This document shows positions 1-64,000 of a DNA stretch of 64,000 nt, one piece after another (position 1 is the stretch's first letter; each line of letters starts with the position of its first letter). The notes below the pieces were generated by a model. That model worked only from the letters and a program-made list of their open reading frames with translations. It was not told where the DNA came from and made no database searches. The stretch spans positions 128,001 through 192,000 of the forward strand of contig CALSPG010000007.1 in assembly GCA_943788175.1 (NCBI GenBank). The letters are read 5' to 3'. The position numbers were made by a program, and so were the translations under genes. The DNA is from an uncultured bacterium. GTDB taxonomy: Bacteria; Fidelibacterota; Marinisomatia; Marinisomatales; UBA1611.

Positions 1-735
1 AGAATATATCCTGCTGTACACTATACTATGGGGGGTCTATGGGTTGATTATAACTTAATGACATCAGTTCCGGGTTTATACTCAATAGGAGAATCTAATT
101 TTTCTGATCATGGTGCAAACAGATTGGGTGCGTCAGCTTTGATGCAAGGCCTGGCAGATGGTTACTTTGTTTTACCTTATACAATTGGAGAGTTTCTATC
201 TAAAGACATAAGAACAGAGAGAATTTCCACTGAAGATGAACATTTTGTTAAAGCTGAAAAAAAAGCTAGAAAAAGAAACGAAACACTACTAGAAATTAAG
301 GGGACAAAAAGTGTAGAAAGTTTGCACAGAGAATTAGGTAAGATTATGTGGGACAATTGTGGAATGTCCAGAAATGAAAAAGATTTAAAAAACGCATTAG
401 TCCAGATTAAAGATTTAAAAAATAGTTTTTGGAGTGATGTATTTGTTCCTGGTTCTGATAACGAGCTTAACACTGAACTTGAAAAAGCTGGTAGAGTAGC
501 AGATTTCATTGAATTAGGTGAACTCATGATATATGATGCTCTTGATAGAAATGAATCATGTGGTGGTCACTTTCGCGAAGAATATCAAACTGAGGAAGGA
601 GAAGCTTTTAGAGATGATGAAAATTATACATACGTTTCTGCCTGGGAATTCAAAGGAAAAGATAAAGAGCCTAAATTGCACAAAGAAGATTTAGATTATA
701 AAGAGGTAACCCCAACCCAGAGGAGTTATAAGTAA
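1..735 (+). CDS. sdhA: Succinate dehydrogenase/fumarate reductase flavoprotein subunit, 5'-truncated by the window edge
   Basis: Frame is open from base 1 ([12 protein letters not shown]); motifs [18 protein letters not shown] and [12 protein letters not shown]. Confidence 0.95.
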
Positions 736-1488
736 GTGGAAAATTTTTCAATTAAATTAAAAGTCTGGCGTCAAAAAAATAATAAAACTCAAGGAAAATT
801 TGTCGATTATGATATTGATGATTTAAATGAGCACATGTCATTTTTAGAGATGTTAGATGTTTTGAATGAACGATTGATTTCTTCTCGAGAAGAACCCATT
901 GCTTTTGAGCATGACTGTAGAGAGGGAATCTGTGGTAGTTGTTCTATGGTCATTAACGGCAAACCTCATGGGCCGCTTAAAGGAACAACAACATGTCAAT
1001 TGCACATGTATCATTTTAATGATGGCGATAACATAACGATAGAGCCTTGGCGCGCAAAATCATTCCCAGTAATTAAAGATTTAGTTGTCGATAGGACGCC
1101 TTTTGATAGAATTATACAATCAGGTGGTTATATTTCTGTAAATACTGGTAGCGCACCAGATGGAAATGCGATACCTATATCTCAAGAAGATGCCTTGTAT
1201 GCTTTTGATGCAGCTGCTTGTATAGGTTGTGGTGCATGTGTAGCCGCTTGTAAAAACGCATCGGCAAGTTTATTTGTTTCTGCTAAAATTTCACAATTAG
1301 CATCTTTACCTCAAGGGCAACCTGAAAGAGATAAGAGGGTTGTCGCTATGGTAGATCAAATGGAAGTAGAAGGATTTGGTCACTGTACTAATACTGGGGC
1401 ATGTGAAGCAGAGTGCCCAAAAGAAATCTCACAAGAATATATTAGAAAAATGAACTGGGAATATCACAGAGCTAACATCAAGGGCTAG
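736..1488 (+). CDS. sdhB: Succinate dehydrogenase/fumarate reductase iron-sulfur subunit
   Basis: GTG start directly after the sdhA stop; Cys clusters [32 protein letters not shown]. Confidence 0.95.
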
Positions 1489-1498
1489 CTAATAAATT

Positions 1499-2113
1499 TT
1501 ATTTTAATCTGAAGTTTACTGGGATTGATATCCAAACACCGACTGCTCTTTCTCTTTGCTTTGCGGGTCTAAATCTTGTCTTTCTTATTGCGTCCATTGC
1601 GGCTTCATCTAGTCCTGTGTTCGGTATTCCTTTTAAAATTATTGTCTCTTTTACTCGTCCTCTATCATCTATAAAAGCCTGCACAACAACAACGCCTTCA
1701 ATACCTGCTTCTTGTGCTATCTCAGGGTATATTGGCCTTATTGCACTTATAGGCTTTGGCGGATCGTCATAAGGAATAAACTTTACTTTAGGTCCGCTAG
1801 GAGCTGGAGGAGCATCCCAAGCTTCAAAATCATCAAAATCTAAATCATCCAATGTCACATCATCTGCAATATCTTCATCGTCTGTAGGAACAGGGATTGA
1901 TGGTCTAGCTGGAGGCGGAGTATTATCGATTTGTTGTGTCTGTGGGATGTCTATATTTTCAATGGAAATTTGTTCTACGTTTCCAAACTCCGATTTAGAA
2001 ATAAACCTAGGAAATATTAAAAACATAAAAACTAGACTAAATATTCCACAAAGACCAGCGACTCTTACTACGATAGGGTATTTGCCTTTAAGTGGGTTTG
2101 TATTCAGCTTCAT
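1499..2113 (-). CDS. tonB: Energy transducer TonB
   Basis: N-terminal TM helix, Pro/acidic linker, TonB C-terminal domain YPEIAQEAGIEGVVVVQAFID...RFRPAKQ...IPVNFRL. Confidence 0.9.
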   Translation of the reverse strand: MKLNTNPLKGKYPIVVRVAGLCGIFSLVFMFLIFPRFISKSEFGNVEQISIENIDIPQTQQIDNTPPPARPSIPVPTDDEDIADDVTLDDLDFDDFEAWDAPPAPSGPKVKFIPYDDPPKPISAIRPIYPEIAQEAGIEGVVVVQAFIDDRGRVKETIILKGIPNTGLDEAAMDAIRKTRFRPAKQRERAVGVWISIPVNFRLK

Positions 2114-2523
2114 TAACGAACGAGTGTTTTTGTAGAGTAGTTAAGTTTTAAAGCATCAGCTTCGCGTAATTCTTCATGAATAGATGATATAAGTTCCATT
2201 TTTGCCTCTTCATCAGCTTTTAACGATACAATTAGCTGTGGGTCGGAGACCCTTTTTTCATACATTATTTTTGCTACATCTTGAACGGCAAACAACCTAT
2301 CGTTTATTGAAACTAATCCTTCTTTAGATATCCAAATATGAGCAGTATGTCGTTTCCCTTTTAATTTTTCGATTTTTTCTGCTTTTGGAATATTTACGGG
2401 TAAACCAGAGTACTCACGCAAAACGGTTGTTACCATAAAAAATATTAGAAGCATGAAAATAATATCAGGCATTGAAGAAGTTGGTATCTCACTTGAGATT
2501 TTTGTTTTTCTTGAAAAATTCAT
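2113..2523 (-). CDS. exbD: Biopolymer transport protein ExbD/TolR
   Basis: SSMPDIIFMLLIFFMV TM motif with the conserved Asp; LKAD motif. Confidence 0.9.
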   Translation of the reverse strand: MNFSRKTKISSEIPTSSMPDIIFMLLIFFMVTTVLREYSGLPVNIPKAEKIEKLKGKRHTAHIWISKEGLVSINDRLFAVQDVAKIMYEKRVSDPQLIVSLKADEEAKMELISSIHEELREADALKLNYSTKTLVR

Positions 2524-2921
2524 TAGTTCGAGTTAGCTATAGATATCTTTTTTGCATTAGCAATTTTTAGTTGGTCAAGAACGCGTATATAATCGCTGTA
2601 GTCTGTTTTTGGATGTGCTTTAACCGAAACAATTAATAGCGGATTTTTTGCTAATCTTTTTTTAACTATTCTTCCAATTTGTTCAACGTTGGTAGGTTCT
2701 TCATCAAGGAGAACTTTACCCTGAGAGTTAATTAGGCAGTTTATTATATTCTTTTTTTGAATTTCGATTTCTACATCGCCTGCTGGAGGTAGGACTATTC
2801 CAAGACCTTTATCAGTGTCTATTGTAGTTGTAACTAGGAAAAAAACGAGTAACAAAAAGGCAATGTCTGCCATAGAACCCGTTGGGATTTCCCCACCCTT
2901 AAATCGACGATTTCTAATCAT
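2523..2921 (-). CDS. exbD: Biopolymer transport protein ExbD/TolR (second copy)
   Basis: GSMADIAFLLLVFFLVTTT TM motif. Confidence 0.9.
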   Translation of the reverse strand: MIRNRRFKGGEIPTGSMADIAFLLLVFFLVTTTIDTDKGLGIVLPPAGDVEIEIQKKNIINCLINSQGKVLLDEEPTNVEQIGRIVKKRLAKNPLLIVSVKAHPKTDYSDYIRVLDQLKIANAKKISIANSN

Positions 2922-2931
2922 TTAATAAGAA

Positions 2932-3537
2932 TTATTTTGTGTTCTGTAGGTACTCAACAATCTTAATGGACTGTTCTTCCATATCTAAAATAAGCTTATC
3001 AATCATGGATACAAAAAAGTTTTGAGAAACTTGCATTATCATCGCAACAATTAATCCAAAGGCAGTAGTCAAAAGCGCTTGGGATATACCTCCTGCAACT
3101 ACTGCTGGAGAGATATCATTCGCCATTTTAATATCTTCAAATGCTTTAATCATTCCAACAACTGTTCCGGTAAATCCAAGCATTGGAGCAATGGTTATAA
3201 CAGAATTAATCCAGATCATGTTTTTCTCAAGAAATGCCATTTCAAGCCCACCAGCATTTTGGACAGCTTTTTCGATTTCTTCTTTTTGTTTACCCATTTT
3301 AGATAGGCCCGCGTAAAATATAGATGCAACAGGACCTGGTGCGCTTTCACAAAACTCTATTGCTTTTTCCTTACCAGAATCATCGTATGTCGTTTTTACA
3401 TCTTCAAAAAACTTATCAGTATCAGAACTTGAGTTAATTAGTGAATATGCTCTCTCGCCAACTACAGCAAGTCCAAAGAGTAGTGCGATGAGAATTGGCC
3501 ACATAAAACCACCACCTTGTACAAAAAAATCAACCAT
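2932..3537 (-). CDS. exbB: MotA/TolQ/ExbB proton channel protein
   Basis: IAPMLGFTGTVVGMI and GGISQALLTTAFGLIVA motifs; GGAGG RBS upstream. Confidence 0.92.
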   Translation of the reverse strand: MVDFFVQGGGFMWPILIALLFGLAVVGERAYSLINSSSDTDKFFEDVKTTYDDSGKEKAIEFCESAPGPVASIFYAGLSKMGKQKEEIEKAVQNAGGLEMAFLEKNMIWINSVITIAPMLGFTGTVVGMIKAFEDIKMANDISPAVVAGGISQALLTTAFGLIVAMIMQVSQNFFVSMIDKLILDMEEQSIKIVEYLQNTK

Positions 3538-3616
3538 GTAATACCTCCATTAATTATGAAACAATTTATTTTTTAAAAATCTATATAAGCAATTTAATTT
3601 ATAAACAGCTTATAAT

Positions 3617-5233
3617 TTAATTACGGTAACCCAAGAAAGCATCAGCTTCGTTAAAATATTTTAACGCTTCCGAAACTTGGTTATCTAGAAAAAGCCTGAT
3701 GCTCGCTGACTCATCTTTTCCCCAGATGGTACCAGCAATTTCACTTTTAATTCTATTATGTATGAAAGATTGATCAACTAGAAGAGAATCAGAATTAAAT
3801 GAAATCGAATCATTTTCTAAATAATCCAAAAATTGTGAATATATAGATTGGTTTACGTTCCAGGTTTTTTTAAAGTTTTTAAAATCCTTGTAACCTAAAT
3901 CGTTCTGGTTAGCATATGTTGAAGAAAAATTAAAAATAGGTCTTTCTGGGTTCCTTAAAAGTTTTTGAGTCGTTTTTGTTAATTTATTTTTGTAAGGAAC
4001 ATATTTATCGGGGGTTATTCCACCTCCACCATAAACAGTTCGTCCCTGTCTAGTCTGATATTTTGGTCTTAGTTTTTTTAAACTATCTAAAACAGACTCT
4101 CTATCGTTCGCATATAGTTCTTTGTAATATGTTAAGTCATGACCCTCTTCATAAGGGCGTTGTATTAGTCTCCCGCTAGGAGTAAAATATCTTGCCATTG
4201 TTATTCTTATTGCGGCACCGCCTTCCAAAGGGAGCTGTCTCTGAACTAATCCTTTCCCAAAACTAGTTTCTCCAATTATTAGTCCTCTATCAAGATCCTG
4301 GACTGCTCCAGAAACGATTTCACTAGCACTAGCGGAACCTCTGTTTATTAAGACAATTAAAGAAAAATCATTTCGTCCTTTCTGAGGGTCTGAAATAAAT
4401 GCTTGGTTTGAATCTGATATTTTCCCTTTAGTATAAACTAAAGTATCCCTTGTGGAAATAAACAAGTTAGAAACTGCTGCAGCTTGCTCCAGATACCCAC
4501 CACTATTACCCCGAAGATCAAATACTAGCTTTTTAAAATTTTGCTTATCCAATTTATCTATAGCTTTATTTACTTCATCAATAGTCGTTGCTGAAAACCT
4601 TCTCAATAATATGTATCCAGTTTCTTCATCGAGCATAGTGGCAGCCCCTACGCTGTATATTGGGATGTCATCTCTAATAATCGTAACATCAAAAGGTTCC
4701 TCAAGTCCTATGCGCTGAATAGTTATGTCTACTTTAGTGCCTTTCTTACCTCTTAGTTTTTTAACAACTTCATCTTTTGTTATTTTGTATGCATCATCCC
4801 CATTTATAGCAATAATTTTATCTCCAGATTGAAGACCTGCATAATCAGAAGGGCTGTCAGGGACTGGTGATATTACTGTTATATAGCCATGGAGTATATC
4901 AAATTCAATTCCTATTCCTTGAAAATTCCCTCTAAATAATTCGTCAATGTTTTCTTGATCTTTCGCTGGTATATAGGTTGAATGAGGATCTAATTCTTCC
5001 ATTAATCCATGGAATGCACCATCCATAATTTTATCCATGTCGACATCATCAAAATAAAAATGATCAACGTAAGAAATGATTTGTTGCATGACCATTATCT
5101 TATCTTTTAGGACTCTGTAGATGTTTTTATTTTTTGAATAAGCCTCTGGCATAAAAATTAATATTGCAAAAACGAAGCCAAATAGTGCAGATGTCACCAT
5201 AGGCCAGAGACGAGTGACTTTTTTTTCGGACAT
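3617..5233 (-). CDS. ctpA: Carboxyl-terminal processing protease (S41A, PDZ domain)
   Basis: LDPHSTY, GIGI (PDZ), DLRGNSGG, SASASEIVSGAVQD, SFGKGLVQ, RYFTPSGR. Confidence 0.92.
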   Translation of the reverse strand: MSEKKVTRLWPMVTSALFGFVFAILIFMPEAYSKNKNIYRVLKDKIMVMQQIISYVDHFYFDDVDMDKIMDGAFHGLMEELDPHSTYIPAKDQENIDELFRGNFQGIGIEFDILHGYITVISPVPDSPSDYAGLQSGDKIIAINGDDAYKITKDEVVKKLRGKKGTKVDITIQRIGLEEPFDVTIIRDDIPIYSVGAATMLDEETGYILLRRFSATTIDEVNKAIDKLDKQNFKKLVFDLRGNSGGYLEQAAAVSNLFISTRDTLVYTKGKISDSNQAFISDPQKGRNDFSLIVLINRGSASASEIVSGAVQDLDRGLIIGETSFGKGLVQRQLPLEGGAAIRITMARYFTPSGRLIQRPYEEGHDLTYYKELYANDRESVLDSLKKLRPKYQTRQGRTVYGGGGITPDKYVPYKNKLTKTTQKLLRNPERPIFNFSSTYANQNDLGYKDFKNFKKTWNVNQSIYSQFLDYLENDSISFNSDSLLVDQSFIHNRIKSEIAGTIWGKDESASIRLFLDNQVSEALKYFNEADAFLGYRN

Positions 5234-5259
5234 TATACTTAAAGAATAGTTTGAGGGAG

Positions 5260-6144
5260 CTATAGACCTAGATATAACATGGTTCTGAATGTTACACCTC
5301 TGAGAGTATATTCTTCTGAGTCTCCAATTAAATATCTACTATTAAGTTTCCAGCGACCTTGGCCTATAGTACCTTTATTAAATCCAGCACTAATTCTTAA
5401 GCCAACCCTGTCAAGAAGTTGCCATTTAACGGCAACGTACGGTTGAAAATTAAAAAATGTTCCGCTAAGGTCTGACATAACACCAGGAGCATTTGCAGCA
5501 TTAAAACCTGCAATAGGGGTTCCAGTATCATCTACAGCATAATAATACATCAGAGTAGAGTCAGTACCATCAGCATTTACTTCCCATTCTTTTGACCCGT
5601 AGGAAAAATCAAACATTTCGCCCCATTTAGGGTTAGCAGCATATTGATCGATAGATAAATTTAATCGTCCTAGTCCCATCATGGCTCCAGCAGAGATTTC
5701 AAGATCTTGAAAAACTGGCATTACGTATTCAATGGATGCGGCTCCTAAGGCAATGGTTATTTTAGCTTCAATTGATGGATTAAAATTTCCATCATAAGGC
5801 ACTTTGGTTTCATCTTGATATCCAGGCTCACCGGTATCTACATATAATTGAACATTAGTTACTGTACTAATACTTGAGCTGCCAACTCCAGCATAACTTC
5901 CGATTCTCCATTTTCCAGTCATGTGAGCGAACCCTTCTCCCCCATGCACCACAAAAGGGGTATCAAATTGATTAGAGTTTAACCCAAGGCTTTTTAGTAA
6001 GTCTGTAGCTGGGAATTTTTCGACATTTATATACATCGGACTATATCCGATGCCACCACCAAAAAAATCTGTAACTGGATATAAATCAAATTGACTATGT
6101 CCAGTAGATAGTAAAATTGTAATATATGTTAGTATTTTTTTCAC
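5260..6144 (-). CDS. Hypothetical exported protein, possible outer-membrane beta-barrel
   Basis: Likely GTG start at 6144 with GGAGAGG RBS; signal-peptide-like MKKILTYITILLSTGHSQ; Gly/aromatic alternating strands ending GVTFRTMLYLGL. Confidence 0.55.
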   Translation of the reverse strand: MKKILTYITILLSTGHSQFDLYPVTDFFGGGIGYSPMYINVEKFPATDLLKSLGLNSNQFDTPFVVHGGEGFAHMTGKWRIGSYAGVGSSSISTVTNVQLYVDTGEPGYQDETKVPYDGNFNPSIEAKITIALGAASIEYVMPVFQDLEISAGAMMGLGRLNLSIDQYAANPKWGEMFDFSYGSKEWEVNADGTDSTLMYYYAVDDTGTPIAGFNAANAPGVMSDLSGTFFNFQPYVAVKWQLLDRVGLRISAGFNKGTIGQGRWKLNSRYLIGDSEEYTLRGVTFRTMLYLGL

Positions 6145-6371
6145 AGTATAAGACCTCTCCGCACGTATTTGAAATCTAACCAATTTATGTACTATAGACT
6201 AAATACAAAAGGAATTATATATCAAATTTGATGTATAAAATGCCTAAACTAATTTTTGGGCTTTTTCTTGGAAAAAACGGTGCTTTAACCTATATTTTTT
6301 GCTAGAGTAAACGAGGTAAGGGAGTTTATTTCTATATTCTCCTGTGAAATAGACATGTTTTGACCTAAATA

Positions 6372-8828
6372 ATGGTCAACACAGAAAGTATAATTATGCG
6401 GAAAAATAATAATATTTTTGGTAACTCCGGGTATTTGCTAGTACTAGTTTTGTGCTACGAGTTTTTATCTGGCGGCCAACTAAATAGAACTAGTGGTCTC
6501 TACGATCTCGATGGTGATGGTCGTAAAGAGGTCCTTGTTATTAATAGCTCTGATAGAAGAGCATCATTGATCGAGTTTCAAGGTGAAGTGATAAGTGACA
6601 CTTTGTGGACCTTTATGCTACCGGTTGGAACTTACTTTACAGACGTTGCTGTATTAGACATTGATAAGAATGGGCAACCTGACTTAGTAGCAACTTCAAA
6701 AATTAATGCAGACAGTAATAATGATGGATGGTTATATGTATTTCAAGGGACACTAAGCGGTTTTTCAAATGAGCCACTTATTTCAGAATCATCTGGGCTC
6801 AAATTAAAAAATATTCGACCTCTTAACCTCTCAAAAGTTTATGGGCTGTCAAACTATCTTTCTGTGTCTTTTGGAACGCCAGTTCGAAAGACATTGATTT
6901 TTCAACCTCAAATACAAAATAATCGGTTAAATATTAAAAATCCTAAGATGCTTTCAGACCCTTTAATTCAAAATGGATATGGGCATATGTATTCTGGTGG
7001 ATTTAGTTCATACGGAGGTAATTATGTTGCACAATTTTCAGCGGAACTAAATACTTTAAAGGTCTCCGTTTTTAATTCGAATAATAATTTTAAGCATGTT
7101 AATACTGAAATTTTAAGCCTTGGTAAAGCTCGTGGTATTATTGGCGCGGAAGTACAGGCTTACAATAATTTGAAAAAAGGTGAAGAGGGCCTACTCATCC
7201 CTTTTAGAACCGGAGAGGTTAAAATTCTTAATTTTCAAAATGGTAAAATTAGTTTGGTAGACTCTGAATTTTCCCATGAAGAATTATTTTTAGAAATGGA
7301 AAACCCTAATAAATATGAGATCTTAGATTTAGTTAGCTCAAGAATTGAATCTGGATTTTACAATAAAACAATTACGAAAGATGATTACAGTCAGAATAGA
7401 AAAGATAAAAACGCTGGAATTAATAGAAAACCTATAGATGGGCCAACTTTAGTTGACTACCTTAATGAAGCTGGAATTGTTAAAAAGTCTAGATCTCAAG
7501 ATAAAGTTGACATTCCCAATCAAAGTGCAGATATGAATAGTAAAATATGGGCGGCAAAAGCTTCTGTAAAAGTAGAGCAAATAGATTCTACCTTATTATC
7601 ATTAACGGATTCTGTTTTTACAAACCCAATTCCAGATGAAGATAAAGAAATTGCTTTTCATAAGACTGTATTCGGGTCTTCTGACTCGGTTACTATTGCA
7701 GAAACTTGGGAAGACACACTACGAAACGTTTTAGTGCCTGAATCAATTAACATAACACAAGAAGATGAGGATGAAAAAAACATTGATCTTTACTATGTTA
7801 TGGCGATGACTCCATCAAAAGGGAGTCAAGACAGATATGTTTTTGATGGAGAGGCGCCATTTGGAATCAATGTAACACAAATTCCACCTATGGGTGAAGC
7901 AACACACTTTCAGCATAGTGTATCTGCAAATACGAATTTTTTACGTAGGGGTAACGATTATGACTTTGCTTATACTTTAAAAGAGCAAGTATCTGATAGT
8001 GTAACGACACTTACAATGGTTCATGATATGCAAACTAATATAATATTTATGTCGATTTCTCCTGAGGTTGATTCTATTTCTCAATCTTATCAACCAGAAG
8101 CATTTGATCCTAAATTATTTGAATTCCCTGATTATTTTTTCGAAGGGTTTCCTACTAGTTTGGGGATGGACTTTAAAGATAAACTTATAAAATTTTCATT
8201 TGATGATTCCGGAGATAGTGTTAATTATCAAGGTCTGTATTTATCCTCAACCACACCATCAACTCCATCTCAATCATTAGCTGTGTTTTTAAATGAGGGG
8301 ACACTTCAAGCAATTAGAGGTGAGGTAAAAGTTCGTGAAAATGGTTCAAAAAAAATAACTACTCAATTTGACATATCTGGATACTTACAGCCAGCAGCAA
8401 TGTTCTCCAGGCTTATTCAGGAAGAGTTTTCAGATTCGCTTAAAACAAACTTATTGCAAGGTGCTTATCTTGAAGAGCCTCTTTTTGGCCCAAATGGGAA
8501 GCTTCCGAAAGTATCTCATGAAAGAAGGCTCCCTGAGGCGCAATTTGACCAAAAAAATCCAAAAATTCCTGTAGATCCACTTAAAGGGATTTACCCTGAG
8601 GGTCAAGGAGTAACCACAAACTCTAAGGCGAAAACAGAGATTGCTGCACCCGATCCTCAAGGACCAGTTGATGTTCCAGCCTCTACAGACATAGAAACTT
8701 TATCTGATACTTTAAAAATGGAGAGTGCTAAAGTTGTACCAGATTCTCTAAACAGAATTAATATTGGCAACGACAATCTTCCTGAATCGGTAGACCCAGA
8801 CACTAATAATTCTGGAATTAAAAAATAA
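6372..8828 (+). CDS. Exported FG-GAP/VCBS-repeat protein with an unknown C-terminal region
   Basis: DLDGDGRKE and DIDKNGQPDL Ca-binding repeats after a hydrophobic N-terminus; the start may be the ATG at 6396. Confidence 0.65.
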   Translation: MVNTESIIMRKNNNIFGNSGYLLVLVLCYEFLSGGQLNRTSGLYDLDGDGRKEVLVINSSDRRASLIEFQGEVISDTLWTFMLPVGTYFTDVAVLDIDKNGQPDLVATSKINADSNNDGWLYVFQGTLSGFSNEPLISESSGLKLKNIRPLNLSKVYGLSNYLSVSFGTPVRKTLIFQPQIQNNRLNIKNPKMLSDPLIQNGYGHMYSGGFSSYGGNYVAQFSAELNTLKVSVFNSNNNFKHVNTEILSLGKARGIIGAEVQAYNNLKKGEEGLLIPFRTGEVKILNFQNGKISLVDSEFSHEELFLEMENPNKYEILDLVSSRIESGFYNKTITKDDYSQNRKDKNAGINRKPIDGPTLVDYLNEAGIVKKSRSQDKVDIPNQSADMNSKIWAAKASVKVEQIDSTLLSLTDSVFTNPIPDEDKEIAFHKTVFGSSDSVTIAETWEDTLRNVLVPESINITQEDEDEKNIDLYYVMAMTPSKGSQDRYVFDGEAPFGINVTQIPPMGEATHFQHSVSANTNFLRRGNDYDFAYTLKEQVSDSVTTLTMVHDMQTNIIFMSISPEVDSISQSYQPEAFDPKLFEFPDYFFEGFPTSLGMDFKDKLIKFSFDDSGDSVNYQGLYLSSTTPSTPSQSLAVFLNEGTLQAIRGEVKVRENGSKKITTQFDISGYLQPAAMFSRLIQEEFSDSLKTNLLQGAYLEEPLFGPNGKLPKVSHERRLPEAQFDQKNPKIPVDPLKGIYPEGQGVTTNSKAKTEIAAPDPQGPVDVPASTDIETLSDTLKMESAKVVPDSLNRINIGNDNLPESVDPDTNNSGIKK

Positions 8829-8841
8829 ATATTTTTGTAAA

Positions 8842-11800
8842 ATGAATAGTACTTTTCAAAAAATAAAAAAACTAGTTCTAGTTGTTAGCTTTTTTAGTTT
8901 GACCCTTTCTCAAAAAATTGTTCATATGGATGGTTCATTTGACTTAGATGGGGACAATCTATTAGAATTTATATCATTGGAATTAAACCCTGATAAAAAT
9001 GTGTTTCCAACGATGGTTAAATACAATGAGATAGATAGGGATGGGTACCAAACAGCTATTTGGGAGTTTGATGCCCCTAAAGAATTAGATGGTTATTTTG
9101 TAGATGCAAAAATAGGTGATTTAGATGGTGACGGAATACCAGACTTAATAATCGTCATGAATCTATCTAGGTTTGGCACTAACTCTACTCCTCATGTTTT
9201 TGTAGCTGTATATAGCTGGGAGGGAGATTCATTTTCGGAGTTGCCTTCAGTCACATTAGATATTGGTAAACAGGATAGATCATTAAGGTGTAATAATTTT
9301 TCAATGTTAGACCAAGATGCCGATGGTGATCAAGAACTAGTTTTATCATTGGGAAGTCCTTACAGAGGATTTGCATTCTTAGATTTAGATAATCAAGGAA
9401 GGTTGGTAATAACAAAAAAAATTAGACCAGATGAATTACTCGTTGGCTCAGGGTTGCTGTACTCCGCAATTGTTGATTATGATAATGACGGTTATGAAGA
9501 TTTATTAGCTATTAGTCCTGAAGGCAATACAATCAAGGCGCAGCCTTTTTACAATATTGGAGGTATTTTTGATTCAGGTCCTCTGATTAGAAAAAACTTT
9601 AATGGGATCAGCGGTATTTTACATAATTCTTTTCAACTTACTGATTGGGATGCTGATGGATTTAAAGATGTATTAGCATCATTTAGATCCGGAGATATAA
9701 TTGCGCTAACTCTCACTCCAGCTACATTGGTTATTGAAAGGGTACCAGTACAACCGGGACCCTTAACCCAAATTGAAATTGCAGACTTTAACCAAGACTC
9801 TTACAAAGACTTACTAATGCTTTCAGCGGATATTAACGCTTTAACAATGGTTTCAGGCGAAGATGGTGGAATGGAAAGTATTCGAAATGTTATGTCAAAA
9901 GTGCCAGAAGAGATGCAAATATTTTCAATGTTGCCCCTCACTAAATTAGGGAAGTACACAGGAAATGTAATTGTTTCTGGATGGAATGGTAACGAAAATT
10001 CTATATATATTTTAGACTTTGGTAAAAAATCAGCAGAATATGACCAAGGGTTTTTATTAAGCACTGATTTTATTTCGGAGCAGTTACCTGATTTACTTTC
10101 TAATATCGAAGATGTTCAGCCGGAAGTACCAGAAATATACGTAGAAGTAATACCTGAGCAATTTCCTCAACTTCCTCAGCCAGAAAAAGAAGTTATTACA
10201 GAAATGGGCGAACAAAGAATTGCTAGTGTTCCAAAAGCATTGGACCCATCTGTTGTTGAAGGAGATGTCCTAAAAGAACAGCCAAAATCTGTTCCGCCTA
10301 AAAAAGTTATTCGAACTCTTGAAAGTCCTAAAAGTCTTAAAGAGGAAGAGATGATAGGGCAGCGCTTGCCTAAACATGTTTTGCCCCAATATATATTGAC
10401 ACTAAATCAGCCTTTTGAATATATGCTTTTGAGAGATACTTCAGAGTCTTTTCACAGTTTTAGATGGCAAATCTCTCCTCCAAAAGGAATGTTTTTTCAT
10501 TATGAAAGTCAAACAATTAGATGGGTGCCAAACCAAGAACAATTAGATGCTTTTCCAGTTTCTTATTTAGTTAGAGTAAAAGTTGATGAGATAATGGAAT
10601 CATTGTCCTCATCAGATAGTAAAAACCAAGAATATAAAACTGTCCCAGTATTAGAGAGCAGAGATGAACAAGTTTGGATTTACGTTAATGACCCACCGCG
10701 TTTTTTAACTCAGCCTCTTGGAACTGAATTTGTTGCTGGGGGTTCATTCCAATATGAACCAATTGTTCGAGATAGAAATAAAGATGCATCCTTACAATTC
10801 TTTTTAGAAATTGCACCTCCAGGTATGACGATAAATGACGGAGTTTTATACTGGAAATCTGATAGCATCAATGCAGAACAATATGACGTTAGATTAGTTG
10901 TCTCTGATGGGTTTGAGAGAGATGTTCAAGAATTCCAATTATCTGCAAGGTCTGGAATTAGAATATTATCGAAAGCACCCGTAATTGCAACTGTTGGCGA
11001 AAAATATGATTATGATGTTAAAGTCTGGAGGCAGAGAACTAGTCAAGAAGCTAATTATAAACTATTCTTTGGACCTAGTGGAATGAGGGTTGATAAAAAT
11101 TCTGGATTACTTACCTGGGTCCCAAATGAAACACAAATAGATACTGTTGAATACGCATTGGTCTCTACCCACGGCGTTGCTTCAGATACGCAGTTTGTAA
11201 AGGTATTTGTTAATCATCCACCTATTATTCAAGCAGCACCTGCACCAATGACAAAAGTCAATGTAGGTGCAATTTGGGATTTTGATTTAAAGGTACAAGA
11301 CCCCAACATAGGTGATAAATTAATTTATACAGCCCATGTCCTTCCAGATGGAATGCGAATGGATGCATATTCAGGACGATTACATTGGGAACCTTCTACA
11401 GCTCAAGTTGATTTTCACAAGTTGAGAATTGAAGTTTCTGATGGGTATCTTAGTAAGTTTATAGAATCAGAGTTTTTTGTGAATGCACCAATAAAGATTG
11501 TTTCTGTGCCAACGATGACAGCAACGGTTGGAGATGAGTACAGTTACAAATTAATAACTGTTGATAGGAATAAAGGAGCTTTACTTCCTTTTGATAAAGT
11601 TGTAAAAGTTGAAGATGTAAGTAACACAAAGATTTATAGTATAAACATATCTGATGATGTAGTTATTCAAAACATCGACAGATTTTTAGGAGATTGGTAT
11701 AATGCAAAAGAAGTATACTATGTGAACCCTAAATATCCTGCTGATACTTTGGTGTCAAGAGTTAACCTTAAAAGATACGTTCAAGCAGTATTTTACGAAG

Positions 11801-12717
11801 ACAATCGTTTATGGGTAATTGCTTCTACCCTTAATGGAAGAACAATTAAAATAAAAGACTTTCTTTGGGAATTTTTTCAAGGAAATAAAGGAAAACCTCC
11901 TCGCTTACTTGTAGAGAGAGTCAACCCAGTTCGTTTTACTCTTACAGAGTTTCCTGAGGGCATGGAAGTTGATGAGTCTCTAGGAGCGATAAAGTGGATA
12001 CCAAAAAAAGCTCAAACAGATATGCATAGAATATCTGTAATGGTATCAGATGGATATACTAAAGATGAACAAGTGTACGAAGTTTATTCAAATCACTTAC
12101 CAACTATTATATCAAACACTCCAAGGATGGCATTGGTTGGAGAATTATTTAAATATCAAATTAGAGTTGAAGATCTAAATGAAAGTGCTAATCTAAAATA
12201 TAGTCTTATAAAAGGTCCACATGGAATGCAACTAGATAAAAGTGGTAAACTTTTATGGGTACCTAAGGCCGCACAAATAAATTACAATGATTTTGAAGTT
12301 TCTGTTACAGATGGTTATGGAACAGATATTCAATCAGGAAAAATATTCATAAATAATCCACCTTCTATTATATCTACCCCAAAACCTGTTGGGCTAACGG
12401 GGCATACTTGGAGATATAAATTAACCACTGAAGATTTAAATGGAGACAGGGTAACGTATCGTGCTGTTAGATTACCTAAGTTTGCCAAATTCGATAGACG
12501 AACTGCTACTCTAGAATGGACACCTAGAAAAAATCAAGATGGGGTTAATGATTTTATTTTAATGGCAGTTGATGAGCATGGAGCAACAACAACACATGAT
12601 TTTCAAGTACACGTATTCTATGATCCAAGTGCAAAGCAATTAGTTAATAGCGGATGGCCTCTTATGTTGACATTTGTTGGGGTTGTGTTTGCCTGGGGTG
12701 CGGGGCAAATGAACTAA
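8842..12717 (+). CDS. Large surface protein: FG-GAP beta-propeller, about 7 putative Ig/cadherin-like repeats and a C-terminal hydrophobic anchor
   Basis: Signal peptide; multiple DxDxDG..DL motifs; repeated PxGM...G...WxP...V.DG...VN.PP units; terminal WPLMLTFVGVVFAWG. Confidence 0.8.
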   Translation: MNSTFQKIKKLVLVVSFFSLTLSQKIVHMDGSFDLDGDNLLEFISLELNPDKNVFPTMVKYNEIDRDGYQTAIWEFDAPKELDGYFVDAKIGDLDGDGIPDLIIVMNLSRFGTNSTPHVFVAVYSWEGDSFSELPSVTLDIGKQDRSLRCNNFSMLDQDADGDQELVLSLGSPYRGFAFLDLDNQGRLVITKKIRPDELLVGSGLLYSAIVDYDNDGYEDLLAISPEGNTIKAQPFYNIGGIFDSGPLIRKNFNGISGILHNSFQLTDWDADGFKDVLASFRSGDIIALTLTPATLVIERVPVQPGPLTQIEIADFNQDSYKDLLMLSADINALTMVSGEDGGMESIRNVMSKVPEEMQIFSMLPLTKLGKYTGNVIVSGWNGNENSIYILDFGKKSAEYDQGFLLSTDFISEQLPDLLSNIEDVQPEVPEIYVEVIPEQFPQLPQPEKEVITEMGEQRIASVPKALDPSVVEGDVLKEQPKSVPPKKVIRTLESPKSLKEEEMIGQRLPKHVLPQYILTLNQPFEYMLLRDTSESFHSFRWQISPPKGMFFHYESQTIRWVPNQEQLDAFPVSYLVRVKVDEIMESLSSSDSKNQEYKTVPVLESRDEQVWIYVNDPPRFLTQPLGTEFVAGGSFQYEPIVRDRNKDASLQFFLEIAPPGMTINDGVLYWKSDSINAEQYDVRLVVSDGFERDVQEFQLSARSGIRILSKAPVIATVGEKYDYDVKVWRQRTSQEANYKLFFGPSGMRVDKNSGLLTWVPNETQIDTVEYALVSTHGVASDTQFVKVFVNHPPIIQAAPAPMTKVNVGAIWDFDLKVQDPNIGDKLIYTAHVLPDGMRMDAYSGRLHWEPSTAQVDFHKLRIEVSDGYLSKFIESEFFVNAPIKIVSVPTMTATVGDEYSYKLITVDRNKGALLPFDKVVKVEDVSNTKIYSINISDDVVIQNIDRFLGDWYNAKEVYYVNPKYPADTLVSRVNLKRYVQAVFYEDNRLWVIASTLNGRTIKIKDFLWEFFQGNKGKPPRLLVERVNPVRFTLTEFPEGMEVDESLGAIKWIPKKAQTDMHRISVMVSDGYTKDEQVYEVYSNHLPTIISNTPRMALVGELFKYQIRVEDLNESANLKYSLIKGPHGMQLDKSGKLLWVPKAAQINYNDFEVSVTDGYGTDIQSGKIFINNPPSIISTPKPVGLTGHTWRYKLTTEDLNGDRVTYRAVRLPKFAKFDRRTATLEWTPRKNQDGVNDFILMAVDEHGATTTHDFQVHVFYDPSAKQLVNSGWPLMLTFVGVVFAWGAGQMN

Positions 12718-13760
12718 TTAAAAAGACTATTAACGTATTTCTTTAATTTTTCTTCAGGAGAAAATTTTAGTACCATTTGAACAGCATAAACATCTATTGA
12801 TGTTTTAAAGCCTTTTATTTTAACCATATCTTTTTCCGTAGTAATTATGAATTTAGCTTTATTTTTAAAGGCTGACTCTTGGATTTTTTTCAAATCATAA
12901 TTCTTATATCTATGATGATCTGGATATTTTTGGTGCCCCACGATATTACATCCAATTTTACCTATTGACTTTTTAAACCCTTCATTATCACCAAGAGCTG
13001 AAAATAGATATACATCTTGAGATTCGACTTCAGATATTTTTATTTCAGCATCATTTTTATTTTTAAGTAAACTACTTAACTCAACTAGACTTTTAATTTT
13101 ATCAGTTTTAGTATTATTGAATTTTTTGAAAATGTAGTCATTTTTATCATGAATATTTGTTTTTGTAAAAACTAATAAATCTGCTCTTTTTAAATTTTTT
13201 AAGCGCTCTCTCAAAAGGCCTACTGGAATCAGTCGATGAGTCCTCAACGTATCTTTACTGTTTATAAGAACAATATCTAGATCTCTATAAAGAGAACGAT
13301 GCTGAAAACCATCATCTACAATGATAACGTCTATATTAAAATTATTAATCATTTTTAAACCAGCTTGGTATTTTGAGTTACCAACTATTATTGGAATGTC
13401 ATCTAGTTTATTTGAAAGTAGAAATGCCTCATCACCAAATTTTTCCCAAAGAAGTGGTTTAGTTTTTCCATCTGTTACAACGACAACATCTTTTGATACT
13501 CGACCGTACCCCCTACTTATAATCCCGACATTTTTGCCAATAGATTTTAAGTAATGAGCTAAAAATTCTACGGTAGGAGTCTTGCCAGAGCCACCTGTAG
13601 TTATATTCCCGACACTAATTACTTTACATGTTAAATGTTTGGGCTTAATAATACTTGTATCATACAAATAATTTCTTATTGCAGAAACCAACCCATATAA
13701 GATGGAAAAAGGGAAGATGATGATTTTGAAAAAATAATTATTAATTATTTTTTTTAACAT
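12714..13760 (-). CDS. lpxK: Tetraacyldisaccharide 4'-kinase
   Basis: SVGNITTGGSGKTP, SRGYGR, GDEA, DDGFQH, YPDHH, TTEKD. Confidence 0.95.
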   Translation of the reverse strand: MLKKIINNYFFKIIIFPFSILYGLVSAIRNYLYDTSIIKPKHLTCKVISVGNITTGGSGKTPTVEFLAHYLKSIGKNVGIISRGYGRVSKDVVVVTDGKTKPLLWEKFGDEAFLLSNKLDDIPIIVGNSKYQAGLKMINNFNIDVIIVDDGFQHRSLYRDLDIVLINSKDTLRTHRLIPVGLLRERLKNLKRADLLVFTKTNIHDKNDYIFKKFNNTKTDKIKSLVELSSLLKNKNDAEIKISEVESQDVYLFSALGDNEGFKKSIGKIGCNIVGHQKYPDHHRYKNYDLKKIQESAFKNKAKFIITTEKDMVKIKGFKTSIDVYAVQMVLKFSPEEKLKKYVNSLFN

Positions 13761-14403
13761 ATTCTTTATTTTCTTTTTCTACGTCGTCCATCGCTTTAAT
13801 TAAAGAACTTTTACACAATTCAAAATCATCATCAATTTTGAATGTTATCGGCTGTCCATATTTAAGATATATTTTACCAAATGGTTTTTCTAAAAAAAAA
13901 GTGTGCCAGTTAACAAATTTCCAATTCCTTGTAGAAATTGATGAAACAGGTATAATTATGGCGCCAGTTTTTTGAGCAGCTTTAATTACACCTGCCTTGG
14001 GTATTTTTTCAGGACCCCTTGGTCCATCAGGGGTGATACCAATTAAAGTTGAAGGTTGCCGCAAAATTTTCACTATTTCAATAAATATTCTGGATCCACC
14101 TTTTGAACTAGATCCTCGAAGAATCTTCCAGCCCAATTGATTCCCCACTTTAGATATTAATTCACCGTCTCGATTTAGCCCGGCAAGGCCATAATGTTTT
14201 TTTTTTGCTAAATGCATAAATGGAGTGAGTAGTTGACCATGCCAAGTTGATATTATTACGCTTTTGTTATTGCTTAACGCTATTTCAAAATTTTCTGTTC
14301 CCCTTATGTCCCATCTATTTGTTTTATAAATAAGTAGCAACAACCATTTTGCCAAAATTGCTTGGCATGTAATTAGTAAATTATCATAATTATTCTTCAT
14401 CAA
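13741..14403 (-). CDS. DUF374/LpxJ-like lipid A secondary acyltransferase
   Basis: WHGQ, RDGE, RGSSSKGG, ITPDGPRGP, KPFGK motifs; lies between lpxB and lpxK. Confidence 0.75.
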   Translation of the reverse strand: MMKNNYDNLLITCQAILAKWLLLLIYKTNRWDIRGTENFEIALSNNKSVIISTWHGQLLTPFMHLAKKKHYGLAGLNRDGELISKVGNQLGWKILRGSSSKGGSRIFIEIVKILRQPSTLIGITPDGPRGPEKIPKAGVIKAAQKTGAIIIPVSSISTRNWKFVNWHTFFLEKPFGKIYLKYGQPITFKIDDDFELCKSSLIKAMDDVEKENKEYVKKNN

Positions 14404-15521
14404 CTTAAACCATGAATAATCATATTTGCTATCCTATCGAAAACGCCACTTGGGCCTAATTGGTCACTCAAAATTTTATAATTTTCTAAAACTATTTTTC
14501 TTTCTTTAGAATTTTTGTTGATAAAAGGCATAATATTATCAAATAAATTTTTTGGGGTCATATTACCTTGAATTAATTCTGGTACAATATTTTTTTCGGC
14601 AATCAAGTTCACTATTGAAATAAAATTTATTTTCCCAAAAAAATTAAAAAGTGTATAATTAATAAATGAGGTCTTGTAGCAAACAATTATTGGTAATCTC
14701 GCTAATGCGCATTCTAATGTAACAGTACCAGATGAGCTAATAGCCGCAGTTCCGTACTTTAATGCTGAAGAAGAGGAGCTTTCAATTTTTATAAACGTTG
14801 GCACATCGGATATTCTTATATTATCTGATTTCACAACAAGAAACTGTACGTCAGGGGTTTTATTAGTTATTAATGCAATAGTTTTCAAAAAAATAGGCCA
14901 ATGATAATCAATTTCTTGTTGTCTGCTTCCAGGAAGTAAAATTAATAAAGGGTTGTTTTTCTTAAGGCTATGTTTATTGAAAAAATCATTTTTATCATTT
15001 CCATTATATGTTTTTTCTATAAAAGGGTGTCCTAAATAAAGTGTCTTTAGCCCTTTAGAATTATACCAATTTGCTTCAAAAGGGAATATGGAGATGAATT
15101 CATTTATATGCTTTTTCATAAAATAAATTCGATTCTCCTTCCATGCCCAAGTTTGAGGCAGTATAAAATATGTAATAGGAATTCCAAGATGTTTTATCTT
15201 ATCAACTAATCTAAGGTTAAAACCTGGATAATCTATAAGTATGATTTTATCAGGTTTACTGGATATAATATGTTTGACGGTGTTGTCTAAAATCTTGAAC
15301 AAGCTCGGAAGTTTCTTTAGGACATCCGTAAAGCCCATAACTGACATCTGATTAATATGGTTACATATTTTTACCCCTGCGTTAGCCATTTTATCTCCTC
15401 CATTACCAATGCAGTTGATTTTGGGGGAAGCATTTTTTAAGGACAAAACTAGTTTTGCTGCATGAAGGTCACCTGAGGGCTCTCCGGCAGAAATAAAAAA
15501 AGTACTCATTTTATTTTTCAT
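14400..15521 (-). CDS. lpxB: Lipid-A-disaccharide synthase
   Basis: AGEPSGDLH, IDYPGFNL, PQTWAW, FPFE, GHP, LPGSR, SGTVTLE, PELIQ. Confidence 0.95.
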   Translation of the reverse strand: MKNKMSTFFISAGEPSGDLHAAKLVLSLKNASPKINCIGNGGDKMANAGVKICNHINQMSVMGFTDVLKKLPSLFKILDNTVKHIISSKPDKIILIDYPGFNLRLVDKIKHLGIPITYFILPQTWAWKENRIYFMKKHINEFISIFPFEANWYNSKGLKTLYLGHPFIEKTYNGNDKNDFFNKHSLKKNNPLLILLPGSRQQEIDYHWPIFLKTIALITNKTPDVQFLVVKSDNIRISDVPTFIKIESSSSSALKYGTAAISSSGTVTLECALARLPIIVCYKTSFINYTLFNFFGKINFISIVNLIAEKNIVPELIQGNMTPKNLFDNIMPFINKNSKERKIVLENYKILSDQLGPSGVFDRIANMIIHGLS

Positions 15522-16111
15522 AAAAAATAAAAGAGAGCTACAATCTTGTTTTTGAACACGATGACAAAGAAAATAAAGAATATATTTTGCAAGGTTCGTT
15601 TTTCAGTTTTAATTGTGCTGAATATGTCTTTTGGAGTTATTCTATTTCCACTTTCCCATGGTGTTATTCTAGGTAAAAGTTTTGGCACATTTTCAGTGTA
15701 GGTTTTATATTGATTTTTAAATTTTAATCTAAGAGTTTCTTCTTCAAGAGATATAATAAAATAATATTGAACAATAAAGAATATTCCTACAAAGGAAAAA
15801 AGCTCCCACATAATTATACCTCCTCCTAATAGTGCTACTCCTAGATATATAATTATATTTCCCCAATATAATGGATTTCTTGTTTTGGAATAAGGGCCAG
15901 ATGTACACAAAAAAGGAGCTCCTACTTTTCTAGTCCTGGTTGCTCCACCTGCAAAGCGGACAGCACTTATTCGAATGATTTCACCCATAAGAATTAACCC
16001 AAAACCAATGAAAGAAAAAGGTAAATAAGGGTCGCTAAAGTATATTATTGTCAATGCGATTGGAATAGGTGTGTAGCTTCTGAATTTGAAAAATATATTT
16101 CTTATATCCAC
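15518..16111 (-). CDS. ICMT/PEMT-family membrane methyltransferase, candidate lipid A phosphate methyltransferase (LmtA-like)
   Basis: FRSYTP N-terminus, LCTSGPYSKTRNPLYWGN, EEETL..KF..QY..Y...VP; overlaps the lpxB start. Confidence 0.7.
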   Translation of the reverse strand: MDIRNIFFKFRSYTPIPIALTIIYFSDPYLPFSFIGFGLILMGEIIRISAVRFAGGATRTRKVGAPFLCTSGPYSKTRNPLYWGNIIIYLGVALLGGGIIMWELFSFVGIFFIVQYYFIISLEEETLRLKFKNQYKTYTENVPKLLPRITPWESGNRITPKDIFSTIKTEKRTLQNIFFIFFVIVFKNKIVALFYFL

Positions 16112-17103
16112 TATTTTATATCCTCAAGAATCATATTATTTATCTTTATAACCACGTCAAGTGCATCGCGAGCATCGTAACCACTTACTATTGGTTTTTC
16201 AATTTTGAGTATTGAGTTTACGAAATTATCAAGTTCCATGCGTAATGGGTCATAATCTTCAACCGGGGGTTTTTCATAAGTAATAAATTTATCTTTATTG
16301 CCGTGTGAAAAAGGTTCTGATCTTAAAGCCTTTTCAATTTGTTTTGAATCTTGAGTAATATGATAAATTTCTGTCTGGCCAATTAATAAATCTATTGTTG
16401 AATATAGGTTGTCCTGAAATATTTTTATTTTTCGAACTTTATCTTTTGAAATTCTGCTAGATGTGATGCTTGATATTGTGCCATTAGAAAATCGTATTCT
16501 TGCATGGGCAATATCAATGGAGTCAGTCAGGATAGAAACACCACTAGCATGAATACTTTTAACCTCAGATTTTACTAATGACAATAATATATCTATATCA
16601 TGAATCATTAGATCAAGCACAACAGGGACATCAGTACCTCTTGTGGTATATGGCGCGAGTCTTTGAATTTCAATAAATTTTGGATTTAAATCATATTGTT
16701 GGAAGGCTTTGAGAGCCGGGTTTAATCTTTCAATATGCCCAACTTGAATAATCAAGTTATTATTTTTTGCGATTTTTATTAAATCATCTGCTTGGTCAAC
16801 TGTTTTGGTAATTGGTTTTTCTATAAAGACATTACAATTGAATTCTTTTAATGCTCTTTTTGCAACATCATAGTGAGCTAGAGTGGGTGTTACTATTGAT
16901 ACTCCATCGCACGCCTTCATAAGGGAGGATGCTTTTTCATGAAATTTAACACCGTACTGTTTTGCTATTTCTAAACCTCTTTTGGGGTCATTATCATGTA
17001 AACCTAAGAAATTTATGTTATTCATCTGGGCATAATGTTTGACATGGTATTGCCCTAGATGACCTACTCCAATAACTCCAATGTTAATTTTTTTTGAATT
17101 CAT
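16111..17103 (-). CDS. Gfo/Idh/MocA NAD-dependent oxidoreductase, candidate UDP-GlcNAc 3-dehydrogenase (GnnA-like)
   Basis: GVGHLGQYH, IEKP, QVGHIERLNPA, DVPVVLDLMIHDID; first gene of the lipid A operon. Confidence 0.75.
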   Translation of the reverse strand: MNSKKINIGVIGVGHLGQYHVKHYAQMNNINFLGLHDNDPKRGLEIAKQYGVKFHEKASSLMKACDGVSIVTPTLAHYDVAKRALKEFNCNVFIEKPITKTVDQADDLIKIAKNNNLIIQVGHIERLNPALKAFQQYDLNPKFIEIQRLAPYTTRGTDVPVVLDLMIHDIDILLSLVKSEVKSIHASGVSILTDSIDIAHARIRFSNGTISSITSSRISKDKVRKIKIFQDNLYSTIDLLIGQTEIYHITQDSKQIEKALRSEPFSHGNKDKFITYEKPPVEDYDPLRMELDNFVNSILKIEKPIVSGYDARDALDVVIKINNMILEDIK

Positions 17104-17253
17104 AAAATTAAAAATTTCTTTAATTATGTAGCTTTCAAAGTTGATAATTAATTAGTGAAATCTCCATAAAAATAATTGAGTAAAAAAACTTGCATTTAGT
17201 ATCTATATAAATCAATTTTAGGCGTAATTCGCAGGTAAAATCGGAGTTTCGTT

Positions 17254-17916
17254 ATGAGGAACGATATTAAATCCGGGATTGGGTATATAATACCATTTGG
17301 AGCTGTTATTGGTTTTTTCACTGCTCTCTTTCTTGGTCAGTTTTTAATTAGTATTATTATTGCCATAGCAGGTATTTTGGTATGGTTTTTGTATATGGTG
17401 ATAATGGAGTCTTCTCCACCATCAAACTTGGGTAACCTGATAATATTTTTTGGCGTGCTTCTTTCTGTCGGAATTTTTATGGGTTTCGGAGTATCTCAAA
17501 ATATGTGGGGAGGTGTTGAGTTTGTTTCAGAAGGGTCATTATTTGCTCTCGTAATACTTTTCTTTTCTATTCTGACAGGTATGCTTTTTAGGGGTCAGCC
17601 GTTTATCCAGCAGCCCGCAGCATCATATGACTTAAATGCTCAAGAAAAAAAATGGGTTGAAAATGCACTGCAAAGTGAAAACCAACCTAGTAGTTCAACA
17701 GAACCAAAAGTTATTGTCGTAAAACAGGAGAGTAAGTCAAGTGATGAAAGTGATAACCAGAGAAAAACATCAAATGCAAAACATGAATCTGATCAATACA
17801 ATAATCCATACGTATACGCATATCCGCCAGAATATTACTATGACGAAGATGATGACTACGAAGATGATGACTATGAAGATGATGACTATGAAGATGATGA
17901 CGAAGAGCAATCATAG
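17254..17916 (+). CDS. Hypothetical membrane protein (about 4 TM helices) with an acidic, Tyr-rich C-terminal tail
   Basis: Hydrophobic N-terminal half; GGAG RBS; tail YYYDEDDDYEDDDYEDDDYEDDDEEQS. Confidence 0.7.
   Translation: MRNDIKSGIGYIIPFGAVIGFFTALFLGQFLISIIIAIAGILVWFLYMVIMESSPPSNLGNLIIFFGVLLSVGIFMGFGVSQNMWGGVEFVSEGSLFALVILFFSILTGMLFRGQPFIQQPAASYDLNAQEKKWVENALQSENQPSSSTEPKVIVVKQESKSSDESDNQRKTSNAKHESDQYNNPYVYAYPPEYYYDEDDDYEDDDYEDDDYEDDDEEQS
17851..17895 (+). repeat. 15-bp tandem repeat, 3 copies, encoding DDYED
   Basis: gatgactacgaagat gatgactatgaagat gatgactatgaagat, with partial flanking copies. Confidence 0.9.
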
Positions 17917-17934
17917 GATAGTAGATTTTATTTT

Positions 17935-19035
17935 TTAGACATTGAATTTAAAGAAAATGCAATCTCCATCTTTCACGATATACTCTTTTCCTTCAGTCCT
18001 TTTTAATCCGAGATTAGATAATGCGCTTTCTGAACCATGGGTAATTAAATCTGAATAGCTAAAGACTTCAGCTTTAATAAAACCTCTTTCAAAATCGCTG
18101 TGTATTACTCCAGCCGATTGCTTTGCGGTTAATCCCTTCAGTATTGTCCATGCTCTTACTTCAGTTGGGCCACCTGTGAAATAAGTTTGCAATCCTAGGA
18201 GATCAAAACTGGTTTTTACTACTTTATTCAAACCTGACTCACTCAAATTATACTCTTTTAAAAAAACTTTTTCTTCTTCTTTAGATAATGTTGATATTTC
18301 TTGCTCAATAGATGCACAAACTTTTATAACAGTACTATTTTTATTTGAAGTGTATTTTACCAGTTCGTCTAAGTATTGATTTGTTGAATCGTTAATAATA
18401 TCATCTTCGCTAATATTTGCTACGTATAATATTGGTTTATTAGTTAGCAGGTGAAAAGATTTTGAAACCTCAAATTCTTCGGGCGAGTATTCTATACTGT
18501 TGGCCAAAAGGCCATCACCACAATGCCTTACAAGTTTTTCTAGTAGCTCAACTTCAAAGTTTAGTTTTTTGTCACCGCCTCTAGCGAGCTTTTTTGTTTT
18601 ATCAAGTTTTTTTTCAAGAGCATCTAAATCAGCAAGTAATAATTCAGTTTCGATAATTTCAGCATCTCTTACAGGATTTACTTTACCATTTACATGTACA
18701 ATATCAGGGTCATCAAAACATCTAACAACATGAATAATAGCAGATGTTTCTCTAATCTGACCTAAAAATTTATTTCCTAGCCCTTCTCCTTTATTCGCTC
18801 CCTGAACTAGGCCAGCAATATCAATAAATTCGACTGTTGCAGGTACAACTTTCTCCGGGTTGTAGATGTTTTTTAATTTATCTAAACGTTCATCTGGCAA
18901 ATTGACAATACCAACATGGGGGTCGATTGTGCAAAAAGGAAAATTTTCAGCTGGTGCATTTGATTTTGTTAAGGCATTAAAAAGCGTTGACTTACCTACG
19001 TTGGGAAGTCCAACTATGCCACACTGTAATGCCAT
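17935..19035 (-). CDS. ychF: Redox-regulated ATPase YchF
   Basis: GIVGLPNVGKSTLFNAL, NFPFCTIDP, DIAGLV, IHSDFERGFIKAE, FKFNV. Confidence 0.97.
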   Translation of the reverse strand: MALQCGIVGLPNVGKSTLFNALTKSNAPAENFPFCTIDPHVGIVNLPDERLDKLKNIYNPEKVVPATVEFIDIAGLVQGANKGEGLGNKFLGQIRETSAIIHVVRCFDDPDIVHVNGKVNPVRDAEIIETELLLADLDALEKKLDKTKKLARGGDKKLNFEVELLEKLVRHCGDGLLANSIEYSPEEFEVSKSFHLLTNKPILYVANISEDDIINDSTNQYLDELVKYTSNKNSTVIKVCASIEQEISTLSKEEEKVFLKEYNLSESGLNKVVKTSFDLLGLQTYFTGGPTEVRAWTILKGLTAKQSAGVIHSDFERGFIKAEVFSYSDLITHGSESALSNLGLKRTEGKEYIVKDGDCIFFKFNV

Positions 19036-19580
19036 TAAAATGAATCCAGAGAGGGATCTTTGCCAAAATCATATACTAGATTATCAAAAATTCCTACTTG
19101 CAAGTTTTTTGCTGTATATATCTTTTTATTATCAGCTTGCATTTCAGCATCGGCCCATATCATTGATTTAGATTTTGTAATTAGTTTTTTAATAGAAACA
19201 TTGTAAACTATTTTTTTATGATAAGGTCTTACTTGCCCACGAAATTTAACATCGCCTACTCCCAAAGCTCTGCCTTTGCCTTTTGCGCCGCTCCAGGTAA
19301 GAAAAAAGCCAACTAATTGCCACATACCATCTAGTCCTAGACAACCCGGCATTACTGGATCGCCTTTGAAATGACAATGGAAAAACCAAGATTCATCAGT
19401 TATATCCATTTCAGCAATGATTGAACCTTTATCATAAGTTCCGCCGCTGTTTTTAATGCTTAATATTCTATCAATCATTAACATTGGGTCTTGAGGTAGT
19501 TTAGCATTGCTCTGACCAAACATGTCTCCATTCGCCATTGATATTAAATCTTCCTTATTGTAAGAGTTTCTCTGACTCAT
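19035..19580 (-). CDS. fabA: 3-hydroxyacyl-ACP dehydratase/isomerase FabA
   Basis: WFFHCHFKGDPVMPGCLGLDGMWQLVGFFL with the His/Asp dyad; GRALGVG. Confidence 0.9.
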   Translation of the reverse strand: MSQRNSYNKEDLISMANGDMFGQSNAKLPQDPMLMIDRILSIKNSGGTYDKGSIIAEMDITDESWFFHCHFKGDPVMPGCLGLDGMWQLVGFFLTWSGAKGKGRALGVGDVKFRGQVRPYHKKIVYNVSIKKLITKSKSMIWADAEMQADNKKIYTAKNLQVGIFDNLVYDFGKDPSLDSF

Positions 19581-19708
19581 ATAATTAAATTTCCTTTATT
19601 ATGCTTTTTATTGGTGTGATATATTATTACCAAATTGCGAATTATACATTTGAATCTATTTAATAATTAAAATTTTGGTAATTTATTATCTAAATATATG
19701 GAGGAATT

Positions 19709-20491
19709 ATGTCTAAATGGGCTTTAATACTTGGTGCATCAACAGGACATGGTGGTGCTACTGCAATTAGTCTTGCTGAAAAAGGATATGGAATTATAGG
19801 CTTTCACTTTGATAGAGGTGAAACAAAAAAAGAGGCAGAAAAAACAATTTCTAAAGTAAATGAATTAAACGGAGGTCTATGCCATTATTGGAATACAAAT
19901 GCAGCCTCTGAGCAGGCAATGGATAAATATATTCCTGAAATTAAAAAAATAGTGGGTGATGGTCATCTTAAATTATTTTTACACTCGATTGCCTTTGGCA
20001 CGACTACTAATTTTTTTGGTGAAACTCCTGTAACTCAGCGACAAATGGATATGACTGTTCATGTCATGGGAAATTCTCTACTCTATTGGACCCAAAAATT
20101 ATTTGAACAAAAATTAATAGGCGAAGGCTCAAGAATTTTAGGATTAACCAGTGAAGGCAATTATCTTGCTATGGAGGGTTATGGTCCTGTTAGCGTTGCG
20201 AAGGTAGCTATGGAGGCAATCATTAGGCAAATCGGTTGGGAATTAGGAGAGTTTGGAATTACAGCAAATGCAATTCAAGCAGGAATAACGCCAACGCGTG
20301 CATTAACCAAGATTACTGATCGATGGGAAACTTGGGTTGAAAATACAAAAAAAAGGAACCCCATGCGTCGAACTACAACACCTAATGATGTCGCAAATAC
20401 TGTTAAGCTTTTATTAGAATCAGAAGCTGATTTTATTAATTGTTCAATTATTTATTGTGATGGAGGAGAGCACAGATCTGGCTCTTTTTAG
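19709..20491 (+). CDS. SDR oxidoreductase, probable enoyl-ACP reductase (FabI/FabL-like)
   Basis: LILGASTGHG; Y-x6-K active site (YGPVSVAK); ANAIQAG, T.AL, DGG; divergent from fabA. Confidence 0.7.
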   Translation: MSKWALILGASTGHGGATAISLAEKGYGIIGFHFDRGETKKEAEKTISKVNELNGGLCHYWNTNAASEQAMDKYIPEIKKIVGDGHLKLFLHSIAFGTTTNFFGETPVTQRQMDMTVHVMGNSLLYWTQKLFEQKLIGEGSRILGLTSEGNYLAMEGYGPVSVAKVAMEAIIRQIGWELGEFGITANAIQAGITPTRALTKITDRWETWVENTKKRNPMRRTTTPNDVANTVKLLLESEADFINCSIIYCDGGEHRSGSF

Positions 20492-20507
20492 AAAGATAGA
20501 ATAAGTT

Positions 20508-20894
20508 TTAACTTGGTTCGTTTTTATTTTGAAGAGTTATTTTCTCTTTAATTAGTTCAACTAGTTCATGCGTATCTGGGGATGGCGATAAATCAAAGCT
20601 GTTTTCAGCTTCTCTTAAAGCATATTCCCACCAACCTTTTTTTGTGTATGAGAGAGCCAGTTTGAAGTGGGCTGTTCCTAAAATTTTAAATTGTTCTCTG
20701 TCTAGCTTGCTATGATCAGGGGGAAGCAAGCGACTAACTTCACGGTATTCTGTTATAGCATCATCGATTAGTCCTTTTTGGAGATACCAATTCCCTAATT
20801 CAAGGTGTTGTTCTGGATCTTTCTCGCAAGCGAATAGAAACAACATAGCGATTGTCATCAGAGCTTGTAGTACGTATTGTTTATATAATTTCAT
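20508..20894 (-). CDS. TPR-like lipoprotein
   Basis: Lipobox LFAC; TPR-like HLELGNWYLQKGLIDDAITEY and AHFKLALSY; ATG at 20894 preferred over TTG at 20903. Confidence 0.65.
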   Translation of the reverse strand: MKLYKQYVLQALMTIAMLFLFACEKDPEQHLELGNWYLQKGLIDDAITEYREVSRLLPPDHSKLDREQFKILGTAHFKLALSYTKKGWWEYALREAENSFDLSPSPDTHELVELIKEKITLQNKNEPS

Positions 20895-20950
20895 AATATT
20901 CAACTATGAATATTGATGTGCGTGCGTTCTAAAATCAAGAACAAAATAAA

Positions 20951-22198
20951 TTAAGCAGATAATTTCTTTAGTTTTGGGTCCTTTACAAAAAAATAAAGAA
21001 TTATCAACGCTATAAACAAGCAAAACCCTATAATGCAGAATGATAAAACAAACTGATTTTTGGTTATTAAAAATCCAATTCCCACTAAAAAGATTAAGGA
21101 AAAAGGTGCTAAAAAAGAGTCTATTAAAGCCATGTATGTTTTTTTATCTTCTAAATCAGCAAAGTCATAAATTAAATTCATTGCTGATGGCATAAAAGCA
21201 CCTTGTCCTGCACCTATCGATATAAAAATGCAATATACATAAAACATATTTTTTGATAACAAAGCTAGGATTACTGCTAATAAATGAAATGAATAAGCTA
21301 TTAGCATACTGACTTTGTGACCATGTTTATCTCCCAAGTATCCAGATATATAACTAGATATTCCCATGGAGATAACATTTAAAACTGTGAATGAGCCAAT
21401 TTCACTAATATTGAATCCGAATTTTTTTTGACAAAAAACTGCATATAGGCCTAATGCTGGTAGCGTAGCGCAATAAAATATTCTAGAATAGAGATATCGA
21501 TGAAAATTGGGACGGTTTTTAATGATTAGTTTTGTTTCTTCTCTAAACTGTTTGAAAGATGTGCTACTTTTATTTTGCTTTTTTTCCTTATAAAAAGAGA
21601 AGAAAAAAGTGCCAATAGATAAACAAAGGAACAAAATAATAAAACCATAGCCAAAGTTTTTTGGGAAAGGAGTATTTGATTCTAGTAAAAACTTTAGCAC
21701 TATACCTCCTCCAAATGCGCCCAGACTATTAAAAGCAAACCCCACTCCAAAAAACTTTCCCCTTAAAGATCTTTTTGTCGTTTTTTCTAAGAAGTCTGCC
21801 CAGATAGGAACAATAATTCCAATAGAAAGAGAATAGATAATAAAAAGGCTGAAGTATATTTTCCAGGCGATAATAGATTTTCCCATACCAGAAAAAGCAA
21901 AAATATACCCTAAAATAAATGTAACAACTAAAATTGTACAATGTGCGATTATCACCATTTTTTTCATATTGGTTACATTTCTTGTCAATGCCGCTGTAAA
22001 AAGCATAGGCATAGCTATAATAATCGAAAACAATCCAGCAGATGAAGTTGCGATTACATTGGGCGATCCCAGTTCTTTTAAAAATAATGGTACAACAGCA
22101 TATACAGTGTGAAATGCGGTTCCAAATCCCCAAAAAAATTCATGTAAATTGTTAAATTTTTGGTTTTTATAATGGTCTTTTAGGCTTAAGCCCTTCAT
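20951..22198 (-). CDS. Major facilitator superfamily transporter
   Basis: About 12 hydrophobic segments; GYLGDKHGHK motif-A-like loop. Confidence 0.85.
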   Translation of the reverse strand: MKGLSLKDHYKNQKFNNLHEFFWGFGTAFHTVYAVVPLFLKELGSPNVIATSSAGLFSIIIAMPMLFTAALTRNVTNMKKMVIIAHCTILVVTFILGYIFAFSGMGKSIIAWKIYFSLFIIYSLSIGIIVPIWADFLEKTTKRSLRGKFFGVGFAFNSLGAFGGGIVLKFLLESNTPFPKNFGYGFIILFLCLSIGTFFFSFYKEKKQNKSSTSFKQFREETKLIIKNRPNFHRYLYSRIFYCATLPALGLYAVFCQKKFGFNISEIGSFTVLNVISMGISSYISGYLGDKHGHKVSMLIAYSFHLLAVILALLSKNMFYVYCIFISIGAGQGAFMPSAMNLIYDFADLEDKKTYMALIDSFLAPFSLIFLVGIGFLITKNQFVLSFCIIGFCLFIALIILYFFVKDPKLKKLSA

Positions 22199-23087
22199 TT
22201 GATTTTTCTTGAGTTAAAATTGTAACGGATGATAAAAGCATTACCGCTCCTAAAAGTTGAAATGAAGTAAGAGGGTTGTCATTTTTTATCCAATCTATGA
22301 TAACTGCAGATAGGGGCCAGAAAAGTTCAAACAAAGTTGTATGAGAAGCGGGAAGTTTATTTAAACCGTAGTAGTAAATAAAAAGAGCAAAAGTACCTGT
22401 AGATAGAACAATAACTAACAAAACCTGCCATTGTTTATATGTTACATTGCTATTTAATATATTCCAGTCTAGTACAAAAATAAGAGCGAGGCCAGTTATA
22501 GTAGTCATCATTAGCCTCAAAGCTGTGACAGCGCTATAATGTAAGTTTGCTAAAGCTTTTTTACCAATGACTGTTGAACTCCCCCAGCAAAAAGCAGCTA
22601 AGAGTGCAAACAAAGCAGCGATTAAAGTGTTATCATCCCAGCTAGAGATAGGATTGTTTCCAAAGGTAATTAAGTAGCCTCCTAAAATTGATATTGCTGC
22701 TAGCAGCATATATCTATTTGTTAATTTTTCTTTTAAAATAATTGTTGCTAATGACATTGCAAATAAAGGTTGGAATTTTTGTAAAAGGACAACAATTGAT
22801 AGGTCTATATAACCAACATAACTCAATGCTTTTGTGTAAAAATAAGTACCACAAATACCTCCGAAAAATGAAATCCATATAATAGAGAACCATCCAGATT
22901 GATTTAATTTTTTGATATCCTGCCAAAAGTTTTTTAAAAAAGGGAAGAAGATTAAACTCCCAATACCATGCTCAATGGTTATTACTAATAGCGGAGATAG
23001 TATATACAATGACTGCCGAAGAAAAGCATCAAGACTCCAAAGTAAAGCTGCAAAAATGATTGCAAAATAAGGTAAATATTTTTTCAT
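22167..23087 (-). CDS. DMT/EamA family transporter
   Basis: About 10 TM segments in two EamA repeats; QPLFA...ILKEK; YYYGL. Confidence 0.85.
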   Translation of the reverse strand: MKKYLPYFAIIFAALLWSLDAFLRQSLYILSPLLVITIEHGIGSLIFFPFLKNFWQDIKKLNQSGWFSIIWISFFGGICGTYFYTKALSYVGYIDLSIVVLLQKFQPLFAMSLATIILKEKLTNRYMLLAAISILGGYLITFGNNPISSWDDNTLIAALFALLAAFCWGSSTVIGKKALANLHYSAVTALRLMMTTITGLALIFVLDWNILNSNVTYKQWQVLLVIVLSTGTFALFIYYYGLNKLPASHTTLFELFWPLSAVIIDWIKNDNPLTSFQLLGAVMLLSSVTILTQEKSNEGLKPKRPL

Positions 23088-23095
23088 TAGATTGT

Positions 23096-23653
23096 TTAGC
23101 TGACCCCTGAAGTATTGGTGATGTCATTAACTTCAATACCTAATGAATGAGTTGCTAGAAGCCAAATATGCTCTGCCTCATTTTCAAAAATTAAGTTTGA
23201 TGTTGCTTTTTGTAAAAGCCAATCACCATTTTCAATCTCTCGTTCAAGTTGTCCTTGGCTCCAACCAGCATGCCCCAAAAACAGTTTGTGCTTCACATTA
23301 CTTGACTTCGCAATGGATGTTAATGATATGATATCACTAGAAATCGAAATTTTATCATCAAGTAAAAGAGATTTATTATCTGTATCATCATTATGCAAAA
23401 ATAATAGTTTATTAGTCAGGACTGGTCCACCGATAAATAATTTATTATCAGTAATGTAATCATCAAATTTAATTTTTTGTTTAGATTCAGAATTAAATTT
23501 GACGGAAATGCTATTTTTATTGATTTCTTTATTTATGATTAAGCCCATTGCTCCTTGTTCATCATGTTCACATAAAAATATGACTGATCTTCCAAATAAT
23601 TGATCTTTCATATGCGGTATTGAAATAAGGAAATGATTTTTAAGTGTGTTCAT
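23096..23653 (-). CDS. YqgE/AlgH family protein
   Basis: FGRSVIFLCEH, GAMGLIINK, GGPV, GHAGWSQGQLEREI..GDW. Confidence 0.9.
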   Translation of the reverse strand: MNTLKNHFLISIPHMKDQLFGRSVIFLCEHDEQGAMGLIINKEINKNSISVKFNSESKQKIKFDDYITDNKLFIGGPVLTNKLLFLHNDDTDNKSLLLDDKISISSDIISLTSIAKSSNVKHKLFLGHAGWSQGQLEREIENGDWLLQKATSNLIFENEAEHIWLLATHSLGIEVNDITNTSGVS

Positions 23654-23727
23654 TCAAATATAATTTTCATTGAAAAAGATTACCTAAGGGTTTTGGTGCT
23701 AGGCAATAATTTGCTGTAATATAAAGG

Positions 23728-26580
23728 ATGCCTAAAATTAAAAAAACAAATGATAATGAAAAATCTTTAACACAAATTGTTGTAAAAGGTGCGCGCCAAC
23801 ATAATCTTAAAGATATTGACATTAGTATACCTCGAGATAAGTTAGTTGTAATTACAGGTCTTTCTGGCTCTGGTAAATCTTCGTTAGCTTTTGATACTAT
23901 ATATGCTGAGGGGCAGCGTCGATATGTCGAGTCATTATCAACATATGCAAGACAATTTCTAGGCCTCATGGAAAAGCCAGATATGGACACTATCGAAGGC
24001 TTGTCTCCTGCGATTAGCATTGAGCAAAAAGCTAGTGCTAGAAACCCGAGGAGTACGGTTGGTACTGTAACTGAAATCCATGATTATTTAAGATTGCTTT
24101 ATGCTCATGTGGGACAACCTGTTTGTTGGAAATGTAATGATCCCATTGAAAAACAATCAGTTCAACAAATAGTTGACACTATATTTAAAATTAAACAGAA
24201 AACTAAATTTTATATTTTAGCTCCTGTTATTAGAAGCAAAAAAGGGCAGCACAAAAACCTAATTAAACAGATCCAAAAAAAAGGGTTTCTGCGAATAAGG
24301 GTTGATGGAATTACTTATAAGGTAGATGACAAAATCAATCTGGATAAAAACAAAAAACATACGATTGAGATTTTAGTAGATAGATTAATAGTAGAAGATG
24401 CGATGCATGAAAGAATTACGGAGTCTGTTGAATTAGCTTTAAAGTTAGGAGAAGGATTAATTGTTGTACATGAGTTAAAGGGTAAAGATCATATATTCAG
24501 TGAAAACTTTGCTTGTGCTAAATGCGAAGTTAGTCTAGAAGAATTAACCCCTAGAATGTTCTCATTTAACTCCCCATTTGGTGCATGTAAAAAGTGTGAA
24601 GGTATCGGCACGCATATGGAGGTTAACCCAGATTTAGTAGTCCCTGATAAAAATAAATCATTAGTACAGGGCGCGATTGTCTCACTTGGCGAGCAGCCTA
24701 GAGGTAATTGGTATGGAAGTATTTTAAAGAGCCTGTCAAAACATTTAAACTTTAGCTTTTCTACTCCATGGATAAAGCTTGATAAAGATACTCGATATGA
24801 GCTTTTATATGGTTCAGGCAAGACAGAATACCAGATGCAATACAGTTCAGATAGATGGTCGGGAACATATAGCGGAGGTTGGGAAGGTGCAATTCCAAAC
24901 TTAATGCGGAGATATAAGCAAACAAAATCCAATGGAGTAAGAGAGTGGATAGAGCAGTTTATGAGTATGAGAGATTGCTCTGATTGTAATGGAACGAGAC
25001 TTAAGAAAGAGAGCAGGTCAGTGCTCATTGACGGGAAAAACCTTGGTGAAATTTCTTCTCTATCAGTAAAAAACTTACAGGTCTTTTTTAATAAAATAAA
25101 ACTTTCTAAAAAAGAAGAACAGATTGCAAATCAAATTTTAAAAGAAATTAATCAGAGATTGTCTTTTTTAAATAATGTAGGTCTTGGGTATTTGTCATTG
25201 AGCAGGTCTGCGGCTACTTTATCTGGCGGAGAGTCTCAACGAATTCGTCTCGCAACTCAAATAGGTTCACAATTAATGGGTGTATTATACATACTTGATG
25301 AGCCTTCTATAGGCTTGCACTCAAGAGATAATGCAAGATTGCTTTCAACATTAAAAACATTAAGAGATATCGGAAACTCCATACTCGTTGTTGAGCATGA
25401 TCAAGAGACGATGGAATCATCAGATTATATTATAGATATTGGACCAAAAGCAGGAAAGCTTGGTGGTGAAGTTGTTTTTGCTGGAGAACCTAAAGAAATA
25501 TATAAGTCAAAAAAATCGCTAACGGGAAAATATTTATCAGGTCAAAGATCTATTGAGATTCCAAAAAATAGAAGACTAAAAAAAACATCATCAATTAAGC
25601 TTACTGGAGCTAAGGGTAATAATTTAAAAGATATAGATGTTGAGTTTCCATTGGGGAAATTAATATCAATCTCTGGTGTTTCAGGGAGTGGGAAAAGCAC
25701 ATTAATTAATGAAACTTTATATCCAATAATTACTCAACATATAAATAGATCTAGGGTTTACCCATTAGAGTATTCATCTATTGAAGGTTTAAAGTTCATT
25801 GATAAAGTTATTCAAATTGATCAAAAACCAATTGGTAGGACACCTCGATCAAACCCTGCTACATATACGGGTCTTTTTACTTTTGTTCGAGATCTTTTTG
25901 CTAAATTGCCTGACTCAAAAATTAAAGGCTATAAGCCGGGTAGATTTTCTTTTAATGTTAAAGGTGGTAGATGCGAATCGTGCGAAGGTGATGGGATTAT
26001 AAAAATAGAAATGAATTTTTTGCCAGATGTATATGTTACATGTGAAATATGTAATGGAAAGAGATACAATAGAGAAACCTTAGAAATAAAATATAAAGGT
26101 AAATCAATATCTGATGTATTAGATATGGATGTGGATGAAGCGATAGGCTTTTTTGAAAATATTCCAGCAGTCACGAAAAAATTACAAACGCTTAAAGATG
26201 TAGGCTTGGGGTATATACATTTAGGGCAGCAAGCGACAACTCTTTCTGGGGGGGAAGCTCAAAGAGTCAAATTATCAACGGAACTTTCAAAAATGAGCAC
26301 ACGTAAAACTTTATACATTCTTGATGAGCCAACTACGGGGTTACACTTTGAAGATATAAGAATACTTCTTAAAGTTCTACAGCAATTAGTTGATCGTGGT
26401 AATACAGTTTTAATTATTGAACATAATATGGATGTAATAAAATCATCAGACTGGGTAATCGACCTTGGGCCTGAGGGTGGGGATGAAGGTGGAGAGATTA
26501 TTGCATGCGGAACACCGGAAATGGTAGCAGAGGATAAAAAGTCATATACTGGTCATTTTTTAAAAGACATGTTAAAATAA
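23728..26580 (+). CDS. uvrA: Excinuclease ABC subunit A
   Basis: [22 protein letters not shown], two LSGGE signatures, Zn-finger Cys pairs. Confidence 0.98.
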
Positions 26581-26663
26581 TTACAATTAGAATTAGTCTT
26601 CTTGGTGTCTGACGCTTGAATTCGTAATTTTAGTATCTAATAGAACAAATTTAGTTCAATTAT

Positions 26664-27692
26664 ATGACTGATATATTTATTACAGACCCAAGTCCCTTTG
26701 AAGAAGATATAATTTTAGAGAAATCACTTCGGCCTGTTAAATTCGATGAATTTATTGGTCAGAAAAAATTAGTTGATAACTTAAAGTTATATATTGATGC
26801 TGCAAATGGAAGAGAAGAAGCACTTGACCATGTTTTATTATTTGGACCTCCAGGCCTAGGTAAAACCACATTAGCTAATATCATTTCTAAGGAGTTAAAT
26901 GTGAGTATTAAGCAAGCGTCTGGCCCTGTAATTGATCGAGCCGGAGACTTAGCTGGCATGTTGACAAATATACAGTACAGAGATGTCTTTTTCATTGATG
27001 AAATCCACAGATTAAATAGTGTTGTCGAAGAATATTTGTACTCAGCAATGGAAGATTTCAAAATTGATATCATGATTGATAAGGGTCCAAGTGCTCGAAG
27101 TGTGCAGCTAGACGTAGACCCTTTTACTTTAGTTGGAGCAACAACTAGGTTGGGAAATTTAACCTCCCCATTAAGAGATAGGTTCGGCATTGTTTTGAGA
27201 GTAGATTATTATGGTGCCGAGGATTTATTCCATATAATTTGCAGATCTGCAGAAATATTAGAAGTTAAAATAGATGACAAGGGCGCGATGGAGCTCGCGA
27301 AGAGAAGCAGAGGCACCCCTAGAGTAGCGAATCGAATACTTCGGAGAGCAAGGGACTATGCCCAAGTAAAAGCAAGCGGAGAAATTACTTATGAAGTCGC
27401 AAACAAAGCGTTAAACCGTCTAGGCGTTGATGAATTTGGACTAGATATAATGGATAGAAATATTTTAGAAGTATTAATAGATAAATTTTCAGGCGGCCCC
27501 GTAGGCATAAAATCATTAGGCGTTGCAGTAGGAGAGGACCCTGCAACTATAGAGGACGTGTATGAACCATATCTAATTAAACAAGGATTCATGCAAAGGA
27601 CTTCAAGGGGAAGAATTGCTCAAGAATCAGCATACGAACTACTTGAAAAACCAATAAACAAAAATAACCAAAAGGATTTATTCAATGATTGA
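26664..27692 (+). CDS. ruvB: Holliday junction branch migration helicase RuvB
   Basis: [40 protein letters not shown]. Confidence 0.97.
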
Positions 27693-28740
27693 AAAAAAGA
27701 AAAAATTTAAACTTGGAGATTTCGATTACCCATTGCCAAAAAAGTATATTGCCCAGTACCCAGGCGAAAAGAGAGACCAGTCTAAACTAATGGTAGTTGA
27801 TAGGGAGAAAAAAACTATTGAGCACAAAAAATTTAGTAATATTGTAGATCACTTAAGAAAAAATGATTTATTAATCTTAAATAACACAAAGGTATTCCCA
27901 GCTAGGTTATTTGCGACTAAAGATAGAACAGATGCTAAAGTGGAAGTATTTCTTTTGAGAGAACTTGCTCAAAATTTATGGGAAGTAATGGTTCGCCCGG
28001 CAAGAAAAGTTAGGATAGGAAATAAGTTAGTTTTCACACCAAAACTAATGTGCGATGTGATTGATAATACTGTCTCAGGTGGAAGGGTTGTTCGGTTTGA
28101 ATCTGAAAGTCAAGAAGAACTTCATAAAATAATCGATAAAATAGGTACTTCTCCATTACCACCATACATCACTAGAGACCCAGAGCCTAGCGATAAGAAG
28201 AGGTATCAAACAGTATATGCTTCTGAACGTGGCGCTGTTGCTGCCCCTACTGCCGGTCTTCATTTCACAAATGATTTAATAAAAAAACTTGAAAAAAAAG
28301 GTGTGAAAATAGAATACATTACCCTGCATATCGGTCTTGGAACTTTTAGGCCTGTTCAAGTTGAAGATTTAAATAGGCATCAAATGGATTCCGAATACTT
28401 TGAGGTTTCACCAAAAACAGCCATGGCAATAAATGATGCTAGAAAAAGGCATCGGAAAATTGTAGCTGTTGGAACTTCGACAATTAGAGCATTAGAAACC
28501 GTGGTCGTTTCGGGTTTTATGGTATCACCAAAACGCGGTTGGACAGATAAGTTTATTTATCCTCCTTATGACTATAAAATGGTTGATTCAATGATTACTA
28601 ATTTTCATACTCCAAAGTCTACATTAATGATGATGGTTAGTGCTTTTGCTGATATTGATTTGTTGAAAAAAGCCTATCGTGAAGCAAAAAAACATGATTA
28701 TAATTTTCTGAGTTATGGCGATGCGATGATTATCGTATAG
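27685..28740 (+). CDS. queA: S-adenosylmethionine:tRNA ribosyltransferase-isomerase
   Basis: [40 protein letters not shown]. Confidence 0.97.
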
Positions 28741-28755
28741 CATCATAAAAGTGAT

Positions 28756-29433
28756 TTGAATAAAGTTTCTGCTATAATTCTTGCTGCTGGTTCTGGCACT
28801 AGATTTGGAGAGAAAAAACAATTTAAAAATCTTAACGGTAACCCAATATGGACTTACTCTTTAAAAACTTTTGTTCAATCAAAATATGTTGGAGAAGTGA
28901 TACTGGTTATTCCTCAAGAGTTTTTATCAAAAATTCAGAGTTCTCAAACGATTAAAAAATTTTCTAATCAAATTGATATTAAAATCGTTAAAGGTGGTAA
29001 GTCGAGACAAGATTCAGTAATGAACGGCTTAAGCGTCGTCAAAAAAAAATACAATCTTGTTTGTATTCACGACGCAGCTAGGCCTTTTGTTAGATCTTCA
29101 TATATAAAAAAAACTATTGAAGCTTGTACTGAGTTTGATAGTTCAATTGTAGCAGTTGCCGCTACAGATACTGTAAAAAAAGTTGAAAATGAGATAATTA
29201 AAAAGACCATAGATAGAAATTATATTTGGATGGCTCAGACACCACAAACTTTTCAAAAAGAAAAACTTTTAAAAGCATTTAAATTATTTTCTCAAGTCAA
29301 TATTACTGATGAAAGTATGATAATGGAATTAGCTGGTTTTTCAACAAAAATTATAGAAGGAGACCCAAATAACTTAAAGATTACGAAAGCTTTGGACTGG
29401 GAATTAGCAAAATTAATTGAGGGTAAAATATAA
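28756..29433 (+). CDS. ispD: 2-C-methyl-D-erythritol 4-phosphate cytidylyltransferase
   Basis: TTG start; LAAGSGTRF..KKQF, GG.SRQDSV, IHDAARP, QTPQ, NLKIT. Confidence 0.93.
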   Translation: MNKVSAIILAAGSGTRFGEKKQFKNLNGNPIWTYSLKTFVQSKYVGEVILVIPQEFLSKIQSSQTIKKFSNQIDIKIVKGGKSRQDSVMNGLSVVKKKYNLVCIHDAARPFVRSSYIKKTIEACTEFDSSIVAVAATDTVKKVENEIIKKTIDRNYIWMAQTPQTFQKEKLLKAFKLFSQVNITDESMIMELAGFSTKIIEGDPNNLKITKALDWELAKLIEGKI

Positions 29434-29435
29434 AA

Positions 29436-29924
29436 ATGGTACGGTCAGGAATAGGGTTTGATGTTCATCAATTAAAAAACGGGTTTGATTTGTACGTAGG
29501 TGGAATAAAAATTAAATCTGATCTTGGGTCTTTGGGCCATTCTGATGGAGACGCTCTAATTCATGCTATTGTTGATGCCTTGCTTGGGGCGGCATGTCTT
29601 GGCGATATAGGTAAATATTTTCCTAGTAATCAGAAAAAGTGGAAAGGCGTTGAAAGTGAATTATTTTTATTTGAAACAAAGAAGCTTTTATCGCGTAATG
29701 GGTTTCAAATATCAAATATCGACAGTACAATCATATTACAAAAGCCAAGAATAGAAAACTATCTTCTTGAAATTCGAAAAAATATATCCAGCATATTAGA
29801 CATTGATTATAAAGTCGTTTCTATTAAAGCCACTACTACTGATTATCTTGGATATGTTGGAAAATCAAAAGGTTGGAGTGTAATGTCAATTGCCACAATC
29901 AATGATTCAAATGAAATCAATTAA
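29436..29924 (+). CDS. ispF: 2-C-methyl-D-erythritol 2,4-cyclodiphosphate synthase
   Basis: GIGFDVH, GHSDGDALIHA, GDIG, KATTT. Confidence 0.95.
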   Translation: MVRSGIGFDVHQLKNGFDLYVGGIKIKSDLGSLGHSDGDALIHAIVDALLGAACLGDIGKYFPSNQKKWKGVESELFLFETKKLLSRNGFQISNIDSTIILQKPRIENYLLEIRKNISSILDIDYKVVSIKATTTDYLGYVGKSKGWSVMSIATINDSNEIN

Positions 29925-30756
29925 AATAAATTCTTATGCCAAAGTAAATATTGGGCTTAAAATTTTAAATAAAAGAAGTGATGGTTATCACAATATTAGT
30001 ACTGTTTTTCAAGAAATTGATTTGTTTGATAGTATAACTATTTCAAAGTTTAATGGCCCTCTTAGATTTAGTTCAAATGTAGATTGGTTACAAAATGACC
30101 AAAATAATCTTTGTGTAATAGCATATAATTATATCAAAAATCTGTATAAGATTGGTGGCGCAAATATCGTTTTAAAAAAAAATATTTCAAGAGGTAGCGG
30201 CCTTGGAAGCGGCTCGTCAAATGCAGCGACTATAATGAAAGGGCTTCGAGAAATTTATAATTTGAAGGTAACAGATAACGAACTTATAAAAATTGGTTCG
30301 AGAATAGGCGCTGATGTACCATTTTTTATTAATGGCTTTACTCAGGTTGGTGAAGGTATTGGCGAAAAGTTAACAATTATAAATTCTTCGATGGATGCCC
30401 AATATTTAATTGTTACACCTGACATATCAATTGATACGAAATGGGCCTATTCGCAATACAAAAATAATTTGGATAACTGTTCTTCACCTACTAAGTTTTC
30501 AGACTTAATTCGTGGCAAGTCAATTAATCTTGACATGCTAAAGTTTTTTGAGAATGATTTTGAATCTGTTGTTTTTCCAACATATCCAGAGATTGGTGCA
30601 ATAAAAAACAAACTACTTGCTCTAGGAGCAAAGTTTGCCAGTCTGTCGGGTTCTGGCTCGACTGTGTATGGGATTTTCGATGATGATGCTAATATTAATA
30701 AAGCATTTTCTCATTTTTTTCCAAGACACAAGACATTTATCGCACATCCTGTTTAA
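29911..30756 (+). CDS. ispE: 4-diphosphocytidyl-2-C-methyl-D-erythritol kinase
   Basis: Likely ATG at 29911; AKVNIGL, DGYH, GSGLGSGSSNAA, GADVPFF, NDFE, SGSGS. Confidence 0.93.
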   Translation: MKSIKINSYAKVNIGLKILNKRSDGYHNISTVFQEIDLFDSITISKFNGPLRFSSNVDWLQNDQNNLCVIAYNYIKNLYKIGGANIVLKKNISRGSGLGSGSSNAATIMKGLREIYNLKVTDNELIKIGSRIGADVPFFINGFTQVGEGIGEKLTIINSSMDAQYLIVTPDISIDTKWAYSQYKNNLDNCSSPTKFSDLIRGKSINLDMLKFFENDFESVVFPTYPEIGAIKNKLLALGAKFASLSGSGSTVYGIFDDDANINKAFSHFFPRHKTFIAHPV

Positions 30757-30778
30757 TTAGTTGGTAAAATAAAAAAAT

Positions 30779-30849
30779 TGGGGCGTCGTCTAATGGTAGG
30801 ACACCTGGTTTTGGTCCAGGCAGTAGGGGTTCGACTCCCTTCGCCCCAG
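30779..30849 (+). tRNA. tRNA-Gln (anticodon TTG); CCA not encoded
   Basis: TGGGGCG/CGCCCCA acceptor stem, CCTGG-TTTTGGT-CCAGG anticodon arm, GGTTCGACTCC T-arm; usual ispE-tRNA-Gln-prs position. Confidence 0.95.
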
Positions 30850-30863
30850 CAACTAAAGTAAAA

Positions 30864-31808
30864 ATGAAAAGAGACTTGAAAATATTTAGTGGTAGGAGCA
30901 ATCCTGCTTTAGCATCGAAAATTGCTGAGTCAGCTAGTTGTAATCTAGGTGAAATGTCAATAAAGACATTTTCTGATGGTGAAATTTGGGTTAAATATGA
31001 AGAAAACATAAGAGGACAAGATGTTTTTTTAATTCAATCTACGAATGGCCCTTCTGAAAACATTATTGAATTAGCACTCATGACAGATGCTGCAGTTCGA
31101 GCGTCTGCCAGTACTGTAAATATTATTGTTCCTTATTTTGGCTACGGCCGACAAGATAGAAAAGATCAACCACGCGTTCCGATATCATCGAGAGTAATGA
31201 TTGATATTTTAACTAGTGCGGGAGCAGATAGAATAGTTACAATGGACTTGCATTCAACTCAAATTCAAGGTTTTGCAAAAATCCCATTTGACCATCTTTA
31301 TAGCAGGATGGTTCTAATGGACGCAATATCTCAACTAAAATTGAATCCGAAAAATTCAACTGTTTTATCTCCTGATGTCGGTTCTGCTGCGATGAGTCAG
31401 GCTTATGCAAAGCGTTTGGGTATGCACTTTGCTTTAATTGATAAAAGGAGATTCGCACCTAATCAGGCTAAAGTCAGTCATCTAATTGGCGAGCTTGATG
31501 GTATGGATGTTCTTATTATCGATGATATGATTGATACTGCTGGCACAACTGTTGGTGCGGCTGAAGCAGCGATTAAAAAAGGTGCTAAATCTGTTTCTGC
31601 GATAGCTACTCATGGAGTTTTATCTGGGCCTGCAATCAAAAGACTGCAAGAAGCTCCTATAAAAAATTTGGTTGTGACAGACACAATCTTTATCCCAGAA
31701 CAAAAAAGATTAAGTAATATGAAAATTGTAACAGTTGCTAACGTATTTGGTGCGGCTATAAATCGCATACATAATGGTGAATCCGTTAGTGCATTATTTG
31801 AATTTTAA
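30864..31808 (+). CDS. prs: Ribose-phosphate pyrophosphokinase
   Basis: FSDGE, PYFGYGRQDRK, DLHSTQIQGF, IIDDMIDTAGT. Confidence 0.97.
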   Translation: MKRDLKIFSGRSNPALASKIAESASCNLGEMSIKTFSDGEIWVKYEENIRGQDVFLIQSTNGPSENIIELALMTDAAVRASASTVNIIVPYFGYGRQDRKDQPRVPISSRVMIDILTSAGADRIVTMDLHSTQIQGFAKIPFDHLYSRMVLMDAISQLKLNPKNSTVLSPDVGSAAMSQAYAKRLGMHFALIDKRRFAPNQAKVSHLIGELDGMDVLIIDDMIDTAGTTVGAAEAAIKKGAKSVSAIATHGVLSGPAIKRLQEAPIKNLVVTDTIFIPEQKRLSNMKIVTVANVFGAAINRIHNGESVSALFEF

Positions 31809-31823
31809 AAAGGAGAAATAGAG

Positions 31824-32483
31824 ATGGGTGCATCTTATTATAAATTAGATATTGAAAACAGAGATTCAGTTGGTAAAAAATCAACAAAAGAAATGCGAAA
31901 AGAAGGTAAAGTTCCAAGTACGCTTTATTTTAAAGGGGAAGAGCCAGAAAGTATCGCTGTTGAAAAATTAAAGCTATATCAAGCTCTTAAATCTGATCAG
32001 CGTATTTATGAAGTAGAATTAAAAGGAGAGTCTCAGTATGTTATGGTAAAAGCAGTGCAGTATCATCCGGTTACTGATGAAATATTACATTTAGATTTTA
32101 TGCGAGTGCGTAGATCAGAAAAAATGACGATATCGGTTCCTCTTGTTCTTGTTGGTAAGCCAATTGGTGTTACAGAAGGTGGTATTTTATCTCAAGTACT
32201 CAATCAGATTGAAATAAGTTGTTTTCCAACAAATGTTCCTGAACAAATAGAGGTTAACATTGACGAAATGGAACTTAATTCTTCAATTAGCATTGCAGAT
32301 GTTTCTTATGATGATGATGAAGTAGAAATAATCAGCGCCGAAGATATAAATGTAGCTTCAATTGCGGCTCCTGCAGCGGAAGAAGAAATTACCGAAGCTG
32401 ATGCAGATGATGCTGTTGAAGACGGTGGTGAAAAAGCCGAAAAATCTGATGATAGTAGTGATCAAAAAGAATCTTCTGAATAA
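31824..32483 (+). CDS. rplY: 50S ribosomal protein L25/Ctc
   Basis: GKVPSTLY, VQYHPV...LHLDF, GGIL; acidic tail. Confidence 0.93.
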   Translation: MGASYYKLDIENRDSVGKKSTKEMRKEGKVPSTLYFKGEEPESIAVEKLKLYQALKSDQRIYEVELKGESQYVMVKAVQYHPVTDEILHLDFMRVRRSEKMTISVPLVLVGKPIGVTEGGILSQVLNQIEISCFPTNVPEQIEVNIDEMELNSSISIADVSYDDDEVEIISAEDINVASIAAPAAEEEITEADADDAVEDGGEKAEKSDDSSDQKESSE

Positions 32484-32500
32484 TAGAGTCAGAATAAGCT

Positions 32501-33055
32501 TTGATTGCATTTATAGGTTTAGGGAATGTTGGTGATAAGTATAAAGAAACAAAACATAATGCTGGATTTTGGGTGATTGATGAGATGGCAAATAGAAATA
32601 ATATTTCTTTCAAACCGGGGAATGGTGATTACGTGATTGCATCAAAGATGAACAAGTTTTTTCTTGTAAAACCTACTTCAGGTATGAACCGTAGTGGAAG
32701 CGCTGTTAAGCAAATAATAGATTCAAAAAAGTTGCTAGCAGAACAAATTTGTATAATTGTAGATGATGTAGATCTTCCACTGGGTAAAATACGAATTAAG
32801 CCAAAAGGTGGTGATGGCTCTCACAGGGGCTTAGAAAACATTATATATACTCTGAAAACTGATAGATTTCCGCGCCTTAGGTATGGTATTGGTACAGATG
32901 AGGAAATGCGGCCTGCAGAAAACTATGTGTTGAAGCCGTTTAAAAATGAAGAAGAAAAATCTTTTTCTACTGAAATCACTAAAAAAGCAGCGGACGCGTT
33001 GGATAGTTTTATTTTTAATGGTTTAAATAAAACAATGAATATTTATAATTCTTAA
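32501..33055 (+). CDS. pth: Peptidyl-tRNA hydrolase
   Basis: TTG start; GLGN, T.HNAGF, KP.SGMN.SG, DDVDLPLG, GSHRGL. Confidence 0.93.
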   Translation: MIAFIGLGNVGDKYKETKHNAGFWVIDEMANRNNISFKPGNGDYVIASKMNKFFLVKPTSGMNRSGSAVKQIIDSKKLLAEQICIIVDDVDLPLGKIRIKPKGGDGSHRGLENIIYTLKTDRFPRLRYGIGTDEEMRPAENYVLKPFKNEEEKSFSTEITKKAADALDSFIFNGLNKTMNIYNS

Positions 33056-33076
33056 TAATGGAGATAAAAACAAATA

Positions 33077-35260
33077 ATGCAAAATGAAAATAACTATATT
33101 TTGTTTGTGATATTATCTGGAGTGATAGCCATGGCATTTGCTTTTTGGAAGACTTCTTGGATAAACAGACAAAAAGAAGGAAATGAGAGAATGCAATTCA
33201 TAGGTAAAAGTATTGCAGATGGAGCCATGGCATTTTTGCGTGCGGAGTATCGAATTCTAGCAGTTTTTGTTGTAGCAGTCGCTTTTATTCTTGGGTATGC
33301 GAATTCAGGAAGATCCGACTCAAGTGCGCTGATATCTCTTTCTTTTATTGTTGGTGCTTCTGCATCGGGTTTAGCTGGTTTTTTAGGAATGAGAGTTGCT
33401 ACAAAAGCTAACAATAGAACCACGCATGCTGCTGAAACAAGTTTAGCTAAGGCCCTAAACGTTGCGTTTAGTGGTGGTGCAGTTATGGGTTTGAGTGTTG
33501 TTGGACTAGGCGTTTTAGGTTTGGGCATCCTTTTTTATGTTTATAAATCTATGGAAATTTTTAATAATGATACTTCAATGATATTAAATGTTTTATCTGG
33601 GTTTTCATTAGGGGCCTCATCAATTGCGCTTTTTGCGAGAGTTGGTGGTGGTATTTATACAAAAGCAGCTGATGTTGGAGCAGATTTAGTTGGGAAAGTT
33701 GAATCTGGCATACCAGAAGACCATCCACTAAATCCTGCTACAATAGCAGACAATGTTGGTGACAATGTTGGTGATGTAGCTGGAATGGGAGCAGATCTAT
33801 TTGAATCATATGTAGGTTCGATTATTGGGTCAATGGTTCTAGGTTCAACTCTTTTTGCGTACGGAGTAGGGTTTGACATAAGTTTTGTTATTTTACCTCT
33901 AGTTATAGCTGGGGCGGGGATAATAGTTTCTATCATTGGTACTTTCATGGTTTCTGTGAAAGACGGAGGAGACCCTCAAAAGGGTTTAAACCAAGGTGAG
34001 TTCGGTAGCGGTATCATAATGGTAGCAGTTATTTATTTTTTAATAACAAGTTTGTTGCCAGAAAAGTTTACAACTCAAGAGGGTGCTGGGGTCACATATG
34101 ATAGTTTAGGTGTTTTCTATGCTACTATTATAGGTCTGTTTGGTGGCTTAGGTATTGGTAAAATAACAGAATACTATACTGGAACGGGAACAAAACCTGT
34201 CATGTCTATTACCAAACAATCTATGACCGGACCAGCCACTAACATAATTGCTGGCTTAGGAATAGGAATGGAGTCTACGGCAGTTCCAGTAATAATTATA
34301 TCAGGAAGTATTATGGGAGCCTATCATTTTGCTGGTTTATATGGTATTGCAATGGCCGCATTAGGAATGCTAGCTAACACAGGTATACAGTTAGCAGTAG
34401 ATGCTTATGGTCCAATTTCTGATAATGCCGGAGGCATCGCAGAAATGGCTGAGCTTCCTAAGGAAGTTCGTGAGAGGACTGATAAGCTTGATGCTGTCGG
34501 TAATACTACTGCTGCTATTGGAAAAGGGTTTGCTATTGGTTCTGCTGCTTTAACAGCGTTAGCTCTGTTTGCTGCGTTTAAAGTAAAAACTGGAATCGAT
34601 ATAATTAATATTTCTGATCCGATGGTGATGGCTGGATTGTTCATTGGTGGAATGTTGCCTTTTCTTTTTTCTTCAATGGCTATGGGTGCTGTTGGGAGAG
34701 CTGCTATGGCAATGATTGAAGAAGTACGGCGCCAGTTTAAAGAAATCCCGGAACTAAAAAAAGCTCTTGAAATAATGAATCTCAAGAAAAGGGAAGATTG
34801 GAGCGAAGAAGATAATAAGGTTTATAATGATGCTCTTGGTAAGGCAGAACATGGAAAGTGCGTTGAGATTTCAACTGAATCCGCAATAAGAGAAATGCTT
34901 CTCCCTGGTCTTTTAGCTGTTGTTACACCGGTAGTTGTAGGTTTCGCACCAAGAATGTTTGGCAGTAATCAAGGCCCTGAAATCCTTGGTGGATTACTTG
35001 CTGGAGTCACAGTAACTGGTGTCTGCATGGCAATCTTCCAATCTAATTCAGGAGGTGCTTGGGACAATGCTAAAAAAATGATTGAGGAAGGCGTAGAGAT
35101 AGACGGGCAAAAATTAAGCAAGGGTTCTGAAGCGCATAAAGCTGCTGTTGTAGGAGACACAGTCGGAGATCCTTTTAAAGACACTTCTGGGCCTTCGTTA
35201 AATATTTTGATAAAACTAATGTCAGTGGTGTCATTAGTCATTGCACCGTTAATAAAATAA
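33077..35260 (+). CDS. hppA: Membrane-bound K+-dependent pyrophosphatase, probably Na+-translocating
   Basis: [54 protein letters not shown]. Confidence 0.95.
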
Positions 35261-35276
35261 AATTTAAGGAGATTAT

Positions 35277-35702
35277 ATGCGATATTACGAATTAATATAT
35301 ATTGTCAGTTCAAATGTTGAACGAAAAAAAAATGACCAAGCCATGAAAGAAATTGGTGAAAAAATACAAGAAACAGGGTCAAAAATCATTAATCATATTG
35401 TTTGGGGAAAGAAAAAACTAGCTTATCCAATCAAAAACAATACCTATGGAACTTACATCCTTGCTCATTATCAAGGGGGTGATAATGATAAGCTTCGTGA
35501 GTTTGACTCTTGGTTAAAGCTTAGTGACTTAACTATTCGACATATGATTGTAAAGCTAGATGAAAAACCTGATACTGTAGAAAGTCTTGAAGGAGATAAG
35601 TCTGAAAATGATACTGCAGAAAAGGGAGAAGATAAAAGTCCGGATGAAGAAAGTCTAAAAAAAGAAAAAAATAAAGATGAAGAAAACAAGGAGGCTGAAT
35701 AA
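35277..35702 (+). CDS. rpsF: 30S ribosomal protein S6
   Basis: [28 protein letters not shown]; charged tail. Confidence 0.95.
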
Positions 35703-35929
35703 TGGCTTTTCAAACAAGAAGAAAATATTGCTTTTTCAAAGAAAATAACATCACAGCTGTAGATTATAAAGATGTTAAATTGTTAAAAAGGTTTACGAAT
35801 GACAACGGTAAAATTATGCCACGTAGGGTAACCGGTACTAGTGCAAAAATGCATCGGAAAGTTGTTAGTGCTATTAAAAGAGCTAGAACTATTGGTCTAA
35901 TGCCATTTGTTGATAGCGGTTCTGAATAA
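35702..35929 (+). CDS. rpsR: 30S ribosomal protein S18
   Basis: [21 protein letters not shown]...AIKRAR. Confidence 0.96.
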
Positions 35930-35947
35930 AAATACGGAGATTATATC

Positions 35948-36391
35948 ATGAAAGTTATTTTACTTAACGATGTCGAAAACTTAGGACTAGCTGGGGATGT
36001 TATAACTGTAAAACCGGGGCATGCTAGGAATAGACTAATACCTCAAGGCCTGGCATTAAGAGCTTCTACAAAAAACGTCGCTGTTGCAAGTGAACGCAAG
36101 AAAGTTGCTAATACCAAACTCGAGCGCGAAAATAGTGCTTTGCAAAATTTAGCTAAAAAGCTCAGCAATGTAGAAATTACTATTGAAGTAAACGTTGGCG
36201 AAGAAGAAAAAATGTTTGGTTCTATTACAAATATAGATATTCATAAAGAATTAGCTGCTAAGGGTTTTGATTTAGATAAAAATCAAATAACTATAAAAGA
36301 GCCCATTAAGGCATTGGGTATATATCATGCAACTGTTGAAGTAGCAAAAAATATAAAACCTGATATTAAACTATATGTAATTAAGGGTTAA
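35948..36391 (+). CDS. rplI: 50S ribosomal protein L9
   Basis: MKVILLNDVENLG, VKPGHARNRLIP, FGSIT, PIKALG. Confidence 0.96.
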   Translation: MKVILLNDVENLGLAGDVITVKPGHARNRLIPQGLALRASTKNVAVASERKKVANTKLERENSALQNLAKKLSNVEITIEVNVGEEEKMFGSITNIDIHKELAAKGFDLDKNQITIKEPIKALGIYHATVEVAKNIKPDIKLYVIKG

Positions 36392-36408
36392 CACTCTAAT
36401 ATTTTATA

Positions 36409-38637
36409 ATGTTTGCAGAGGTATCGTTACCAATATCTTCGTTTAAAACATTTACATATTTAGTACCTGAAAATCTAGAGACCCAATCTTTAATTGGCTC
36501 AAGGGTTACTGTCCCCTTTGGTAATAGAAAAGTAAGTGGAGTCATAGTATCGTTAATGGACAGCACTTCTTTTAGTGGTGAAGTTAAATCAATTTCTAGC
36601 TTTGATGATGATGCTCCGATTATTTCTCAAAATTTATGGAAGCTGGTTAGATGGGTAAGTCATTATTATATTACGCCAATTGGAGTAGTATATAATACTG
36701 TACTCTCATTTACCATATCAAAAAATTATATACCTCGTCAATCATGGTTTGTGAAAAATAGCAGTAAAGATATAGATCTTTTATTAAAAAAAACAGCTCC
36801 TAAGCAGTACCTTGTTTACAAAGCTATTCAACAATCTTCTCAGAAATATATTAAAGTATCTTCTTTAAAAAATATAAGCTCTAATCCTATATCAATTTGT
36901 AAAGCACTCCAAATCAAAGGGTGTATTGAGTTAGTAAAAAAAGATGATAATCAAGGCGGGAATAGTTTGACGTTTAATCCTGTAAAAAAAAATATTTCTT
37001 ATAATGAAGATCAGCTTAAGGTTATTGATAATATAAAATCTTCTCTTAAGACTAAAAAATTTAAATCAAACTTGTTGCATGGAGTCACAGGCAGCGGTAA
37101 AACAGAAATTTTTATTGAAGTCATCAAAGCTGTGATTAAAATGGAAAGGTCAGCCATTATTTTAATTCCAGAAATTTCATTAACCCCTCAAATCGCAGGG
37201 AGATTTAAGGATGTTTTTGGTCAAGAAATTGCCTTGTGGCATTCTCAATTAACAAAATCTCAAAGGGCAAAAACTTGGAATGAAATAAATAACGGTGATT
37301 GTAAAATTGTCATAGGAGCTAGGAGCGCAGTTTTTTCACCAGTAAAAAAATTAGGTTTAATTATCGTAGATGAGGAGCACGATTCCTCTTTCAAGCAAGA
37401 TTCCCCATCGCCTAGATATCACGCGAGAGATGTTGCTATTATGCGAGCAAAAATCGAAGAGTGCACTGTTATACTATCTAGTGCAACGCCTAGTTTAGAA
37501 ACATTTTATAATTATAAAAATTCCAAACACAGGTACTTAAGTCTGCCAAAGAGATATGGCAAAGCTGTATACCCTACTGTTAAAGTTGTGGATTTAATTG
37601 ATGAAAGTAAGGAAACTGGAAAATTCAACATAATTATATCTGGAACACTACAACGAAAGATAGAAGAAAAATTAAAAAACAATGAGCAAGTATTGCTAAT
37701 CCAAAATAGAAGAGGTCATTCCCCAACTGTTAAATGTTCAGATTGTGGATCTCTTGTTATGTGTTCTGCTTGTAAAACACCACTCACTTTTCATAAGTAT
37801 GATAACAAGCTCAAATGTCATATATGTGGATTTATAAGTAGTAAAATTTTAGATACTTGCAAGGACTGTCAAAGTCAAAATTTTTTATATGTTGGCACTG
37901 GGACACAAAAAGTAGAGAGTATTTTACAAGAGACTTTTCCAAATGCTAAAATATCAAGAGTCGATCATGATAGCACTAAAAAAGATTCATCTGCAATCAA
38001 AATACTGCAATCATTTCTTGATGGGAAAGTTGATATATTATTAGGAACTCAAATGATTGCGAAAGGTTTAGATTTTCCAGGTATTACCTTAGTTGGAATC
38101 ATTAATGCGGACCTAGGTCTTCATCTTCCTGACTTCAGATCTAGTGAGCGAACTTTTCAATTGATATATCAAGCGTCAGGAAGAGCAGGAAGAGGTCAAA
38201 AAAAAGGGGAGGTCATTATTCAGACATATGATAAAGACAACGCAGTTATCCAAGCAGCATCTAGACTCAATTTAGAAAAATATTATGAGGACATGTTAGA
38301 TGATAGGCAGCTGCTTAACTATCCACCTTATAGTTGGGTTGCAAAAATTGAATTTATTGGATCAAACCCAAAATCTGTTTTTTCATTATCAAATAAAATC
38401 CGTAATAATTTAATGAATCCATATAAGGGGCTTGAAATATTAGGCCCGGCACCCTGTTTCAAAGAGAAAGTAAATAATAAATATAGATTTCAAATTATAT
38501 TAAAATCATCGAAAAAATATGATGTAAACAGCAGTAAGCTACATTTTTTTGTTAGTCAAAATTTTGTTAAGTATAACAATAAAGTTCCAGGTTCAAATAA
38601 AATCCACATTCATATTGATCCAGTGACAATGATATGA
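36409..38637 (+). CDS. priA: Primosomal protein N'
   Basis: HGVTGSGKTE, PEISLTPQ, DEEHD, four CxxC pairs, GTQMIAKGLDFP, GRAGR. Confidence 0.95.
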   Translation: MFAEVSLPISSFKTFTYLVPENLETQSLIGSRVTVPFGNRKVSGVIVSLMDSTSFSGEVKSISSFDDDAPIISQNLWKLVRWVSHYYITPIGVVYNTVLSFTISKNYIPRQSWFVKNSSKDIDLLLKKTAPKQYLVYKAIQQSSQKYIKVSSLKNISSNPISICKALQIKGCIELVKKDDNQGGNSLTFNPVKKNISYNEDQLKVIDNIKSSLKTKKFKSNLLHGVTGSGKTEIFIEVIKAVIKMERSAIILIPEISLTPQIAGRFKDVFGQEIALWHSQLTKSQRAKTWNEINNGDCKIVIGARSAVFSPVKKLGLIIVDEEHDSSFKQDSPSPRYHARDVAIMRAKIEECTVILSSATPSLETFYNYKNSKHRYLSLPKRYGKAVYPTVKVVDLIDESKETGKFNIIISGTLQRKIEEKLKNNEQVLLIQNRRGHSPTVKCSDCGSLVMCSACKTPLTFHKYDNKLKCHICGFISSKILDTCKDCQSQNFLYVGTGTQKVESILQETFPNAKISRVDHDSTKKDSSAIKILQSFLDGKVDILLGTQMIAKGLDFPGITLVGIINADLGLHLPDFRSSERTFQLIYQASGRAGRGQKKGEVIIQTYDKDNAVIQAASRLNLEKYYEDMLDDRQLLNYPPYSWVAKIEFIGSNPKSVFSLSNKIRNNLMNPYKGLEILGPAPCFKEKVNNKYRFQIILKSSKKYDVNSSKLHFFVSQNFVKYNNKVPGSNKIHIHIDPVTMI

Positions 38638-39530
38638 AAAAAGCACTAGGATTAGTATTAATAGCATCTTTATTTGCGAATGAAAATCGACCTGGTTTAT
38701 CTACTTGGTTTTCCGCCTCTGAACTATCTCATGCTGGAGGGGGCAAGTTGTTAATCATGCCGACTTCAAGAAATGTAAACATGATAACATCTATTAAAAA
38801 TCAATCTTTCTCAACTTCATTCATTTTCTACCCCGCGGGTATTCAAGCACAGTCTGTTTCATTGATTTACCCAAAGAATAATAAAATTATAATTAGATCA
38901 ATAAACCATATATCTTACGGAGCTTTCAACGGTTATGATGAAAATGCTCAACAAACAGAAAACTACACGGCAAGTGATACATGGATTAAGTTAGGATATT
39001 CAAAGGCATCAAAATCACTACCATTAAGCTTTGGGATTTCAAACCAGATATATATTTCTAAATTAGAAGACCATAATTCTACGTCATTATATTCCTCTTT
39101 TGGTATTATTTGGCATTTGGATAAATACAATTTAGATATTGGAGGAAGGATTAAAGACCTCCTTTTAATACACAAGAGCACAGATATAGGTGCTAGCGAT
39201 AATTCATTAGAGGTAGAGATGGGATTTTGCAAAAAGTTAACCTATCTACCGTTAAAGCTTTCAATAGATTGTATAATTAGCAATGATTTGAGACCTGAAG
39301 ATTATTTTATAAGTGGAGTTTTTACAATTTCTAAAAATATTTATTTGACTATAGGGACATCTACAAGAAAATATAGCCAAAACACAGAGCAAAATCTAAC
39401 GCGCACAATTTTTGGCTCGAGCGGGATTGGAGTCAAGTATAAAAATAAAGATCTTACAATAGGGTATGGTTTGTATTTCTATGGCACGGGAGGTTTCTCA
39501 AATGGATTAGACTTAACTATAAATTTTTAA
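38634..39530 (+). CDS. Outer-membrane beta-barrel protein, PorV/PorQ-like
   Basis: Signal peptide; YGAFNGYDENAQQTENYTASD resembles the PorV/PorQ family motif; C-terminal Phe (LDLTINF). Confidence 0.55.
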   Translation: MKKALGLVLIASLFANENRPGLSTWFSASELSHAGGGKLLIMPTSRNVNMITSIKNQSFSTSFIFYPAGIQAQSVSLIYPKNNKIIIRSINHISYGAFNGYDENAQQTENYTASDTWIKLGYSKASKSLPLSFGISNQIYISKLEDHNSTSLYSSFGIIWHLDKYNLDIGGRIKDLLLIHKSTDIGASDNSLEVEMGFCKKLTYLPLKLSIDCIISNDLRPEDYFISGVFTISKNIYLTIGTSTRKYSQNTEQNLTRTIFGSSGIGVKYKNKDLTIGYGLYFYGTGGFSNGLDLTINF

Positions 39531-40732
39531 TGAAAAAAATTATAGTTTATCTAATTCTCAGCAATATTTTATTTGCTCAAAATAAATACCCCATAGTTTT
39601 AATTCATGGTTTTTTTGGATGGGGTAATAATGAAATGGGAGATTATCGATATTGGGGTGGCAAAAAAGACATTCAAAAAATGTTAGAAGAGAACGGGTTT
39701 AAGGTATTTAATGTCTCAATTGGCCCAATATCTTCAAATTGGGATAGAGCCGTGGAGGTATATTATCAGTTAAAAGGTGGGCAAGTAGATTATGGGCTTA
39801 ATCATTCTAAAAAATATGGCCTTGAACAAAAGCCAATAGATAAAATCTACAAGGGATTATATCCTGAGTGGAGTATTGAAAATCCGGTTCATCTAGTTGG
39901 ACATAGCATGGGAGGGCAGACAGCAAGAATGCTTCAATATTTATTAGAAAATGAAATTTATATAGATGATAGCTTGGGTTTTATAGAAAATTCAGATTTG
40001 TTGGGCAGGTCTAAAAAAGGTTGGGTGTCTAGCATTACTTCCTTGGCAACGCCACACGATGGAAGTACTTTGACAGATATAGTTACTAAGACTTTTCCTT
40101 TTATTCAGTACTTTATTGGTCTTGCTGGAGTTGTTGGGACAAATTTTTATGATTTTGATCTTAGTCAGTGGGACATAAATCGAAAAGATAATGAAAACTG
40201 GTATAAGTATGTTCAAAGAATGCGGAGTCATAATGCTTGGGACACAAAGAATATAAGCTCTTGGGATTTAAGTTTAGATGGTGCCTCAGAACTAAATAGT
40301 TTTTTAAATGTTAGTCCTGATGTCTATTATTTCTCTTATTCATTTTCAGCTACGTCTAAAGATGAAGAAACGGGTTATCATGTACCAAATAAAGATGTGT
40401 TTCTATTAATTCGTTCAAGAGCTAAACTTTTAGGTTCAAGAATAGTATTTACTAGTAATGGGAATGAAACAGATTCTACGTGGTGGGAGAATGATGGTAT
40501 AGTCAATTCCAGGTCTATGAACGGGCCAACTACCGGTGAAAATGGTGCAGATGCAATAGTTAATTATGATCAATCTGCCCCTCTTCTTCAGGGACAGTGG
40601 TATACCTTCGAACGAATTAATTTAGATCACTATCAAAGTGTTGGGCATATGCTTCCTAAAGGGAAAAGAAAATTTCTAGATTCTATTTACATTAACCATG
40701 CACAGTTATTATGGTCCCTTCCCGAAAACTAG
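39530..40732 (+). CDS. Secreted triacylglycerol lipase (family I.5/I.6-like)
   Basis: Signal peptide; YPIVLIHGFFGWG, SNWDRAVE, GGQVDYG, GHSMGG nucleophile, ENDGIVN, LDH. Confidence 0.88.
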   Translation: MKKIIVYLILSNILFAQNKYPIVLIHGFFGWGNNEMGDYRYWGGKKDIQKMLEENGFKVFNVSIGPISSNWDRAVEVYYQLKGGQVDYGLNHSKKYGLEQKPIDKIYKGLYPEWSIENPVHLVGHSMGGQTARMLQYLLENEIYIDDSLGFIENSDLLGRSKKGWVSSITSLATPHDGSTLTDIVTKTFPFIQYFIGLAGVVGTNFYDFDLSQWDINRKDNENWYKYVQRMRSHNAWDTKNISSWDLSLDGASELNSFLNVSPDVYYFSYSFSATSKDEETGYHVPNKDVFLLIRSRAKLLGSRIVFTSNGNETDSTWWENDGIVNSRSMNGPTTGENGADAIVNYDQSAPLLQGQWYTFERINLDHYQSVGHMLPKGKRKFLDSIYINHAQLLWSLPEN

Positions 40733-40769
40733 TATGTTTATAATTTATTTTTATTTGTAATATACAACT

Positions 40770-41192
40770 ATGAACCATGGTGAGTTTCTTATATCGTTTT
40801 TAATCGACCTTCAAAGAGTTTTTCGGACAAAAGTTGTTCCTAAAGACTTGCCATATAGTCAGGTCCAAGCAATAATCATAATTCCTAGTGACGGTATTGA
40901 AATGTCAGAATTATCATTAACATTGGGTTTAGATAATAGTACGGTCACTAGACTGGTTGAACGATTAGAGGTGAAGGGTTTTGTTAAAAGAAAAAAAAAT
41001 AAGCTTGATAAACGGTCAATTATTGTATCCCTAAAGAAAAAGGGGATGAGTATTCAAAAAAGTATTGAAAAAAAATTAGATGAAATTGGAGAACAAATAT
41101 TTTTTGAAACTAACCAAAGTCAAAAAGAAATTTCTTTAGAAAATTTATCATCTTTTCAATGGAAATTGCGAAAAACTTTCTTAAAAAGGTGA
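40770..41192 (+). CDS. MarR family transcriptional regulator
   Basis: MSELS..LGLDNSTVTRLVERLE.KGFVKR....DKR. Confidence 0.88.
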   Translation: MNHGEFLISFLIDLQRVFRTKVVPKDLPYSQVQAIIIIPSDGIEMSELSLTLGLDNSTVTRLVERLEVKGFVKRKKNKLDKRSIIVSLKKKGMSIQKSIEKKLDEIGEQIFFETNQSQKEISLENLSSFQWKLRKTFLKR

Positions 41193-41200
41193 AAATTAAT

Positions 41201-42256
41201 ATGTCAGAACTGTCTACACTATTGCTTGAGTGGTTTGATTTGAATAAGAGAATATTGCCTTTTAGAAAAAACAATAAACCTTATGATGTCTGGGTTTCAG
41301 AAATAATGTTGCAACAAACTAAAGTAGATACAGTCATTCCATATTATAATGCTTGGATGAAAAAATTCCCTACTATTAAATCTGTTTCTGAAGCTTCTGA
41401 AGAAAGTATTTTAAAGTCTTGGGAAGGCTTAGGTTATTATTCAAGATCTAGAAATTTTCATGAAGCAGCAAAAATCATTATAAAAAATTTTAATTCAAAA
41501 ATACCTGATTCATGGGTTGACTTTAGACGACTTCCTGGCGTTGGAGATTATACAGCAGGTGCAGTTCTCTCAATTGCCTTTAATAAGTCTTATGTGGCTG
41601 TCGATGGTAATGTTAAAAGAGTTATGGCTAGGCTAACATCTAGAAAAAAATTAAGTCAACATAATTTGAGATTTATCAAGTCTAAGCTTTTAAAATTGAT
41701 GGATAAAAATCGTCCGGGAGATTTCAATCAAGCAATGATGGAACTAGGAGCATGTGTCTGTTTACCAAAAAATCCAAAATGTGAACAATGTCCAATAAAT
41801 AAGATTTGCAATGCTTATATATCTGGGAAACCAACCGAATACCCAGCTAAAGTAGTAAAAAAAATGATTCCTTCCCATATCTTTGTTGGCGGTCTAATTA
41901 GAATTTCCAATAAAATTCTAATCCAAAAAAGAGAAGAAAAAATGCTAAATGGGTTATGGGAAATACCTATGAAAAAAATCGATACTCAAAAAAATTTAAC
42001 AAAAGATTTCAAAAAATTCATCTTTAACAAATATGGTATAACAGTAAAAATAAATAAAAGCTTTTCAGCCATAAAGCATTCTTATTCACATTTTAATATG
42101 AAATTAATTGTTATTGATTGTGAAAAAATCAGTAGTATTGTGAAGAAAAAAAATATGTATTCTTGGATTGAAAAAAACGAGATTAATAATTATCCTTTCC
42201 ATAAGGTAAATCATAAAGTTTTCTCATTATTCAAAGAAAAAACTTGGAATGTCTAG
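41201..42256 (+). CDS. mutY: A/G-specific adenine glycosylase
   Basis: Likely ATG at 41201; WVSEIMLQQT, WEGLGYYSR, LPGVGDYTA, VDGNVKRV, C-x6-C-x2-C-x5-C Fe-S motif. Confidence 0.95.
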   Translation: MSELSTLLLEWFDLNKRILPFRKNNKPYDVWVSEIMLQQTKVDTVIPYYNAWMKKFPTIKSVSEASEESILKSWEGLGYYSRSRNFHEAAKIIIKNFNSKIPDSWVDFRRLPGVGDYTAGAVLSIAFNKSYVAVDGNVKRVMARLTSRKKLSQHNLRFIKSKLLKLMDKNRPGDFNQAMMELGACVCLPKNPKCEQCPINKICNAYISGKPTEYPAKVVKKMIPSHIFVGGLIRISNKILIQKREEKMLNGLWEIPMKKIDTQKNLTKDFKKFIFNKYGITVKINKSFSAIKHSYSHFNMKLIVIDCEKISSIVKKKNMYSWIEKNEINNYPFHKVNHKVFSLFKEKTWNV

Positions 42257-42956
42257 AGCTGTAGTTTCTTTAATTCTTTGGCCGATATGGTTTTTGTACT
42301 TAATTGCTATCCTTCCTGTTTTTCTAGTGTTTACTTTAATTTTTGATAGAAAGTATTTTCATTATTTCTTAAGGCCAATGTGTTATTTTTTTTGTCTTCT
42401 TGGAGGTCAGTTAGTTAAAAGAACAGGGTTTATTCCAGATGCTAAAAATGGACCTTATTTATATTTAATTAATCATCAATCTCTTTTTGACCACTTTGTG
42501 ATAGGCTGTTATATCAATCATTATGTTACGGCTATTGCTAAGCAGGAACATTTTTCGTACCCCCTTTGGGGTCAAGTTGCGAAATCATATGGAATAGTTC
42601 CGATAAACAGAAAAAATATCAAAAAAGCATTATCAAGTTTAAAGGTTGCGGAAGATGCTATTTTAAAAGATAAAGTATCTATTCTGATTTTTCCTGAAGG
42701 CACGAGGTCTATTGATGGGAACTTAGGTGTTTTTAAAAAAGGAGCATTTCATATAGCCAAGAATACGGGAGTTAAAATTGTACCTGTAATTATTAATGGT
42801 GCGTATAAAGCAAAAAGTAAATCTGATTGGAGATTAAGCCCAGGAACAATTAATATTCATTTTTCTGATGTTATTGCTTACGATATGTATACTGATATGA
42901 CTGTAGAAGGCATAAGGGATTACGCGCGAAATAAATTTGAAGAATATGTAGATTAA
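42249..42956 (+). CDS. plsC: 1-acyl-sn-glycerol-3-phosphate acyltransferase
   Basis: NHQSLFD, FPEGTRS, FKKGAF. Confidence 0.88.
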   Translation: MSRAVVSLILWPIWFLYLIAILPVFLVFTLIFDRKYFHYFLRPMCYFFCLLGGQLVKRTGFIPDAKNGPYLYLINHQSLFDHFVIGCYINHYVTAIAKQEHFSYPLWGQVAKSYGIVPINRKNIKKALSSLKVAEDAILKDKVSILIFPEGTRSIDGNLGVFKKGAFHIAKNTGVKIVPVIINGAYKAKSKSDWRLSPGTINIHFSDVIAYDMYTDMTVEGIRDYARNKFEEYVD

Positions 42957-42963
42957 TGTTATT

Positions 42964-43365
42964 ATGAATTTATTGAATTTTAGTAATATCCAGATAAGTC
43001 AGATTTTAGTATCAATTTATTTTTCGATAGTATTTTATCAATCAAGTATCGATAAAATTATTGATAAGGAAAATAATATTATTTTCTTTAATGAACATTT
43101 TAAAAACACCGTTATTAAGAATTTTAGTTCTATACTTTTAACTTGCTTGGGATTATTTGAGTTTTTTGTTGCATCACTAAATACGTTTGGTATTTTTTAT
43201 AGCTTAATTTATTTAGATTTAACTTTCATTTTTTATGGACTGCTTTCGTGCAGTGTCGTATTGCTGATGCTGCTGTTTGGACAACGTCTAGCTAAAGATT
43301 ATGTTGGTGCTGCTGACATTACTATATATTTTATTTTGTGTATTATTACTATAATGAGTTTTTAA
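42964..43365 (+). CDS. DoxX-like membrane protein
   Basis: About 4 TM segments; FYQS.IDK, HF, LLFGQRLAKDY.GA. Confidence 0.7.
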   Translation: MNLLNFSNIQISQILVSIYFSIVFYQSSIDKIIDKENNIIFFNEHFKNTVIKNFSSILLTCLGLFEFFVASLNTFGIFYSLIYLDLTFIFYGLLSCSVVLLMLLFGQRLAKDYVGAADITIYFILCIITIMSF

Positions 43366-43380
43366 ATAAGGATAACTATA

Positions 43381-44724
43381 ATGGATAAATCGCTCACTTT
43401 AAAGATGATTGAGTCATATCAGCAGAGCTGTGAAACTGATTCAAAACTAAAATTATCTCGTAATGCGGCTACTCAGAACGAGATCACAGACTTAGCAATG
43501 GATTGGAATCAGTTTAGAAAAATAGATCATTCTTTTTCAAATACAATCTCTGGTGAAATGAAAATCACAAACCAAAAATCAAGTGGTCGATGTTGGGGGT
43601 TTGCGGGTTTGAATCTTTTCAGAATCTATTTAGGGAGGAAGCACAATATTAGCAATTTCGAGTTTTCACAAACATATTTTATGTTTTGGGATAAATTAGA
43701 AAAATCTAATTATTTTTTGAATAGCATAATTCAGACTGCTGAAAGTTCACCGGATAGTCGCATAATAATGCATCTTTTAGAAAGTCCAATTCAAGATGGT
43801 GGCCAATGGGATATGTGGGTAAATCTAATAAATAAGTATGGTGTCGTTCCAAAATCTGAGATGCCAGAGACTTATCAATCTAGTCAATCGATGAGGATGA
43901 ATCGTATGATTACTAGAAAACTTAGAGAGTTCGCAAAGGAATTGAGATATTCAATTAAAAACAATATTAAGAATGAAGATTTATATGAATTGAAAAATCA
44001 AATGATTTCAACAGTTTATAGGATGTTAGTAATTCATTTAGGAGAACCTCCGAATAATTTTAATTGGCAAACTAGAGATAAAAAGAAAAACTTTATGCGA
44101 TTTGAAGGGTTAACACCACAATCCTTTTTTAAAGATCATGTTTCTATCGACTTAAGTAATTTGATTTGTTTAATTAATTGTCCGATGTCAGACAAAAATT
44201 ATAAAGATATTTATAGTGTTAAATATCTTGGTAATGTTGTCGAAGGTCAACCCATAAGATATCTAAATACTGAAATAGAAATTTTAAAAAAGGCTGCTAT
44301 TGAATCAATTAAAAATGATGATCCAGTATGGTTTGGTTGTGATGTGGGTAAATATTTACATCGGTCACATGGTGTAATGGATACTAATTTATTCGATTTT
44401 GATTTGTTTTACGGTACAAGATTTTCTATGGATAAAGCTAGTCGATTAGAATATGGTGAGAGCAAAATGACTCACGCAATGTTATTTACCGGCGTAGACA
44501 TAGACTCAAAAGGAAGACCTCGGAAATGGAGGGTTGAAAACAGTTGGGGTGATAGAAATGGAGAAAAAGGATTTTATATAATGTCTGACGAATGGTTTGA
44601 TGAATATTTATATGAAATCGTCGTAAATAAAAAATATTTACCAGATGAATACGTAAAACTTTATGAAGAAAAAGAAGCGAAGCTATTGCCGCCATGGGAT
44701 CCTATGGGCGCTTTAGCAAAATAA
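43381..44724 (+). CDS. pepC: Cysteine aminopeptidase C (bleomycin hydrolase family, C1B)
   Basis: NQKSSGRCW, DGGQWDM, VWFGCDV, THAM, VENSWG, PWDPMGALA. Confidence 0.95.
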   Translation: MDKSLTLKMIESYQQSCETDSKLKLSRNAATQNEITDLAMDWNQFRKIDHSFSNTISGEMKITNQKSSGRCWGFAGLNLFRIYLGRKHNISNFEFSQTYFMFWDKLEKSNYFLNSIIQTAESSPDSRIIMHLLESPIQDGGQWDMWVNLINKYGVVPKSEMPETYQSSQSMRMNRMITRKLREFAKELRYSIKNNIKNEDLYELKNQMISTVYRMLVIHLGEPPNNFNWQTRDKKKNFMRFEGLTPQSFFKDHVSIDLSNLICLINCPMSDKNYKDIYSVKYLGNVVEGQPIRYLNTEIEILKKAAIESIKNDDPVWFGCDVGKYLHRSHGVMDTNLFDFDLFYGTRFSMDKASRLEYGESKMTHAMLFTGVDIDSKGRPRKWRVENSWGDRNGEKGFYIMSDEWFDEYLYEIVVNKKYLPDEYVKLYEEKEAKLLPPWDPMGALAK

Positions 44725-44733
44725 CAAATTATT

Positions 44734-46611
44734 ATGGATTTAAAAATATATTGGCTTTTAGCATTTGTTGGGCTTTATTGGTCTTATTGTATTTTCTGGG
44801 GGATTAAGGGTGCTCTTACTTCTAAAACATCTGAAGACTATTTTGTTGCTGGGCGATCAATTGGAACCTGGGTCTTTGTTCTTGCTGCAACAGCAACTAG
44901 TTTTTCAGGCTGGACTTTTGTTGGACATCCGGGGAAAATACTTACTGATGGTCTTCCATACGCATTTGCTTCTTTTTATGCATTAACGATCCCTTTTACT
45001 GGAGTTCTATTTTTAAGGCGGCAATGGGTTCTAGGTAGAGTTTACAATTATGTAACGCCTGGTGAAATGTATTCAGATTATTATGGAGGAAATTCAATAA
45101 GAATATTAACTGTATTAGTCGCTTTCTTATTTTCAGTGCCTTATCTTGGAATTCAGTTGCGAGCTTCTGGGGCATTATTTGATGTCTTAACCGATGGTTT
45201 AATTTCTACTAATTTAGGAATGATTCTTTTGTCAACAGTTGTAGTCATTTACGTCGCATCAGGAGGATTAAGGTCTGTTGCTTATGTTGATTGTGCTCAG
45301 GCTGTTTTATTAGCTATTGGAATTATTATCTTAGGTGTTATTACGTTGAAATGGATAGGTGGATGGGAATTATTTACACAGGGAATAGGCGTATTAGTTA
45401 AAAATGATTTAGTTGGTGGAACCCGTTTAACTGCGGATGGGCTTTCTAATAGAGTTGCAATCCCCGGTTCAATTCAGTTTGTATCCTCCGGCTCAAACGC
45501 AATTGGTGGTGTTTGGACAGGAATGATGTGCATGACATATATGTTTGCCTTAATGGGTATACAATCTTCTCCTGCCTTTTCAATGTGGGCATATGCAAAT
45601 AAAACATCTGAACCCTTTCGTTGGCAACAAGTGATAGCTTCTTCTGTAGTTATAGGAATAATATTATTTTCTTTTACTATTATACAAGGTATGGGAGCAG
45701 ATGTATTAGTCTTGAATGGTGTCTTTGATACTATATCTGATAGTACGTTAGTGCCAAAACTAATTGATTTAATGTCTGAGTCTGCTCCTTGGCTTGTAGG
45801 TTTATTAGCTGTCTGTGCACTTGCGGCAATGCAGAGTACTGGTTCTGCTTATATGTCAACATTTAGTGCAATGATTACTAGAGATATATATAAAAACTTT
45901 TATGATGAAGATGTGACTGAAAAAAAGCAAAAGTTTATCGGTCGAATATTTGTAATTGTTGTTGCTTTAGCAGCGCTGCTTGTTGCAATTTTTTCAACTG
46001 ATGCTTTAGTAATGTTAGGCGGGCTAGCAGTCGCATATGGGTTTCAAATGTATCCAGCACTTTTTGGTAATCTTTATTACAAAAGAATTTCTAAAACTGG
46101 AGTTACATTAGGTTTAATTGCAGGCCTAATTGCAGTTACTTTCACAGATAAAATGGCTAGTTTGTTTTCACTCCCCTGGGGCGCATATCCACTCACTATA
46201 CATTCAGCAGGATGGGGAATATTGTTTAATATAATATTTACAGGAATTGGGACTTATTTTTTCCCAGATAATATTGAAAGAAAAAAAATCAAAGAAAAGA
46301 GGCATGCTTTTTTATCAGAAGTTGCAGGGGTTCCTAAAGAAAAGAAAAAATTAATACCTTTAGCTTATGGGATGGTTTTAGTCTGGTTCCTCTTTGGGTT
46401 TGGCCCTTTTGCCGTTATTGGGAATACTTTTTTTTCAGACCCTAGCAATCCATCCAGTTGGGCACCCTTTAATTTGCCGTCAATATGGGTTTGGCAAATA
46501 GTATTTTTACTTTTTGGAATTTTCGTTATGTGGTTTCTAGCTTTTTATATGGGTTTTTCACAACCTATTTCAGCAGATAAATTAGAAAAATCTCATAAAA
46601 AATATTTTTAA
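44734..46611 (+). CDS. Sodium:solute symporter family transporter, substrate unknown
   Basis: DYFVAGRS, ATSFSGWTFVGHPG, GGLRSVAYVD, AAMQST; many TM helices. Confidence 0.9.
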   Translation: MDLKIYWLLAFVGLYWSYCIFWGIKGALTSKTSEDYFVAGRSIGTWVFVLAATATSFSGWTFVGHPGKILTDGLPYAFASFYALTIPFTGVLFLRRQWVLGRVYNYVTPGEMYSDYYGGNSIRILTVLVAFLFSVPYLGIQLRASGALFDVLTDGLISTNLGMILLSTVVVIYVASGGLRSVAYVDCAQAVLLAIGIIILGVITLKWIGGWELFTQGIGVLVKNDLVGGTRLTADGLSNRVAIPGSIQFVSSGSNAIGGVWTGMMCMTYMFALMGIQSSPAFSMWAYANKTSEPFRWQQVIASSVVIGIILFSFTIIQGMGADVLVLNGVFDTISDSTLVPKLIDLMSESAPWLVGLLAVCALAAMQSTGSAYMSTFSAMITRDIYKNFYDEDVTEKKQKFIGRIFVIVVALAALLVAIFSTDALVMLGGLAVAYGFQMYPALFGNLYYKRISKTGVTLGLIAGLIAVTFTDKMASLFSLPWGAYPLTIHSAGWGILFNIIFTGIGTYFFPDNIERKKIKEKRHAFLSEVAGVPKEKKKLIPLAYGMVLVWFLFGFGPFAVIGNTFFSDPSNPSSWAPFNLPSIWVWQIVFLLFGIFVMWFLAFYMGFSQPISADKLEKSHKKYF

Positions 46612-46673
46612 TAAAATCTTCAATTTTGACAATTTCTTTCATTGTTTAAAAAAGAATAAATATATTTAGGCTA

Positions 46674-48062
46674 GTGGATACAAATAAAAAAGCAGAAACT
46701 AAATCCTCTTCAATGGATGATATAGACAAAAAAATCCATGCAAATCAAGTTTTGTATGACCAACTTCATCAATCTTTGGTAGACGAGATTGTATCAAAAG
46801 ATGATAAAGATCAAAAAAAAGAAAAGTCAAGAAAGCCTGATGTTTCTAGCACAAGAAATTTTCTTTTAAAACTTTCTGATTATTATCAATCTAATGAATT
46901 ATTTAGATATGCTCTTTGGGGGTTTGCAGCTGTATTCTTTTCAACTACAATCTTAACTATTATTGAATATCCCCTTTTTAGTAGTAGTGTAAAAGGTGAC
47001 GTCGGTGATGGATTTATGTTTGGTGGGGACGAACCCAATTGGGTTGACACATTTTTTCATACTTTTTGGTGGGCTGTTGTAACATTTACTACCGTAGGCT
47101 ACGGCGATGTAAGCCCAGAAACACATTTAGGTAAATTTTTAACGATAATAATAATGATTTTAAATCTAGGCATTGTGACAATGCTTACAGGTGCTGTTTC
47201 CTCTGTTTTGGTTGCAGCTAGATTAAAAGGAGATGATACATTGGACGAAACTAAGTTTTATGGACATTTAATTATCGCAGGTTGGAATCCTGCGGTTCAG
47301 TCAGCATTAAGACTCATTGAGGCTAACGAAGATTCAGCTTCTGTTGTCATTCTTATAAATGAAACTGAAGAAGAAATAATCAAGCGAGCTGTTTCTGGGT
47401 TCGATCGATTAGATATAACTCATTTATCAGAAAATTTTACTCAAGAGGGTGTACTCAAAAAAGCTTTTATTGAAGAATGCGGAACTTTTATGATTGTTCC
47501 AGATGAATCTGGTCTGCTTCCAAATGAAAAACCTGATGAAGATAAAACGGTTCTAACTGCGCTCACGGCTAAATCAATCTTAGAAGATATCCAAGTTGTA
47601 GCATATATTTTAGATGAAGAATATATATCGCACTTGCATAGAGCTAATGTAAATGAAATTGTTTTTCCTGATGAGCATATACCGCATATGTTAGCGAAAC
47701 ATGTCACAGACCCAGGTGTGCCTCAATTATTTGATGAGTTGATTACCCAAGAAAAGCAGGATAAGGGTATTCAAGTTGTTTCTATACCTAAAGGTTTAGT
47801 AGGGCTCACTCATAATAAAGTTTCAGCATATTATAAATTTAAACATAAGTGGCTACTGGTTGGCTATGCAATTAAAAAAGCTGGATTTAGCTTGGAAGAA
47901 CAAATGGGAGAAAGCGGCAGTCCTATTATTCGTGATATGATTAAAGAACAATTAGATGGTGCTGGAATAAAATTATCAAGCGATGAACACGTCATAGTTG
48001 AGATTAATCCAGACGATGAATACATTATTGATGGTAAACATAAAGCTTTGGTATTGAGGTAA
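46674..48062 (+). CDS. Two-TM potassium channel with a C-terminal RCK (TrkA-like) region
   Basis: GTG start; WWAVVTFTTVGYGD selectivity filter; HLIIAGWN RCK start; D.KTVL; H..RA. Confidence 0.9.
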   Translation: MDTNKKAETKSSSMDDIDKKIHANQVLYDQLHQSLVDEIVSKDDKDQKKEKSRKPDVSSTRNFLLKLSDYYQSNELFRYALWGFAAVFFSTTILTIIEYPLFSSSVKGDVGDGFMFGGDEPNWVDTFFHTFWWAVVTFTTVGYGDVSPETHLGKFLTIIIMILNLGIVTMLTGAVSSVLVAARLKGDDTLDETKFYGHLIIAGWNPAVQSALRLIEANEDSASVVILINETEEEIIKRAVSGFDRLDITHLSENFTQEGVLKKAFIEECGTFMIVPDESGLLPNEKPDEDKTVLTALTAKSILEDIQVVAYILDEEYISHLHRANVNEIVFPDEHIPHMLAKHVTDPGVPQLFDELITQEKQDKGIQVVSIPKGLVGLTHNKVSAYYKFKHKWLLVGYAIKKAGFSLEEQMGESGSPIIRDMIKEQLDGAGIKLSSDEHVIVEINPDDEYIIDGKHKALVLR

Positions 48063-48066
48063 AATT

Positions 48067-48630
48067 ATGGGCGTCAACGCAAAACAAATTCAAAAAATAA
48101 ACTATTTTAATAAAGTTTCGGAAGACCTTTGCTCTGAAATTGCTAAGGTAGTAAAACAAAAAAAATGTTCTCCAAAAACCACTCTACTTAAGGAGGGTGA
48201 AACTGGAGATACTATGTTACTTATTTTCCAAGGTCAAGTTGAGGTATCTAAGAACATGATGGTTAAAACTTCTAGTGGATTTACTATGTCGACTAAATCT
48301 ATTATTAGATTAGAAACTACAGACCCATCGCCTGCAAATAAGCCGATAACCGAACCTACAGTTTCAGTTGTAAAAGCGCCTGCTTTTGGGATAGGGGAAT
48401 TTTCTCTTGTCCTTGATGATGCTAAAAGGACATCACATGTTACTGCTATGACAGACATTGATTATGGGATTATTAAATTAGAAGATTTTTCGAATATAGT
48501 AGATAAACACCCATCTATAGGTGGTTCTGTTTATTTTGAAGTCGCAAAATCAGCTGTAAATAATTTAGCCACTGCAACCCAGGATATATCTAATCTCACG
48601 CAAGCGTTCTTTTTTGCGTTAGCTAAATAA
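48067..48630 (+). CDS. Stand-alone cyclic nucleotide-binding domain protein
   Basis: LLKEGETGDTMLLIFQGQVEV, GEFSL...KRTSHVTA phosphate-binding cassette; no HTH; 4 bp after the channel gene. Confidence 0.85.
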   Translation: MGVNAKQIQKINYFNKVSEDLCSEIAKVVKQKKCSPKTTLLKEGETGDTMLLIFQGQVEVSKNMMVKTSSGFTMSTKSIIRLETTDPSPANKPITEPTVSVVKAPAFGIGEFSLVLDDAKRTSHVTAMTDIDYGIIKLEDFSNIVDKHPSIGGSVYFEVAKSAVNNLATATQDISNLTQAFFFALAK

Positions 48631-48633
48631 TAT

Positions 48634-50436
48634 TTAACTTTTAAAAAACGTTTTTCTTCGAGTGTTTATTTTACTTTCAAGTTCAACAATTTTTTCTTTT
48701 TCTATTGTGGTCTGATCTTCTTTTGATTTTAGCTTATCTAGCTCTAGTCTTAAAAATTGAACATCCCGCTCAAGTTTTTCGAGTCTACCTTTCATTTGCT
48801 TAGATAAAACCTTCTTAAAATCATCTATTTTATCACTATCTGGTGTATAGTATATATTTGTATTTCCCCGATCCGTATCTTCCCAGAATGTAGGTCCGCT
48901 GAATCTAATTCTGTTATAAAGACCTTCCATAAGTTTAAGATATGTTTGATTATCAAAAAATGCTAAATCATCAAGGACATCAGAAACGATTGTTTCAGCA
49001 AAATTTATATTATTAATTTTTATAAAATGTAAAGCAAGCCCAATTTGTAAAACTCTTACTCCGTTGTTTACGCTTTGATCTAGCTCTTCTTTTGAATAGT
49101 CTGGCGGGTTATCAAGCTGTAAAATTTCTTTTAACAGGTGTTCTTGAAGTTGATTATCCCAAGTTTCTTCCGATATTAAAATAGTAATCTTTTTTAGTTC
49201 AGCTGTTAGCACATCTACAATGAAATATAATGAAGGGTTTTTAGCGGCCTGTTTATAAATCTCATTACTGTAGAACTTAAAATAAAAATAGCCCTGTTTT
49301 AATAAGTCCTCTTTATTATGATCAACATATCCTTTTAAAAGCGCAGAATAATGGAAGGCAAGGTTGTATAAATTTCTAGGTTCATTATTACGGACAGCGT
49401 GTTTAATAGCAAATCGCATAAATGTATTAAACCTTATGTTAATATCAACTATCAAGCTATTTTGTTTTAAATCTAAGGCTAGTAACCCAATTGATGAGAC
49501 TTCACTTGCGATTAGAGATGCGAGCTCATATTCTCCGTTTTCCATTTTTCGGATATAAGCATTACCCATCATTTTAAATGCTTTAACTTCGTAAAAGGTT
49601 CTTCTGTCTTCTAAATCTTTATATTGATGTTCAACATATGTTCGGAAAGTGGGATTATTTCTAATTGTGTCTGTGGCAGCAAAAAAACGAGAGTCATAAA
49701 AACTTTTATTTCGCATGTATACTCTTACGGTGTCACCAACTCTACGTATTATTTCAGTTTGTGCTTCTTTAAAAGAAATGTATTCTAATAAATCATCAAA
49801 CTGATCAATAGTAGACATCAATTGATATTGGTAGTGTTCAATATTTTTAATATTGTCCATTGATAAGTGTACAGATTTATTTTTCAACCTATTTATATCT
49901 TCAATATTTAGTGTGTATAATTTTTTGATTACATTGTCTGTTTTAGAGTAGAGGAGTATATAAAAAATATAAGGTAGCGATAGCATAGATGAAGCTGGCA
50001 GATAAACGTATGTATTTAGCATCACGCTGGATAGCCTTTCCATAGGTCCGAAATAATACATTATCACTGTAGCGTGAATTGATGCTAAAATTAAAAACCA
50101 AATAAAAATAAGACTTACCCAATCTTTAACAAATAAATCCATCAGTTTAGGAGTAGACTCAGCTGCAATTGCTATTACAATGATTAAGGTACCTAGCACT
50201 GTGGCTAAAACTCCGCCCCAAATTTCTGGTGCAAAGGTGAGGTCTATTGCATCGTGGGTTTCTTTGCCTAAACCAAATAAGTTTTCTAAGAGGGATATAA
50301 TATCAGAGTAAAAATAATGAAACGTGAAGTCGCTGCCAAGGACTACGAAAAAAACGAAAAAGAGAGAGGCTAATGATCTATTTTTATTAATTAGCCCCAA
50401 AATTTTACTAAATAATATGGTCAGTTTGTCATTCAT
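48634..50436 (-). CDS. Hypothetical membrane protein (about 4 N-terminal TM helices and a large helical soluble domain), possibly DUF2254-like
   Basis: 600-aa ORF with a hydrophobic N-terminal third; FWEDTDRG near the C-terminus; family call is tentative. Confidence 0.55.
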   Translation of the reverse strand: MNDKLTILFSKILGLINKNRSLASLFFVFFVVLGSDFTFHYFYSDIISLLENLFGLGKETHDAIDLTFAPEIWGGVLATVLGTLIIVIAIAAESTPKLMDLFVKDWVSLIFIWFLILASIHATVIMYYFGPMERLSSVMLNTYVYLPASSMLSLPYIFYILLYSKTDNVIKKLYTLNIEDINRLKNKSVHLSMDNIKNIEHYQYQLMSTIDQFDDLLEYISFKEAQTEIIRRVGDTVRVYMRNKSFYDSRFFAATDTIRNNPTFRTYVEHQYKDLEDRRTFYEVKAFKMMGNAYIRKMENGEYELASLIASEVSSIGLLALDLKQNSLIVDINIRFNTFMRFAIKHAVRNNEPRNLYNLAFHYSALLKGYVDHNKEDLLKQGYFYFKFYSNEIYKQAAKNPSLYFIVDVLTAELKKITILISEETWDNQLQEHLLKEILQLDNPPDYSKEELDQSVNNGVRVLQIGLALHFIKINNINFAETIVSDVLDDLAFFDNQTYLKLMEGLYNRIRFSGPTFWEDTDRGNTNIYYTPDSDKIDDFKKVLSKQMKGRLEKLERDVQFLRLELDKLKSKEDQTTIEKEKIVELESKINTRRKTFFKS

Positions 50437-50684
50437 GATTTGTCAAGTACTAAAAGATCTTGGCTAGAAAATACGATTAAGAGAATAATTTTTCAATATT
50501 GAAGAATAGTATTCAATACTTTATGTTAAATAGGTATTAAGAAAAATTTTAAAAAATTGAAATCAATCAGTTTTTATTGACCTTCACACGAACAGATGAT
50601 AACTTCTTGCAAGCTCTTTTAAGTTTATAAGTTCATTGACTTAAGTATGAGCAATAAATGTAAATTAATTATAACGAGGTGTTT

Positions 50685-51116
50685 ATGTCAGATTGGACAA
50701 ATAGTCATGATTTAGTATACGCATTTGTTTGTGTTTCTTTTCTCGCTGACGGAGAAGTTGATGAGTCTGAGAAAGAAGCAATGCGTGGGAATGTTAAAGT
50801 TATGCTTCCTGATATGGGGGATGACGAGTATCACCAGGTTGAAAAAGAAGTTATTGATAAGTTCATTGCATTAGGTGATGAAACTTCTCGTTTCAGCCAA
50901 TATGGTTCTTCTCTTAGCGCAATCAAAGAAATGTTTTCATCTGATGATGATCGGTATAAGGTTATAAAAAACCTTGCTTATATTGCTAGAGCAGATCAAT
51001 TCATTCATGAAAATGAAATGAAAATGGTTGAGCAAGCGGTTACTGATTTAGATATGGAAGATAAAGTTAGCTTAGTTAAAACGGAGTCAACTCTTTTCGT
51101 TGATTTCAAATCGTAG
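50685..51116 (+). CDS. TerB-like (tellurite-resistance TerB fold) protein
   Basis: Two acidic motifs ADGEVDESE and IARADQFIHENE; GAGGT RBS before the ATG at 50685. Confidence 0.75.
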   Translation: MSDWTNSHDLVYAFVCVSFLADGEVDESEKEAMRGNVKVMLPDMGDDEYHQVEKEVIDKFIALGDETSRFSQYGSSLSAIKEMFSSDDDRYKVIKNLAYIARADQFIHENEMKMVEQAVTDLDMEDKVSLVKTESTLFVDFKS

Positions 51117-51137
51117 CCTTCTAAATAAAGTATACTA

Positions 51138-51175
51138 ATTAGTGCCCGATTTTAATTATCGGGCACTAATATTTT
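51138..51175 (+). terminator. Probable intrinsic terminator hairpin after the TerB-like gene
   Basis: Perfect 13-bp inverted repeat ATTAGTGCCCGAT-7nt-ATCGGGCACTAAT followed by ATTTT. Confidence 0.7.
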
Positions 51176-51199
51176 GAAGATTAAATAAGGTAAAAAATA

Positions 51200-51352
51200 A
51201 TGTCGGAAAAAAGAACGCACAGTGACGATAGAAGAAATGATAATAGAAGATTAGAGGATCGCAGGAAAGAATCCATGTCAGTAGAAGAAGAGAGAAGAGA
51301 GAGTAATAGAAGAGCTGACGAACGCCGGTCTAGAGAAGAGCGACGCTCGTAA
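51200..51352 (+). CDS. Small 50-aa (D/E/N)RR-repeat protein, not in the supplied ORF track
   Basis: Hand translation: MSEKRTHSDDRRNDNRRLEDRRKESMSVEEERRESNRRADERRSREERRS*; AAGG upstream; fills an otherwise empty spacer. Confidence 0.7.
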   Translation: MSEKRTHSDDRRNDNRRLEDRRKESMSVEEERRESNRRADERRSREERRS

Positions 51353-51367
51353 CAACTTAATTCCCTT

Positions 51368-52042
51368 TTAGCAGTATACTCTTTCCATACCAGATAAAAA
51401 GTTATTTAGCGAAGATAAAGCTAAATCAATAGATTCTAGAGCTTCTTCTTTTTTCAAATCAGTATCACAAACCTCACCCAACAATTCTTTAATTATTTGT
51501 CTATGAATAATATCAGCAGACTTGTGCACTTCAAAAAACTTTAGTGTTTCATCGCCTTCTACTGCGCCATAATATCTTTTTAATCCATCAATTTTATTTT
51601 CAGCTATTTCAGGTATCATAGACTCATAGCAATAAAGCGCACTAAACCCTTTATGATACTTCTCGTCTTTCGATAATTTCATAAAATTAGTTACTAGCTC
51701 TTCAGTCTCTTTGATAGCAGTGGTCTTTTTTACGCTATCCCTATCTTTGCCCATGCCTTCAGCAAAACGCATCCATAATTCAGGATGGTTTTCTTCACCA
51801 CGTTCTTCATCAATAAGATTTTCAAGAATCTCTTGTCTTACATTAATATTATCACAATTTGAATGAATTGATGATAGGTATCTTGGGAAGGCAGCTACAT
51901 GCTTAAAATATTGAGCTGCATATTCTTGGATCACAGATTTTTTTAATTCTCCAGCATTCCAGGCCTTATAGAATGAATGATTAAGCAGGTGATGTTTTTC
52001 AATTTTTCTTTCAATCGTATTTAGAAAGTCAGATTTGTTCAT
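51368..52042 (-). CDS. CADD/CT610-family heme-oxygenase-like dimetal oxidase (putative self-sacrificing pABA synthase)
   Basis: HLLNHSFY.AW..GEL, EYA.QY, FPRYLS.IHS.C, NLIDEE...NH..LW, YE..IP.IA..KI.GL, FF.VH..AD..H. Confidence 0.88.
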   Translation of the reverse strand: MNKSDFLNTIERKIEKHHLLNHSFYKAWNAGELKKSVIQEYAAQYFKHVAAFPRYLSSIHSNCDNINVRQEILENLIDEERGEENHPELWMRFAEGMGKDRDSVKKTTAIKETEELVTNFMKLSKDEKYHKGFSALYCYESMIPEIAENKIDGLKRYYGAVEGDETLKFFEVHKSADIIHRQIIKELLGEVCDTDLKKEEALESIDLALSSLNNFLSGMERVYC

Positions 52043-52075
52043 AGTTTAATTTACTCCGAAGTTTAGTTTATTGAT

Positions 52076-53356
52076 TTAACCAAGCCATATTCCGGCACAG
52101 AAAAATAACCCCGTTAAGAAGTGTAATCCAATAGTTCCTGCATTAGCTGGTTGTAATAATCTGTTATCATAATGTTTGTAGAGGGTTTTTATTGTGAAAA
52201 TACTGTATACAGATGTTATTAGTGAAATTAGTGATAGTGTAGGAAATGTAGTTGGTCTTGTCCAAGCTAAAGCTATGATGCTAACAAATGCACCAACAAC
52301 AAGTGCGACATAGCCTATTCTAGCTTTTTCTGGTCCAAAAACTACTACCAGATTATTTTTCCCTGTTGCTTTATCACCATCATGATCTGGGAATTGATTT
52401 ACAAAAACGATTGCTGCAACTAAAAGTCCAATCGGAATTCCAGCAAGAATAGCATCGTTTATGTGTATCATTTCTCCGCCAGTCTGGACTAAAAAACTCC
52501 CTGCAACCATTAATGGTCCAAAGTTTAGCCCAATCAATAGCTCGCCCAGACCTTTTCGTGATGCAAATCGGAATGGTGGTGCAGTATAAAAGAAACCTGA
52601 TAAAAATCCAATTATTCCTAAGTAAAGAATGCTAATCCCAGCTTTATATATAAGTGGTATTCCTATTAAGGCACTAAGAGCAAATGTTACTATAGCAACG
52701 TTCAGCATGCCTTTGGGTGTTATCAGACCCATTTGAATGCTTCTGCTTCCACCAGAAAACGGAATCATATAATTATAGTTTGCTTCATCAGTACCACTAA
52801 TATGATCATAATAGTCATTAGATGTATTGGTACCAATATGTAGAAAAAACCCTCCTAACATTGTCAGTGTAAAATAAAACCAATCAATATCTACGAATTT
52901 ACTTGCGACTGCAGCTCCTAATAATATGGGAACGATAGTTGCTGTCAAAAATGGTAACCTCATTATTACCATCCAACTAAATAGTTTTGTTGCAAAACTT
53001 ATTTTTGGTCGAACATCCGCTGGCGTTTTATCATGAAGAGGAGATGTGACACCGCAATATCCAATATGGTTTCCACCACTGTCTTTTGTTGGCGTTATTT
53101 TTATTTTACATGGCATTTCATGACCATCTTTGTGTAGAAAAACTGTGTTTCCTTCCCAGGCGCCTTTTTCAACTGATTCAGCTAACCAATTTACAACATG
53201 ACCCAAAACTATTTGACCAGCACTAAAATCACTAACGCGGCCTTTACCAATTATTTCATCTTCTGTGTATCCGAACATATCTTGTGCGCCAGAACTAAAT
53301 GTCTCAATTTTTCCATCTAAATCACACGTGATTACACTTTTTAAATTTTTACTCAT
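52076..53356 (-). CDS. menA: MenA-family (DHNA) prenyltransferase with an N-terminal PAS domain
   Basis: Residues 1-105 PAS-like (DLDGKI..FS.GA..MFGY...EIIGK...HKDG); then RLPFL, NDYYD..SGTD, GGSR, YTAPP...GLGE, NQFPD..GD..TGK. Confidence 0.82.
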   Translation of the reverse strand: MSKNLKSVITCDLDGKIETFSSGAQDMFGYTEDEIIGKGRVSDFSAGQIVLGHVVNWLAESVEKGAWEGNTVFLHKDGHEMPCKIKITPTKDSGGNHIGYCGVTSPLHDKTPADVRPKISFATKLFSWMVIMRLPFLTATIVPILLGAAVASKFVDIDWFYFTLTMLGGFFLHIGTNTSNDYYDHISGTDEANYNYMIPFSGGSRSIQMGLITPKGMLNVAIVTFALSALIGIPLIYKAGISILYLGIIGFLSGFFYTAPPFRFASRKGLGELLIGLNFGPLMVAGSFLVQTGGEMIHINDAILAGIPIGLLVAAIVFVNQFPDHDGDKATGKNNLVVVFGPEKARIGYVALVVGAFVSIIALAWTRPTTFPTLSLISLITSVYSIFTIKTLYKHYDNRLLQPANAGTIGLHFLTGLFFCAGIWLG

Positions 53357-53444
53357 ATCTTAACTATTCCTTCTATTATACGAATTTATAATAATATAAA
53401 TTTAGCTATCATAAATTTCTAAGAACGAAACAAATTTTAAAAAA

Positions 53445-54752
53445 ATGGGCACACCTGCAAAAAAAATAGCTTTTCATACATTGGGATGTAAGCTCAATTT
53501 TTCTGAAACCTCTTCTCTATCCAGAGACTCCTTAAGATATGGTTATGAGAATGTAAATTCAAAAGAATTTGCAGATATATATGTTTTCAACACTTGTTCT
53601 GTAACAGAAAATGCAAATAAGGAAACAAAAAAATTAATAAGAAGAAGTAAACGCATTAACCCTAAGGCTTTCATTGCTTTGATAGGGTGTTATGCCCAAT
53701 TAAAGCCAGAAGAACTAATAAATATTGATGATGTAAATATGGTTTTAGGTACTGCTGAAAAATTTGAGTTATTAAATCATTTAGACAAAGTAAAGATTTC
53801 AAATGATATAAAGGTTGTAATGAATAAAGATATAACTGAGATTAACTCATTCAATCCTTCGTTCTCGGGAGATGACAGAACTAGGGCTTTTTTAAAAGTT
53901 CAAGATGGCTGTGATTATAGCTGTACGTTTTGTACAATTCCTATGGCTAGAGGAAAAAGTAGAAGCGCTTCAATCAGCCAAACAGTTAATCTTGCAAAGA
54001 CAATAACAAAATCTAAAACAAAAGAAATAGTTCTTACTGGAGTAAACATAGGAGATTTTGGTGTATATAATAATGAATCATTTTTTGAACTAATAAAAGA
54101 AATAGATTTACAAGTAGACATCGATAGAGTTCGAATTTCATCTATTGAGCCAAACCTACTGTCAAATGGAATAATTGAATTTTGTTTTAATTCAGAAAAA
54201 TTTATGCCACATTTTCATATTCCACTGCAATCAGGATCAGATAAAATTCTTAAATCAATGAAGAGAAGATATAAAGTTGAAGACTTTAAAAGCCGTATTA
54301 ATACAATTAAAAATTTAGATAGTGATGCCTGCATAGGCGTAGATGTAATTGTTGGTTACCCATCAGAAACTGAAGAAGATTTTATCGAAACATATGAGTT
54401 TTTAAAAAATCAAGATGTTTCTTATTTACATGTTTTCACCTATTCTGAAAGAGAAAATACTAAAGCCATAGATTTTAAACCTGCAGTACCTTTTAAAGAA
54501 AGATTTAACAGATCTAAATTATTACGTGAGCTTTCAGATCAAAAAAAAGCTCAATTTTATAAAAAATCGGTTGGGGATATTAGGCCCTTACTTGTTGAAA
54601 ATAATAAAAATGGTATCTTATTTGGATATACTGATAACTATGTAAAAATAAAGATTAATGCAGCAAGTTCTATTGAAAACACTATTCAAATGGTAAATAT
54701 TTTAGATTTTAGAGGAGAATACATGTTTGGTGAAATTATAGCCGCAGGTTAA
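53445..54752 (+). CDS. mtaB: tRNA t6A37 methylthiotransferase
   Basis: HTLGCKLNFSE, NTCSVT, GCYAQ, KVQDGCDYSCTFC radical SAM motif, RISSIEP, HVFTYSER. Confidence 0.92.
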   Translation: MGTPAKKIAFHTLGCKLNFSETSSLSRDSLRYGYENVNSKEFADIYVFNTCSVTENANKETKKLIRRSKRINPKAFIALIGCYAQLKPEELINIDDVNMVLGTAEKFELLNHLDKVKISNDIKVVMNKDITEINSFNPSFSGDDRTRAFLKVQDGCDYSCTFCTIPMARGKSRSASISQTVNLAKTITKSKTKEIVLTGVNIGDFGVYNNESFFELIKEIDLQVDIDRVRISSIEPNLLSNGIIEFCFNSEKFMPHFHIPLQSGSDKILKSMKRRYKVEDFKSRINTIKNLDSDACIGVDVIVGYPSETEEDFIETYEFLKNQDVSYLHVFTYSERENTKAIDFKPAVPFKERFNRSKLLRELSDQKKAQFYKKSVGDIRPLLVENNKNGILFGYTDNYVKIKINAASSIENTIQMVNILDFRGEYMFGEIIAAG

Positions 54753-55531
54753 TTTTTTTCAATTTCAGATAAAATTTCATTCCAGAACTTAATTCTGGAT
54801 TTCATTACATCTTTACCACATTTAATGCATTCCTTCCATTTTATTTCATCATCCCCGCAAATCTCTTTAATCATCTTTAATGCTAATGGTGTATGCTCAT
54901 CTTCGTCTAAACCAATGTGCCTATCCAAGTAGTAGATAAATGACTTAAGGTTTGCACTAGAATTATTATTTAAATCAGAGACTAATTCTCGAAACATATC
55001 AGGAATTATTTCCTCCCTACCCAAAGTAAAAATTGTTGCTGTTAAGTGGGGTAAACCTGATTCTATATATTTAAAAGTATCTAGAACAAAATTTTCAGCT
55101 GGTTTAGGTGCATTGGAAGTTATCAAAGAAGAGTGTACACCCTTAGAATCAAGTCCTTTTAAAAAGTTTTCTATGCTTGTTGTATTTGCACCGGCTTCTT
55201 TCATAGCATGATAATATATTTCAAAATGACTTAGGTGTTGTCCATAACGATCAATATCTGATTCCTCTGCAAGAACTATTTCATTTAATAGCCTTGATAA
55301 GTTGCCATTACTTTTCGGTCTCCAAGGTATTTCTATGCAGGTAAATTCTCTTTGAAGTGATTTAAGCACTGACATAAAGTCCCACACAGCGTAAACATGA
55401 TTTTGCATAAAAATGTGTAAGTGTTTTTCTGTTTTTATAGCACTATATAAAGGGTGCGTTTTTAGTGCAGTTCTTTCTTGTTGGGTTTCATCAAGAATGT
55501 TTAACAGATTGTTTTTCAGTAGTCTGAACAT
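54749..55531 (-). CDS. DUF3050 family heme-oxygenase-like protein
   Basis: HPLY, FM.NHVYAVWDFMS, NEIVLAEESD, SHFE.Y, GRE..IP.MF, YLDRHI.LD...H. Confidence 0.85.
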   Translation of the reverse strand: MFRLLKNNLLNILDETQQERTALKTHPLYSAIKTEKHLHIFMQNHVYAVWDFMSVLKSLQREFTCIEIPWRPKSNGNLSRLLNEIVLAEESDIDRYGQHLSHFEIYYHAMKEAGANTTSIENFLKGLDSKGVHSSLITSNAPKPAENFVLDTFKYIESGLPHLTATIFTLGREEIIPDMFRELVSDLNNNSSANLKSFIYYLDRHIGLDEDEHTPLALKMIKEICGDDEIKWKECIKCGKDVMKSRIKFWNEILSEIEKN

Positions 55532-58350
55532 TATTTTTTATATTCATCGATTGAAGGGCACGTACAAACAAGGTTTCTATCTCCATATGCATTATCTATT
55601 CGCCCAACAGGCGGCCAATATTTATGGTCTTTTTGATATTCTGTTGGGTATGCTGCAACACTTCTTGAATATTTATGGGCCCAAGAATCTGAAGAAATAT
55701 AAAGAGCTGTATGAGGAGCATTTTTTAATGGATTATCAGACAAGTTAGCATTTTCAATGATCTCTTTTTTTATTGATATTAACGCATCGCAAAATTGATC
55801 GAGCTCATTTTTAGATTCACTTTCTGTTGGTTCAATCATCATCGTTCCAGGAACCGGCCATGACATCGTCGGTGCATGGTAACCATAATCCATTAATCGC
55901 TTCGCAACATCTTCTTCGCTTATTCCAAATTCTTTTTTTATAGGTCTAATATCAATAATAAATTCATGAGCATTGTATCCGTCTTTCTCTCTAAATAATA
56001 TTTCATAATGCGGGCTAAGTTTTTCAGCCATGTAATTAGCATTCAATATTGCAACTTTTGTTGCCTTTATTAGGCCCTTGGTATTTAGTAGGGCAATATA
56101 AGTCCAAGAGATGAGCAAAATACTGCTACTCCCAAAAGGAGCGGAAGAGACAGGGCTAATAGCATTGTTATCTTTGCTTTTTAGATAAGGATGGGTTGGT
56201 AAAAATTTAGAAAGGTGTTCTTTGCAGACAATTGGTCCCATACCAGGACCGCCACCACCATGAGGTATGCAAAAGGTTTTGTGGAGATTAATATGCATTA
56301 CATCTCCTCCGAACTCGCCAGGTTTACAAATACCTACCATCGCATTTAAGTTTGCACCATCTATATAAACTTGCCCACCATGAAGATGAACTATTTCACA
56401 TGCTTCTCTAATTTCACTTTCAAAGATACCATGCGTAGATGGATAGGTTAACATAATGCAGGATAAATTTTTTGAGTGCAATTCTGCTTTTTCTTTGAGA
56501 TTTTGTAAATCAATATTTCCATTTTCATCACATGATATTATCTCTACTGACATACCTGCCATTATTGCACTAGCGGGGTTTGTACCGTGGGCTGAATCTG
56601 GGACTAAGCAGATGTTTCGATGTTTGTTACCACAACTATTGTGGTAAGCTCTTATCACAAGAAGTCCTGTGTATTCTCCTTGTGCTCCAGAATTTGGTTG
56701 TAGAGAACAGTCATCAAAACCAGTCAATTTTGATAACCAACTTTTCAAATCTTTAAATAATGTTAGATATCCTTTAACTTGTTCCAATGGTGCAAAAGGA
56801 TGGATATCACTAAACTCTGGCCATGTTACGGGGACCATTTCCGTTGTCGCATTTAATTTCATAGTGCAAGAGCCAAGAGGAATCATGCTCGTATTAAGCG
56901 ATAAATCTTTAGTTTCCAATTTATGAATATATCTTAACATTTCTGTTTCTGAATGGTATTTGTTAAAAACTTCATGTTCTAAATAATTAGAACCTCTTTT
57001 TAGTTGTTTAGGAAAATCATAATAAGAGGTCTCATTAGTTTTTAAAACACCAAATATTTTACAAATTTTATCGATGTCTTTCTGATTTGTAGTTTCATCA
57101 ATAGAAATACCGACGCTTCGATCTTGATACGTTCTAAAATTATAATTTTCATTATGAGCTAATTTTTCCCAATCATTACTGGGCTTAAATCGGATAGTAT
57201 CAAAAAAGTTATTATAGAAGACTTTAATTCCTCCATCTTTTAGCGATGATGATAGCTGCTGACATAAATTTTTGACATTATTTGCTATAGCCCTAATATT
57301 ATTAGGTCCGTGATATACAGCATACATTGATGACATAATTGCCAACAAGACTTGGGATGTGCAAATATTTGAAGTTGCTTTTTCTCTCCTAATATGTTGC
57401 TCTCTAGTCTGTAATGCCATTCGCAAAGCTCTGTTGCCATATTTATCGGTTGAAACACCTATTATTCTTCCTGGGATTTTTCTTTTAAATTTTTCTGTTG
57501 TTGAAAAGAAAGCCGCATGAGGACCACCAAAACCAAAAGGGACACCAAATCTTTGTGCGTTTCCAACACAGGCATCAGCGCCAAGTTCTCCTGGCGTTTT
57601 TAATATGCTCAGTGCGAGTAGGTCGCTAGCAAGACATGTAAAAATTTTATGGTTTTTTGCATCGGCGATTAAGTTTGAGTAATCAGTAATATTCCCATCA
57701 GTGGAAGGATACTGAAGTAGCATGCCAAAAATAGAGTTATCAAAAATAAATTCAGTTTCATTATCAATAATTAATTTTATGCCCAAAGGTTCAGCTCTAG
57801 TTTTAAGGACTTCTATTGTTTGAGGATGGCACCCAGTTGAAATTAAAAACTTATTTTTTTCTTGTGCATTTGTGGCATTATAGAACATTGCCATTGCCTC
57901 GGCAGCTGCGGTCCCTTCATCAAGGAGAGATGCATTAGAAATTGGCAAACCAGTTGAACTAGAAACTAGGGTTTGAAAATTTAGCAATGCTTCTAAACGG
58001 CCTTGGCTTATTTCTGCTTGATATGGAGTATACTGAGTATACCAACCAGGATTTTCAAAAATATTTCTTTTAATAACGTTAGGAATAATTGTACCATAAT
58101 AGCCTTGGCCTATAAAAGATTTTAAAACGGTATTTTCTTGAGCATACTTTTTTAGTTTTTTTAAAACTTCGTTTTCTGAATAGTTAGTATCAATCAACTC
58201 CTCATTAAGTGGCGAATATATATCTTTTGGCACTGTTTTCTCAATTAGGTCATCAATGCTTTTGAGTTTCATTGATTTAAGCATGTCTTTAATATCGGAA
58301 TTGCTAGGACCGATATGTCTATTTAAAAAAGTAAATTTATTATTATCCAT
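55531..58350 (-). CDS. gcvP: Glycine dehydrogenase (decarboxylating), single-chain P protein
   Basis: RHIGP, WYTQYTPYQAEISQGRLE, LQTREQHIRREKATSNICT, NLHKTFCIPHGGGGPG PLP-Lys motif. Confidence 0.97.
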   Translation of the reverse strand: MDNNKFTFLNRHIGPSNSDIKDMLKSMKLKSIDDLIEKTVPKDIYSPLNEELIDTNYSENEVLKKLKKYAQENTVLKSFIGQGYYGTIIPNVIKRNIFENPGWYTQYTPYQAEISQGRLEALLNFQTLVSSSTGLPISNASLLDEGTAAAEAMAMFYNATNAQEKNKFLISTGCHPQTIEVLKTRAEPLGIKLIIDNETEFIFDNSIFGMLLQYPSTDGNITDYSNLIADAKNHKIFTCLASDLLALSILKTPGELGADACVGNAQRFGVPFGFGGPHAAFFSTTEKFKRKIPGRIIGVSTDKYGNRALRMALQTREQHIRREKATSNICTSQVLLAIMSSMYAVYHGPNNIRAIANNVKNLCQQLSSSLKDGGIKVFYNNFFDTIRFKPSNDWEKLAHNENYNFRTYQDRSVGISIDETTNQKDIDKICKIFGVLKTNETSYYDFPKQLKRGSNYLEHEVFNKYHSETEMLRYIHKLETKDLSLNTSMIPLGSCTMKLNATTEMVPVTWPEFSDIHPFAPLEQVKGYLTLFKDLKSWLSKLTGFDDCSLQPNSGAQGEYTGLLVIRAYHNSCGNKHRNICLVPDSAHGTNPASAIMAGMSVEIISCDENGNIDLQNLKEKAELHSKNLSCIMLTYPSTHGIFESEIREACEIVHLHGGQVYIDGANLNAMVGICKPGEFGGDVMHINLHKTFCIPHGGGGPGMGPIVCKEHLSKFLPTHPYLKSKDNNAISPVSSAPFGSSSILLISWTYIALLNTKGLIKATKVAILNANYMAEKLSPHYEILFREKDGYNAHEFIIDIRPIKKEFGISEEDVAKRLMDYGYHAPTMSWPVPGTMMIEPTESESKNELDQFCDALISIKKEIIENANLSDNPLKNAPHTALYISSDSWAHKYSRSVAAYPTEYQKDHKYWPPVGRIDNAYGDRNLVCTCPSIDEYKK

Positions 58351-58558
58351 AAGTTTTTTTGTATAATGATTTGTATTTCAAAGGTCAAATTTATGTCAAT
58401 ATATGTTTTAATTTCGAAACATATAATCTTGAAATTATAATTAAAAATATAGTTTTTAATTAGATAACTTATGAAGAAGAATTATATAGAATAAACTCTC
58501 TTATTGTATTTTAATGAAAAGTGTCAATGAAAAATAAAATTTTAAACAAGGGGAAAGA

Positions 58559-59260
58559 ATGCCAATAACTAGACTTGTTGAATTACAAGATATCGATTCT
58601 CAATTAGAAGACTTGAATAGCTTATTAGGAGATTTACCTAAGATGGTTGAGGAATTGAACGAAAAAGAAAATAGTATAAAAAATAAAATTGAAGTAGATA
58701 AAATAAACTTAAAAGACATCAACCTGAATACGAGTAAGTCTGAAACTGCAAATGTAGAGATACAAAGCAAAATAGATAAACTCACTGACCAGCTATTTTT
58801 GGTTACGAACAATAAACAATATGATGCATTAACGAACGAAATTGAGCACCTAAAAGCACAAAAAGAAGAACATGAAACGCTATTAATTACGTATTTAGAA
58901 GACAAAGAAACATTAGAAGAAAATGTAAAAAATAACGAGTCTTCTTTAGAAGAATTAAAAACTGATTTAGAGTCAAGACGAAATAAATTAGATAAAGCGC
59001 TATCAGAAACATCTGAAGAAAAAAAATCTCTGGAGAACTCTCGCCAAAAACAAATTGTAGAAATTGATGAAAAGATTATGTTTACTTATAACAAAGTAAT
59101 TTCAGCCAGGTCTGGTGTTGCTGTTGTCCCTCTTTCTGGAGGTGCTTGTGGTGGTTGTGGTGCCGCATTGCCCCCGCAAAGATCATCAGAAATTAGAGCT
59201 GGAGATTTACACAACTGTGATAGCTGTGGGCGGTTTGTCTATAGTAAAAAAATTAATTGA
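58559..59260 (+). CDS. Coiled-coil protein with a C4-type zinc ribbon (zf-RING_7/CT398-like)
   Basis: LVELQDID N-terminus, long coiled coil, CGGC...CDSCGR; lies directly upstream of rnpB. Confidence 0.88.
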   Translation: MPITRLVELQDIDSQLEDLNSLLGDLPKMVEELNEKENSIKNKIEVDKINLKDINLNTSKSETANVEIQSKIDKLTDQLFLVTNNKQYDALTNEIEHLKAQKEEHETLLITYLEDKETLEENVKNNESSLEELKTDLESRRNKLDKALSETSEEKKSLENSRQKQIVEIDEKIMFTYNKVISARSGVAVVPLSGGACGGCGAALPPQRSSEIRAGDLHNCDSCGRFVYSKKIN

Positions 59261-59615
59261 GTTAGTTGGATGATTGCTCCATCAAAAATAAATTTTAATG
59301 GAGAGGAAAGTCCGGGCACCGCAGAACATAAAGCCTTTTAACAAAAGGAATCCGTAAGGATATGGAAAGTGCAGCAGAAAATAAACCGCCTGTCAAAAGG
59401 CAAGGGTGAAAAGGTGGTGTAAGAGACCACCAGTCTTTCTTTAAATAGATTGAGCTTGTAAACCCCTTTAGGTGCAAGGTTGAATAGTTTCAAAGATGTT
59501 GTTCGCATCACTTGATGAACGGGTAAATCGCTTCAGCTTAATGGCAACATTAAGCGCAGACAAATGATCATCTATCCCTTTTTGGGTGGACAGGACTCGG
59601 CTTATAGACTAACTC
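59259..59615 (+). ncRNA. rnpB: RNase P RNA (type A)
   Basis: GAGGAAAGTCCGGGC, CAGAAA, GGGTGAAAAGGTGGTGTAAGAGACCAC, GTAAACCCC, ACTCGGCTTATAG; terminal helix GAGTTAGT/ACTAACTC. Confidence 0.95.
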
Positions 59616-59642
59616 AAAATTTAATTTAATGAGAGAGCATTT

Positions 59643-61958
59643 ATGGAGAAAAACAACTTACCATTTTCTTTTTTAAACAAAGAAATTCAATTTTTTCAAC
59701 AAAACTTCAAACAAGTTGGAATTATTTTCCTGCTAGTGTTGTTTATTTCATTTTTATTCCCTGGTGGAGAAACTCTACAATATTCTTACAAGATAAATGA
59801 TATTACTAGGGAGCCAATAATAGCGCCCTTTACTTTTCCTATTTTGAAAACATTCGAAAATTATGAAAAGGATAAAAAAGAAGAAAAAAAATCTGTTGCT
59901 TATATTTTTAACAGAAAACAAGAAGTTGTAAACAGCCAATTAACTGAATTAAATGATTTTTTTGGTTCATTAAATGATTTAAGATCGTCAAAGTGGAGAT
60001 TTAATCAATCAAAGCAACTATACTATGAAAGGAAGTACCATGCTACCGCTGAGAAAGCAAAAAATGAATTCATAGCAGATAGTGCAAGTCTAGAGATGCT
60101 TTCAAATGATTTTCAAAGTAAATACCCATTTACGGCTTTAAAAGATTCATCATGGAATAAATATTTAACAACAAATGAAAATCCAAGAAAACTAAAAGAT
60201 TGGGTTTTACATAAAAATATTGTTAGTCAAATTTGTAAAAATAGATGGTCTGAAGGTATTTATGATATATCAATAGATAGCATAATAAGTAATAAAGTTA
60301 AGATTAATCAAGGTGATGTCCCTATTTTAGCAGAAAAACTTGATTTTAACAGTTTAGAAGTAGCGTGGATAAAAGCAAAAGAAGAGTATATAAATAAGAT
60401 CTCCGGTGAAGACGTTTTTTTTGATATTGGATATGATATAATTGTTGAGCATATGAAACCGAATTTATTATTTAATAGAAAATTAACAGTATCAAATCAA
60501 AGGCTTAATATAAAGCAAGTTCCTAGAAGTAAAGGAGTTGTTTTAGAAAACGAGTTAATTGTTGATGCAAACATTAGAATAACAGAAGGTGTCCTCCAAA
60601 AATTAAATTCACTATCTTTTTCAATCGGGCAATTGAATCAGGATAAGCCTCTAGATAATATCTGGAACTACTTAGGTAGAATTATTCTTATATCTATAGT
60701 AATCTCTCTGTTCTTTACATTTTTGTATATGTATAGAATAGATGTCTTTTCTGATTGGAAAATGATTTTACTGATGTCTATTATAATGTTAATTCAAATG
60801 CTTCTAGCGTATTTAATTATTAATTATTTTCAATTCTCAGAACATTTAGTTCCTGTTTCTGTAGGGGCACTAACATTGACTATTTTATTTGATGCTAGAA
60901 TTGGGTTTATGTCGACAGTTGCTGTATCAATTTTAGTAGGTCTAATGATGGGCCAAAATATTGATTTTGTTATTTCATCTTTGTTTATTTCAACGGTTGG
61001 GGTTTATAACATCCGTGAATTGCGTAAAAGAAGCCAGCTTTTTACAACGATGTTTGCATTGATTGGGGCCAGCATTATTGTGATAATTGCTATTGGATTA
61101 TTTAAAGAACACTCCTGGGCAAAAATTATTTTTGATTTGCAAATATTAACATTAAATAGTTTTTTAGCTCCAATTGTTACTTATGGTTTAATAGGTTTAA
61201 CTGAAATGGTATTTGAAGTCACCACCGATTTAACTTTAATTGAATTACTCGATTACGATAGGCCATTATTAAAAAGAGCCCAAAGAGAAACTAATGGAAC
61301 CTTTAATCATAGCATTGTCGTTGGAAATTTAGCGGAAGCTTGTGCTACCGCGATTGGAGCACATTCATTATTATGCAGGGTTGGAGCCTATTATCATGAC
61401 ATAGGTAAGATGATAAAACCAGATTACTTTATTGAAAACCAATATGCTGCTGATAATAAACATGATGTATTAAAACCAACAATGAGTGCAAAAATTATTA
61501 GAAGTCATGTTAATAACGGGTTGCAACTTGCCAAAGAGTATGGTTTGCCTAAAATCGTTTCTGATTTCATTCCAATGCACCACGGCACGACTAGAGTAGA
61601 ATACTTTTATAGGCAAGCAATAGAAGCTGTTGATGGAGACGAATCAAAAATTGATGAAAGCCAATTCAGGTATCCTGGTCCAAAACCAAATACTAAAGAA
61701 ACGGGAATTTTAATGATATGTGAAGCTATTGAGGCGGCAGTACGTTCAATTAAAAACCCAGATATTATGAAAATCGAAAATATGATTGATAAAATAATAA
61801 AGCAAAGAGTTGACGATGGTCAGTTAAGTGATTGTCCATTAACACTAAATGAGTTAGATAAAATTAAAGGTACTGTTGATGGCAATACAGGAATGCTTCA
61901 TGTTTTAAGGGGTATTTATCACATTCGAATAGAATATCCAGATGATAAAAACCTTTAA
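59643..61958 (+). CDS. 7TM-HD (HDIG) phosphohydrolase, PgpH-like cyclic-di-nucleotide phosphodiesterase
   Basis: Extracellular 7TMR-HDED-like region, TM bundle, GTFNHS, YYHDIGK...YFIENQ, HHGT, RYPGPKP. Confidence 0.88.
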   Translation: MEKNNLPFSFLNKEIQFFQQNFKQVGIIFLLVLFISFLFPGGETLQYSYKINDITREPIIAPFTFPILKTFENYEKDKKEEKKSVAYIFNRKQEVVNSQLTELNDFFGSLNDLRSSKWRFNQSKQLYYERKYHATAEKAKNEFIADSASLEMLSNDFQSKYPFTALKDSSWNKYLTTNENPRKLKDWVLHKNIVSQICKNRWSEGIYDISIDSIISNKVKINQGDVPILAEKLDFNSLEVAWIKAKEEYINKISGEDVFFDIGYDIIVEHMKPNLLFNRKLTVSNQRLNIKQVPRSKGVVLENELIVDANIRITEGVLQKLNSLSFSIGQLNQDKPLDNIWNYLGRIILISIVISLFFTFLYMYRIDVFSDWKMILLMSIIMLIQMLLAYLIINYFQFSEHLVPVSVGALTLTILFDARIGFMSTVAVSILVGLMMGQNIDFVISSLFISTVGVYNIRELRKRSQLFTTMFALIGASIIVIIAIGLFKEHSWAKIIFDLQILTLNSFLAPIVTYGLIGLTEMVFEVTTDLTLIELLDYDRPLLKRAQRETNGTFNHSIVVGNLAEACATAIGAHSLLCRVGAYYHDIGKMIKPDYFIENQYAADNKHDVLKPTMSAKIIRSHVNNGLQLAKEYGLPKIVSDFIPMHHGTTRVEYFYRQAIEAVDGDESKIDESQFRYPGPKPNTKETGILMICEAIEAAVRSIKNPDIMKIENMIDKIIKQRVDDGQLSDCPLTLNELDKIKGTVDGNTGMLHVLRGIYHIRIEYPDDKNL

Positions 61959-61975
61959 TCATTATTATTTATGTA

Positions 61976-62425
61976 ATGAAAAATATTAATGTCTTCACTG
62001 ATCCTAATTATAATGAGCCAAGCAAAAAATTATGTATTTCAATAGTTGAAAATATTTTAGCACATCATAGCAAGTATAATTATGATATTAATATAATTTT
62101 CACTTCAGATGTTCATTTAAGTGATTTAAAAAAACAGTTTTTTTCAACAGATCAGTGGACAGATGTAATAGCATTCCCCTTAAACTCAGAAAATGAAAAC
62201 ACTATTGAAGGCGAAATATATATTAGCATTCCAACAGCAAAAGAAAATGCAGATTTATTCAATCAACATTATAATAAAGAACTCGCAAGGTTAATTGTAC
62301 ATGGAGCATTGCATTTACTAGGTCACGAAGATGATACAATAGCAAAAAAAAAAGACATGGTTAAAAAAGAGGACTTTTTTTTGAAAAATATACTTTGGAG
62401 AAGATTATTTGAAGAACAAAAATGA
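61976..62425 (+). CDS. ybeY: rRNA maturation endoribonuclease YbeY
   Basis: TDVIAFP, GEIYIS, HGALHLLGHED. Confidence 0.92.
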   Translation: MKNINVFTDPNYNEPSKKLCISIVENILAHHSKYNYDINIIFTSDVHLSDLKKQFFSTDQWTDVIAFPLNSENENTIEGEIYISIPTAKENADLFNQHYNKELARLIVHGALHLLGHEDDTIAKKKDMVKKEDFFLKNILWRRLFEEQK

Positions 62426-63197
62426 TAATGAGACTGATACAAAATTAGAGGAACTTGTCAAAATAGTAAAAACTCTAAGAAGTCCAAAAGGTTGTGAGTG
62501 GGATAATGTTCAGACAAGCAGTTCGTTGGTTCCTTTTTTTATTGAGGAGGTATATGAATTAATTGAAGGGATAGATAAAAAAGATAATAAAAATATTCGA
62601 GAAGAGCTTGGTGATGTTCTGCTGCACATAGTTTTTCAATCTCAGATTGCATCGGAAGAAATGAACTTTAATATCAATAATGTTATCGAGGACCTGAATA
62701 TTAAACTTATTAATAGACATCCTCATATATTCAAAAATTTTGATGGTAAAATATCTTCTTCAAAGATGAATTCTTGGGAAAAACAGAAACAAAAACAAAA
62801 AGGAAGAAATTCAAGGTTAGATGGCGTTCCTGCTATTTTACCATCTATTGTATCATCTCAAAGAATTCAGGATAAAGCATCTTCTGCTGGTTTTGATTGG
62901 GATAAGATTAGCGAAGTATGGGAAAAATTAGATGAAGAATTGATTGAGCTGAAAGAGGCGCAAAGTCTGGATAATTTTGATAATATTGAATCGGAAATAG
63001 GTGATGTTTTATTTACAATGGTTAATTTAAGTCGTTTTTTTGGTATATCAGCAGAAAATGCTCTAAGGAAGTCAAATAAAAAGTTTATAAATCGTTTTCA
63101 AAAGCTTGAAAAAAAAATAAATAAATCAAACAAAAATATAGAAGATTATTCTAAAAGAGAACTAAATGATATTTGGGATGAAGTTAAAAAGAGCTGA
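62409..63197 (+). CDS. mazG: Nucleoside triphosphate pyrophosphohydrolase MazG
   Basis: LR...GCEWD, EEVYE, EELGDVLL, RHPHIF, GFDW, EIGDVLF. Confidence 0.93.
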   Translation: MKNKNDNETDTKLEELVKIVKTLRSPKGCEWDNVQTSSSLVPFFIEEVYELIEGIDKKDNKNIREELGDVLLHIVFQSQIASEEMNFNINNVIEDLNIKLINRHPHIFKNFDGKISSSKMNSWEKQKQKQKGRNSRLDGVPAILPSIVSSQRIQDKASSAGFDWDKISEVWEKLDEELIELKEAQSLDNFDNIESEIGDVLFTMVNLSRFFGISAENALRKSNKKFINRFQKLEKKINKSNKNIEDYSKRELNDIWDEVKKS

Positions 63198-63198
63198 A

Positions 63199-63618
63199 TT
63201 ATTCACCGTTTATTGTAGCCTTAATACTTCTTTCACTAACGTTATTTCGGTGCTCACAAAAGTAAACTCCTTGCCACATACCTAATTTCAGGTTTCCGCT
63301 GTTAATTGGTATAGATAAAGAGTTCCCAAGCATAGATGTTTTTAAATGCGCGGACATATCATCTTCTCCTTCGATTGTATCTATGTAATATTGATTCCCC
63401 TCAGTTACCATTTTATTAAAATGATATTCAAAATCATTTCTAACTCTATCCTCTGTATTCTCATTTATAGTTAAAGATACTGAGGTATGTCTCATAAAAG
63501 GTTGTAATACTCCAATGTTAAAATTTTTTATTTCTGGAGGAGACTTTACTATATCATCAGTTATTAAATGGAACGCTCTAATTTTATTATTTATAGTAAT
63601 ATCTTTTTGTACCCACAT
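63199..63618 (-). CDS. yjbQ: YjbQ/UPF0047 family protein
   Basis: HTS.SLTINEN, EG.DDM.AHLK, LG.WQG...CEH. Confidence 0.88.
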   Translation of the reverse strand: MWVQKDITINNKIRAFHLITDDIVKSPPEIKNFNIGVLQPFMRHTSVSLTINENTEDRVRNDFEYHFNKMVTEGNQYYIDTIEGEDDMSAHLKTSMLGNSLSIPINSGNLKLGMWQGVYFCEHRNNVSERSIKATINGE

Positions 63619-63628
63619 ATTTTATGAA

Positions 63629-64000
63629 TTATGTCTTTTTTTCTTTTTTTCTTGCTGCTGGGAAGAGAATATTATTTAATATTAACCTGTACCCTGGCGA
63701 GTTCCTATGAAGAGATAAATCTGTAGGGGGGTCGCCAACAAAATGTTGATAATCTTCTGGATCATGGCCACCATAAAAAGTATAGGTACCTTTCCCGAAA
63801 TTGCCATGAAGATATTTGGCCTGCACAGAAGAAGGATCTTCGCCTAAAATAATCACATGATTTTTAATCATATTTTTATTAAAGCCCGTAGTTTGCCCCA
63901 TAAAACCCTTGACAATAGGAACATGATTTTGAGTTAACATTGTTGGCACAGGATCGTATTTAGCTGAAAACTCAAATAAAGAAAAATAGTCGGCTTCAGC
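63629..64000 (-). CDS. Conserved FCB-type hypothetical protein, C-terminal part only (5' end lies outside the window)
   Basis: Frame open to the window edge (AEADYFSLFEFSAKYDPVPTMLTQNH...); GGHDPEDYQH.VGDPPTDL, GYRLILNN.LFPAA. Confidence 0.75.
   Translation of the reverse strand, partial: AEADYFSLFEFSAKYDPVPTMLTQNHVPIVKGFMGQTTGFNKNMIKNHVIILGEDPSSVQAKYLHGNFGKGTYTFYGGHDPEDYQHFVGDPPTDLSLHRNSPGYRLILNNILFPAARKKEKKT

Follow-up and report, generated by a model that had tools for sequence, protein, structure and literature searches.

The question raised by this locus is whether a very short open reading frame, in which arginine pairs recur at regular intervals, is a genuine gene and, if it is, with what kind of partner its product interacts. 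The frame lies in a 64,000-nt stretch (the window) of contig CALSPG010000007.1 (assembly GCA_943788175.1) of an uncultured bacterium of the Marinimicrobia. A sequence-only reading of the window had described it as an unannotated 50-residue peptide of seven (D/E/N)RR units and a candidate sponge for cyclic dinucleotides, with RNA binding or a charged single alpha-helix as other options. The SAR406/Marinimicrobia are abundant, uncultured bacteria of the ocean, the regulation of which is almost unknown.

The small gene and its surroundings

The features of the locus are collected in Table 1. The frame and the positions of its RR pairs are exactly as the sequence-only reading had given them. The MSEKRT N-terminus of the protein is followed by three (D/N)RR units, a linker with V28, four (E/N)RR units and the C-terminal RRS, the RR pairs starting at residues 11, 16, 21, 32, 37, 42 and 48, each with D, N or E before it. 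Five of the units are [DE]RR and two are NRR, and the protein has no glycine. With so many arginines, it would be cut by trypsin into fragments of 2-5 residues.

Table 1. The small gene and neighbouring features (positions are those of the window)
Feature	Position	Strand	Remarks
Predicted membrane protein, 600 residues	48634..50436	-	charged C-terminal tail; no Pfam family; sub-threshold DUF2254, E 0.58
TerB-domain protein, 145 aa, upstream neighbour	50679..51116	+	Pfam PF05099, E 1.3e-9
GC-rich hairpin, 12 bp, 7-nt loop, then TATTTTG	51139..51169	+	30 nt before the ATG of the small gene
Shine-Dalgarno-like AAGG	51187..51190	+	9 nt before the ATG
Small gene	51200..51352	+	ATG at 51200, stop codon ends at 51352; 50 codons and a stop
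CADD-family protein, convergent, downstream	51368..52042	-	TIGR04305, E 9.4e-79
PAS and UbiA-family prenyltransferase fusion, 426 residues, beside the CADD-family gene	52076..53356	-	PAS PF13426, E 1.9e-11; UbiA PF01040, E 1.4e-31

The arginines of the small gene are encoded by 10 AGA, 3 CGC, 1 AGG, 1 CGG and 1 CGA codons, and the codon table confirms the varied pairs that had been reported (AGA AGA, CGC AGG, CGC CGG, CGA CGC). The sole repeat that Tandem Repeats Finder detected in the ORF is an AGAAGAG run of 17-21 nt at 51283-51303; a 15-nt DNA repeat was not found by this program, and the periodicity therefore resides at the protein level. Among 200,000 shuffles of the peptide that preserved its composition, seven or more RR pairs occurred in 535, and seven or more [DEN]RR units in one.

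The 99-nt stretch around the hairpin has a folding energy of -23.3 kcal/mol (z -4.3), which was equalled in none of 200 shuffles. The hairpin is absent from the output of the consensus terminator scan, which missed it because just four T follow the extended stem. An Rfam microRNA match on the hairpin was sub-threshold (21.5 bits vs. a gathering score of 116.6) and was taken as a chance match; no Rfam family matched the locus over threshold. The sigma-70 promoter scan gave 9 sites, with 8.0 +/- 2.6 expected, and did not pick out a promoter of the small gene. The TerB-like gene and the small gene lie on the same strand and may possibly be co-transcribed by read-through. A function of the small ORF as a leader peptide or attenuator was considered and rejected, since the downstream CADD gene is convergent, with 16 nt from stop to stop, and the same layout occurs in all eight orthologous loci.

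As a separate observation, the fusion gene beside the CADD-family gene places a sensor domain at the N-terminus of a membrane prenyltransferase, which is an unusual pairing.

Conservation and selection

A six-frame search of 41 related genomes, of the kind that the sequence-only reading had recommended, found orthologues, open and at full length, in seven of the eight other genomes of the same genus (58-82% identity); the eighth, in which no orthologue was found, is 81% complete. The alignment of the eight sequences has 23 invariant columns, including M1, S2, K4, R5, T6, V28 and the C-terminal RRS. Arg accounts for 15 of the invariant columns, which cover all 14 arginines of the RR pairs, and at 12 of these 15 columns two to four different codons are used, AGA/CGC exchanges included; the earlier statement that the repeat is maintained at the protein level agrees with this codon variation as well as with the lack of a 15-nt DNA repeat. 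Values of dN/dS (Nei-Gojobori) range from 0.13 to 0.73 in 27 of 28 pairs, with dS of 0.5-2.1 in 27 of 28. The exception (1.08) is the nearly identical pair L005/L007, with 2 synonymous vs. 8 non-synonymous differences.

The order of the TerB-like gene, the hairpin, the small ORF and the convergent CADD gene is the same in 8/8 orthologous loci, and for L011, L012 and L014, which are the long loci listed, this identity of gene order extends over 8 kb. Inspection by eye showed a GG-containing purine tract 5-9 nt before the ATG in all eight loci of the genus, in line with the ribosome-binding site of its own that had been attributed to the ORF. The terminator-like hairpin noticed earlier is likewise kept in each of the eight loci, where it occurs in two versions with sequence differences in both arms; in three of the loci a clear T run comes after it (by eye). 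These two versions and the T runs make the hairpin most likely an intrinsic terminator of the upstream TerB-like gene.

Gene callers often give the relatives as a form of 67-69 residues with the start inside the upstream hairpin; most of the sequences L005-L007 and P0001-P0022 are called from an ATG located in the terminator hairpin. At the source locus this upstream extension is closed by a stop codon, the open frame there being of 52 residues, so that the MSEKRT start is the conserved one. Since the extension is not conserved and is closed at the source locus, the 67-69-residue form represents a systematic miscall of the start site. One orthologous locus (L016, 63% identity) comes from a public MAG labelled 'uncultured Gammaproteobacteria bacterium'; the label is probably a taxonomic error, because the other titled record is of Marinimicrobia.

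On the evolutionary evidence of dN/dS, frame and codons, the small ORF is a real gene that codes for a protein in this frame and evolves under purifying selection.

Presence in RNA libraries

Logan contigs from four RNA-library (metatranscriptome) runs of four studies were searched for the locus. Contigs cover the ORF in all four runs, and in three of them single contigs run from the TerB-like gene across the hairpin and through the small ORF (X3, 50623-52018; X4, 50727-51611; X8, 50630-51469). Of 15 variant positions in 1.9 kb, the ORF includes two, A>G at 51295 and G>A at 51328; both are synonymous changes in the third base of an Arg codon (codons 32 and 43). Because the contigs carry no information on strand, transcript ends or level, and DNA may contaminate RNA libraries, these results indicate presence of the locus in RNA libraries and do not prove that this strand is transcribed. 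In the runs X3 and X8, which belong to separate studies, the contigs have their first positions at 50623 and 50630, some 50 nt upstream of the TerB-like start codon, which is a weak hint at a transcription start near 50623-50630 for a transcript of the TerB-like gene and the small ORF. The break of a contig of run X1 at 51157-51178, on the hairpin, is probably an assembly effect.

Database searches and predicted structure

Searches for a known family of the 50-residue protein were negative in Pfam (no family at E<=1, PilZ and DUF1127 included), in NCBIfam, PHROGs and PADLOC, and in a sequence profile search of the PDB (no match at E<=10). Literature searches returned nothing on a family of (D/E)RR-repeat proteins and no paper that joins Marinimicrobia with c-di-GMP. 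The exact 50-residue sequence is present in the ESM Atlas, where its 30 hits are unnamed clusters of hypothetical proteins of about 50 residues, none of the 30 with a Pfam family, and metagenome gene callers list its relatives as 'hypothetical protein'. The term 'unannotated' thus applies in a loose sense: there is no named family, but the sequence itself and its relatives had already been called. The gene and its family are real and are undescribed in the libraries searched.

The AlphaFold2 model built from a 30-sequence alignment consists of coil with one three-residue turn (mean pLDDT 64.2, pTM 0.14), without strands and without a helix of four or more residues. In the model of the longer relative P0061, the RR module has pLDDT of 46-59 and two C-terminal helices have 87-91; a Foldseek search of this model against the PDB gave no match at E<=0.001 and chance-level rows only. 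These predictions make disorder in the free state the best description of the 50-residue protein.

The wider family in Marinimicrobia

Related proteins of 44-56 residues and of like layout occur in other families of Marinimicrobia. A protein search with the single sequence gave 31 candidates, none at E<=0.01, and the relatives surfaced only in six-frame searches of genomes and in profile searches. With the profile of the genus, 34 metagenome proteins among 536 candidates matched at E<=0.01, and 18 cluster representatives among 1.84 billion at E<=0.001. In a sample of the phylum, matches reach E<=0.01 in 63 of 401 genomes and E<=1e-4 in 30 of 401, caution being advised for matches between these two thresholds; in one sister family the peptide is matched in 29 of 66 genomes. 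A match in genome G206 (428-residue open frame, E 0.007) is probably spurious; no frame with at least three RR pairs is present there. A search of viral contigs with the same-genus alignment, which covers the N-terminal pattern only, gave 10 pattern matches with no relative among them.

Twelve distant ORFs, from the ten loci L017-L026 and from L027, start with ATG, have 44-56 residues and share a common layout, and each of them has GAGG, GAGA or AAGG 4-9 nt upstream (by eye). Their consensus opens with three (D/E)RR units and continues with [ILV]-P-V-E-x-D-R-R, after which S-G-x-D-R-R and two further units often come; G is often placed between units, P is common in the linker, and D, S, N and G are abundant in the family. 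The peptide is usually encoded in a single copy. The locus L027 (G393:C1:2365414-2368569) has three RR-repeat frames on one strand within 3 kb, namely two ORFs of 47 and 56 residues that begin with ATG and one open frame of 68 residues for which no start codon was found, and looks like a local amplification of the RR-repeat family.

In the alignment of 30 members, which reaches down to 36% identity, R21, R22, R33, R42 and R43 are invariant, and conservation of at least 90% is seen at M1, R11, R16, R17, V28, R37, R38, R48 and R49. The number of [DE]RR units per member varies from 3 to 7. About 66% of residues are charged, the charges being well mixed, and the net charge ranges from -1 to +11 across the family (+3 in the protein at 51200..51352). 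Neighbouring RR pairs are 5 apart in 67 cases and 6 apart in 70. As the two spacings are about equally frequent, the RxxxR motif emphasized by the sequence-only reading is not the conserved feature.

The TerB-like gene adjoins the small gene only within this genus. Outside it, the neighbours include an unknown 472-residue protein, an SSF transporter, an acyltransferase, MaoC, Fic, PrmC and a TonB-dependent receptor; since these vary among lineages, no conserved operon partner emerges there, and the gene neighbourhood was discarded as a clue to function.

The module on longer proteins

The core of the module, (D/E)RR...[IV]PVE.DRR.G.DRR, is found also in other phyla (in records of Planctomycetota, Gemmatimonadota and Acidobacteriota) as an extension on longer proteins. 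The search for these gave 20 matches at E<=0.001, 12 of which were examined and scanned against Pfam. Proteins of the Planctomycete type (about 110-125 residues; one is labelled Gemmatales) have the module at the N-terminus and a conserved two-helix domain at the C-terminus; in P0043, P0058, P0060 and P0061 (108-125 residues) this domain has invariant F-P-T-W and L-G-Y-x-K, and it gave no match in Pfam or NCBIfam and no fold match in the PDB. The module is also present within a 100-residue protein of Gemmatimonadales, in 141-residue proteins with a C-terminal hydrophobic helix and, twice, in proteins of 635-662 residues. In proteins of 350-390 residues, RR-x3-[IV]PVE-x-DRR, which is the repeated unit of P0046-P0048, recurs three to four times and is followed by a glycine-zipper segment; C-terminal transmembrane or glycine-zipper segments characterize P0045-P0048. 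A Marinimicrobia variant, L032, has an N-terminal transmembrane helix. In P0056, the module forms a 105-residue N-terminal extension of the 23S rRNA 2'-O-methyltransferase RlmB (profile E 7.4e-5; TIGR00186 E 1.1e-75).

The Pfam scan of 12 longer forms gave no GGDEF, EAL, HD-GYP or PilZ domain in any of them. The sole weak PADLOC row, a DrmA match on P0054 (E 0.021), was taken as a chance match.

Cyclic-dinucleotide enzymes in the genome and in the phylum

The check for cyclic-dinucleotide enzymes that had been proposed gave a positive result. The source genome (92% complete) encodes one GGDEF protein with a GGEEF active site and an RSID (RxxD) I-site, one HD-GYP-type HD_5 protein and one DAC, while neither EAL nor PilZ was found in it. 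As the ORF is conserved and such enzymes are encoded in the genome, the idea of a nucleotide-binding protein is not refuted on these two points.

In the phylum sample of 401 genomes, a GGDEF domain occurs in 322 and a PilZ domain in only 15. The usual c-di-GMP effector is therefore missing from most of the phylum. By hand count, GGDEF is present in 56 of 63 peptide-positive genomes; the other seven (G003, G006, G271, G366, G368, G385 and G398) have completeness of 58-93%. In family f28, GGDEF was found in 30/30 genomes and the peptide in 0/30, and many other GGDEF-positive families are without the peptide. Two of the 15 PilZ-positive genomes, G132 and G155, have both PilZ and the peptide, so that the two distributions are not complementary. 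The streamlined genus g26, with genomes of about 1 Mb, lacks both, GGDEF and the RR peptide each being present in 0/37 genomes. Because GGDEF is near-universal in the families concerned, its co-occurrence with the peptide speaks neither for nor against a link, and co-occurrence with GGDEF or with the near-absent PilZ was set aside as a clue.

Possible function

We tentatively favour, at a probability of roughly 0.35, the reading in which the RR-repeat protein is intrinsically disordered and folds onto a structured RNA partner. From the starting state of a disordered, mixed-charge, Arg-rich small protein, the seven positionally fixed (D/E)RR units, together with the hydrophobic [ILVM]-x-V-E before the fourth unit, would fold onto a defined polyanionic partner, which may be a structured RNA, with rRNA or a ribosome-assembly intermediate as the first guess. 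Phosphates and the edges of guanines would be recognized by each of the Arg pairs. The acid next to the pair would contribute selectivity among bases and maintain the solubility of the protein in its free state. A specific bound state, formed by folding on binding, is suggested because the RR pairs and V28 are strictly positional and not just compositional features. Arg-rich disordered segments are the commonest RNA-binding tails. The sequence of the RlmB fusion P0056 gives a hint in the direction of RNA, the single-copy gene without an operon partner outside the genus fits a stand-alone factor, and disorder is predicted both for the free protein and for the module in P0061. Against RNA speak the range of net charge and the acid by nearly every RR, which are unlike ribosomal proteins and classical arginine-rich motifs, as well as the membrane-anchored relatives (L032, P0045-P0048), which would be odd for an RNA factor. 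Moreover, the RlmB fusion is one cluster of 6 members out of 20 longer matches, obtained with a compositionally biased profile, and no RNA-binding domain and, in the profile search at E<=10, no PDB relative was found for the protein.

The other readings ask for different partners, or for none. A binder of c-di-GMP or another guanine nucleotide, in which the peptide would fold round intercalated c-di-GMP through DRR and RRxxD and act as a buffer, a sponge or a minimal effector, is possible but doubtful. It would draw on the invariant (D/E)RR unit of the family, on [RK]RxxD in 26/30 members, on the coil predicted for the free protein and on the diguanylate background described above, with GGDEF (GGEEF, RSID) and HD_5/HD-GYP but no PilZ or EAL in the source genome and the excess of GGDEF over PilZ in the phylum. 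The CSP peptide (PMC7382256) makes its contacts through DRR and (R/K)RxxD; nevertheless, the strict DRR-x11-[RK]RxxD arrangement occurs in 0/30 members, and of the residues the loss of which costs CSP affinity, an aromatic is absent from 24/30 members and glycine from the 50-residue protein. The PDB profile search, the library of which should include the CSP1 chain of 6SFT, returned no match at E<=10. Two fairly complete peptide-positive genomes, G003 (93%) and G271 (91%), gave no GGDEF, the many GGDEF-positive families without the peptide (f28 among them) do not suit this reading, and the GGDEF of the peptide-positive genomes says nothing, being near-universal in the families concerned; no c-di-GMP-related domain accompanies the module in the 12 scanned forms (of 20). 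The more far-reaching proposal, by analogy, that (D/E)RR-repeat proteins are natural sponges or effectors for c-di-GMP or guanine nucleotides, a free-standing multivalent counterpart of Cle/CSP that would fill the effector gap of a PilZ-poor phylum, and that the module fused to membrane anchors, the two-helix domain or RlmB would confer nucleotide sensing, we consider unlikely. A similarly low probability is given to a protein-binding regulator, in which [ILV]-P/x-V-E-x-D-R-R would dock as a strand on a conserved partner while the RR units steer electrostatically. V28 with its flanking units is the most conserved non-Arg feature, the repeat unit of P0046-P0048 is this very motif, and the occurrence of the module on unrelated C-terminal parts (TM anchors, the two-helix domain, RlmB) is typical of portable interaction modules, but no conserved neighbour points to a partner, and seven invariant RR pairs exceed what a docking motif needs.

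Readings that dispense with a defined site fare worse. A non-specific protective or condensate-forming polyampholyte, comparable to hydrophilins or 'mixed-charge domains', would act by composition, and the high content of well-mixed charges and the predicted coil agree with it, as does the condensation driven by Arg/Asp mixed-charge repeats in eukaryotes that a preprint (bioRxiv 10.1101/771592) reports. It appears improbable, as composition alone would not be expected to conserve the position of RR pairs and the number of units so strictly across families, and 50 residues are short for condensation. The charged single alpha-helix that the sequence-only reading had offered as its alternative, here as a spacer, recalls the alternation of acidic and basic residues at roughly i/i+4 spacing. 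It is not supported, because AlphaFold2 with the 30-sequence alignment gives coil; the abundance of D, S, N and G, with P common in the linker of distant members, also argues against it, a free-standing protein of 50 residues has nothing to space, and we regard it as very improbable. That the ORF is a chance frame or a non-coding RNA element is hardly credible: its shortness, the empty single-sequence search and the frequent calls of relatives from the hairpin start would agree with such an origin, but the frame and the RR columns are kept in spite of many synonymous changes, dN/dS is below 1, the ribosome-binding site is conserved, and Rfam gives no match over threshold.

The small protein deserves attention as a conserved product that is present in RNA libraries, has an unusually regular and strictly conserved architecture and is absent from family libraries. 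If the reading as an RNA binder holds, it would represent a new class of bacterial mixed-charge RNA-binding mini-proteins. Were it a c-di-GMP binder, the protein would be without natural precedent as a stand-alone linear binder of this nucleotide, and it could be the effector that a PilZ-poor phylum lacks. With its 50 residues the protein can be made synthetically, and its ligand, be it RNA, c-di-GMP or a protein, is therefore accessible to simple binding assays.

Comparison with known systems

The sequence-only reading had based its proposal on the PilZ domain (PF07238), and this argument does not hold. The likeness consists in RRxxxR strings, which are present in 28/30 family members at shifting places, with RR spacing that shifts likewise. 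The beta-barrel of PilZ (a model of about 100 residues) and a Pfam match at E<=1 are both absent from the RR-repeat protein. The second motif of PilZ is (D/N)xSxxG, and the 50-residue protein, without any glycine, lacks it.

The DUF1127 proteins, with CcaF1 as an example (PMC8034643), resemble the RR-repeat proteins in being about 50 residues long, Arg-rich, stand-alone and bacterial, with proposed RNA-related roles. The DUF1127 proteins are mainly proteobacterial and have no tandem (D/E)RR repeat, and the RR-repeat protein gives no DUF1127 match. The GAR domain of fibrillarin, an rRNA 2'-O-methyltransferase (PMC9957100), is similarly a repetitive Arg-based disordered module, and the module of P0056 likewise precedes an RlmB. 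However, the GAR and Arg/Asp mixed-charge domains use RGG or RD dipeptides, whereas the RR-repeat family uses (D/E)RR, with strictly conserved positions, in bacteria and usually as the whole protein.

By analogy, the closest precedent is the Cle/CSP linear motif and not PilZ. According to PMC7382256, CSP, derived from CleD, is the one linear peptide so far known to bind c-di-GMP; free CSP is unfolded, and its binding is specific for c-di-GMP, with a Kd of 19-180 nM. The guanines are hydrogen-bonded by its DRR triad and its (R/K)RxxD turn. [quoted passage not shown] The CSP1 chain in PDB entry 6SFT has 36 residues (PMC7382256). The RR-repeat protein differs from this in several respects. CSP has one DRR and one RRxxD, while the RR-repeat family has 5-7 units that are 5 or 6 apart; the Tyr and Gly needed by CSP contrast with the lack of F, W and Y in 24/30 RR-repeat members, the other 6 having one such residue; and the RR-repeat protein is free-standing, whereas the Cle peptide is a tail on a CheY-like receiver. 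The (R/K)RxxD motif occurs at least once in 26/30 members, the 50-residue protein having a single one (R16-D20), but a spacing of five residues between units creates RRxxD automatically. What the two systems share is a short linear Arg/Asp peptide that is unfolded when free (a predicted coil in the RR-repeat protein), the DRR triad, the (R/K)RxxD turn and a hydrophobic residue before a DRR.

Follow-up and report, generated by a model that had tools for sequence, protein, structure and literature searches.

A gene for a MenA-like prenyltransferase with an N-terminal PAS domain (PAS-MenA) is followed on the same strand by a gene for a CADD-family 4-aminobenzoate (pABA) synthase in the genome of an uncultured SAR406-type bacterium. 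The locus raises the question why an enzyme of presumed quinone synthesis and an enzyme of presumed folate synthesis share an operon-like unit. An earlier note on this DNA had proposed two answers: the CADD product serves as aromatic acceptor of the prenyltransferase, or both steps are co-regulated as O2-linked cofactor reactions. The window analysed was the whole stretch of 64 kb; the genome under study (G000) is a metagenome-assembled genome (MAG) with a completeness of 92 %.

The gene layout described in the earlier note, two genes on one strand with a GGAG in a short gap and with both flanking genes on the opposite strand, was recovered in full (Table 1). The PAS-MenA frame ends with TAA at 52078-52076, the gap of 33 nt (52075-52043) holds no further ORF, and the GGAG at 52057-52054 lies 11 nt ahead of the CADD start codon ATG (52042). 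A TerB-like gene (50679-51116, +) flanks the CADD side and mtaB (53445-54752, +) the PAS-MenA side. No terminator-like site was found in the gap; the three such sites between 51000 and 53600, against a mean of 1.1 in shuffled sequences, were all located within ORFs. The two-gene unit likely has its promoter in the divergent region towards mtaB. Two weak matches to a sigma-70-like promoter were present on the minus strand (53461-53434 and 53421-53393, each with 9 of 12 positions), and promoter sites were not enriched across the region (13 sites, shuffle mean 10.1). Contigs from RNA libraries bridged the PAS-MenA/CADD junction in four of the four metatranscriptome runs examined, originating from three studies, which is compatible with co-transcription but, with DNA carry-over being possible, no proof of a single transcript; depth differences of these contigs give no basis for a ranking of PAS-MenA against CADD. 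Pfam scans of the 59 called ORFs of at least 100 aa revealed no gene of folate biosynthesis in the window, in agreement with the earlier note; folP, folK and folC are located on other contigs.

Table 1. Features of the PAS-MenA/CADD locus; gene coordinates are from the ORF calls and refer to the window.
Feature	Coordinates	Strand	Basis
CADD-family, predicted self-sacrificing 4-aminobenzoate (pABA) synthase, 224 aa	51368..52042	-	TIGR04305, PDB matches, residues
Intergenic spacer, 33 nt, with GGAG	52043..52075	-	sequence read directly
PAS-fused MenA-like (UbiA-family) membrane prenyltransferase, 426 aa	52076..53356	-	PF13426 and PF01040
Divergent intergenic region, 88 bp, between PAS-MenA (-) and mtaB (+)	53357..53444	.	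likely promoter region

The CADD protein scored 263.9 bits on TIGR04305 (cut-off 200), and a genome-wide search returned the same locus as the only copy (263.5 bits). Matches in the PDB were 9pj4, a '4-aminobenzoate synthase' (E 1.6e-48), and 1rcw, CT610 of Chlamydia trachomatis (E 1e-42). The residues that the earlier note had compared were confirmed by alignment with CT610: Y25 in HHLLNHSFYKAW aligned with the sacrificial Tyr27 in HMLEHTFYVKW, K150 (ENKIDGL) aligned with Lys152 (EKIRGL), and E79, H86, E140, H173, D177 and H180 were identical to the corresponding residues. These Glu/His/Glu/His/Asp/His positions we take to be the dimetal ligands in CT610. PMC9522330 names Tyr27, in the peptide HMLEHTFYVK, as the sacrificial residue, Lys152 as the neighbouring lysine and O2 as a requirement of CADD.

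Folate synthesis downstream of pABA is encoded in the genome by FolP (DHPS, 323.8 bits on TIGR01496), FolK (HPPK, 114.7 bits) and FolC (362.4 bits). The chorismate-binding family PF00425 had no match in the genome, and tblastn with PabA, PabB and PabC queries from the family gave no match better than E 1e-8. Among 54 genomes of the family, CADD exceeded the cut-off in 30, a PabB class, defined as a gene of ~370 aa and verified with a family scan in two genomes, was present in 15, and 9 had neither. CADD and the PabB class were clearly together in none of the 54 genomes; one of the 30 CADD genomes (G163) had an ambiguous additional PabB-like match of 474 aa. In both genomes examined for gene order (G172, G156) the PabB class was part of a pabA-pabB-pabC operon. 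As FolK, FolP and FolC occur without PabABC, and as CADD and the PabB class were never found together, CADD is predicted from gene content to stand in for PabABC as the pABA source of folate synthesis, a non-orthologous displacement. A tyrosine of the protein itself would be converted to pABA in a single, O2-dependent turnover, and this pABA would enter the pathway of FolK, FolP and FolC, for which PabABC is missing.

The upstream gene codes for a PAS domain (~aa 7-103; PAS_9, PF13426, 44.6 bits, cut-off 27; PAS model, 25.1 bits, cut-off 22.6) in front of a UbiA domain (~aa 125-424; PF01040, 110.2 bits, cut-off 34.2). The top-scoring NCBIfam models were all MenA models, and all scores were under the cut-off: 100.8 versus 102.15 for TIGR00751, 159.3 versus 264 for NF004751 and 133.7 versus 277 for NF004749. 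Both gene identities given in the earlier note hold. The motifs NDYYD (aa 180-184) and DHDGD (aa 324-328), the Asp-rich motifs of the UbiA family, aligned to the motifs of UBIAD1, which was also the nearest solved structure (8djk, E 1.2e-11). A ligand signature was not found for the PAS domain, its sole solved match being a generic sensory-box PAS (E 2.9e-5). The genome has three UbiA-family genes, and since the other two are otherwise assigned, to heme O synthase (286.9 bits) and to a GGGP-type prenyltransferase-like protein, PAS-MenA is the only candidate for a quinone-type prenyltransferase. A classical MenA, with 272.2 bits on TIGR00751 and located in men clusters, occurs in the same family; PAS-MenA shares 28 % identity with it and belongs to a separate clade (100 % SH-aLRT), in which some members exceeded the MenA cut-off (G037, 121.5 bits; G045, 113.3 bits). 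As no source of a head group was identified, the assignment of PAS-MenA to a MenA-like role, with a naphthoquinol as probable substrate, follows entirely from family resemblance.

A quinone is needed by the organism, since SdhA/B, a Rieske protein, cytochrome b, COX1-4 and CtaA/B of a quinol-dependent aerobic chain are encoded; two polyprenyl synthases are present as well. MenB, MenD, MqnA/D, MenG and a chorismate-binding enzyme were not found in the genome. PF02621 had no match, the best match to MenB reached 156.6 bits (cut-off 342.7) and that to MenG 53.1 bits (cut-off 158.35). MenF, MenD and MenI were also not found by tblastn, and the MenB and MenCE queries retrieved distant paralogues only. 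Because the genomes are MAGs, these absences are to be read as 'not found' only. They were repeated in the single-contig genomes G134 and G071, both carriers of a related MenA with an N-terminal PNPOx domain, and among the 39 PAS-MenA genomes of the family MenB was found in none, MqnA/D in one and MenG in two. The expectation in the earlier note that a DHNA supply would be missing was thus supported, and the genome check that it had proposed, done by profile search and tblastn, found no PabABC, MenF, MenD, MenB or MqnA/D. A candidate for a divergent men module on contig C2 (93-96 kb), with adjoining MenB-like and MenC-like matches, was rejected because the genes are an ordinary enoyl-CoA hydratase and DgcA/DgcN-type genes. 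PAS-MenA is puzzling, as its genome has no known route to the quinone ring. Most likely, the enzyme would prenylate a head group of naphthoquinol type with a polyprenyl chain, the head group coming neither from the Men nor from the futalosine pathway but from external acquisition or an unknown route. Succinate dehydrogenase, the Rieske/cytochrome b complex and an aa3 oxidase would then work with an unmethylated quinone similar to demethylmenaquinone, and the PAS domain would face the cytoplasm at the N-terminus of the only candidate quinone prenyltransferase of the cell.

The first proposal of the earlier note offers a different ring: the aromatic product of CADD, pABA or another ring derived from tyrosine, would be prenylated by PAS-MenA in an undescribed prenyl-aminobenzoate or quinone route. 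It is consistent with the lack of a detectable supply of DHNA or 1,4-dihydroxy-6-naphthoate, with the operon-like unit common to ten genomes and bridged by RNA-library contigs, and with the missing MenG, which argues for a product other than ordinary menaquinone. Some UbiA-family enzymes, e.g. yeast Coq2, accept pABA. However, the distribution of the two genes does not follow such a pathway. The family has 27 genomes with both genes, and these were adjacent in 10 and separate in 17. Adjacency was restricted to two of nine family genera (g1, 8/8 genomes; g72, 2/2), with the genes apart in the other seven, and was found in none of 13 genomes with CADD from other families of the phylum. Twelve family genomes have PAS-MenA without CADD; two of them (G067 and G146, 96-97 % complete) also lack a PabB-like gene, and a third (G055) has only a TrpE-sized PabB-like match. 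The clean alternation of CADD with pabABC is the pattern expected of a folate enzyme. The patchy adjacency, the PAS-MenA genomes without CADD or any pABA route and this alternation leave a supply of the prenyltransferase by CADD unsupported. Moreover, a single-turnover enzyme would be an expensive supply for a bulk membrane quinone, and a search for UbiE-type methyltransferases, which could complete a benzoquinone, found none. We consider this route highly improbable. Of the observations that the earlier note had named as speaking against it, the loss of adjacency among relatives was borne out, whereas a complete men pathway was not present.

Comparison of the loci explains how the genes became neighbours. 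In six of six loci from other genera, the side of CADD with the TerB-like gene, a gene for 600-750 aa, a gene for 187 aa and a K-channel gene was kept, as judged by annotation or by the order of ORFs. Between CADD and mtaB, the slot was empty in G160 and G183, was occupied by AsnC and GlnII genes in G137 and, by ORF sizes, also in G162, G188 and G158, and contained PAS-MenA in g1 and g72. The adjacency is one insertion event in the ancestor of these two genera; CADD would have been in place before PAS-MenA entered on its mtaB side, and the two would be neighbours for this reason. A single evolutionary event permits no statistical claim that the adjacency exceeds chance. Probably, two cofactor genes of separate pathways came to be transcribed together in a single lineage.

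PAS-MenA and CADD may nevertheless be linked in function or regulation, since the layout was kept in all ten genomes and RNA-library contigs bridge the junction. The second proposal, an adaptive linkage by co-regulation without a common pathway, would pair an O2-needing CADD with an O2- or redox-sensing PAS enzyme. O2, redox state and light are common stimuli of PAS domains. An aerobic respiratory chain is encoded, and the arrangement is preserved in 10 of 10 genomes of the two genera; the O2 requirement of CADD stated in PMC9522330 points in the same direction. Yet a PAS domain carried by the enzyme would act on the enzyme and not on transcription of the downstream gene, the seven other genera keep the genes apart, and the domain shows no ligand-binding signature. 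Co-regulation as the cause of the arrangement appears unlikely to us.

The UbiA domain of PAS-MenA is part of a wide clade, consisting mostly of fusions with a PNPOx-like flavin domain (PNPOx-MenA), in genomes with neither of the two known menaquinone routes. The hosts of PNPOx-MenA are Fidelibacterota, Calditrichaceae, KSB1, marine Anaerolineales, MAGs of Gammaproteobacteria and Asgard archaea, and the annotations of these proteins go no further than 'UbiA family prenyltransferase' or MenA. In 55 genomes from nine families, a MenA-like gene was present in 49 and MenB or MqnA/D in none, including two closed genomes. A conserved head-group gene was not found beside the domain-fused MenA in 80 loci of named genomes and 12 loci of the phylum. 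The only recurring neighbour was MenG/UbiE (9 of the 80 loci); in G134, G099 and G131, PNPOx-MenA lies directly upstream of a methyltransferase of this family (200.6 bits, cut-off 158.35). The other neighbours were lineage-specific housekeeping genes, i.e., transhydrogenase, aminotransferase with HisS, a DinG-like helicase, DPP-IV and cytochrome c. In our literature searches, no paper was found on a PAS domain fused to MenA or on a PNPOx/UbiA fusion, and nothing on quinones, menaquinone included, in Fidelibacter or Marinimicrobia.

In other genera, a PF04199 'putative cyclase' gene was observed ahead of PAS-MenA in G137 and G156 and, by ORF size, in G153, and a MenI-like thioesterase gene in G067. 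By tblastn, neither had a homologue in the genome under study, hence they are not universal partners.

PAS-MenA might also be no quinone enzyme at all, with a lipid, pigment or cofactor as acceptor, while complete quinones are imported or an unrecognised carrier takes their place. Scores below all MenA cut-offs, the failure to find a head-group pathway or MenG, and the occurrence of relatives in groups that need not have menaquinone as their main quinone, Gammaproteobacteria and Asgard archaea, would fit. But all best named matches of PAS-MenA are MenA or UBIAD1, members of its own clade pass the MenA cut-off, and PNPOx-fused sisters occur at several loci directly upstream of MenG/UbiE. A role outside quinone synthesis is decidedly unlikely.

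With PAS-MenA seen as a prenyltransferase of a naphthoquinol-type ring, the frequency of MenA-like genes in genomes lacking MenB and MqnA/D, together with MenG directly downstream at several loci, keeps a further reading open. PAS-MenA and PNPOx-MenA could mark a third, undescribed biosynthesis of a naphthoquinone-type head group, neither Men nor futalosine and with CADD outside of it; we put this forward tentatively, as a possibility well short of even chances. The extra domain at the N-terminus, flavin or sensor, would then have a part in it and might, for example, reduce the ring substrate or gate its entry, and the users of the route would be SAR406/Fidelibacterota, Calditrichaceae, KSB1, marine Anaerolineales and others.

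The claim of a pathway from CADD to the prenyltransferase does not hold, a negative result worth recording. In a lineage abundant in the ocean, CADD presents a textbook case of the predicted displacement of PabABC by a pABA synthase of the self-sacrificing kind. PAS-MenA belongs with many other MenA-like enzymes fused to an extra domain, a clade that has not been studied; these enzymes are the only quinone-type prenyltransferases in aerobic, quinol-dependent bacteria with neither of the two known menaquinone head-group pathways. The clade provides a clonable handle on the source of the ring in SAR406 and in other uncultured groups of this kind, be it salvage from seawater or an unknown route; either source bears on the cultivation of SAR406 and on how marine organisms depend on each other's metabolism.

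Among known systems, CADD is closest to CT610 and the homologue of Nitrosomonas europaea (PDB 1rcw, 8va9, 9pj4): the family model is the same, with a score over the cut-off, all belong to the heme-oxygenase-like fold family, the aligned metal-site residues and the equivalents of Tyr27 and Lys152 are kept, and the genome has a folate pathway without pabABC. Unlike CT610-type systems, CADD is not clustered with folate genes here, and none of nine annotated CADD contexts of the phylum had an adjoining folate gene. The Nitrosomonas homologue is reportedly also a self-sacrificing 4-aminobenzoate synthase. For the SAR406-type host, synthesis of pABA is predicted, as is the metal use (Fe/Mn or Fe/Fe).

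PAS-MenA has the UbiA fold and both Asp-rich motifs in common with MenA (TIGR00751/PRK06080) and human UBIAD1. It differs from MenA by the N-terminal PAS domain, the scores below cut-off, the low identity and separate clade, and by the lack of an accompanying DHNA pathway and, in nearly all PAS-MenA genomes, of MenG. PNPOx-MenA, the sister clade by UbiA domain, likewise carries an N-terminal cytoplasmic extra domain at the same position and occurs in genomes without MenB, MenD and MqnA/D. Its domain is, however, an FMN-type split barrel (PF01243) and not a PAS domain (hhalign probability 0.3 %), and MenG/UbiE is often the next gene downstream, unlike for PAS-MenA. Gloeobacter violaceus and Anthocerotibacter, which make menaquinone or phylloquinone by no recognisable pathway, are likewise quinone users without either known menaquinone route, and from Gloeobacter an alternative pathway was inferred by the authors of a recent survey (PMC13386864); the quinone of Gloeobacter has been measured, whereas the likeness of SAR406 is known from genes alone. 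A model for salvage is offered by bacteria that reportedly retain MenA, lack the head-group steps and use exogenous DHNA, such as oral Porphyromonas (PMC9704088, PMC12502741). Those bacteria are anaerobes living on a host, and their MenA is of the ordinary kind, whereas the SAR406-type organism lives free in the sea, is aerobic and has the PAS fusion.

The source genome (G000; G numbers denote genomes of the phylum, g and f numbers genera and families, C numbers contigs, L numbers sequence stretches with own coordinates) comprises 2.27 Mb on 12 contigs, with 92 % completeness and 1.35 % contamination; the window corresponds to C7:128001-192000. Close protein relatives carry the names 'Candidatus Neomarinimicrobiota' or TMED marine bins, and the stretch was present in 20 of 24 listed sequencing runs, 18 of these 20 labelled marine metagenome. 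Sequence, ORF calls and family models confirmed the earlier observation as a whole, a CADD gene behind a PAS-fused MenA-like UbiA-family prenyltransferase (PAS-MenA), including the two-gene layout between oppositely oriented neighbours. No terminator-like hairpin was found in the 33-nt spacer. In four of four metatranscriptome runs (three studies) assembled contigs spanned the junction, e.g., 51157-53667 and 51582-52375; they lend weak support to co-transcription, since contigs cannot prove a single transcript and RNA libraries may contain DNA.

Features of the CADD locus and of further genes in the window
Feature	Position	Strand	Description
ispD, ispF, ispE-like GHMP kinase	28756-30756	+	MEP-pathway genes, grouped
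600-aa membrane protein	48634-50436	-	without Pfam or NCBIfam match
TerB-like flanking gene		+	PF05099, 38.8 bits
CADD ORF	51368-52042	-	224 aa, ORF calling; ATG at 52042
GGAG ahead of CADD	52057-52054	-	read from sequence
Spacer PAS-MenA/CADD	between 52076 and 52042	-	33 nt, from sequence
PAS-MenA stop codon	52078-52076	-	TAA, read from sequence
PAS-MenA ORF	52076-53356	-	426 aa, ORF calling
MtaB flanking gene		+	TIGR01579, 407.5 bits (cut-off 357)
DUF3050 protein	54749-55531	-	PF11251, 308.7 bits; solved homologue 9vwb, E 2.1e-56

The isp group, about 21 kb from the pair, represents isoprenoid precursor supply without evident link to it. The DUF3050 gene is separated from PAS-MenA by mtaB, at a distance of about 1.4 kb on the upstream side, and overlaps with the gcvP end; it is found at the same position in two genomes of the own genus g1 (G194, G191; ORF sizes) and is absent there in genus g72. 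DUF3050 presumably belongs to the heme-oxygenase-like clan and would then be a second such protein close to CADD. Counterparts of the 600-aa membrane protein, with 712-751 aa, occur in L016, L017, L020 and L027, and the order K-channel, 187-aa protein, 600-aa-type membrane protein, TerB-like protein, CADD is kept family-wide.

By its sequence the CADD protein, present as a single copy, is a member of the pABA-synthase family. It obtained 263.9 bits on TIGR04305 (cut-off 200) and matched the solved 4-aminobenzoate synthases 9pj4 (E 1.6e-48), CT610/1rcw (E 1e-42) and 8va9 (E 1.8e-42). Residues E79, H86, E140, H173, D177 and H180 are all identical to the aligned residues of CT610; for these six metal-ligand positions the earlier E/H/E/H/D/H assignment thus holds. 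The Tyr27 and Lys152 equivalents are kept as well, as Y25 and K150 in the alignment. Tyr27 of CT610 is cleaved to yield pABA (peptide HMLEHTFYVK) and a Y27F variant is inactive, as stated in the CT610 study (PMC9522330). CADD in G000 is a regular new representative of a family already described.

The remaining folate-pathway functions are encoded in G000: chorismate synthase, dihydropteroate synthase (PF00809, 286.3 bits; TIGR01496, 323.8 bits), HPPK (114.7 bits) and FolC (362.4 bits, cut-off 162.65). A chorismate-binding enzyme was not detected with PF00425 (controls positive in 14 of 14 genomes), and tblastn with sister-genus queries gave no convincing match for PabA, PabB or PabC. CADD fills this PabABC gap. 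Within the family of G000 (54 genomes), CADD scored above cut-off in 30 genomes, 15 had a chorismate-binding gene (about 354-416 aa, 248-281 bits), and nine genomes of 55-93 % completeness had neither; in no genome were CADD and a PabB-class gene clearly together, G163 (58 % complete) having CADD and one ambiguous 474-aa chorismate-binding match. The PabB class was examined by scan in two of its 15 genomes, G172 and G156: pabB was the best match (302-311 bits, cut-off 328), flanked by a PabA-type amidotransferase and a class-IV aminotransferase as a pabABC operon. This alternation is what a replacement of PabABC by CADD in folate synthesis would be expected to produce; CADD would make pABA, used for folate. 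None of nine annotated CADD contexts in the phylum had a folate gene beside CADD, thus CADD without folate neighbours is normal in Fidelibacterota.

PAS-MenA consists of a PAS_9 domain (aa 7-101) and a UbiA domain (aa 141-394) with both Asp-rich motifs. The best named models were all MenA, every score being under cut-off (TIGR00751, 100.8 vs 102.15; NF004751, 159.3 vs 264), and the closest solved structure was UBIAD1 (E 1.2e-11). Three UbiA-family genes are present in G000. The second is heme O synthase, inside a cox cluster, and the third a GGGP-type prenyltransferase-like protein adjoining prmC; therefore PAS-MenA is the sole candidate quinone prenyltransferase. A quinone is required in this organism: SdhA/B are encoded within the window, contig C5 carries a Rieske protein, cytochrome b, a multihaem cytochrome c, COX1-4, CtaA and CtaB, and the genome has two polyprenyl synthases.

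The DHNA supply, questioned in the earlier note, was indeed not found. Profile searches of G000 gave no match for MenF (PF00425) or MqnA/D (PF02621), and the best scores for MenB (156.6 bits vs 342.7) and MenG/UbiE (53.1 bits vs 158.35) were under cut-off; the best MenB match is an enoyl-CoA hydratase. When the complete men cluster of family member G170 (MenG, MenI-like, MenF, MenD, MenB, MenA, MenC/E) was used in tblastn, only PAS-MenA (28 % identity) and distant paralogues were hit; these encode an enoyl-CoA hydratase, a generic methyltransferase and a member of the enolase superfamily. MenB was above cut-off in 5 of the 54 family genomes, four of them with a short classical MenA beside it and one, G180, without MenA match, and in none of the 39 genomes bearing PAS-MenA. 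MenG was found in eight family genomes, including two of these 39 (G161, G165). MqnA/D occurred in one of the 54, G154 (88 % complete, with PAS-MenA), as two matches of 219 and 141 bits on one small contig (C95:911-3003), which may represent either a contaminant or a genuine remainder of the futalosine pathway. In G067 (L029 5548-5991) a MenI-like hotdog thioesterase gene ends 9 nt ahead of PAS-MenA (127 bits on the DHNA-CoA hydrolase model, cut-off 185), in a genome without MenB, MenD and MqnA/D. PAS-MenA is an orphan MenA-like enzyme of a quinol-dependent aerobe.

A coupling of the two genes, with the CADD product as aromatic acceptor of PAS-MenA, had been proposed from their adjacency. Both genes occur in 27 family genomes. 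All eight g1 genomes (including G000) and both g72 genomes carry them side by side on one strand, CADD being the downstream gene; the other 17 genomes, of seven other genera, keep them on separate contigs. The g72 locus has the order of G000 (GcvP, MtaB, PAS-MenA, CADD, TerB). Elsewhere the side of CADD with TerB-like, 600-750-aa, 187-aa and K-channel genes is kept (G137, G160, G183 by Pfam; G162, G188, G158 by ORF order), and the other side is mtaB, directly or across an AsnC regulator and GlnII. The synteny around CADD therefore indicates that the operon arose once: PAS-MenA was inserted upstream of a CADD gene already in place, in a slot whose content varies. In other genera of the family, away from the CADD locus, PAS-MenA stands ahead of LexA, ImuB and DnaE2 in G137, and in G137, G156 and G153 directly behind a same-strand PF04199 'putative cyclase' gene (L028 5175-5930, L031 5171-5932 and, by ORF size, L032 7341-8099). 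This gene is arylformamidase-like with a weak TIGR03035 match; tblastn found no homologue in G000.

CADD was found in 16 genomes of a 151-genome phylum sample. Among 14 CADD genomes outside the family, 13 had a MenA-like gene, never nearby. Twelve family genomes, as well as G067, G055 and G146, have PAS-MenA without CADD; a pabB-like gene was not matched in G067 and G146 at E 1e-40, and the only match in G055 was TrpE-sized (503 aa). A dependence of PAS-MenA on CADD, or on pABA generally, is therefore unlikely, and the coupling of both in one pathway is not supported. A single-turnover enzyme would moreover be an expensive source for bulk membrane quinone. An orthologous GNAT acetyltransferase gene (73-74 % identity between families; sites at L024 5926-7327 in G099, L030 5989-8067 in G055, C10:31921-32460 in G000) lies in a conserved cyclophilin/PRTase/OMP-decarboxylase block. 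In G099 the acetyltransferase gene directly follows CADD, and in G055 and G146 it directly precedes PAS-MenA; thus in separate lineages CADD and PAS-MenA each came to lie beside one and the same housekeeping gene, which we take as coincidence unless shown otherwise. The operon is probably a by-product of gene order; possibly it gives oxygen-linked co-expression, the second reading of the earlier note.

The remaining interest lies in an orphan, domain-fused MenA-like clade. In an IQ-TREE phylogeny built from 20 UbiA domains, the classical MenA of the family was split from all others (SH-aLRT 100). Seven PAS-fused proteins formed one group (SH-aLRT 89) beside a clade (SH-aLRT 99) bearing, or having lost, a different N-terminal domain, PNPOx_N (PF01243; 30.5-45.3 bits, cut-off 28.1; G024, G134, G033, G012, G099, G131). 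The unannotated extension in G037 (family f21) is a divergent PNPOx_N copy (hhalign 97.5 %, E 5e-12). The PAS domain, at the same position, is unrelated to it (hhalign 0.3 %) and therefore replaced the flavin-type domain. In 55 genomes of nine families (f2, f3, f4, f8, f14, f15, f21, f23, f25), a MenA-like gene was present in 49, MenB and MqnA/D in none; most had matches 36-45 % identical to this clade, with G069, G061, G144, G085 and G129 outside this range. MenD was under cut-off in all five genomes tested, including the single-contig G134 and G071. A MenG/UbiE-family gene (200.6 bits vs 158.35) directly follows PNPOx-MenA in G134, G099 and G131, as it does in 9 of 80 named-genome loci; no conserved accompanying head-group gene was found in the loci examined. 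In G024 (about 1.1 Mb, streamlined genus g5; L046 4362-7463) PNPOx-MenA comes directly after ftsH, folP and cdaA, a MenA-like gene near a folate gene, yet CADD is 190 kb distant. The PNPOx fusion is widespread; its hosts are Fidelibacterota, Calditrichaceae, KSB1, marine Anaerolineales, Asgard archaea and Gammaproteobacteria MAGs, among the latter an Olavius symbiont. A dihaem cytochrome c gene precedes PNPOx-MenA in a gammaproteobacterial MAG (L083, CP070646.1) and in the Olavius algarvensis Gamma 3 symbiont (L087), where genes for a NosZ-propeller protein and a further cytochrome c follow, so the MenA-like enzyme stands in a respiratory context in a class normally using ubiquinone.

Databases name both fusions only 'UbiA family prenyltransferase' or MenA, and literature searches found no publication on either. 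A survey published in 2026 on quinone pathways of bacteria reports genomes with neither MK pathway and an alternative MK pathway inferred from Gloeobacter (PMC13386864). PAS-MenA probably prenylates a naphthoquinol-type ring, either taken up or from an unknown route; with MenG missing, an unmethylated quinone would result. The UbiA active site is on the cytoplasmic side, the same side as the PAS domain, which could modulate or supply the ring substrate. In parallel, the flavin domain of the PNPOx-MenA sisters may act likewise on the ring substrate.

Follow-up and report, generated by a model that had tools for sequence, protein, structure and literature searches.

The 64,000-nucleotide stretch of DNA analysed here (the window) carries a gene that joins a PAS domain to a MenA-like membrane prenyltransferase. 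Two questions are raised by this locus: what a PAS domain does on such an enzyme, and which head group the enzyme prenylates. An earlier reading made from the sequence alone (the sequence-only reading) had described a single uninterrupted ORF with a PAS domain of about 105 aa (53042-53356). Both descriptions were borne out, as the ORF encodes 426 aa and the PAS fold of the structural model ends at residue 106. The two domains were also found by Pfam, with PAS_9 at 44.6 bits (cut-off 27) and UbiA (PF01040) at 110.2 bits over residues 141-394 (cut-off 34.2). The parts of the protein are as follows.

52076..53356, minus strand: whole ORF with PAS domain, linker and MenA-like UbiA membrane domain (426 aa, ATG start, TAA stop)
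53039..53338, minus strand: PAS domain, residues 7-106 (PAS_9 match, AF2, Foldseek, VIA)
52958..53038, minus strand: linker and juxtamembrane helix, residues 107-133, with R116, K118 and K123 preceding the first membrane helix (DSSP of the full-length model; sequence)
52079..52957, minus strand: UbiA-superfamily membrane domain, residues 134-426, with nine long helices (Pfam UbiA; full-length model; UBIAD1 8djk)

The single-chain PAS and UbiA-superfamily prenyltransferase is real and conserved. PAS_9 and UbiA occur together in all of the at least 120 near relatives listed (81-99% identity), and among the 150 representatives listed at 50% identity, 21 can be aligned all the way from the PAS through the end of UbiA. 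Of 80 loci retained from species-level genomes, 34 include the PAS part. Moreover, an RNA-library contig of 2,511 nt spans 51300-53450 in one piece and is indel-free. Parts of the locus had no coverage in the RNA runs X17 and X19, to which no weight is given. Since near relatives, 34 species-level genomes and RNA-library contigs all show the fusion, it is not an assembly artefact and is not absent from relatives, the two doubts that had been raised. The sequence-only reading knew of no characterised PAS-MenA fusion, and our literature search for a PAS domain fused to a MenA/UbiA prenyltransferase likewise found no paper on such a protein. Papers on Marinimicrobia and menaquinone, or on SAR406, quinones and the respiratory chain, included nothing on topic among those listed, as judged by titles and abstracts. 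In a 194-row FastTree drawn for gain and loss of the PAS, a single clade of 60 rows took in 20 of the 24 PAS rows. The count of nine changes was set aside because the nearest "stand-alone" rows (P0128 and P0129) look like partial gene calls.

The N-terminal domain was examined by profile and structure. PAS_9 matches residues 7-101, and the Pfam PAS family scores 25.1 bits against its cut-off of 22.6. The AlphaFold model of residues 1-125 (pLDDT 85.7) has the strand and helix order of a PAS domain, a five-stranded sheet with flanking helices. Among the matches listed, the closest solved structure is 3lyx, the PAS domain of Colwellia CPS_1291 (VIA Z 16.6, rmsd 1.7 over 107 residues; Foldseek TM ~0.8, rmsd 1.4; sequence match E 3.9e-6). 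However, 3lyx is part of a GGDEF signalling protein, unlike the UbiA-fused PAS. To our knowledge no ligand has been assigned to it, and it is therefore uninformative on the signal of the fusion. Conservation was counted in 52 PAS-UbiA rows (27 close and 25 distant), after truncated or X-containing loci had been dropped. In 26 close proteins, identity to the query averages 82% over the PAS and 77% over UbiA; in the 25 distant ones it averages 39% over each. Judged from these identities, the PAS domain is under selection and is conserved as strongly as the enzyme itself. The residues kept family-wide include the following.

53321..53326, minus strand: Cys11-Asp12 of the PAS (C in 49/52, D in 51/52)
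53312-53314, minus strand: Gly15 of the PAS (52/52)

Further family-wide PAS residues are R40 (48/52), F44 (47/52) and W57 (47/52). The sequence-only reading had pointed to three PAS cysteines, 11, 83 and 101. All are present, but only Cys11 is family-wide, and Cys83 is clade-specific.

In the membrane domain, both Asp-rich motifs, of the NxxxDxxxD and DxxxD types, were present, as had been claimed. The full-length model (pLDDT 93.9, pTM 0.89) places nine long helices at residues 134-425, in line with the eight or nine transmembrane helices of the UbiA superfamily.

52787..52828, minus strand: first Asp-rich motif NTSNDYYDHISGTD, residues 177-190 (alignments)
52373..52399, minus strand: second Asp-rich motif NQFPDHDGD, residues 320-328 (alignments)

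Seven of the motif residues (N177, N180, D184, D190, N320, D324 and D328) do not vary across 54 aligned relatives. D181 is constant in an alignment of 22 relatives and at least 90% conserved in the 54. The catalytic residues in common with MenA are N177, N180, D181, D184, D190, R205, N320, D324, D328 and K333.

The relation to MenA was examined with a tree of 61 UbiA domains. They are a phylum sample drawn from 59 genomes out of the 97 that gave a match, and the unused rows are mostly MenB-positive and from one genus. In this tree, a quick search with SH-aLRT support only and an unsure root, the 20 men-operon MenA proteins form one clade (SH-aLRT 99), which comes entirely from MenB-positive genomes and excludes the PAS-UbiA protein. 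The latter lies in a 31-row clade (support 88) within a 35-row sister clade (support 94). All 31 rows of its clade come from genomes without MenB and without PF02621 (MqnA/D). The same was seen in five genomes of other phyla with 43-47%-identical stand-alone relatives, where MenB over its cut-off was found in 0/5 and PF02621 in 0/5. The two groups of proteins also differ near the active site.

52742..52756, minus strand: SGGSR, residues 201-205, predicted cytoplasmic lid loop (Gly203 in 31/31 of the clade versus Pro in 20/20 men-operon MenA)

Just before SGGSR there is a clade-specific insert of 6-7 residues, whereas men-operon MenA has a GPxR lid without it. His185 in the first Asp-rich motif is H in 29/31 of the clade versus F in 16/20 men-operon MenA. 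The earlier label "MenA-type" is thus right in part. MenA (NCBIfam TIGR00751 and PRK06080 models) is the nearest and best-scoring named family, and the Asp-rich motifs and catalytic N/D/R/K are shared with the men-operon MenA of the phylum. The membrane-domain length and nine-helix build match as well. On the other hand, the protein is not demonstrably MenA. All of the MenA equivalog models stay below their cut-offs (TIGR00751 100.8 vs 102.15, NF004751 159.3 vs 264, others lower), the protein belongs to a sister clade, and its genome lacks the DHNA pathway. The men-operon MenA proteins of close relatives are just 27-31% identical to it and have no PAS domain. Nevertheless, TIGR00751 is missed by just 1.35 bits, so ordinary MenA activity on salvaged DHNA is fully possible. 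The best solved-structure match by sequence is UBIAD1 (8djk/8djm), the animal menadiol prenyltransferase, with E 1.2e-11 over residues 121-425. It is a distant relative without a PAS domain, and equivalence of substrates is conjecture. The head group of UBIAD1 is not built by the cell, and no later C-methylation is needed. Such use of an unbuilt head group would suit a genome without MenB or MenG.

The source genome (G000) encodes COX1 (446.7 bits) and NuoH (380.8 bits). With complex I and a haem-copper oxidase, the genome needs a quinone. It has three UbiA-family matches, namely PAS-UbiA, haem o synthase (286.9 bits, cut-off 210.3) and a GGGP-type prenyltransferase. As far as sequence matches can tell, PAS-UbiA is the only gene for a MenA-like, quinone-type aromatic prenyltransferase in this genome. 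Profile searches of the genome for the ring pathways gave best scores of 156.6 vs 342.7 for MenB, 53.3 vs 244.2 for MenD and 53.1 vs 158.35 for MenG/UbiE, with no match to PF02621. When the men operons of three MenB-positive relatives were searched against the genome by tblastn, just crotonases of 34-35% identity and PAS-UbiA itself (27-31%) were obtained. These absences are drawn from draft genomes; the source genome is 92% complete, and the same pattern is seen in genomes that are 96-99% complete. A hidden divergent men operon on contig C2, suggested by a crotonase and an enolase-family gene, was rejected, as the genes are DgcA/DgcN and a short-chain enoyl-CoA hydratase. A benzoquinone- or futalosine-type route with UbiD/UbiX decarboxylation was rejected as well, as UbiD and UbiX are found in 0/5 clade genomes. 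Since the clade sits in genomes with neither known naphthoquinone-ring route and differs in its lid, the head group would most likely be salvaged or come from an undescribed route.

The gene immediately downstream, 33 nt away, offers a different candidate substrate.

51368..52042, minus strand: CADD-family di-metal oxidase of the pABA-synthase type (TIGR04305 263.9 bits, cut-off 200)

The CADD gene is probably co-transcribed with PAS-UbiA; RNA-library contigs from three studies bridge the junction of the two genes. CADD adjoins PAS-UbiA in 12 of 36 loci, in two arrangements (nine downstream and three directly upstream on the same strand). In other lineages, other genes of aromatic metabolism lie directly upstream: a PF04199 cyclase of the kynurenine-formamidase family in six loci, a MenI-like hotdog thioesterase in two loci and in genome G067, and AroB-AroQ in locus L102. 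This evidence fits an enzyme which makes no respiratory quinone and instead prenylates a different aromatic substrate that its variable neighbours provide, for instance p-aminobenzoate from the adjacent CADD. We regard this as very unlikely. CADD is found in just 14 of 121 genomes of the phylum; it is missing in the PAS-fusion genomes G067 and G055 but present in the MenB-positive G115, and an obligate CADD-prenyltransferase pathway was rejected on these grounds. The tailoring enzymes UbiD and UbiX are absent from the clade genomes, and a PNPOx-fused version of the enzyme is followed 4-5 nt on by MenG/UbiE in two genomes (G083 and G099), which has the look of an operon. Without PAS-UbiA, moreover, the source genome would have no quinone prenyltransferase despite its complex I and oxidase.

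The role of the PAS domain was approached through the claim of a "FixL-like His" made in the sequence-only reading.

53198..53200, minus strand: His53 on helix F-alpha, the candidate haem ligand of that reading (kept in 26/27 close and 9/25 distant fusions)
53054..53134, minus strand: stretch with His75, Cys83, His97 and Cys101 (each 27/27 in the close clade)

His53 does lie 16 residues past Gly37, and the three cysteines are at the positions given. In FixL and EcDOS (DosP), the spacing from Gly to His is one residue shorter. These proteins share the PAS fold and an F-alpha His at nearly equal spacing from a conserved Gly. However, their output domain is a kinase or phosphodiesterase and not a membrane enzyme, and the counterpart of their proximal His is not conserved across the PAS-UbiA family. 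As a family feature the FixL-like His fails, because 16 of the 25 distant fusions are without it though the rest of the PAS core is kept. FSSGAQDMFGY does resemble FixL, but in a generic way. Alignments with FixL chains from the PDB cover no more than residues 8-38/39 (E 0.024-0.9), the NCBIfam FixL model NF041777 reaches 13 bits over residues 8-38 only, and neither gave any sequence similarity over the haem pocket from F-alpha to G-beta. In the structural comparison, many PAS classes lie within 1-2 Z units of each other. FixL is not among the 50 matches listed by Foldseek or by VIA-align, where the PAS classes are nearly tied. By alignment, then, the PAS of the fusion does not descend from haem oxygen sensors of the FixL type. 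A haem or metal could still be bound in the close sub-clade alone, through His53 together with His75, Cys83, His97 and Cys101, and gate prenyl transfer by O2 or redox state. His53 is on helix F-alpha in the models (helix 47/48-64), the set is nearly or fully invariant in the close clade, and Cys83, His97 and Cys101 would point into the pocket according to the strand register. The distant fusions mostly carry other residues (A83 in 20/25, Q97 in 13/25). A haem protein, DosP, is also found among the Foldseek matches at rank 31, yet the best structural matches are non-haem PAS domains with nearly tied scores. A metal or haem site is possible on this residue pattern, which appears to suit such a cofactor better than a plain ligand pocket. 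Taken as the explanation of the domain, haem or metal gating seems to us unlikely.

Two further explanations arise from the variety of N-domains. Within the 31-row clade, three members have the PAS, 19 have an N-extension of 148-186 aa and nine have none. PNPOx_N was above its cut-off in three of the five N-extensions tested. Such a distribution indicates that the PAS is an accessory module, which evolution can swap for a PNPOx-like domain or leave out altogether. The PNPOx-like split barrel is a flavin- or aromatic-binding fold, and the structural neighbours of the PAS include domains that bind FAD, FMN and polycyclic aromatics (NifL, Aer, MmoS, LOV, AHR). NifL PAS1 2gj3, Aer 8dik, MmoS 3ewk and LOV domains are among the top structural neighbours listed, with Z of 14-15. 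Both N-domains might accordingly handle the substrate by binding the aromatic head group or a flavin and delivering a salvaged quinone, or reducing it to the needed quinol. As these genomes have no head-group synthesis, the precursor could plausibly be imported, perhaps in an oxidised state, and UBIAD1, the best PDB match by sequence, requires reduced menadiol. We consider this proposal quite unlikely. The nine clade members without any N-domain indicate that the module is dispensable for catalysis, and we know of no precedent for a catalytic PAS reductase. No LOV-type or flavin motif was recognised by eye; what we take to be the place of the LOV motif reads GKGRVSDFSAG. The adduct Cys of LOV domains is on E-alpha, whereas the conserved Cys11 is on strand A-beta. 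The lack of a recognisable cofactor motif would agree with a purely structural or oligomerisation domain without signal input. PAS domains often serve as dimerisation modules, and the full-length model sets the PAS confidently against the membrane domain like a fixed partner (pTM as above). However, even among widely diverged fusions the PAS is as well conserved as the catalytic domain, down to the nearly invariant polar residues C11, D12 and R40, which exceeds what is usual for a scaffold. The stand-alone members of the clade also work without it. A purely structural role is thus highly doubtful.

The reading that we favour, and hold to be somewhat probable, is that of an accessory regulatory PAS domain on a quinone prenyltransferase with an orphan substrate. 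From the observed architecture, conservation, clade and genomic context, we infer a topology, a substrate class and a form of regulation. In an aerobic SAR406/Marinimicrobia bacterium, this gene would encode the sole aromatic prenyltransferase of the quinone type. Its PAS would lie in the cytoplasm, joined through a linker of about 27 residues to the first of the nine helices of the MenA-like UbiA domain, and would sit on the membrane face of the Asp-rich active site and the lid loop. The most likely reaction is the transfer of a polyprenyl tail onto a naphthoquinol-type or related head group, which the cell would salvage or build by an undescribed route. This would yield a respiratory quinone, and because MenG is missing, it would be either unmethylated or pre-methylated. 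The PAS would most likely adjust the rate of prenyl transfer according to a small ligand, redox-active or aromatic. In the form that we prefer, the quinone pool would feed back on the enzyme through the family-wide Cys11 or through a bound ligand, as in PAS sensing of the ArcB type. The PAS cysteines of ArcB sense the quinone pool. A family-wide Cys in a PAS on an enzyme of the quinone pathway invites comparison with such a thiol switch. It is just as possible that the family-wide PAS residues outline a surface for docking on the enzyme.

A bolder proposal concerns the clade as a whole. The enzyme is present, with the Men and futalosine pathways absent, in SAR406 and in scattered Gemmatimonadota, Chloroflexota, Elusimicrobiota, Archaeoglobus and Thorarchaeota. 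This MenA-like clade might mark a third, undescribed way to a respiratory naphthoquinone, or to a new quinone. The N-domains and the aromatic neighbours (CADD, the cyclase, the MenI-like thioesterase and AroB/AroQ) would then help to make, reduce or sense the head group. We put this forward as doubtful.

In the dark and low-oxygen ocean, SAR406 ranks among the most abundant groups of bacteria. Its PAS-UbiA protein belongs to an enzyme clade that sits in genomes with neither known menaquinone pathway, and would be the only candidate quinone prenyltransferase of the genome studied here. If the favoured reading of an accessory regulatory PAS holds, the fusion would be a rare case of signal input inside a membrane enzyme of lipid-cofactor synthesis, rather than through transcription. 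A 2026 survey of bacterial quinones states that cases like Gloeobacter "suggest the existence of an alternative MK pathway" (PMC13386864). For the question posed there, the clade described here may be a concrete and expressible handle, as a single protein with a clear assay and with domain variants that occur in nature.

The PAS and UbiA domains are encoded by one uninterrupted reading frame.

52076-53356, minus strand: fusion ORF, 426 aa, ATG start and TAA stop

Both parts were recognised by Pfam, PAS_9 at residues 7-101 (44.6 bits, cut-off 27) and UbiA at residues 141-394 (110.2 bits, cut-off 34.2), as the sequence-only reading had proposed. The PAS fold suggested for the N-terminus was borne out by a model of residues 1-125 (33 aligned sequences, mean pLDDT 85.7), in which the order of strands and helices is that of PAS. 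Among solved structures, the PAS domain 3lyx comes closest to this model (Foldseek TM about 0.8, rmsd 1.4; VIA-align Z 16.6, rmsd 1.7 across 107 residues). Modelling at full length on 54 sequences gave nine long helices beyond residue 134 (pLDDT 93.9, pTM 0.89). Both expected Asp-rich motifs are present in the membrane domain, and their N/D residues are unchanged in 54 of 54 aligned relatives.

The possibility of an assembly artefact was also considered. Among the matches listed, PAS_9 and UbiA occur together in all 120 near-relative clusters (81-99% identity), which stem from many contigs and sources. In a 50%-identity library, the alignment spans PAS to the UbiA end in 21 of the 150 representatives listed, with identity down to 32%. 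A fusion was found at 36 of the 80 loci kept from species-level genomes; the PAS part is included in 34 and two are cut by a contig end. Eighteen of the 36 are labelled Marinimicrobia/Neomarinimicrobiota and three bear other labels. Near-identical DNA appeared in runs of 13 studies and in six metatranscriptome runs, and a single RNA-library contig of 2,511 nt spans 51300-53450 with seven substitutions and no indels. The near relatives, the species-level genomes and this contig show that the fusion is not an artefact. Several PAS+UbiA clusters of 53-140 members each in the Atlas serve as a lead only. No publication on a fusion of PAS with UbiA or MenA turned up in the literature search. One PAS-UbiA protein of the library, P0127 (551 aa), carries about 120 extra N-terminal residues resembling, by eye, an EF-hand pair.

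The description of the membrane domain as MenA-type was partly upheld. MenA is the nearest named family, yet all equivalog models score under their cut-offs (TIGR00751, 100.8 against 102.15; NF004751, 159.3 against 264). In the PDB, the sequence matches UBIAD1 best (E 1.2e-11). Of the three UbiA-family genes in the window's genome, G000, one encodes a haem o synthase and another a GGGP-type prenyltransferase, and therefore the fusion gene is the sole quinone-type candidate.

Contig C5 of G000 (locus L002), 1435-2274, plus strand: GGGP/DGGGP-synthase-like UbiA paralogue, NF009523 204.1 bits, under the cut-off of 269

This paralogue looks like an archaeal-type ether-lipid prenyltransferase within a bacterium. 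A HemK/PrmC-like methyltransferase ORF directly precedes it.

G000 encodes COX1 and NuoH, and therefore needs a quinone. MenB, MenD and MenG/UbiE gave nothing above cut-off in this genome, and MqnA/MqnD had no match. A search of the genome with men operons from three MenB-positive relatives gave, as its best matches, crotonases that were 34-35% identical. A suspicious gene pair was ruled out as men genes, being DgcA/DgcN with an ordinary enoyl-CoA hydratase. A 2026 survey reports that some genomes carry neither MK pathway and that Gloeobacter points towards an alternative one (PMC13386864).

In the phylum sample of 121 draft genomes, MenB was above cut-off in 47, MqnA/D was found in 7 and MenG/UbiE in 75. 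Full-length matches to the fusion protein were confined to G000, G067 (68% identity) and G055 (45%), all three without MenG/UbiE. Beside menB, the MenB-positive genomes encode a stand-alone homologue that is about 30% identical. A quick-search tree of 61 UbiA domains, covering 59 of the 97 matching genomes, placed 20 menB-adjacent homologues in one clade (support 99). The fusion protein falls in a 31-row clade (support 88), nested in a 35-row sister clade (support 94), and all 31 source genomes lack MenB and MqnA/D. UbiD and UbiX were missing in five of five clade genomes examined. The clade has the same catalytic residues as men-operon MenA. It differs by a 6-7-residue insert in the cytoplasmic lid loop, by G203 in this loop (31/31; P in 20/20 men-operon MenA) and by H185 (29/31; F in 16/20). 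Stand-alone relatives of 40-52% identity (loci L106-L149) occur in Gemmatimonadota, Chloroflexota, Elusimicrobiota, KSB1, Archaeoglobus, Bathyarchaeota and many Thorarchaeota/Promethearchaeota MAGs. Five such genomes with 43-47%-identical relatives (Gemmatimonadota, Thorarchaeota, Archaeoglobus, Chloroflexota and Elusimicrobiota) had neither MenB above cut-off (0/5) nor MqnA/D (0/5).

The N-termini of the 31-row clade vary: three are PAS-fused, 19 have another extension of 148-186 aa and nine have none. PNPOx_N was above cut-off in three of five non-PAS extensions examined in the clade; among ten further library proteins one was above cut-off, two were weak and seven had no family. In G083 and G099, MenG/UbiE begins 4-5 nt after the PNPOx-fused gene, an arrangement that links the clade with quinone synthesis.

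L062 (G083), 1989-4245: PNPOx-like + MenA-like gene, MenG/UbiE, then CarA
L061 (G099), 1933-4263: the same three genes

G083 carries a second, very divergent UbiA gene 4 kb downstream, and a type II dehydroquinase (by eye) divergently adjoins the locus in G099.

Conservation of the PAS part was counted on 52 true PAS-UbiA proteins, 27 from the window's close clade and 25 distant. It is conserved to the same degree as the enzyme (mean identity 82% against 77% in close relatives, 39% against 39% in distant ones). The positions conserved across the family are C11 (49/52), D12 (51/52), G15 (52/52), R40 (48/52), F44 (47/52) and W57 (47/52). His53, Gly37, Cys11, Cys83 and Cys101 lie where the sequence-only reading had placed them. 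Its FixL-like haem His, however, is not a family property, because His53 is kept in 26/27 close and 9/25 distant proteins, Cys83 is restricted to the close clade, and the alignment with FixL chains and with NCBIfam's FixL model covers residues 8-38/39 only. H53, H75, C83, H97 and C101 form an invariant set in the close clade, with A83 and Q97 in most others, and a clade-specific metal or haem site is possible there. The structural neighbours NifL, Aer, MmoS, LOV, AHR and ARNT score almost equally and do not name a ligand.

The neighbourhood and the related loci include the following genes.

51368-52042, minus strand: CADD-family di-metal oxidase, self-sacrificing pABA-synthase type, TIGR04305 263.9 bits
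48634-50436, minus strand: predicted membrane protein, 600 aa, synteny (cluster 6) kept in seven related loci, no match in Pfam or NCBIfam
54749-55531, minus strand: DUF3050 protein, 308.7 bits, between GcvP and MtaB
L086, L091-L093, L095 and L098, same strand as fusion: PF04199 'putative cyclase', 253 aa, kynurenine-formamidase family, LexA downstream

Downstream of the fusion gene, and in the same orientation, the CADD gene follows after 33 nt. CADD adjoins the fusion in 12 of 36 loci (nine downstream, three directly upstream on the same strand), a share that may be higher since several loci end beside the gene. The junction is bridged by RNA-library contigs of three studies, which are no proof of a single transcript. 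CADD was found in only 14 of the 121 phylum genomes, including MenB-positive G115, and is missing from G067 and G055. We take it to be a distinct folate-related enzyme, often co-located. The DUF3050 protein, syntenic in six close loci, weakly matches haem-oxygenase-like families, as does CADD. Directly upstream of the fusion gene are the PF04199 cyclase in six loci of one sub-lineage (arylformamidase model 39 bits, far under cut-off), a hotdog thioesterase in L076, L100 and G067 (the last by eye; closest to MenI, under its cut-off) and AroB-AroQ in L102. These varied aromatic-metabolism genes of other lineages are suggestive, not decisive.

The basic residues ahead of helix 1, together with the topology of UbiA-family structures, would place the PAS domain in the cytoplasm. 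It would sit on the membrane side that holds the Asp-rich site and the lid. We infer that PAS most likely tunes prenyl transfer according to a redox-active or aromatic ligand; in the form that we prefer, this would be feedback from the quinone pool via Cys11.
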